A stretch of 34,595 bases of DNA from Klebsormidium nitens (lineage: Eukaryota > Plantae > Klebsormidiophyceae), in NCBI GenBank assembly GCA_000708835.1, contig DF237073.1, forward strand, positions 152,200-186,794, given 5' to 3'. The notes beneath the pieces are model-generated. The model was not told where the DNA came from, did no database searches, and saw only the letters and a list, made by a program, of their open reading frames with translations. The position numbers and the translations under genes are program-made. This document shows, piece after piece, positions 1-34,595 of the stretch (positions are counted from its first letter, which is position 1; each line of letters begins with the position of its first letter).

Positions 1-354
1 ATACTAAGTTTTTTTAAGGCAATCAGGCAGACAACACGTATGCATGGACTGATGTATCTGCCCATGATGTAAATGCTTCCGGGGTGTCCCTCCGTCCTTG
101 AGTACGTACAAAGATAGCAAGGTCGAGGTTTTGCCGCTTCTTTGGACGCCTAGTACACCTAGCTCATGGTGGCCCGCCCCGCTAGCAAAACAATATGACT
201 CATGCTGCTCTCATCATAGAGCCTATATGAAACAAACAACGGGGTCCCAATCTCAGGAAACTATGTAGGTACATGTGATACTCCACCACCTTTTGTACTG
301 GTTCGCAAGGGAGTTGACGCATGACAGCAAATGGAGCAGCCGGAATCGATCAGG

Positions 355-2746
355 TCAAGTTCTTTCTCCGCCAACTGGTTGCGGACCTGCCTCTAACCTA
401 AGCATGCCCGCCTGCTGCTGTTGCTGCGTGTGTTGGACCCTATCCACCTTCAAAGACTCCAGATCACTACCGTTCGCCAGGCTATTAAACTCGAGCGACT
501 TCGAGGGGTCTGTAGGATACTTCCTTTGCGCGAACGTCATCAACCGCTTCACTGACTGCAAGTACTTCCGCGTCGTCTCGTCGTTCATGACGTGCGCAAT
601 TTTGGTGGCCGAAATCTTCTCGCGGGCAGACCGGTCGTGGATACCGATCGACGTCGCCCCAATGGGCCACGGCGCGTTCCCAATTGCGAGCTTCACGTAC
701 GCATCGCTCGCGAGCCGGTAGTCCCTCTCTCGGCAGAAGTTGATGATCTTCATAAGCGACCCCCGGATATCGTCCGGCAGCCGCTTCTTCCGGCACAGCC
801 GGAACATCGGCTCGAGGTACCGCTGGCACTGGTTCTGCGTCGCGATCAGCGACCGACCTTTGGACGTCCGGAGCTCCTTCTCCGGCATGTCGTCCAACTC
901 CTGGCCCCACTCCCGCAATAACCGCTTGAAATACACCAAAATCCGCTCCTCGTCGCTAAGCTCTTCCCACGCCGCTTTCATCAGCTTCGCGTCCTTCCCA
1001 CCGTCGGCTTCCGACACGCCCTCCCCCCCGCTCGCCTCGGCCCCGCTTGCGACCCCTTCCTTTGCCCCGTCCTTCACCGCTTTCTTCTTATCCAGCCCCC
1101 CTCCGTGCTTCTCCTTCCTGCGAATCTGGGCGATATCGTTCAGAAAGTCGTTCCGCTGACCCTTCATCAGCTCCTCGTCATCAGAGTCGTCCAGAAGCAC
1201 GCCGGCGCGCAGGAGCTCCTTGAAGCGCGCGACGCGGGCAGCGTCGTCCTCACCGAAGATGGTGACGGGCTGTTTGAGCAGCCGCAGCCGCCGGCGCACC
1301 TCGGCCGGCTCGAGGGCGTCCAGCTCCGCCTCGATCTGGGCCAGTTTGTCATCTGCGGGCGGAGAGCGCACGTTCTGAGTGATTGACCAAAGGGAGGAAT
1401 CCTGGTTACCGAGTATACTCATGAAACAATCAATTGCCCTCCACTGGGGGCAGAATTGGCAGGGGGGACCAAAAAGCAAGATTACCTACTTCACAAGCAT
1501 AAGGACTCAGTGCTTCGAACCTTCAGAAAAGCAACAACAGAAGAAAGTGGGCAGTTGGGCTAGAAAGAAGTTAAAGGAGATTTGAAGAGGCAGAACAAAT
1601 GTGCTGCATCTGAACCGAACAGAAACAAAGGCTGGCATTGTGGATCATCAACCAGGACAGAGGATCGATCTAATCAGGACACTTGTCGGAAGGAAAGATT
1701 CGACACCAGAAACGACTCCAGCTTCCAAGCAACTGGTCCTGGTGCAGCTCAGCCCCTTAGCTTCCTCTAGATCCAGTCTCGCTTGTTAGATTGAATCCTA
1801 CAGTTTTTATAGCGTGTGGCACGGGATAGAGACTCGCTGTATAAGACTGTCCTGGCAGGCACTTGTGGCTATGCAAGACCCAGTCATTGATCCTCCAAAT
1901 GCGGAGCCCAGACTTAGAGAGTGATGTAGAACAAATTTGATTGGCAAAGAAGGCAAAGATTGACGTTAATCGCAGCTTTTGAGATTGCCATTCCAATAAT
2001 CCCCGAACTGAACTGCACAGGTTAACCTTTGCGGACAAAAGTGGTGGTACAACTGGTCAACAAAGACATAGCTATGGCGCAACTGAACTGATCTCAGAAC
2101 CATAGCTTTATTCAGAGGATGCCGTGGAGTACGCCAGTGAGCCTTGGGGACCGAAACTCTGAATCACCTGTACGGCTACGGCTATAAACCCCATGAGGAT
2201 GTAGCCAGAAGCACCCTGACAAAAAAACGTGCTTGCCCACAAAGGCGACCTAAATTTTGTAGTAAAAACTTCAACTTCCTAAAGGGACGCAAAAGTTTGC
2301 CAACCTGTCTTAGAAAACCCCTCATAAACCGTGCAATGCTGACAGCAGATTGCAGACTACCGCCTGCAATGTGACGGCTGCGACCTAAATGCAAACCCTA
2401 ATCTGGGAAGTTGGAACCTTCGAAACCAACCCGTCACCACAGAAAGTAAAAAGACAGGAGCACGTAATGGCTCGCCAATTCACGCACAATTCTTGTGTAA
2501 CCTACCTGCTTTCGATTTTGTCGTGGCCTCCTGCTTTGCGGCCGCCGCCTCCTGTTTCTCTGCTTCCACCCCCTTGGCCCCCGTCTTGTCTTTCGCTGCC
2601 TTCTCGCGCCTCTCGTCTTCTTCCTCTTTCCGCAGCTTCTCTATCGACTTCTGTTCCAGCTCGCCCCGCCGCACAAACTTCCTACCACCAAAGTCCTCCT
2701 GTGCGGCCTTGCGCTTCCGCTCCAGCTCCTTCTTCAGAAAATCCAT
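355..2746 (-). CDS. PRP18: Pre-mRNA splicing factor 18 (second-step factor), ~412 aa; exons 2746-2506 and 1352-355
   Basis: Exon 1 reads MDFLKKELERKRK...GGRKFVRRGELEQK, like the plant Prp18 N-terminus. Exon 2 has the SFM/PRP4-like motif EVRRRLRLLKQPVTIFGEDDAARVARFK and the Prp18 core AYVKLAIGNAPWPIGATSIGIHDRSAREKI...HVMNDETTRKYLQSVKRLMTFAQRKYPTDPSK. Donor GCAG|GTAGGT (2505) and acceptor CCGCAG| (1353) are both phase 1; total 1239 nt = 413 codons. Extra small exons in the 1.15-kb intron cannot be excluded. Confidence 0.93.
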
Positions 2747-2810
2747 CGCATAAAAGCTCTCCAGATAAGCGTCGTGCATTCAGAAGCTGCAAACTCTAAA
2801 TCCTTTGAGC

Positions 2811-2834
2811 TCTTGATTGGGCGTGGTCACGTGC
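2811..2834. promoter_or_regulatory. Candidate CCAAT box (ATTGG 2816-2820) plus G-box (CACGTG 2828-2833) in the divergent PRP18/NFXL1 promoter
   Basis: Motifs are seen directly in the 639-bp head-to-head interval; function is not shown and short motifs occur by chance. Confidence 0.25.
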
Positions 2835-3385
2835 TAAAGCGCTAAGCTCGATTCTACCTGCAGCCAGAGCAACAAAGCTGCCGCCATGCAGTCCTGCATC
2901 GCTTTCCAAGCGTCCGTGGCCCCATGGTGCGTCACCACCCATCGACATTCCGACAAGTGTCAGTTAAAAGCCCGGTGGAATATCGACTAGCCGGGTTCCT
3001 TTGAGCGGACAGCTTGAAGTGCCTCCAAGAGGCTTCATCCCCGGGTAGAAACTTCTCGAAGCATCGAAAGCCAGGGTTGCGTTCCTCCGTTCAGCTTGTC
3101 CCTCGTGTCCCTCGTGTGCTGTGCTGCGCTGTGCAGCTAAGATTCGAGAATAGGCTTCCTTCCGAGTTGTCGCCTAGGCATCGAGCACTGTGCAGAAGAA
3201 GAATTCAGGCTTCTTTGGACCACCATTTTACTGATCAGGTTCTCGCAGACGCCAGGCTTCCCTCCTGCGCCTTCTGGCGCTGGTTAGAGCACGGGTAGTA
3301 GCGGTATAAGGTAGTGCGCCATCGAAGCGTGAATACGGGCCCGCTTGAATCGGATTACAACTTGTTGGTGGGCTTCAGCATCGAT

Positions 3386-6300
3386 ATGTCAAGCACCCCT
3401 GAAGCAGCAGAACAGAGTGGACCTTTCCGGGGGCGTGGGGGCAGGCAGGATGTGAGCCGGGGTAGTTTCGCAAGCAGGCCTCAGGCAAACCGGGGGCGCG
3501 GTGGAAGGGGGGGTCCAAGCCAGCAAGGGTCTTGGAGGAGCTCTGGGGCAGGCAGGGGGGAGGAAGAAAATAGGGGGGCAGAGCGGCGGGCAGAGGCTGA
3601 GGGTGGGGTGCTTGGAAGGCAGCCGCAGCATTACGCGCATGGAAGGGGGGGAGGTCGGCAGTCGGGGTTCCAGGGATTAAAGGATGGAAACGGTGAGCAG
3701 CGGGTCACTCGTCTTGGCCTCACTCTGATCGTCTAGACACACATGTCTTTTGCAAGTGTTTTGTCCTCTCCTTATGGTGGTGTTTTGAATCTCAGGGACT
3801 GAAAGGCTAAGGTGTGGTCTTTTCATCCAATCAACTTTTTTGCAACTGTTGCCTTATTCCATTAAAGTCGCTCTCATTGGAGAAAGCGGCTTTCTCTGGT
3901 TGAGCTTCATTCTGACGCCTCTTCATGACATGCAGGACACCCTGGTGCTTATGGTGGTGAAACTAGTTCTAGAAACACAAACAGGGGCAGAAACCCTTCA
4001 AGTTTGGACCGTCGGGAACCCTCTGACACCCATAACCAGCACCGGAAAGACCCAGTCGATGCCCCAACCCGCACGGATGGCCCACAAGCCCCCCGAACTC
4101 CGAACAGGGAGGAGCGACCCCCCCACTTTTCTGGCCGAGGGAGAGGTCACACCAGGGGAGGAGGTCGGCAGTCTGATCGGGGGGGCAGGTCTGGAGCGCA
4201 TGCTGAGGCCGCCACCTGGCGGCCGCTCGTTGGTGGGCCGGTTGAGAAGTGGAAGAATGTACCACAGTTGGTGCAGGAACTGGAGGAGAAGCTGGCGCGC
4301 GGGGAGGTTGAGTGCATGATATGCTATGAGCAGGTGAGACGTTTTCTCCTACGTTAGCCGTCCGCTTATAATGGGCTTGGGATAAGCTTGTATCTTCTGC
4401 TATCTGCAGGCCTGAGTCCTAAGCAGCAATTTTGGTTGGTCTAAGAAAACTATTTCAAATTCTGCTTTTCTGGTCGTGCCTCAGTTTTGCACGTGAGAGA
4501 CTTGGGAATGTCCTACTCTGGTTTGGGTGCCCTCCTCGTACCTTCCTCACTGCCATGTTGATTGTTGATTCCATGGTTTCTGCAGACAAAGCGGGTTTTT
4601 GGAGTTATTCTCGTGTTTTTGGAGTTCTTCTCGTGATCGTGCCACCATTATGGAACTCGTTAACCCATCAAAAGTCAGAGGTCCATTGAATGTCAGAGGT
4701 ATACTGTGCCCCGTATTCATTGTGCCCCAAGAAGACAAGCTGCATCTTTCTGTAGAATGTGACTTTTAAAGCCGCTTTTCTTTTGCCCCAATTGCAGGTC
4801 GCGCGCGCCAAGCCCGTGTGGTCCTGCTCCAGCTGCTTTGCCATCTTCCACCTCCCCTGCATCAAGCAGTGGGCGCGCGCCCCGTCCTCCTCCGCGGGCC
4901 CTGAACTCGCTTCTGCCAACCAACGACAAGCTGACACCTGGCGCTGCCCCGGCTGCCAATCCCAGCAAAGCACGAGCGTAGGCAACCTCCGGTACCGCTG
5001 CTTTTGTGGGGCGCGAAATAGTCCTCCCGACGATCCTTACCTGACCCCCCATTCGTGCGGGGAGCCGTGCGGTGCTTCCCTGGATCCGAAACGGGGGGGC
5101 GAGGTGCATTGCCCACACAGGTGTACGATGCAGTGCCACCCAGGTCCGCACCCCCCCTGCACGGCGATGGCGCCTCCTCAGAAGTGTTACTGCGGGAAAA
5201 CGACGCAGACGATGCGGTGCGGCGACCCGGAGCGGTCCAAGGGGCGGAGCTGCAGGGGTGTGTGTGGGAAGAGTTTGGCATGCGGGAGGCACAAGTGTGA
5301 GAAGAAGTGTCATGGGGGGGAGTGCGAACCGTGCGGCCAGGTGGTGGTTGGGAAGTGTTTCTGCGGGAAGAAGGAAGAGGCACTCGCGTGCGGGGAACTG
5401 AAGCAGGGGAGGCTTTCAGATGGGCTGTTTTCTTGTCAAGGCCAGTGTGGACACCGTCTCGATTGCGGGAAGCATGACTGCTCGAAGGTGTGTCACGAGG
5501 GGCCCTGCGGCGGGTGTGAATACGTCCCCGAACGGGTGTCAACGTGCCCCTGCGGGAAGAAGAGTCTGAGCCAGCTTGGGGCGGGCCAGAGGACAGAGTG
5601 CACGGATCCAATTCCTACGTGCGGGCAGGTCTGCGGGCGCCCGCTGCGGTGCGGCCACTTCTGCCAAGACACGTGCCACACGGGGGAGTGCTCCGCAAAG
5701 TGTACTGCGAAGGTTCGTCAGAGCTGCAGGTGCGGCGGCGAGTCGCGGACCGTCCCGTGCCACGTTGCGAACGGATCTGGGGGCGTGTTCGTCTGCACGC
5801 GGCCGTGCGGCCGTAAGAAGAGCTGCGGCCGGCACCGCTGCTCGGAAGTTTGTTGTCCGGGGGCGGTCGGCCATTCCGAAGCGCACCTCTGCACGCTGAC
5901 CTGCGGGAAGAAGCTCCAGTGCGGACACCACACGTGCGGGGAGTTATGTCACGCGGGGTACTGCCCCCCGTGCGTCAACAGCGGCTGGGAAGAGCTGCGG
6001 TGCGCATGCGGGAAGACGTCGATCCCGCCGCCGGTCCCGTGCGGCACCCCCCCGCCCGCGTGCCCGTTCCCGTGCAGCTTCGAACAGCCGTGCGGGCATG
6101 AAGCGACGCACTTGTGTCACACCGGTTCGCCGTGCCCGCCGTGCCAAGTTCCGGTGACGAAAGACTGCGCGGGGGGCCACGTCACGCTGCGAAATGTTCC
6201 CTGCGGTTCGAAGGATCTGAAGTGTACGCAGCCGTGCGGCCGGCTGCGCGAGTGCGGGGTGCATCAGTGCGCGAGGATGTGCCACGTGGCGCCCTGCAGC

Positions 6301-7716
6301 GAGGTAGAAGGGTCGGACGGGGTCCGGACCGGCATCTGGGGCCGGGAGAAGAAGCAGTCATGCGGGCAGCCGTGCAACGCCCACCGGAGGGAGTGCGCGC
6401 ACAGCTGTCAGGCGACCTGTCACCCAGGGGAGCCCTGCCCGGAGGTCGCCTGCAGAGAACCGGTCACCATTTTCTGCTCGTGCAGCAGACTCACAGCCCA
6501 GGTTCCATGCTGTTCGGGGGCCCCGGGGGGGCAGTCGCCGACCGAGAAAGCGGCAATCGTGAAGCTATCCTTTCCGCTGCAGCCGCTCCCGGGGGGAGTG
6601 TCCGTTCCGCTCGGGAAGCGCCAGCTGGCGTGCGACGAGGAGTGCCAACGGCTAGAGAAGAAACGGGTGCTCGCGTCGGCGTTCGGTGCGACCCCCCCAG
6701 GGGAGGGCGACAGCGCGGCGGCGGCGGAGGCCTTGCTGGAGATGCTGCGGCGGGAGCCGCAGTGGTTGGCCGCCGTGGAGTCGCGGCTGCAGGCGCTGGG
6801 ACAGGGCCTCAAGGGCGCCGTGCGGGCGCACGTGTTCCGGAACCTGCCCCCCGAGAGGAGAGAGATCATTCACCAGCTGGCGGAGCGGTGGGGCCTCGCG
6901 TCGCAGTCGGTGGGTCGGGAACCGAGGAGAGTGTTGGTCGTTTACGGGGTCGGGAAGGGGGGAAAGCAACAGGCGCCTCGGCCGCTGTCGCGTCAGCCGG
7001 TGGTCGAGGAGAGAAGCCTTTTGTTCAATGCAGAGTTGGACCTAGACTTCGGGTGCGTGCTGGAGTTTCGGGACTTGGCGCGGGAGACGAACCTCGCGTC
7101 GGCGCTACTGCGCTTCGCAGGCGAGTGCGAGCTTCTGTGGCTCAACGACCGGAACGCGCTGGTGATTTTCGGAGACGCAGGGCGGGCCGGGACGGCGCTC
7201 CGTTACTTGGACCATGCGACGGCGTACCGGGGGGCGGTCGCGCCTCCGGCGGTGACGAAACCGACCCCCCGGGGAGCGGATGGGGGGGCGAAAGTTGCCC
7301 GGCGAAGGGGGCAGGTGGAGAATTGGCACGACGACGCGTGGGGGGAGGACGAGGGCGCAGGGGGGGTGGGGAAAGCGAAGGCCGCGCCCGGGGCGTGGAA
7401 AGCGCGCGGCGAGGGGTTCAAGTTGAAGCAGGAGAACCTGTGGGATGCGCTCGGGGGAGAAGAGACCGGGGCGGCGAATATGAGAGCTTCGGCTGCGAAG
7501 GCCGACGATGGATGGACGCAAGTGCCCGCCAAGAGCAAGAAGGGGGGCGCAAAAGGGGGGCCGGTGAGTGAGGATTCGGGGGACAGCTTTATTGGGAGTG
7601 AGAGGGGGGTTTCCGCAGGAGCGCCGGGAGCGCAAAGGCCGCCGGAAATGCAGACCCCGCCGAAGGTGATTGATAAAGGGCAGGACATCGACGACTGGGA
7701 GCAGATGCTCGACTGA
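3386..7716 (+). CDS. NFXL1: NF-X1-type zinc finger protein (RING/PHD-like finger, NF-X1 repeats, R3H domain), ~1207 aa; exons 3386-3692, 3936-4333, 4798-7716
   Basis: Splicing joins VECMICYEQ|VARAKPVWSCSSCFAIFHLPCIKQWAR, the RING of NF-X1 proteins. Many CGxHxCxxxCHxGxCxxC repeats follow, then an R3H region (HVFRNLPPERREIIHQLAERWGLASQSVGREPRRVLVV) and a DDWEQMLD tail. Splice sites G|GTGAGC, TGCAG|, CAG|GTGAGA, TTGCAG| have phases 1 and 0; total 3624 nt = 1208 codons. Confidence 0.93.
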
Positions 7717-8936
7717 GGGTAGGAGATAAGCTTGGGCAAGTGAGCACCGAACGGTCCGAACTTCGCAAGATTGAAAAGCTGCTGGCATGTGAACGTCACA
7801 CGAAGTGCGAGAACCTTCTGGCTTGTCCTTTTCGTATACGTCCTCGATTCAACAGATGCGATGGTACCCGGCCCGGGGCAATCTTTCTATTATAGTGTCG
7901 GATTCGTGCGTATGTGCTTATAGAGCTAGCGATATAGAACGCGTGCCCACGCAATGCATTTTACGCATGCTCTCAGTGATTATTTAAAGATATAGCATGC
8001 ATGACGGTGCAGCATTTAATTTTGGAGCTCAGTAGAGCTGCGATCTGAATTGCGCATGATAAATCTAAAGCTCTAGCTCTACGGATCCCATGAGCTGTAC
8101 ATGGACGGTTGCACGCGAGAGCATTGAGTCGAATGCATATATATGTTGCGACATCGATCGGCGCCACACATGGGGGGGGGGCGTCAATCCGCATGACTTG
8201 AACTCGTGCACACATATGGGCGCGGCCGGCTTCAATAATAGAACACGCATTGTCAAACGTAAATACGTGGAAAAACTTGAAACCCAAAACGGCCCCCAGC
8301 TGCGCTAATTTTGGAGTCCCGTGTCATTCAGTCGGAAATTGCAAACAGTAAGGTCCTAAGCGTTTGAGGTGAAGGGATCGTGTTGCACGCACAGCGTACT
8401 ACGACGGAAGCACCCCATGAAACAACGACCAAAAAATGGAACCCGCGCAAGCTGCGCTCTCTCTGCAGGAATTGTATTCAGAGACAATCGGGAATGACCC
8501 TCGATGTGCAGATACTTGTGTGCATCGAACTGTGATAGTCTCGTCGGCACTTCGATCAGCCACCTGAAGTATATCATGTTTTTGAGCGTGACACTGACAT
8601 GTCTCGATCGCCGTTGTTCTCCAACAAAGGATCAGTCTCCGTCAAAACGTAAAATACACGATGACTTCAATGTACACGACAGTTTCAATCTGCGAATCAC
8701 ACCTTCGGGCTGTCTTCGACTTGGACGCTAAGGACTGATTGAGGGGTTTCTGATGCTGCAGGGAACTTCCTTCTGTACCTTCCTTCAACAACCAGGGCTG
8801 CACGGAAAGTACACAATCTGGTGCTCTACCCTTGACATATGGTGCGACTCAAGCTTCGACGTTGAGATAATGATCCTCTTTCAGGATCCGCGTGCCGCTG
8901 CATCTGCCTGGTTTTCCTCCGCGTCTGCAAGTCTCC

Positions 8937-11900
8937 CTAAATTTGTTGAAGTCCCTGTGAAGCAGGATCTGCAAAGGGCACAAACAATTCCATCAGAAAA
9001 CGAGTTCAGACAATTTCAGACAGAAGCATATCAAAGTTTAGAAAAGCATCCTTCCAGTACAACAAACCCGCCAGGATACCGAGTCTGCGTCTCTTGGGCG
9101 TCTCCCAAAAGCACAGCTTGCGTAGAACAAACCGAGGGGAGCAAAACATTTTAGCGCCAAGCGCCATCTTTCCGCGCTCCTCCTGGTACATAATCCCAGA
9201 GCTCCGCAATCTTCTTTGCGCGTACTCGCGCGCATAGTCACAGCTCAGGCTACGACCAAAAGAGCGGATACGAGCCAACCCACCGACCCCCACCTTTTAG
9301 CGCTCCTCCTGGTACTTCTATCCCAGCTCTTCACCTCGCTTTTTGCGTATGCGCCCGCATCTTCCCAACTTAATATCCAAACAACAGGAAAGGGCGACAA
9401 CTTACCGAGCCCCAGCTTCTTCCACTCCTCCCGACACTTCGTCTCGAGCTCCTCGACCTGCTCTGCGTCTGCGCACACGCATCCCGGCTTCGAATCCAAA
9501 AAACAGGGAAGAATGACGACTCACCAAGCCCCAGCTTCTTCCGCTCCTCCTGGTACTTGGTCTCGAGCTCCTCTATCTGCTTCGCGTGTATCTGCGCGAG
9601 CAGGCGGTCCTGCTCGGCGTGCCGCAGCTGCAGCAGCCGCCACTCCGCGCCGAACTCGAACTCGACCGTGTTGGGCTGCGACGCGTGCGCCACCGCGATC
9701 GCGTTGATCTGCGCAAAGGAGTGACGTCAGCAAGCGAAATCAGATTTCGTCATTGGATACTAGATGACGTGAACAGTGCGGCAGACGATCACGCCAAGTC
9801 CGCGCCGAACTCGAACTAACCCGTGACGGTGTACCACCACAATTGCGTTGACCGTAGCCAGTCAGCTGGAATCAGTGACGTCAGCGAGCATGTGTGAGAT
9901 CATTGGCCCGGCAACAGAACTCGTATTGAGCGACTTGAGCTGCGATGCATGCGCCACCACGTCACTAGAATGTAGTCATGGGAAAGTAGACCTAGTCTCC
10001 CTCTTGAAGTTGTTCGACTCTACTGTTTTGTATTTGTTTTTTACTGGGTACGATAGTGCTAGGTATAACAAGCTCGATCGAAGGAATGGTGGGGTTAGAT
10101 TGGGGGTTGGGGTGGGAATCTGAGTGCAGAGCGCACAATCTATCGGTTCGATTATTGATTTTTATTTATTTCGCAAACTGTTCTTATCCTACCTAGAAGT
10201 TATCCTACCTATGTTACGATAATATTTGGCGTGAACCCCCACCTTATCCTGGTAGTGGCTGTTGCTCTCGGGTCGTCCGATGCTGATGGGCCCCGCAAAC
10301 TTGTTCTTGATCTCCATAGGCTGGACCCGGCGGCCCAGGACCGGTCTGCACAGTTTCACAGTAAGCCATCAGCCTCCACTCCGATACTCATGAAGCCTTT
10401 CAGAGGAAATTTCTGTCCGGTTCATCGAAAGAAGGAGGTGTGTGGTCAATGGCACGTCGGACGGCCTTTTAGAAAAAAGAGTGCCCGTTCGGTTAAGGGA
10501 AGAGAAGAATCTGGTCAGGGCACGTCGCGAACAAAGCTGCTCGGACAGTGTAGCCGCAGCATAACCAGATGTATCAAGTACGACATAAAGTAGAGCGTAT
10601 CGAGCAGCCATTCAATTAAGCGTCCCTTTTCCCGTCCTCGACACAGGAAAAGACGCAGAGCTTAGCTTTTTATCGGAAGTTCTAGAACGGACTCGAAGCA
10701 CCGCCAGAGTTGGAGTTTTGGAACGGCGACGCCAACATCCATCTATGCCACAACATGCGGACAGGCTCGGGTCGTTCCGACCCGCCGCTTACCTCGGGGG
10801 ATCCCCCACGCAAATCAGGTACTTCCGGAGCTTCAGGGCCGCTGCCGCCGCGCTCTCTCGCATGTCAAATATGGCGAGCGCCGACGCTGCCACGTGGGGC
10901 TCCGCCCGGAGCGACGGCAGCACCTCCACGTCTTCCAGCCCGGGGAACACGCCGGCCAGGCTCCGCTGAAGGCGAAAGAGATGGCGCGATCAGGATCCGC
11001 AGCTCTCGGGAAGTGTCTGGTTGACGAGGATACATTTCGATGATGCGTTGGGCAGACTCTGCGTCGTCCAGCTCGGAGAACGTCCCAGCCAGGCTCCGCC
11101 GAGGAAAGAAAGTGAGCGCTTCATCTTTGGCGCAGTGAGGACCGCAGATTTCACCGAAATATACTGCCATCAGACGATGGACGTCATTAATACGTTGGGC
11201 AACCTGTTAGTCGTCCAGCCCGTAGGAAACACGCCGGCCAGGCTTCGCTGACGGGAGGAGGACTGATGCGCTGTGGCGCACATAACATCCGCATATCCTA
11301 CAACAGCAAGACGTTGACTAAAAGTTGATGCGGAACACGTGCGGGCCAGACTGTAGGTACTAGGAGTCCAAGCAAATCAAAAAGAGGGAGCAGTAGTTGC
11401 AGATTCGCCCTGGGAAACGGTGCTGGACGTAAAGGCACTGTTAAGTCAGTTATGTGGAGTCTGGCTTGGAAATTGAGACACAATTGCCATCGGAAAGTAA
11501 GCGGCAAGGCTCTGCTCGAGAGAAAGCATATGAAGCTTCGTGGGGTTCACGGTCCGGAAAAACTAGCGAAGCGAGATATGCGGGAAGAGATTCAGGAAGG
11601 TGTGACGGGGTCGCTTGTCTTAGGTTCTTTTGCAGTCAGCTCCTCTGCGATTCGACAACTTTTCTGGCTGAAATTGAAACGCAAGATAACGCTTACAAGA
11701 AGGAACCGAGAAGGCACGACAGCAAATAGGGGGTGAGCGCACCAGGAGCTGGCGGGGGCTGCTGCCGGGCGCGAGGTTGTCCAGCTGGAGCACCCGCTTC
11801 TGCTCCAGCTTCTCGAGCAGCGCACGGCGCTTCCGCTGCACGGAATGCGGACAAGCAAGTATTAGGGTCTTGAAGACTCTCAAGCTTTTGGGGTTTGAGG

Positions 11901-14900
11901 GGGTTCGGTGAAAGGAAAGGGACGCAAGAGCAGAGGGAATGTGAGTCATTGAATAGACGGGCGCAAACAAGCGCAGAGTCGCATGGGGGAGGGCAAAGCA
12001 AGGCGGTGGACGCAGACCAGCATAATGCAACAGGCATTTCCGAAAGAGCGACAGATGGAGATTGCCGAAGCAAACGATGGCTGCAACCATCGTTTCGACG
12101 GCATTGAGCACGCTCTATGATAAACCCCGTTCTTGTCCAGGCGTTTCGATGCTCACCTCTGCTGCTGCCTTCTCCTCGGATATGGCACTCTGCAAACACG
12201 CAAAGAGAAAGAGTGAGTAACTCAGGGCGGGTTTCAAATCTTAGAAGGCTTGGGCGCTGGGAAAGCTGGAAGCAACCTTCGCACAGAAACAGCACGCGTA
12301 CTGCCAGCCTGATAAGAAAGCGAGAAGCAAAGGAAACGGTCGCCTTTTTCTGGACACACTTTGTGCTCAATCTTTTGGACTGAAGGGGTTCCTCCGTGCT
12401 CCTCAATGCTGCTCACACGGAAACCTCCACTCAGAACACACCGCGCCCTCTCTTTCAGTCACATCCACTTTCAGAAACGAAAGTAATCAAAAACTCTTTA
12501 CCAAAGATCACTTGCAGCCCATACAACCCCAACGCCTAGGCCGACCAACTTTTCCAGTCTCAAAGGCCAAAAACTTTTAAACCAGAATCCCCAGATCCAG
12601 CACCTTGCGCATGGTGGAATGGTACACATTTTCAAAGCAATAGTACATTCAAGAACACCACGACCTCAACCCACTGACAAGCCAGAAGCTGATGAAACCC
12701 CGAATTCCATAAACCATCTGGCACCTTGCGCATGGTGGGGTGGTACGTGTTCCCCGCCAGCTCCCGCGTGCGCTCCACTTGATCCTCCACCTTCTTCTTC
12801 TCCCGCGCAAACATCTCGGCCAACTCCCGACGCTCCTGCTCCGCTTTCCCCATCTGAGTCCGCATCGCCTCGTCAAAGCTGGCCTGCTTCTGCGGAAGGG
12901 GCTTCTTCGCAGCCACAACTTCTTTCTGAGGGGGTGCGACTGCGACTGCTTTTCGGGGGGGTGCGACCGCGACTTCTTTCTGGGGGGGTGCGGGAGCTGC
13001 CTCCCTGGGGGGAGGGGGAGGCGGGGGGGGGCCTGCCCCGGGGGGCGGTCCTAAAGGCGAAGGGGATGGTATTCGTTCTGAGGGTCCTGTCTCGAACGGT
13101 TGAGGAGATTGTTTCTCTGGTACGTTGACTCCGAGCGAAGGAGCAGTTCTCTTCTCAGGCTGTGTGACAGCTGGCGCGGATGATGACATTTTTCGCTCCG
13201 ACTGTGCAGTATTTGGAAGGGAGGGGGACGGTTTATGCTCTGCCTGCGTGTTCGCCACGGCAGATGGAGAGGGTTTGCGATCTGCCTGTGCGTCTCCCAG
13301 AGGAGAAGGGGATGCTTTCCGTTCCGGCGGAGGCACTGTTAAGCGGGACGGAGACGGCTTCCGGTCCGTTCCGTCTGCCCCCTGGACGGAACCCCCGGGG
13401 GGCATCCCCAGCGGGGAGCGCGGCCGGTGGGATCCCTTTGCCACGTGGGCGATCTCGGCGGAGGGCTTCCTTGCCTCCAACAATGACGCACCCTTCGGAG
13501 CAGCATCGGTTCCGCTGCTCGAAGCCAAACCCTCCCCATCCTCCGCCTTCTGCACAGAAACCCCTGCCTCCCAGCCAGCCAGATTCACCCCCCCAGAAAG
13601 CATCTGCGCCGGTTCTTCGCTGAAGCGGGTCGCCGCAGGCAGCCAGTCGTCGGCCGGGGCGCCCGGTGACTCCTGGAAGTCGCGCTCTTCGAGGCGGCGC
13701 AGCTCGTCTTTGACGCGGAGAAGCTCCTCCTTCTTGACCTCCCCGTGTTGCTGCCGGTAACGCTTGGTGAGGAAGTCGCCGCCGGGAAGGTCCGCGTAGG
13801 CGCCGCTTCCGGCACCCTCCGGCTGCAAGATGTCAATGGGCAATGCTCAATAAATGAGGTGCAATGTTGTTTCGTGGCTCTCGAGATCTCGATTGGGGGC
13901 TAATGAAGCAGACTGAATATGGTACCTCATCTTGAAAGGTCGAAAGGCCCAAAAGCTCCATGAAGATTTTCTTCGGTCGAAGGTCATGGTAGCCTGCTAA
14001 AGTACCAGTGGGCAAGGCTGGCGATGGACAGAAATGTAGAACAAAACTTCTACGATGGATCCGACAGATTACCAAGGTATCAGACCCAGCCAGAGGGGCA
14101 AAAGGAGCCTCTTTGAGTCTGTAAAACATAGCGAGCGCGTCTCTGTTTTACTTACGGTGCCGTGCGGCGACTCCTGGAAGTATCGCACGTGCACCAGGGG
14201 GTCCGCCCACTTGACCTTGGTCGGCCGGAACGCTTCATCGTTCTCCTCATACGAAGGGCCGTTGCTCCGGAACGTCGACGTCATCCCGCTCAAGATTTTC
14301 TGCAAAGGATTGTCCTCCATGGGGGGGACCGCCGGCCGTTTTCCAGACCCCTGTTTCTGAATCTCCGGCTTTTTGGGGGGTGCTCCGGGGGCCCCGGATT
14401 TTGGCGTGTCCGGTCGTTTTGGGGGGGCAGCGCCGGCGCCTTTGAAGGAGTCACTCTTTTTCAATGAATCGTTCCTGGTTAGAGGGTCGCTCTTCTTGAA
14501 GGAATCGCTCTTCTTCAGAGAGTCGCTCTTCTGCAGAGCTCCAGTCTTGTCCAAGGAAGAGCTCTTGACCAAACTGTCGCCTTTCTTCAACAAATCGCTC
14601 TTCTGCAACGCCTCGCTCTTCTTCAAGGGGTCACTCTTCTTCAGCGAGTCGCTCTTCTTCAACAGATCGCCCTTCTTGAGGGCATCACCATCCTTCACCG
14701 CCCCACCCTCCGGTCTCCCCGACCCCGACCCCTGTTTCGTCAGCACCTTCTGCGCCCCCCCTTTTATCGGCCGCTCGTCTTCGCTGCTGCTCGTTTCGCT
14801 GTCGCTGCTGTCGCTCGCACTCTCCAGCACCGGCTCTTTCCGTTTTGGGGGGGGAGGCGCGTCCAGGCCCCTCAGCAGCTCCGCCTTTTGCTCCCGCTCC

Positions 14901-17644
14901 GTCAGCTTGGGGCCCGCCTTCTTCTTCACTGTCACCCCCCCCTTCGCGTCAGGCTTTTTCAACCCTAGCTTCTTTTGCACAATGCCGCCCAAACCCGGCT
15001 CTGATCCCTTTGCGAGCGCTGGCCGCTTTCCCTGAACATCTTCCGGCTTATGTGTCTTCACCGGTCGTTCCAAATCCTTCTCAGGCGCCGGGGGCTTCGC
15101 CTTGGTGTCTCCCGGCTTTTGGATCTTCAGCGGTCGTTCCGGAACCCCCTTGCTCGGCTCCTTCTTCAGCCGGTCTACATCCCCGACAAATTTCAAAGGC
15201 CTCGCCCCTTCCCCGACCTTTTGAACTTTCGCAGGCCGCTCGGTCTCCCCCACCTTCTGTGCACCCCCGGCAGTCCCGCTACTTCCCTTCGGCACCACCC
15301 GCTCTTCCGCCGGCCTCTTCCCCAAAACGCTCCCCTCCTTTTCTCTCGCACGCAGCCCCAACGCGACCTTCTTCGCAAGATCCGCGTCCAAACTCGTCCT
15401 CGCCTTCGCTTCTTTCACTTCTGACGGAGACCCCTTCTTTCCAAGAAGCGCTCGCCTCTCTTCCAGGAGCTTTTCATATACTTGCTTCGAGTCCTTCCCT
15501 TCCTTCCCTTCTTTACTGACCGGACGCGCACTGGCCCCCTCTTCTCGTACCTTTGTCAGCAACTTCGGTTTCTTTTCCACTTTCTCCCCCCCTTCCACCG
15601 TCGTCTTCCCCAGCTTGGGAGGCTGGCTCAGCCCCACACCCTTCGCCCCGTCCTCTACTTTGACTGACGCACTCCCCCCCTCCTTCGCGTTGCCTTCGGC
15701 AACCCCCCCACTGGCCGGCTTTACTCTGGCCTCGCCCCCGGAACCGCTCGCGCCGACTTTCGACTTCGCGGGATCACCCAATGGGCGCGCAACTTTCTTA
15801 GCGGGTTTTATCGTTGCCAGGGGGGTGTCGGAGTCACCGCTGTCACTGTCCGAGGCGTAGCGCTTGGCCTTGCCGCTGGCCTTGTAGTTGGACGGCCGCA
15901 GGACGCCCTCTGCGGGACGGGCCGCGGCAGGATCGGACGGCGCTTGAGACGGGGGCGGTTCGGGGGCCCCCGGAGCGGGAGGGGGAAGGTACTGGTTGTT
16001 GAAAAGCAGTTCCGCTGCAAGCAAGGGTCTAGGCTTGAGACTGACCTTCTCCTATAAATTCTAAACTCTGGTAGTGCCGGCACTTTGCAGGTAGTTCCTT
16101 ATGTGTCTTTCTGGTATAAGCCCGTGGCCTTTGTCTTGCGCGCTCACTTGCAACACCCCTCAATGCAGGGAGACCTGTGAGCAAATGTTTGGTCACACCC
16201 CCTGACCTCGTGTACTCTAGTCGTGAACCTTTTTTCGAGATCTTACGCTTGAGGCAAAGCCTCTCTCAGGCAGGAAAGAGCAGCTTGCAGAAGACCACTG
16301 CATAACGAACCCATCATGTCACCTCAAAGTCCCTCCTCCTTTGCCTCGACGCGTATGGAAGACCGCAGAACCTATCAGACGAGCTTCAGTTGGCCTCCCC
16401 CTCACCTGACAGCGTTCTGAGCACCCCGGTGAGGCTGTTGACCAGCAGTCCCGGGCTGGCGCAGTAGGAGCTGTTGAACCAGTGCTCGCAGCCCGCCACC
16501 TCTGCCGTTGACGGATCGCGGCAGCGGGGGTGCCGGCCTGTGCAGACCATGTTCACCTTGCGGATGATGGTTTGCTGCACACCCAATAAAAAGAATCCTG
16601 ACTCTATCGTCGAAAGGCGGCTCGGATTGGCAACAGCCAGAGGGCTAGAGCTAGGCCAGGCACTGCTTATCCAGCTGGCGCTTGCGTGCCACTGTTTTCC
16701 CCACCGCAAGCTCGTCTAACAGGGCTTATTAGCCCACGAAGTCACCCCAGACAGACTGTTTCGTAAGTCGGTCTAGTCTTTCTTTGACGGATGTCGGCAA
16801 TTTGAAGTTCCCACCTCTGAAAGTGAGAGGCTCAAAGTGACCCAGACCTGCTCGAGTAGTGCCGAAAAGGTGACAGAGTGACCGTTCGGCAATATCTGCC
16901 ATTTGAACATGATGCAGGGGCATGTCAGCGCGAAGAAGTAATCCTTACGCAAGCGGCCCCCATAACCCGGTTTCTGCAAGGGCACAGCTTCTCCAACTGC
17001 AGCACCCTATTGCTTTGGCCTCCCAGGATCTTGACACAAAGGACAATAAACCTCTGCCAAGTGGCAGGCAGACATCCAGTGGATGCTTAAATGGGAAATC
17101 TCAACATGAAGGCAAGCATTCAAAAAGGTGCACCTTCATGCAGTATGCAAAAGACCTCCGCGTCGCGACAGGTGGCGCTCACCAGCTCGTTCTCGTCCTC
17201 AACCCCGCTCATATCGCTTTGCCGCTCATTGTACGAGATGAACACCTGCTTCTCCTTGTGCGCCCGCTTGTGCAGCGGCAGCTCCCGCAACGCGCGCCGC
17301 CATTCTCGCAGCCCCTGCGCGTCCGCGCTGACATCAGCGTTTGGCCGGAAGAACCAGCGCACGTTGCACCACTGCTGCGTGCCCGGCCCCTCGTCCCACA
17401 AGTCCACCAGTTTGCCAATAAAATGGGGCACGTTCTCGTCGTTGCTGTCGAGCAGGCACACGTCGCCCAGCTTGAACGTGTCCCCCAGGCGCACAAAGCT
17501 CTTGAAGTGGCGGAAAGTGGTCGACCCATCGCGCCGCTCGTGGCGGAGCTCCCCCCAGGGGAACATCACGATTGCCGGTGCTTCGTCTTCATCTTCAGAA
17601 TCCTCGTCCTCTTGGTGATCAGGGTCCAGTATGTCGAGAGCCAT
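8937..17644 (-). CDS. ASI1: ANTI-SILENCING 1 (ASI1/IBM2/SG1)-like BAH + RRM protein, ~1420 aa; exons 17644-17183, 16574-16406, 16014-14156, 13822-12725, 12189-12157, 11835-11743, 10965-10793, 10345-10243, 9708-9525, 9468-9406, 8968-8937 (alternative last exon 8924-8881)
   Basis: N-terminal BAH domain (FPWGELR...FKSFVRLGDTFKLGDVCLL...HFIGKLVDLWDE...CNVRWFFRP...|QTIIRKVNMVCTGRHPRCRDPS). C-terminal RRM-like region (RVLQLDNLAPGSSPRQLL|RSLAGVF...ALAIFDMRESAAAAALKL...GDPPR|PVLG) and AHASQPNTVEFEFGAEWRLLQ, resembling the recalled ASI1 C-terminal motif SHCSQPNTIEYDMAMEW. All 10 introns are GT-AG with continuous phases (0,1,0,0,0,0,2,0,1,1); total 4269 nt = 1423 codons. Orthology rests on motif recall and domain order. 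Confidence 0.8.
9150..9580 (-). repeat. Four tandem ~120-bp units of an exon end plus intron: two coding, two decayed
   Basis: The core CGCTCCTCCTGGTAC (or a variant) starts at 9175, 9301, 9423 and 9542, with spacings 126, 122 and 119. Confidence 0.85.
9644..9960 (-). repeat. Degenerate ~155-bp tandem duplication across an ASI1-like acceptor junction
   Basis: A 19-nt identity TCCGCGCCGAACTCGAACT occurs at 9644 and 9799, and GTGACGTCAGC at 9721 and 9875. A third partial copy CTGCGATGCATGCGCCACC lies near 9940. Confidence 0.8.
10925..11260 (-). repeat. Three degenerate ~140-bp tandem units across an ASI1-like acceptor junction
   Basis: CCAGGCT(C/T)CGC occurs at 10956, 11089 and 11238, each preceded by GTC(T/G)TCCAGC; intronic GTTGGGCA is shared between units. 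Confidence 0.8.
13054..13372 (-). repeat. Coding ~14-aa (42-bp) degenerate tandem repeat, RKPSPS-type, ~7-8 units
   Basis: RKPSPSRLTVPPPE / RKASPSPLGDAQAD / RKPSPSAVANTQAE / HKPSPSLPNTAQSE / RKMSSSAPAVTQPE ... RIPSPSP in the ASI1-like exon 4 translation. Confidence 0.75.
14441..14692 (-). repeat. Coding 18-bp (hexapeptide KKSDSL-type) tandem repeat, ~14 units
   Basis: Translation reads GDAL KKGDLL KKSDSL KKSDPL KKSEAL QKSDLL KKGDSL VKSSSL DKTGAL QKSDSL KKSDSF KKSDPL TRNDSL KKSDSF. Confidence 0.9.
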
Positions 17645-18651
17645 TGTCGCTGCACGGCTAACCGGTCCGAAACAAGGAATCTGCATGAAATGTTTGGAAT
17701 ATTGGCCAAGGCTGGGAATGAAGATCTCTGTGCATAGATGTTTTTGAGTCGCCTTGGCTCTCTGTGTTTAGCTCCTACATCTTGCCTCGCAGCAAAGGTT
17801 GAAAGGCGTGCTGGGAGCGGCGTTGCAACTCAGTATGCTTCACGAGTCACTTTTCTTTGTCCGCTGCAAACTAATCCTGACCACTTTGCACACTGCTTTG
17901 CTTTGAGTCATCTTGTGGGCCCTTCAACCAGAAAGTAGCCTTCATTGACTGTTACTTTGATTGCTGCAGTCTTGAAAGCAACTTCTGCCACAAGTATTGA
18001 GGAAGCGAGCACTGCTGAGAAGTTGATGTGTTGGAAAGCATGTTGAAGATTCTTAAACCTTGATATCGAACTGGAAAGAATGGAAATATCTTGGACCCTT
18101 TATCTGAGCCTCTCTCAGCTCACCCAAACTAAGGCTGAGATTAATCACAATTGGCTGTCCGCCGCCTGCTGTTCACCGCCCCCATCACACCATGAACTGA
18201 GCCTTTCAAGCATTTCCTGACGAAAGGACTTATTCGGGGCTGGTCGCAACAGCACGCGTTTGGGTGGACGCGCTTCCACTTGCTGTCATCCGTCGAAAAT
18301 GCTGCAAACCCCATGGCCAGGCAACCTATGTGGAGGAGGGAAAACAGGAGGTCACGCCTCACCTCTTACTGCATGTCCTGGTGACACCACCTGCCTCCAC
18401 CTGGGGCCCAAAGTTGCTAACGAGCAATGTGGAGAAGTAATGTCGCCCCCCACTCTTCAGCTTGACAGATACCTTTCCTGCAGAATACCGGTATGTAACA
18501 CCCGGGACATCATGATGCAGGCAAAGGATGATTCTTTGCATATCGGGACGCCAAGGCGCTAGCTACGGTATGCTCAGCTTGCTCTCCAGTCCTGATCAAA
18601 GTGAGACTCAGAGCTGCTGCCACTGGCCAGACAAAGCAAAGTGGCGGGAAT

Positions 18652-18832
18652 TTTAGGGTTTAGGGTCAACTTGAAGGCCCTAAAGCATTCTTGCAACGAA
18701 CGGTTCGGATCGGTCTGACGGCCAGAGTTGGACGGTGCACAAGCCTTGTGAGAGGGTTTGCGCTGGTACTCGCGCGGTCTCGTTTCGCGTGGTGAGCAGG
18801 CGACAGTTGGGCTGAGTTGGGCTGAGTTGAGC
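18652..18832. promoter_or_regulatory. Telo-box (TTTAGGG x2, 18652-18665) and two site-II-like TGGGCT motifs (18808, 18818) between the divergent ASI1-like and kinesin genes
   Basis: Both motifs are seen directly. The telo-box plus site II combination is an established land-plant promoter module; function here is inferred. Confidence 0.4.
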
Positions 18833-19275
18833 ATGAGAATACGCTCGATCAGCAAGAAGACTTAGAAGTGCTACGGTCACGGGGAGCAATTTGATGAGGA
18901 AAGAATGAAGGGGGACCGACGAAATGGTGGACAATGCGCCTTGTATTCCACTCGTGACATGAGCAATCTGTGTTGCTGGGCAGCCACTAGTCCTACTGTA
19001 GTCATACATACCAGCTGTTCAGATCTTCAAAGAACGTTTTTTTGCGAAACAATAGCTAAATGGTTGCCCTGACTTCCTGATTGCATCAGCTCGTGCATGT
19101 GGGTTTCCAAGGAGCTCGCAAAGGCCAGCATTGAACTAAGCAAATCAATAGGAAGCTGGCTACAAGCTAACGAGGGTGATCCAGTGAGCTGCCAGCTCAG
19201 CAAACCCGAAGCAATTGTGCATACTATGTATCCAGGAACGCTGAGGGCCGGCCAGAGTACCGTCACTACAAAAAG

Positions 19276-22200
19276 ATGGAGTCCAGTCCTCCCCTAATGA
19301 ACGAGAACGAAGGCTCCCAGCTCACTGCTTCAGAACAGGAGCACGCTGCCAGTAGGTCCAATGCTGCAGGAGCTGGCTCTCCCTCTGACAATCAAACAAA
19401 CGGTGCCTCTAATGTAGCGAGTATGGCAAAGGCAAGCGAGCCACATGACGACAGCCAGGGCTCAGCAGCTGACAAGCGCAGCTCAGACTTTGTCCTGGAG
19501 CCACTGAAAGTCAGCCCCAGCTCAGAGGACTTGTTCAACACCGGGGAGCTCTCTGAAAATTTCCAGACCAGGGGGGTGCGCGTGGTGGTGCGATGCCGCC
19601 CCCTGCTAGCACACGAAAGGGACCATGAGCAGCAGTGCATGACCCTGGATAAGGAGTCCAAGAGCGTCACTCTTCAGAGGTGAGATTGAGCGTGCACAGT
19701 CATCAGTGTTCGTTGCAACGAGATCTGATTTCAGCTGACACCAATGCTGGCACACAAGGTGCACGAATCTAAACTAATGGGGACAGCATTGCATGAAGTC
19801 ACAGTGGTGGTGGTTAATCAGAGGATGATACTTTCCTACGGAGTCTTTTAACTATGACTACCAATTTGCTGTGATATTGACTACCACCACTCTCAGTTGC
19901 CCCTATTGAGCTTTCAGACCCAAAATATAGTGTGGTGCCTTTACGGCAGTCTTATATACTTCTTCTAAACAATGCTGCACTTTTGTTGCAACAGTAAGAA
20001 CATCGACGAGCGCATGCGCCACTTCTTCTTCGACGAAGTCCTCGATGAAGGGTGCAGCCAGCAGGAGGCCTTTGCGCGGGTGCAGATGGGCCCCATGGTG
20101 GAGTCGGTGCTGGCAGGCTACCATGCCACCGTCTTCTGCTACGGCCAGACGGGCTCAGGTGTGGTTAACGCTCTTTTCTGTTCAAGGGTGCTTGTATACG
20201 CGGGACGGAAACTGAACATTGTTGAACACGTCTCTGTAGTTGTACCTGGGAAAAAGTTCTATGTCTGACTTACTCGCGCACAGTCAAAACTACTGCCTAC
20301 CGAGGAATTTTTCAAAGCGAAACTTTGAACCGTTTGCTCTGCAGGCAGGATGCAAAATTGACGTCCTCACATTCGCTTTACCATTCTCGGCTTCAGCAGT
20401 CCGCCTCAGACTCCCCATATCTCCCAATAGTCAAACCCGCCCTTTAATGCTGCCTGTGCAGGCAAGACGCACACGATGGAAGGGTTCACCTACCGTGCCT
20501 CTCGGGGAGCGGCCTCCCCGAAGGCACAGCTCGACACGGACCCAGAACAGCTGGGGCTGATTGCGCGCTCCATCTCGCTCCTGTTTGAGAGCATCAAGCG
20601 CAAGAAGAAAGCGGAGCCGCACGTGACCGTCAACGTCAAGTGCTCCATGGTACAGATCTACAAGGAACAGGTTAGGCTGCACTTGCCCAATCAGTGCTTA
20701 AAGTCTTCTCAGGTACCTGCCTCAAGAGGACAGGCCATCAAAATCTTGCATGCCAGAGAGTTGCCACGACAAGTGCCACGACAAGCTTCGGATACGCTCC
20801 TATTGGCCCCTTTGTGTGCTACGAATCAGCACCGACCATACTCACTTCAGCCAGGCGACCTGGCCAATCCCAGGACGTGATGCCTGGCCGGACAACAGAC
20901 GAGAACACGACAGATCAAGGAATCACTATCAGAATCTTGCAACCAAACTTCCGACCATCTAAATCTTGCTCCCCCCGCTTGCTCCCCCCGGGCTGACGTG
21001 CACTTCAGTTAAATCCAGGGATTATAACCCTCCCCTGCACCCCCCACAACCCCTCCCCCATACCAAACCCCGCTCTCCCACGACCCCACTCTCGGATACT
21101 ACGTTGGCTGTAACCTGATAGAGGAGGCCCCCCTCGCCAGGTGTACGACCTGCTGAACCCCACTCTGATGGACCCCAGCAGCACCCCCTTCTCGACCACC
21201 AGCTTCGGGCGGCCCCTTGCGCGCCCCCCGCAGCAGGTGCTCAAGGTGCGCTGGAACCGGCGGCGCGAATTCTACCTGGAGAACGTGTTCGAGTTCCAGT
21301 GCGCCACAGCGGACGAGGCGATCGATCACTTCCGCTTCGGGGTCAACAACAAGGTGGGGGAGGATTTGGTCTTTTGAGTTCTGTTGTTCAAGTCTTTATC
21401 CATTTTGTTCTGTCCACAAAGATAAAGGAAACTCGACGTTGGTTCGAGTGCGGCGCGGTCAATCTCGGTCACTTTGGCTTCGGGGTCAACAATAGGGTGC
21501 GGAAGAGGGTGGTATCTTGTTCAAAGTCGGGTCTGTAGTCAACTTGTTCCATTCTCTTGATTGTAGTCAAAGGTTCACGTAAATATGATGTATGTTTAAC
21601 AGAACGCGTTGACGAGGCGCTCGAGCGCTTCTGCTCCGAGAAACAACTCGGTTGGAGGGCCTTTTGGGGTTTCGGGCCACAAAAAGTTTACTGTAAAGTC
21701 AGCGGCTGTGCTGCCGAAGCCTCTGCTCCAATCTGCCTCGTGGTTGGAGGCGGTGAAGCTAAACTAAGCTTTTGAAGACCTTGACATTAGCTGCAACGTT
21801 GCCTCACGACTTTATGTGAGCTCTTGTCTTGTCGGGTCAGTGCCTGACACGTGTCACCTTTCCAGACAATGGCGAGTCACAAGATGAACATGGCCTCCAG
21901 CCGATCCCACTCGCTCTTCACGGTCATCGTGGAGACTGCCCCAGCCTCTGCGCCAGAAGACGCCATTGTCAGGTAAGTGATCACGCAATCTCCTCCTTCA
22001 AACCCACGATACAGCGGTTTCAGGCCCAAACGCGGCGTAGTATGTTTCAAAGATGCGACTGCCGAACATATCTGACATAAGAAGAACTGTGCCTGTTACG
22101 AGGCTGGCGGCCCGCTCACAGTCAGACGAAACCGAATTTGATTCATGATGACCTTCACCTTAGAACATCTGACTAAGTCCGTTGCGCTACATCAAGCGGT

Positions 22201-25200
22201 GCTTGGTAGATATTGCGGGCTTGAACGGGGCGCCCCGATGCTTTGAGTCACTTGATAGCAAGTGAAACCTGGAAGCATGAACCAAAGCATTGACGAGACA
22301 GCACTCGGGGCACCACGAGCGCCTATTCACACAATAGATCCTTCTCTTGCCCCGCGCAGCAAGCTGTGCCTGGTGGACCTGGCGGGGTACGAGCGGTCGG
22401 CGCAGTCGGGGTCCACGTCGGGGCAGCTGCAGCAGGAGAGCATCTTCATCAACAAGAGCCTGTTCACACTGCGCAAAGTGATCACCTCGCTCGCGGACCC
22501 CCACTACCGCGGCATGCACGTGCCCTACCGGGACTCCAAGCTGACGTGCCTCCTCAAGCACAGGTGGGCCGCGGCGTTTGTCTCTATTTTGGACTTCGTT
22601 CCGTGCTGAATTCTAACGCTGTAAGCACTCCGGACAAGCCGCGTAGTATGCGTTTTCGTGTTTCTCGATAAATTCAAACTTTGAATTTAAAAAGCCTATC
22701 GATGATGCGTGCATTGGTCTTTCACTTCGCCCCCAATCAAGTTCCCGGCATCGGCTAAAATTCAGAAACACAATCCTTCACTCAAAACTGAAGGTCTATC
22801 CGAAATTGTTACACGCCTTTTCTTTGCCCGATCGGAGACTATCTGTAGATTTCGAGCGGCATCTCCTTCTGCGCACTGGGGCCACTCCTCCATCACAACG
22901 CGTCGTCTTTATTAGACGAATACTGAAACGTGATGAACTTCTTCCCAGCCTGGGCGGCAACTCGCTGACGCTGATGATCGCGTGCCTGGCCCCGAGCGAC
23001 GCGTACTGGGAGGACAACCTGAGCACGCTCGAGTACGCGAGCAAGACGAAGCAGATCAGCAACCAGGTGGCCGTCAACGAGGACCCCAAAAACCGCCTCA
23101 TCCGACTGCTGCGCGAGCGAGTCCTGTTCCTGGAGCACCAACTGGCGGAGCTCACCGTCAGCCCAGTGTTCTCGCAGGTAATTGAAGAGAACCCAGTTTT
23201 CATCTTTTAGGCATCTGTTGGCTTAATTCCAATGAGGCTTAGAAGCCTCGATATAGCCTCGTGGATTAGTGTTGCTTGGAAGCAGCAAGACCGGAGGAGA
23301 AAGCAAGGGCTCAAAGAAACCGGACTTTTGTATGCTCTGCCTGATTGGCAGAACGGAAAGGTGTTTCAGGAAGGCGATTGAAGGCAGCAGTTGAGTCGCT
23401 GCTATGACGCAAAACTTGCATGACGTCTTCAGACAAGGTAAGAAGATATATAGCAAAATCAAGTACCTTCTCTAGATGATTGCAAAGTTCGAAGAAACGT
23501 TCTTTTAACCTTATGTCACTCCATCGGAGCACTCTACTTTGGATGATAATAGCTTGAGACTCAGTAGAAAGCAAGCTTGGACGAGAACATCGTCAAAAGT
23601 AGAGGGGACACGAGTGCTCATCCAAGATTCAACATCCTCGCAGGGCGGGGAATGGGCGGGAACGCCCACGTGGCAGCCCCACGCGGCCGCGCAGGACAGC
23701 GCCGTGCTAACGACCTTCTCCGTCACCGCGCGAACGCCGGCGCCCGCTGCGGACGCGGCCGCGCCGTCGGAGCCGCGGCCAGAGCGCGTGGTGGAGCAGG
23801 TGCGGTACGAAATAAGGAGCGAGAGCGTCGATGAACTGGAGATTGGGAAGCGGCTGGTTGCTAGCGTGGACTACATCAAGGTGAGACATCTGCAACCCGA
23901 TCTTTCTTCTTTCAACTTCTTAGAAGCACCCTGAGGTACCAGTAGTGTCTTGTATGTGACCATAACGTCAAAGCACACCTTAAGGTCGACGGTGACAGTA
24001 GAACATGAAATGTTCTTATCTTGTTTGGAAGCTCATGTTTCGTCCGTCCTTCACGCCCGTCAGCTTGATCAAAGAGCCGACGCGCCCGCCCCTGCCTTGT
24101 CGATCGTGCGGCACTACTCTCAGCTTAAGTCTGAACGTGACTGGCAGCGGATGCGATCTTCGGCGCCTGGAGGATTAGAAGTTTTCCCGCGACTCTCTTG
24201 CAGAAAGTGCTCGCGAGCAACGAGGAGCTGCGCGCGGCTGTGGGCAAGGAGCACGCGAGCAACGAGTCCCTCCAGGCGCAGAACACGGTCCTCATGGAGG
24301 AGAACCAGGTGATACTCTGGATCATATCAGCAATTTATATCAGCGGGCCAAGACACGACCAAATGTTTGCAAAGGAGGTTACAGGGCGCTCACAAAATAT
24401 TAAGGATGTTTTTCATTTTTCCTTTACAACTTCGTGCTCATGCGAGACGCCCTTGTCTGCAATCGCCGATTCTCCAAGTCACCCAACGATGCAGCGCTTC
24501 TTTTAGAGGGCTATGTTAGCTGAAGCCCCTGATTTCTGTTCATTCCCTGTTTGCAGGATCTGCGCGAGCGCTTGGGCGTGCTGGAGTCCGTTGTAGTGAT
24601 GGAGGAAGAGGAGCGGAATGCCGTAGCGTCCATCTCAGCGGAAACGGACGCCGGAACGGAACGGACCGCGGCGGCCGTCCGGCCGGGCACGGAGCACGTG
24701 CTCACCGCAGGAAGCGCGGCGCTCCTCGAGCTGATCGAACTGCGGAAAGAAAACAAGGTGGGCTGCTGGAGAGAAACGTTTCTGCCAAACTTAGAAATAT
24801 GGAGGCCTTTGCGAGACTTCTCCAGAGGCCGAGCACTTTCACTGGCTGATGCCGCTGATCAGAACGGGTTCAGTGGGCGCTGAAGAAAGAAGCGTCGATT
24901 GGTCTGCTTCAACGATTACCAGGGTTGAAGCTTGACATACAGTCATGTGACGCCATTTTGCCGGATGTTTATTATACCTAAGTTTCTTTACTTTTAGAAG
25001 GAGGGTCCTCTCTCCTACGGACCGCAGTAAGGTTACCTTTCGTTCATTCGTCGCTTAGGTCATCTCAATTGCAGACAACTCTGTTCTGAACAGCGGCGCC
25101 GAGACGGTGCAAAAACCTCAGATCCCAAACCTCAACTCGCTGCATTCCAGAAACCTGTGTGCTGCGTTTCAATCAATGCGAATTTCAGCATCGCACTTCT

Positions 25201-26616
25201 GTGCTTCAGGAGCTTCGAGAGATGCTCCGCCGGTGGGAGACGGGGACCCAGTTCCGCGGCAACACGCGCGCGCGCTCGCGCTCCCCGACCAAGTCCGCGA
25301 GCGGCGCGGCCGCGCAGAGGGCGTTCAAGAGCCACACGCACACGTCAGAGCACCGCGACAATAGTCACTTGTTTCGGCGGGTTACGGACAACATTGGCGC
25401 CGGAAGTCCGTACAGTCCGAAGCACGCGCGCGCGGTGAAGAGCGCGGGGGTCGGGAAGAAGGGCAACGGGCGGGAGGCGAAGGCGAGTGACGGGCTGCTG
25501 ACGTTGGAGGAGCTGCGAGGGGTGCTTTCTGGGGGAGGAGATGACGTCAGCGTGGCGTCGCAAAGCGGACGGCACGGGAGTCCGCTCCGAGTGAGGTGCG
25601 TTTTATCACCGCGGATCCGAACGATGTGGCATGGTTTATAGATGACATGCTGATCCGCAAAAGCTCTTTGGATGGCTATGATTTTTCCTTTGTCCAACTG
25701 GAGCGCAAACGTTTCTGCCGACCTACTAAAAATTGCTCTTCGATCGGCTTTGAGAAGAACTCAAAAGTGGGAGTACTTTGATGGAGATAGCATGCTTTTG
25801 AAACTCAACCACCGCAGATTCTGGGCACAATGGTTTTGAATAACTGATAAAGTATTCCTTCTTGCGAGTCTTCAAGGGTTGGTTACTCACTCGATATGTG
25901 CGGGCTTCATACTTTTCTTTGAAGCAAAGGCTTAGTCACCGGCGGAATTGTTTCTGCTCCAAACTTTGCAGCACGACTGGCAGGCTGCTGGATGACGTCG
26001 CGTCGACATCACCGGCCGCGAACGGCCGCGCCAGGAGTCCTTCCAAGAGCGGCACCGCCCCGTCGTCCACGTGGGCCACGGAAGGGCTAACGTCATCATG
26101 GCGAGGTGAGGTCCTGCATAACAGGGCATGATAAAGCGGGATGGCTTTGAAGGGAATCCTGGACGACATTCGGCGCCACCACTCGATCTACGAAAGGACT
26201 CTTCTTCCAGGCCTCAAAAATCCGCTGAACGCATCCGCATAAGTACGTGCAGGAACTATCATTGATATGACTGTCACGACACAGCTCAAGCAACAGCAGC
26301 AATGCTGACTCGTTCGAGTCTCAGTTGGAAGGCACTCTCCGTCGTGTAATCTGACTCTGATCCAGCTTTACGTCCTGAGCTTCATCCTTTTTGACGTGTT
26401 GCAGACGAGCGGCGGAATCATACTGCCAGCGGGCGGAACGGCTTAGACGGCGGCCCGGATTCGCGCAGCGCCACCGCGGGGAGCGTGCCCGGTAGCCTCC
26501 CGTCGATAGGGCCGGTAGATACATCCTCCGCACTAGCTCAGCTCAGCGAGTTGATACGGACACGGAACGAATTGACAAAAAATCATACGCGGTTGCCAGC
26601 CTATCAACAACACTGA
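19276..26616 (+). CDS. Kinesin with N-terminal motor and coiled-coil tail, ~934 aa, KIF12/kinesin-16-like; exons 19276-19679, 19995-20158, 20462-20670, 21141-21353, 21866-21972, 22360-22563, 22949-23177, 23644-23880, 24204-24308, 24557-24757, 25210-25595, 25972-26105, 26405-26616
   Basis: Motor motifs: VRVVVRCRPL, P-loop FCYGQTGS|GKTHTM, QIYKEQ|VYDLL, switch I NMASSRSH, switch II LVDLAGYER, INKSL, HVPYRDSKLTCLLK, SLGGNSLTLMIACLAP...NLSTLEYASKTKQI. All introns are GT-AG with consistent phases; total 2805 nt = 935 codons. LKVRWNRRREFYLENV resembles KIF12 LPVRWNKTRGFYVEQL (recall), so the subfamily call is tentative. Tail exons are less certain than motor exons. Confidence 0.88.
21300..21670 (+). 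repeat. Degenerate ~150-bp tandem copies of the kinesin exon 4 3' end within intron 4
   Basis: CTTCGGGGTCAACAA occurs in the exon (~21335) and again at ~21478. GACGAGGCG(A/C)TCGA occurs at 21312 and 21611. Confidence 0.7.
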
Positions 26617-27253
26617 AGCCTTTTAGTTCGCTACAGTGGTTTGAGTCGGGTCTAATAGACTTTGCTCGGTTACCCGTCTACATCCGGGATGATGCTTTAT
26701 GGGTCTCTTCCAAGCATTTGAGCCTTGAGACCCATGTTGATGAATGTAGCTCGAGAAGCTCCGAAATAGACGAACATATTCTGCTGCCGATCATGCATCA
26801 GCATAACGGGTTCGATTAAATGTAACTCACTTGCACACTTTGACCATAATGATCCGTGACGTTCCATAGCGATTCGCATCCGCATAATTACATGCACCTG
26901 TATTGCAACTGACTCAGGTGCCATGATTCTCAAGGTCAGCATACTTGAGTGCACTCATAGTACTTCGTTGAAACGAATAGTACTATCGTGCCACAAAAGC
27001 TGCATTAGACCGCTGCGGTCGCTCAATTTGAATGCTGCCCTACCGCATCGATTCAGGTCCGGAACGAATGCTTAAAATCCGCTCTCCCTTACCTACTTGA
27101 TCCTTTATTGTCTACCAATCTTGCCACTAGGCTTTCCACGTTTGGTCACTTTCACGGTCATTGAAGTAACTTACGACGCTCATTGTCACTCGAAGAACCA
27201 GGATACGGCGCTTGAAATAAGATCCGCCTCCTTCGACGCGCCCGTTACGTAGA

Positions 27254-27996
27254 CTATTTGTCAGGCTCTCGTCTTTCTTTTGCGCTGTACTTACTTCTCT
27301 TTCTCGGCTCTTCGTGCTCTTGGATGTGTTTGTCCGTTGCTGCAGGAGGAACAGAAAAGGGACGCTTCTTTACCTTGCGGCTTTCAGAATGGATCAGAGT
27401 TTCCGGTCAAAAGCTCCGTTCTTTCCGGGGGGAAACAAATGAGGACAGGAAATGGTACGCAGGGCATGGAAGCCTTGCTTTTCAGGTCAAGAGCAGGAGA
27501 GCGCTGCAAAAGGAAGGGTTGAAGAGACTAGAAGTCTGAGTTGCAGGATGCAGCTTTGACGGTCGGCCCGCGGCGCTCTTCTTGCGTATGCAACCTACGA
27601 GATTCTCGGGCTCACTATCTTGGAATAAGAGTCAGTTTGGAAGCGTCACTCACGGAACAGCAGCCTGTCTCCCGCCCCGCCCACTATGTTACTCGCGGCC
27701 GCGCTACTGTCTTGTTCCCCGGGGTTGTCCGACAGCCCGGGGAGGAACCGGGCCCTTTCCCCGGGCGCCTCGCCGGGATCCTCCCTGAACACTTTCTCGG
27801 TCGCCGGAACCGGGGGGTGCCGGGTCGGGAGATTGGACCCCCCCGCAGCGAGAGCGGCGCTCTGGTCCGAGAAGGACCGGGCGATCGCTGTGAAGATCGG
27901 GGAGGCGTAGTAGCGCTCGGGGCCGCGCTCCGGGGGGTGGGGGTCGACGACCTCCGACAGGGGGTCGCAGCGGAAGTTGCTCTGCTTGTTGCCCAT
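27254..27996 (-). CDS. Small unknown protein with N-myristoylation-type start (MGNKQS), ~142 aa; exons 27996-27654 and 27339-27254 (alternative acceptor at 27504 gives ...LFPLSCS*, stop at 27487)
   Basis: Strong GC3 codon bias in this frame (ATG GGC AAC AAG CAG AGC AAC TTC CGC TGC GAC CCC CTG...). An acceptor TTCTTCGCAG|GT lies directly before the ATG and a donor TTCC|GTGAGT at 27653. The purine-rich last exon reads PTDKHIQEHEEPRKRSKYSAKERREPDK* in matching phase 1. No family recognised. Confidence 0.6.
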
Positions 27997-30048
27997 ACCT
28001 GCGAAGAATGGCAACACTTGGTCACAAAAGGGTTTAATGCGCACGGAGGAATCTCTCCAAACACCAAAGGAAAGGGCACGGAAACTGACGAGCGGAAAGT
28101 GGGTCGTGCGCGTGGATGGCTCAACGAACGGAGAGATCATTGCCATGGATCTCACCGGTTGCAGATGCGAGCTACAAGCACCGAGTTACAGATGCAACCT
28201 GCAAAGATTCGCCATGGCACTTTGGCTCCTGACGACAAACCTCGCATTATGATCCCTCCTGTTATATATGTGCGACGTTTCAAGCAACGGCCAGGTTCTC
28301 TACAAGCGTCGCTGTCGGTTCTTTCAAAGCATCCAGAGATTCTCTGACGTCCTGGGCGAAGACCGCCGTCCTCTCAAAAGCTCTTTTCTTGAATCATTAC
28401 GTGAGCACCGGCGTCGATTCTGAGAAATACGAAGCCCGAGTCTCAAAAAGTTTCTTAAGCGTTACAATTTGGATGTAAGACGTTGCTGGTGAGAAAGGAA
28501 GTGCAAGAATGAGAGCAATGAACCGACAAACAAGGATGCATGTTCTGACCTGCCGCCAAATGCAGGAGTCCGACGACCGCGCTTTGAAGTTAAAAAACAC
28601 AGTACCCGTGCTTAATCATGTAGGGGGACTCTCCTTGAGGGATCCCCGTAAAAGCAAATGCTCCTTTGGGGCAGTTGCAAGGCGCTTCCGCTGCTCTTAC
28701 GTTGCACAGTCTTGCGCGCCGTAATCGCGATTGGAGTCTTGCAAGGCTGATCTGCTTTGCCCTCTTCTTTGCGCGCTTTGTGCAGTAGCAAAAACCTCAA
28801 GGCTTCCGTCGACAAAAAGCAAGTGCATTCCGCATGCGGCTCTTTCGTGCATGCTGGCAATCCTGCATTGCTTGAGAGGATTTTCAACTACGAAGATGTA
28901 TTCATCATGCCTTCAAGTGTGGCGAGCTATCGGCGAGAGAAAATGCGCTTCCACAGCCGCTTGTTAAAGGCTGCTTAAAAGCAGTTCGGACGGCCTCCTG
29001 TCGCCTACGCGGTGCACTTTACGTTTGATGATGCGTTGTGCTTCGATTGCATGGAGCGACAGTATCTACACTTCGATGATGCTTGGACCAGCCGCGCACA
29101 CTTGACACCATTTCTGTAGGGGAGCAGGTTCTCAGGTCACCTGCACTGAGCTGTTGCTTCCGGGGCGATGTATAGCCAGATACAAGCGCCCAATTAATTC
29201 GTGCCTTGTAGGAAAGGCTGGAGTAGGTGTGGCTAAATCTGTTGATCGATGAGTCGAGTAGATATGTGACATTTGATGCAGCTTGGCTCTGGATGAGTAT
29301 CACATGTACGAAGAACTACAAGGGCCCTGCATCCGCAATTGCATAACGTGTGGCTTACAAGCATCGTGATCAAACGAATTGGACAAAATTCACTGAGTCC
29401 CTCCATGAACGCGTGGCCGATGCCTTTGGAGGCGCAAGCATGTGTGCAGGAGCTTTGCCAGACAGCGCGACCATCTTAATAAACTTTGCCTCTGCTGCAC
29501 ATTGCATGTGTAAGTGACTAAGGTTGACTCGGAGGAAAGCAAAAGTATGCATGATCCTACATGCCTCTTGACCGCATTCAATGCCGTACCGGCGTGATTA
29601 AGGCTGTAAAACTTGGATTTCGACGGGCTCATGCAGAGGCGCGATTCCTCGTGGATGGCAGCTATTGAGATCGAAGCCATCATCACAAGCACGTGGCGAA
29701 TTATTTTCTATATGCAGACCTAAGTTGGAAACTCATCGTTGTACTTCGGCTCGCAGGCTCGTGCGATCCCGTAAGCTTTAAATGAGGAACTTCCGGGCCG
29801 CCACTGGTGTCGTCCGAGAGTAGAGAATTCCTTAATCAAGGTCTGGCCCGTCCGCTTCAAAGGTTGAGTCGAAACAGTTCTTGTTCGCCACGTATGTACA
29901 GGTATTCTATGTCACAAAGCACTAAGAGGTTTATAAAGGCTTCAACTAAACTCTCGGTTGTCATATGTTACACATACCTTATCCCTCTCGATATTGCTCA
30001 TGTATTGGTGCTCCGCTTCCTCCTGAAACAGCCACGTCACTAACAACG

Positions 30049-32303
30049 TCAATGCTCGGAGGCTTCTTTTGCAAGCGCAAGCACCGCGTCTCGCAACCTC
30101 TCATAGTTTTGCCGATCGTTATACACATGGTGCGAGACCCGCGCGTAGCTCCGCCCGACCCACACCTCCGTGCTCTCCGTCAGCCCCGCCGCGACCTCCC
30201 GAGCGCGCTTGCGCTTCTCCTCGGGCAGATAATACAGCGGCACCTCCACCTGCCACTCGTCCCGGAGCCGCGTCCGCAGCCGGAGCGAGTCTTCGAACGA
30301 ATTCACGCCGAACGCGTCCGGCAGTCCGACCATCACCATCGAACACTGCATTTCCGGGGGGGCGCCGAGCCCCGTGCCCCACGCGCCCGCGAGCATCCGT
30401 CCCATCTCAAGCGCTGCTTTCGTGTTGCTGTCGATCATCATATCCACCCCCCCGAGTACGGTGTGAATAAACTCGACTGCGGATGGGACGCACAGCTGCG
30501 CGCTGTAGTCCCGGGTACCCACCCAGGCGGATTCTAGAAACAGCCCCCGGTTCAGGTTGTGAGAGGTGACCGGGTGGTGCAACCGGGGCGAGTGCTCCTT
30601 CTTGGCGTGGAAGAACGCCACGGGCGGGGGGCACAGCAGCCACTTGTGCAGGTTGCTGACGTAAAAGTCGGCGCCGATTTCGGCCATGTCCAGACGAACG
30701 TTCCCGATCCCGTGCGCGCCGTCGACGAAGACCGGGATCTCGTACCCGTGGAGCACTTCCACGAGTTCTTTCAACGGCAGTACGACCATCGGGAGCGAGG
30801 AGATGTGGTCGACGGCCGCGAAGCAGATTCGGACAGGGGGATCCCGCTTTCGGACGGCTTCGACCGTCTTCCTATACGCGTCCAAGATCTGCTCGAGGGA
30901 GTGCACCGGGAACGGCATGTCGACGAACACGAGCTCGCCCCCCGCGCCCACGACGTACCGCTCGAGAAGCTTCTTCACGGCGTTGTACCCGGTGTCTGCC
31001 ATCAGCACGACGTCACCCCGGCGGAACCTACCGGTCACAAAGCCGAACAACACGTCCTGGGCCACGATGACTGCCCCGGTTGTCGCATTGTCCACCAGGC
31101 AAATTTCAGACGGGTCGGCATTAACTAGGGAGGCGACAGTTTGGACGGATCGCCGCAGATCGGCCTCCATGTTGCCGGGTAGGGGGGAAGGATCGTCAGA
31201 AGGAGCGAGGCCCTCTCCTCGGTGAAGGTACTCGTCCGGTTGGTGGAACCACCGGGCACGGAACTCGTTCTGGGAGTTGATGACGCTCGTCGGGGAGGCG
31301 CCATAGGAGCCGTGGTTCAGCCTGGAGAAGATTACCAGGTGTTGTAAGAGAATGCTCAGGCTTCAATGCCGCCGTGGCAATCGTGAGCTGGATTGATTGA
31401 ACTTAAGTGCACGGTGAATCAAGCCGTTCGGGGAGGGGGTTTGCAGGGGCAATTGCTTTGCAGAGTCATAGAAAGCGGATAAGTTTCTCAATTGTCCCAG
31501 GATAAGAGGAGTCTCTACTGTTGGTTGTCACATGTGCAAGCGCTTGTAAAAAGGCAAGTGTTAGAGGCTGAGCACGAGGATCTTCATGCGCTCTGCTTTC
31601 AAGAGGTTTGCAGAAGATTGCCATTCTGAAACTGGGAAAGCACTCTTCTAACTGACAAGCTTTTGAAAAACTACAAGAGGACACACTCATTGACCAGGAG
31701 AGAATCACAAAGAATATCACAGGGCCTACTGCCTATTGGCGGGATTACGTGTCTTGGCCGAAGTCGAAGCCGAAGCCGAAGCCTTAACATTGTCATGTGT
31801 CTTGTTGAATACATACTCGTTCTTCAGTATCCCTCTGCCTTGGCCGGTGCCCTTGAGCTTTCCACCAATACCCAATTTGATCAGACAGGGTGAAAGAGTG
31901 AAAGGTCAGTCAATCTGACCCCATGAATAGTTTCGTCTGAGCAAAGCAAGCCACTACTAACCAAAATGTGGCGGGGTCATGTGCTTAGTGCACCAGTCTC
32001 CCTGACAGATTCACAGATACCCAGCAGTCTTCACCAGACTTTCCCTCGGGGATTCAAGACTCAAGAGTTGGGCCCTGTCAGCTCCTTCGCCTGTGCACAA
32101 CTCGCTGATCATCCTTACGCATCTGAAAAAAACTCTCGTTTACAACGGCAGTAGCCATACCTGGCGTAAGGAGGAGGCGGGTGATGAGGAAAGTGCTCCT
32201 CACGAATGGTCCGCTCCACAGTTCTCAGCGTCAGGACGGCTTCCTCTGTGGTCTCCACACCTGTTGCTTGCGTGGCCACGGTTTGAGGTGGAAGACTCCC
32301 CAT
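30049..32303 (-). CDS. LCD: L-cysteine desulfhydrase (aminotransferase class V, isopenicillin-N-epimerase-like, PLP-dependent), ~471 aa; exons 32303-32161 and 31321-30049
   Basis: Splicing gives EEHFPHHPPPPYA|RLNHGSYGASPTSV...QPDEY, like plant LCD EFAHH...ARINNGSFG. Further motifs: LVDNATTG, VDHISS, VDGAHGIG, the PLP lysine in DFYVSNLHKWLLCPP, WVGTRDYSAQL and RVSHHVYN. Donor GCCAG|GTATGG and acceptor CTCCAG| are phase 2; total 1416 nt = 472 codons. Confidence 0.9.
31757..31783 (+). repeat. Hexanucleotide microsatellite (GCCGAA)~4.5 in the LCD intron
   Basis: GCCGAA GTCGAA GCCGAA GCCGAA GCC is seen directly. Confidence 0.7.
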
Positions 32304-33994
32304 CCCTCGTTGCTGCAGCACAGCACAGGAGGACTTGAGAGTTCCATTGTAGTTTAGATCCTTCAAAATTTTAACAAGAAGGGACATGTACCAGTGACAA
32401 TGACATCGTCGAAGATGCAATCTCGATCGTTCTGGCCTAAATCATGGGGCTTCTGCACAAAGTGCTGTGCAGAGGAACACAACTCAGGATCCACGCAACT
32501 GCCGGGCTGATTCTGGTTCATATCGACAGTTCAACTGAGACTTCTTGCCGAAAGCCAGTCATAGAGAGTGAGCTCAGCGTCGAGCGCTAGGAGCGCTTTC
32601 AAAGAGCCGAAAGACCACTTCGGCAACGTTGAAAGCGGCCATGAATGAGTCCCACTTCGTGGGCGGGTTGGACCTTGAACGAACCCAAGCTACGTATCCA
32701 CTCACTGGCAAGCGGCTATTGAGAAAGGACTTTTTTGGCCCTCAGCTTTTCACAGTTGCTGCCCAGCCAGTCGCGACGAGCTCAGATCTGCACCCAGTCT
32801 TTTTGAGCCAGCTTCAGTCTAGGAAAAGCCCAATCATGTCCGAGTGTTCAGATACTGCAAGATCAAGACTGGAACTGAACCAGTGCACACAATGAGCCTT
32901 TGAAGAAGGCTAGTTTAAGTCACAATATTCTTTCAAATTACTGCGCTACTTCTCACAACAACCCGCCTGTGGACACTTTCTTCTTCTGGGATCCAATCCT
33001 CATCAATTTGTGCTCATGAAGGATAAGATCACAGTAAAGTAAAGCAGCTGTTGCACGTTATCTCTGGTGAGAAGCTGTCGCCCTTTTCCTAGGAGTACAT
33101 GGTGGAAGAGCCTCAAGCTAGTGATATGACGGTCTCAAGAGCCTGAGTCGCAGGTTTTCACATGAGGACGTTGGGGAAAGAAAATAAAACCAGATTTCAG
33201 TAGGAACATGACGTCGCCAAGCAAGACACCAGCAGAGAAAACCTTGTACAAACATATCTGATTGATTGATTGCACCACTGCTTTGAGTTGAAAGATAGCT
33301 GGTTCTTTGAATGATCATGGTGATAAGGCACCAGCACTTTATGCCCCCCCACGATTTTTAGTAAACAACATTGGTTGCTGTGCCCTCCTTGAATCCTCGA
33401 CATACACAAGAAGAACGATGGCACCACTTGATTGCCGACTTGAGCTTCTGGCACAGGTGCTTTTCAAAAAGGTCTGATTGGACTTGAAAGTGGCTCATTG
33501 AAATGGAGCTTTAAGACAATAACTTGTAAGTCAACTGGAAATGGGAGGCACTTCTCAAGGTGGCCAATCTAGGCATCGGCCCATCAGCAACAATATCTAG
33601 GCTCACCTTCCAAATCGCTGCGGCGAACAAGCTGCGATTGTTTATTTCTCGAATCGATCAGTGTGCACCACTTTCAACTTTGTATCACTTTCTGTGCATT
33701 TCGTTCCACCAATTTCATCAATTCTTCATGTCTCGAGTTCCAGAGTTCTTCGCCGAACATGCTGGCATTTTGCTTTGCATCCTGTTCACGAACTCAATCT
33801 GTGCTTATGCAGAGGATGGAGAGCCAGCGAAGAGGTGGGGCGAAAGCCATTCATTGGCATTGACGTTGGCACCTGCTGTGACCTATTTAAAATATACAGA
33901 GTTCAAGTTGGTCACGTACCTGCACTTTGCCACCTGTCAGTTTCACAGGGCTCAGCTTTCGATGATTGGCGCCATGCCAGGGGCAGGGCCTGCC

Positions 33995-34595
33995 ACCGGG
34001 TACCCGGTAAAGTGCATCTTCGGATTCAACCGGCATGCGGACTCCGGAGATACCGTACTCCCCGGTGATGATTCCGACTGAATAAAAAATTAAGATCTTA
34101 TCTGCATTCGGAAAGTCAGAAATTCAGATTTGGCATTTGGAAAGCGCAAATTCTGAAAGATTTAGATAAATCTGAAAAAGATGTTGAAAGCCGAGAACCC
34201 GCCAGAATCTGCAGAATCAGCCTTAAAACTCTTCGGATTCTGTTCGGAATAACCATAAATAATTCACCTGCTCTGGTCGGATTGTTGGAAAACATTTCCA
34301 AACAAATCCATTCGGAATGATCAGTGGGGAGTACGGTACGGTACGTGCCTTTCGGCTTTGGTGTACGGTACGCTGGGTGTACGATTTGTACCGGTCCTCC
34401 CCAGAGCGCGAGCCTACCTGGGTAGGTAGGTACTACGTAGGTACCTACTGGGGTCTGGGTAGGTACCTTATTGTTCAAGGCTTCAAGCCTCAAAGACGAA
34501 TCGCACGGTACCTACCGTAGGTCAATGTCCGGTGCCAGTTTCCGGAAACGCGTTCACGGTCGCGGTTCAAGCTGCCAGCTGGCACAGCTGCAATT
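33995..34595. repeat. Palindrome- and GTAC-rich repeat-like segment, possibly a non-autonomous mobile element
   Basis: Five TTCGGA (34019, 34107, 34232, 34243, 34311), eleven GTAC within 34331-34511, and four perfect 12-14 bp palindromes. No terminal repeats or TSD could be defined; the window ends here. Confidence 0.4.

Follow-up and report, generated by a model that had tools for sequence, protein, structure and literature searches.

A candidate PP1-docking motif in a conserved island of an ASI1-like protein of Klebsormidium nitens

Does the ASI1-like protein of the alga Klebsormidium nitens itself carry a docking site for the phosphatase PP1? The question is raised by a short string, KVKW...VRYF, encoded in a window of 34,595 nucleotides (the whole stretch of DNA analysed; contig DF237073.1, positions 152,200 to 186,794 of the forward strand), which an initial annotation had read as a PNUTS-like PP1-docking motif inside an ASI1-like factor. 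Recruitment of phosphatases by plant nuclear chromatin and RNA-processing factors is known from LD-APRF1-TOPP4 and AIPP3-AIPP2-CPL2, and association with AIPP1 and EDM2, binding of SUVH6 and control of polyadenylation are known functions of the ASI1 family in Arabidopsis and rice. The genomes of two relatives, L001 and L002, the only relatives found, were used for comparison.

The string lies within an ASI1/IBM2-like gene that runs from about 17644 to 9520 on the minus strand, has at least 8 exons and encodes about 1,380 aa. Its exons are as follows.

17183-17644, minus strand: exon 1, which opens with MALDIL... at the start codon and covers the N-terminal part of the BAH domain; its donor is CTG/GTGAGC.
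16406-16574, minus strand: exon 2, the C-terminal part of the BAH domain (QTIIRKVNMVCTGRHPRCRDPS...WFNSSY); 91% DNA identity to L001.
14156-16014, minus strand: exon 3, about 620 aa, K/S/P-rich and disordered, with a few conserved islands.
12725-13822, minus strand: exon 4, with a conserved helix-prone start (PEGAGSGAYADLPGGDFLTKRYRQQHGEVKKEELLRVKDELRRLEER), then a P-rich disordered region and the end ...TYHPTMRK/GTGCC.
11743-11835, minus strand: exon 5, the start of the RRM-like region (RKRRALLEKLEQKRVLQLDNLAPGSSPRQLL); kept in L001 and L002.
10793-10965, minus strand: exon 6, the core of the RRM-like region (RSLAGVFPGLEDVEVLP...ASALAIFDMRESAAAAALKLRKYLICVGDPP); DNA identity 90% to L001 and 71% to L002.
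10243-10345, minus strand: exon 7 (RPVLGRRVQPMEIKNKFAGPISIGR...); kept in both L001 and L002.
9523-9708, minus strand: exon 8, with the C-terminal signature of ASI1 (NAIAVAHASQPNTVEFEFGAEWRLLQ...); the model is provisional at its 3′ end, stop codon included.

The end of exon 1 was picked by phase and by fit to the land-plant consensus (N.L..I..K...VCT). By eye, exon 2 aligns with the land-plant ASI1 consensus VIxGKCxVLCTSKDxRNPQPS..YFFYR, exon 5 fits ..V..LQNFDPSYTS.E and exon 7 fits GRPL.A......K..KF.GHI.I. The frame of exon 3 is open in both relatives, with omega of about 0.26-0.36, and exon 3 matched no Pfam family. The exon 4 acceptor is TTGCAG/CCG in phase 0; the DNA block 13827-13685 at the start of this exon is kept in L002, and a three-way alignment of exon 4 was made. 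Each splice junction inferred here keeps phase and has canonical GT/AG boundaries, and the order and spacing of the exons are the same in the window, L001 and L002. The 3′ end of the gene is full of local duplications. A frame-0 open reading frame at 10868-11206 that looked RRM-like by eye was rejected: it partly duplicates the exon 6 junction in a different frame and has no support from Pfam or BLASTP.

The sequence comparisons identify the gene as an ASI1-like, that is ASI1/IBM2-type, factor of a Klebsormidium-type streptophyte alga, and the family assignment made in the initial annotation was borne out. The BAH domain, RRM-like domain, KF.G.I segment and C-terminal SQPNT[IV]E[FY]E..W follow one another as in land-plant ANTI-SILENCING 1 proteins (ASI1/IBM2/SG1, the BAH-RRM members of the ASI1-AIPP1-EDM2 complex). 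Exon 1 alone, which holds only part of the domain, matched the Pfam BAH family at E 3.7e-6; for that reason its 27.3 bits fall short of the gathering score, 30.8. In phmmer searches with exon 1, the L001 and L002 orthologues were followed by a Diphasiastrum ASI1-like protein (P0004), the best match from outside the clade among 1.84 billion representatives (E 6.4e-5, 39% identity over the BAH domain). The near-invariant BAH residues of land plants are present in the algal protein, the shared positions including WG, F.SF, P..IGK, W and WFFRP. At the C-terminus, exon 8 matched residues 860-907 of P0004 (BLASTP E 4e-9) and keeps the H, S, Q, N, T, E and W columns that are invariant in 18 land-plant sequences; the signature SQPNT[IV]E[FY]E....W, invariant in the same number of land-plant members, is present in the algal gene.

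Similarity in the RRM is weak. Exon 6 aligned with land-plant ASI1 at the position of the RRM (hhalign E 0.0021, probability only 13%), the RRM-like domain being split over three exons; exon 6 found no BLASTP match in P0004, and neither the piece bearing exon 5 nor a piece over exon 6 in a wrong frame found any in Pfam. The algal protein differs from land-plant ASI1 also in the 39% identity of its BAH domain and in its size, about 1,380 aa where land-plant proteins have about 500-900 aa, and the conserved islands of its disordered insert of ~1,000 aa, including KVKW..VRYF, have no counterpart in the land-plant sequences compared.

On the minus strand, exon 3 ends at 14156-14235 in ...FRPTKVKWADPLVHVRYFQESPHGT, followed by a GTAAGT donor. 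Translation of the minus strand over window positions 14150-14500 gave ...EENDEAFRPTKVKWADPLVHVRYFQESPHGT, with the last codon, ACC, ending at 14156; KVKW falls at 14218-14207 and the final F of VRYF at 14179-14177. Translation, donor and gene model agree in placing KVKW...VRYF at the end of exon 3, as had been claimed. Two features are defined here.

14156-14305, minus strand: conserved island of 50 aa that closes exon 3 (LQKILSGMTSTF......YEENDEAFRPTKVKWADPLVHVRYFQESPHGT).
14177-14218, minus strand: candidate PP1-docking string KVKW-ADP-L-V-HV-RY-F, with RVxF and possible Phi_R, PhiPhi and Phe positions.

The candidate string occupies about residues 810-823 of the algal protein, inside the disordered insert. 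KVKW fits the RVxF consensus, [K/R]-X0-1-[V/I/L]-X-[F/W] (bioRxiv 10.1101/2023.09.20.558696), so that its initial reading as an RVxF match stands. The pattern [K/R]-X0-1-[V/I/L]-{P}-[F/W] takes in KVKW of the window and L001 and KIKW of L002. The stricter five-position consensus (Hendrickx et al. 2009) does not accommodate KVKW because a T precedes its K. The sequence downstream of KVKW, LVHVRYF, could accommodate accessory PhiPhi and Phe motifs, the patterns HV..F and LV.V..F being present in the window and L001 when compared with published motifs at the level of pattern. Readings of the island as a SILK, MyPhoNE, PIP-box or LIR motif were rejected by eye, since key residues were missing or not conserved.

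Patterns of the RVxF type are common, and many conserved matches are non-functional; in LAP1B, binding goes through only one of three RVxF matches. Across exons 1-4 (about 1,200 aa), KVKW is the only RVxF match and about 0.74 are expected from shuffles; with one match against about 0.7 expected, the RVxF pattern by itself therefore proves nothing. Six-frame translation of the window gave about 1 match per 1000 aa. When the island's own composition was shuffled, RVxF appeared in 6% of the shuffles and RVxF together with a PhiPhi-type pair in 1.6%.

The conservation of the motif, in contrast, exceeds chance. An alignment of orthologues had been proposed for examining KVKW/VRYF, and the motif was kept in both close relatives found, as KVKWAEPLVHIRIF in L001 and KIKWADPLV--TFF in L002. 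All three sequences share K, W and the final F, and V is replaced by I in L002, a change that the consensus allows. The accessory motifs do not keep a fixed register, because two residues between RVxF and the terminal aromatic residues are deleted in L002. In the island alignment 30 of 58 columns are invariant across the three genomes; three-way identity is 60% for the island against 27% for the remainder of exon 3, and the motif falls within one of the exon's three most conserved 25-aa segments. Between the window and the distant relative L002, dN was 0.21 in the island and 0.63 in the remainder of exon 3, a 3-fold difference, with dS called saturated. The island and L002 share a DNA block of 78% identity.

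The island looks lineage-specific, its carriers being three closely related genomes, because the land-plant homologues recovered match RVxF only in the BAH domain or not at all. Indeed, 26 land-plant ASI1 homologues (and one neighbour lacking the BAH domain) had RVxF matches only inside the folded BAH domain, or none. Comparison of exon 3 with 18 land-plant ASI1 relatives by hhalign gave only a non-significant match of 10 columns just after the BAH domain. A word-index search with exon 3, the island being the scored region, returned the L001 orthologue only; the same kind of search with the 1,293-aa open reading frame of L002 returned nothing among full-length candidates of 711-2,262 aa. Two metagenome scans, one for the island and one for the C-terminal signature, produced pattern matches, none of them a relative. 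The initial annotation knew of no link between land-plant ASI1 and PP1; the confinement of RVxF to the BAH fold of the recovered homologues fits this, as does the absence of any paper connecting ASI1 with PP1 in a literature search.

The motif is flanked by K/S/P-rich low-complexity sequence. Upstream of it, Tandem Repeats Finder reported the following.

14487-14677, minus strand: 18-bp tandem repeat, 10.6 copies, encoding an [LF]KKSDS-like hexapeptide.

The hexapeptide repeat is a possible phosphosite array. AlphaFold2 modelled the 58-aa island mostly as coil at low confidence (mean pLDDT 62.6, pTM 0.16), from only three sequences, and gave KVKW..VRYF no secondary structure. The island had been described as ordered, a description that this model did not bear out. 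Judged by its low-complexity flanks and by the three-sequence model, the motif segment appears accessible and disordered; it is predicted to be non-globular, as is usual for docking motifs. Look-alikes of the island in the ESM Atlas (best score 0.77) were uninformative.

The designation "PNUTS-like" stands as a short-motif analogy; homology to PNUTS was not supported. PNUTS (PPP1R10) is likewise a largely disordered nuclear protein with a central RVxF ending in W (TVTW in hPNUTS), followed by hydrophobic PhiPhi and Phe positions, and structures of PNUTS-PP1 have been solved, e.g. 4mp0. A profile of the island searched against all Protein Data Bank chain sequences nevertheless gave 0 matches at E<=10, with no homology to PNUTS, MYPT1 or spinophilin. 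Neither a TFIIS N-terminal domain nor a CCCH finger was detected by Pfam at E<=1 in exon 1, an exon 2 piece, exons 3 and 4, the piece bearing exon 5 or the C-terminal exon, which is what these scans covered; the same scans returned only BAH and one faint GM130_C match. The algal protein differs from PNUTS further in having no Arg motif at the PNUTS spacing and no evidence of a link to WDR82/APRF1.

Known PP1 regulators offer parallels in pattern. The algal H-V-x-x-F copies the HV(114-115)..F118 arrangement of PhiPhi and Phe reported for Leishmania PNUTS, and the Phe pocket is used by F413 of hPNUTS and F82 of GM. KVKF is the proven PP1-binding motif of MYPT1; with MYPT1, spinophilin and GM the algal string shares a core KVK[FW], then an acidic residue and hydrophobics 4-10 positions downstream. 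We take LVSVKEF of GM to line up residue for residue with the algal LVHVRYF. These proteins are, however, unrelated to the algal one, in which RVxF and the first hydrophobic residue are separated by a shorter spacer (ADP), one that is not constant across the three algal sequences.

The island may instead be a site or small structural element with a role other than binding PP1, such as contact with an AIPP1/EDM2-type partner, formation of a dimerisation unit together with the helix that opens exon 4, or import or regulation, the RVxF resemblance then being coincidental. We give this reading close to an even chance. Conservation goes beyond the motif, spanning about 110 aa across the exon 3/4 junction (ILSGMTSTF, YEENDE and, in the exon 4-start helix, DFL.KR..QH.E.VK.EE..R..ELRRLEE), far more than a docking motif needs. 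Two other islands of exon 3 are equally conserved without RVxF, and the frequency of RVxF in shuffles of the island and the lost accessory register in L002 point the same way. Against it, the invariant residues include exactly the RVxF anchors, with consensus-compatible changes; KVKW..VRYF was modelled as coil and not as part of a fold; and the island showed no recognisable match to any other known motif or family.

It is improbable that the conservation reflects constraint on the nucleotides, for instance by splicing signals where exon 3 ends, or too little divergence among the three genomes, the peptide having no specific function. The motif does lie <60 nt from the donor site, only three related genomes were available, and dS to L002 is also somewhat lower in the island (1.0 against 2.15 in the remaining exon 3). 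Selection nevertheless acts on the island protein, because its dN/dS is 0.21-0.32 with many synonymous differences; moreover, the neighbouring intron is not alignable with L002 and in-frame conservation resumes in exon 4. Very improbable is a division of the locus into separate genes, with the BAH exons apart from the RRM-like and C-terminal exons and any PP1 dock in an unrelated BAH-only protein: the best Protein Data Bank matches of the BAH exon are TNRC18 and BAHCC1 rather than plant BAH proteins, and the gene model has a provisional 3′ end amid abundant duplications, but its in-phase canonical junctions, the recurrence of exon order and spacing in both relatives and the ASI1-type domain order all speak for one gene.

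Docking of PP1 by KVKW..VRYF is the best specific hypothesis for the island, a tentative one with somewhat less than an even chance. KVKW with ADPLVHVRYF would dock the PP1 catalytic subunit (TOPP in plants), V and W entering the RVxF pocket and the downstream L, HV and F using the Phi_R, PhiPhi and Phe pockets, as in PNUTS, spinophilin and GM. The BAH domain would contact chromatin or a partner and the RRM-like domain RNA, so that PP1 would be delivered by the algal protein to its chromatin and nascent-RNA targets. At these sites the phosphatase could dephosphorylate the protein's own Ser-rich repeats, or the elongation and 3′-end machinery. PP1 binding, the pockets used and all effects downstream of binding are what we infer from the sequence.

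It is a more doubtful proposition that the ASI1-type BAH-RRM factor of the alga itself serves as a regulatory subunit of PP1, a PNUTS-like adaptor bringing PP1 to chromatin-associated nascent transcripts. It would represent a direct link from anti-silencing and alternative polyadenylation to PP1 in an early-diverging streptophyte lineage, a link that land plants would have lost or would make through separate proteins (LD-TOPP4, AIPP2-CPL2). Like PNUTS-PP1 and its proposed plant counterpart LD-APRF1-TOPP4, the algal protein would connect PP1 to transcribing Pol II and 3′-end events. In Arabidopsis, AIPP3-AIPP2/PAIPP2-CPL2 (BAH-PHD-CPL2), whose components were first found as ASI1-immunoprecipitated proteins, likewise has a BAH-domain chromatin factor bringing a phosphatase to Pol II. 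That complex recruits the CTD phosphatase CPL2 via a PHD partner, whereas in the alga the candidate is PP1 and the dock would lie in the BAH protein's own disordered region.

The stakes are modest, for a short-motif prediction in three related algal genomes with no sign of relevance to crop or model land plants. Mechanistically, it is not understood how Pol II comes to traverse heterochromatic introns with the aid of ASI1-type factors. Direct docking of PP1 by the algal orthologue would, if it occurs, suggest a concrete effector activity, in which the phosphatase dephosphorylates the elongation and termination machinery or the orthologue's own Ser-rich repeats. It would also provide a plant-lineage parallel to PNUTS-PP1, with V and W of KVKW as a simple mutational handle.

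Splice sites of the ASI1-like gene were inferred by reading the sequence and compared with two related loci, L001 and L002, and searches were done one exon at a time. Junctions were GT/AG throughout and every one was in phase. The predicted product is some 1,380 aa long and carries the motif at approximately residues 810-823.

Exons of the ASI1-like gene and motif residues (the latter from translation)
17644-17183, minus: exon 1, start codon and N-terminal part of BAH
16574-16406, minus: exon 2, C-terminal part of BAH
16014-14156, minus: exon 3, disordered region, ~620 aa
14218-14207, minus: KVKW
14179-14177, minus: F of VRYF
13822-12725, minus: exon 4, helix-prone start, then P-rich disordered region
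11835-11743, minus: exon 5, start of RRM-like region
10965-10793, minus: exon 6, core of RRM-like region
10345-10243, minus: exon 7, RPVLG...KFAGPISI segment
9708 to about 9523, minus: exon 8, C-terminal signature

Pieces of these exon-intron junctions were duplicated locally at a spacing of ~120-150 bp (9157-9587, 9644-9825, 10924-11254, 12595-12746): the exon 4 donor region in two copies (L001 has this duplication too), the exon 6 acceptor region in three, the start of exon 8 in two, and, in four copies (TRF period 119), the 3′ terminus of the last conserved exon plus its GGTGAGT. These copies may serve as alternative or decoy splice sites, or may have arisen by slippage. A kinesin motor gene (19276-20300, plus) lies upstream of and divergent from the ASI1-like gene and is syntenic in L001 at 272-1009 (Pfam Kinesin, called genes). 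The 3′ end of the ASI1-like gene faces a convergent, intronless 985-aa ORF (4759-7716, plus), whose NF-X1-type zinc-finger product has R3H and NFXL1 RRM-like domains (Pfam E 4.8e-31).

The initial annotation had called the gene ASI1-like, an identity supported by the BAH domain, the RRM-like position and the C-terminal signature. The last conserved exon, NAIAVAHASQPNTVEFEFGAEWRLL, matched the extreme C-terminus of the Diphasiastrum protein P0004 (E 4e-9) and retained columns invariant across 18 land-plant sequences. With the C-terminal region of P0004 as query, another 27 land-plant proteins were recovered, some of which (Cryptomeria, Dendrobium) bear the name "protein ANTI-SILENCING 1"; BAH was on record in 26 of the 28, P0004 included. 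In the land-plant profile, exon 6 aligned where the RRM lies, a weak match (hhalign E 0.0021, probability 13%), and by eye exons 5 (..VLQLDNLAP..) and 7 (RPVLG...KFAGPISI) resembled the consensus segments V..LQNFDP and GRPL.A...KF.GHI.I. Nearly invariant ASI1 BAH residues were retained in the BAH exon. Together, these features support an architecture of the ASI1/IBM2/SG1 type, described in the literature as BAH plus RRM, to which the algal protein, unlike that family, adds a ~1,000-aa disordered insert. Taken alone, the BAH exon (17183-17644, minus) found its best solved-structure matches in the BAH domains of animal TNRC18 and BAHCC1 (E 8.6e-6 and 9.7e-5), ahead by sequence of every plant BAH structure in the Protein Data Bank; it is thus the architecture as a whole, and not the BAH domain, that carries the family assignment. 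A phmmer search of 1.84 billion representatives with this exon returned only four relatives, namely the L001 orthologue, P0003 (60% identity), P0004 (39% identity, E 6.4e-5) and a 154-aa fragment, indicating an unusually divergent BAH domain.

Translation of minus-strand 14500-14150 read ...PLQKILSGMTSTFRSNGPSYEENDEAFRPTKVKWADPLVHVRYFQESPHGT; the final codon of exon 3 ended at 14156, with GTAAGT directly after, confirming the motif's coordinates, sequence and placement at the end of exon 3. The flanks are low-complexity and K/S/P-rich. An 18-bp tandem repeat of ~10.6 copies (14487-14677, minus, exon 3) encodes [LF]KKSDS-like hexapeptides, possibly an array of basophilic-kinase phosphosites adjoining the candidate PP1 dock; its counterpart differs in copy content in L001 and is a longer, K-Q-rich variant in L002.

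A word search with the island returned a single protein, P0001, encoded on Logan contig L001 (14.5 kb); the synteny of this contig with the window includes the upstream kinesin gene. P0003 is located on L002, a JGI metagenome contig whose DNA similarity to the window was confined to discrete blocks: the BAH exon, two exon 3 islands, the motif island (14292-14166, 78% identity), the exon 4 start, three RRM exons and the C-terminal exon.

The RVxF pattern by itself was not beyond chance, with one match in exons 1-4 against ~0.74 expected from shuffles and ~1 per 1000 aa in six-frame translation of the window. As judged from alignment, its placement is not random. The last 50 columns of the three-way exon 3 alignment were 60% identical in all three sequences versus 27% elsewhere, dN to L002 was 0.21 in the island versus 0.63 in the rest of exon 3 (dS 1.0 and 2.15, at or near saturation), and DEAFRPTKVKWADPLVHVRYFQESP ranked third by conservation of all 25-residue windows in exon 3. 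The motif reads KVKWAEPLVHIRIF in L001 and KIKWADPLV--TFF in L002; all three sequences keep K, W, ADP/AEP, LV and the final F-QESP, and the V to I change is allowed by the consensus [K/R]-X0-1-[V/I/L]-X-[F/W], X not P (quoted in bioRxiv 10.1101/2023.09.20.558696). Shuffling the island residues gave RVxF in 6% of trials, and RVxF with a PhiPhi-type pair in 1.6%. Conservation in close orthologues, the first test proposed by the initial annotation, was indeed found, but within three related genomes only.

The main rival is that the island binds another partner, or, together with the exon 4 start helix, makes up a small element, the RVxF match being coincidental; we give this close to an even chance. 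In-frame conservation ran on into exon 4 (EG.GS..Y..L.G.DFL.KR...QH.E.VK.EE..R..ELRRLEE), making the constrained unit ~110 aa, more than a bare docking motif needs. As LAP1B shows, in which just one of three RVxF matches mediates binding, conserved matches are often non-functional. A model of the island alone showed coil across the motif at low confidence (pLDDT 62.6, pTM 0.16), a prediction that suits a docking peptide and comes from an alignment of three sequences only. Two other exon 3 islands, GVLRPSNYK.S.KAKRYASDSDS (15842-15907, minus) and KKAGPKLTEREQKAELLR (14783-14972, minus), both basic, equalled the motif island in conservation and may serve as nuclear localisation signals or as sites for partners.

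The accessory positions were compared with known docking strings. MYPT1 reads T-K-V-K-F-D-D, and GM has ...LVSVKEF, which can be lined up with the window's LVHVRYF. The spacer ADP after KVKW is short, an Arg motif at the distance seen in PNUTS is absent, and the 2-residue deletion in L002 moves the accessory-residue register. The MYPT1 motif is KVKF (PMC4504001). In human PNUTS the motif is 398-TVTW-401, within an RVxF-PhiPhi-Phe-Arg string, and hPNUTS F413, GM F82 and Leishmania PNUTS F118 occupy the Phe pocket, with HV at 114-115 ahead of F118 (bioRxiv 10.1101/2023.09.20.558696); this HV-x-x-F spacing is matched by H-V-R-Y-F in the window. PNUTS homology was rejected, since neither a TFIIS N-terminal domain nor a CCCH finger appeared in Pfam scans covering exon 1, a piece of exon 2, exons 3 and 4, the piece bearing exon 5 and the C-terminal exon, and the island profile had no match at E<=10 in the Protein Data Bank sequence set; "PNUTS-like" therefore describes an analogy of mechanism, not family membership. 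An ESM Atlas search with the island gave nothing useful.

Among the 28 land-plant proteins, 20 had RVxF matches inside the BAH domain only (..K[VI].WFFRP.. in 19; P0030 with a second match earlier in its BAH), which are inaccessible because the domain is folded; P0031 (Miscanthus), a neighbour without BAH, had KIEW elsewhere, and seven had no match. No land-plant counterpart of exon 3 was found by hhalign, and database and metagenome searches found no further algal carriers of the island. As far as databases reach, the island appears specific to a small algal group and may reflect gain in that clade or loss in land plants.

PP1 docking by this protein is a tentative proposal to which we assign somewhat less than an even chance. 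The BAH and RRM domains would position the protein on chromatin and nascent RNA, the KVKW string would dock PP1/TOPP, and docked PP1 would act on phosphoproteins nearby. A candidate substrate is the protein's own Ser-rich array, ~10 copies of [LF]KKSDS 60-170 aa upstream, plus the acidic SDSDS/SDSSDSETSSSEDE tracts. Alternatively, the substrate might be the Pol II elongation and 3′-end machinery, by analogy with PNUTS-PP1, whose proposed plant counterpart is LD-APRF1-TOPP4 (PMC7616277), and with the BAH-PHD-CPL2 complex, members of which were originally identified as ASI1-immunoprecipitated proteins. No paper connecting ASI1/IBM2 with PP1 turned up in a full-text search. In sum, the gene encodes an ASI1-like protein that carries a candidate docking motif for PP1.
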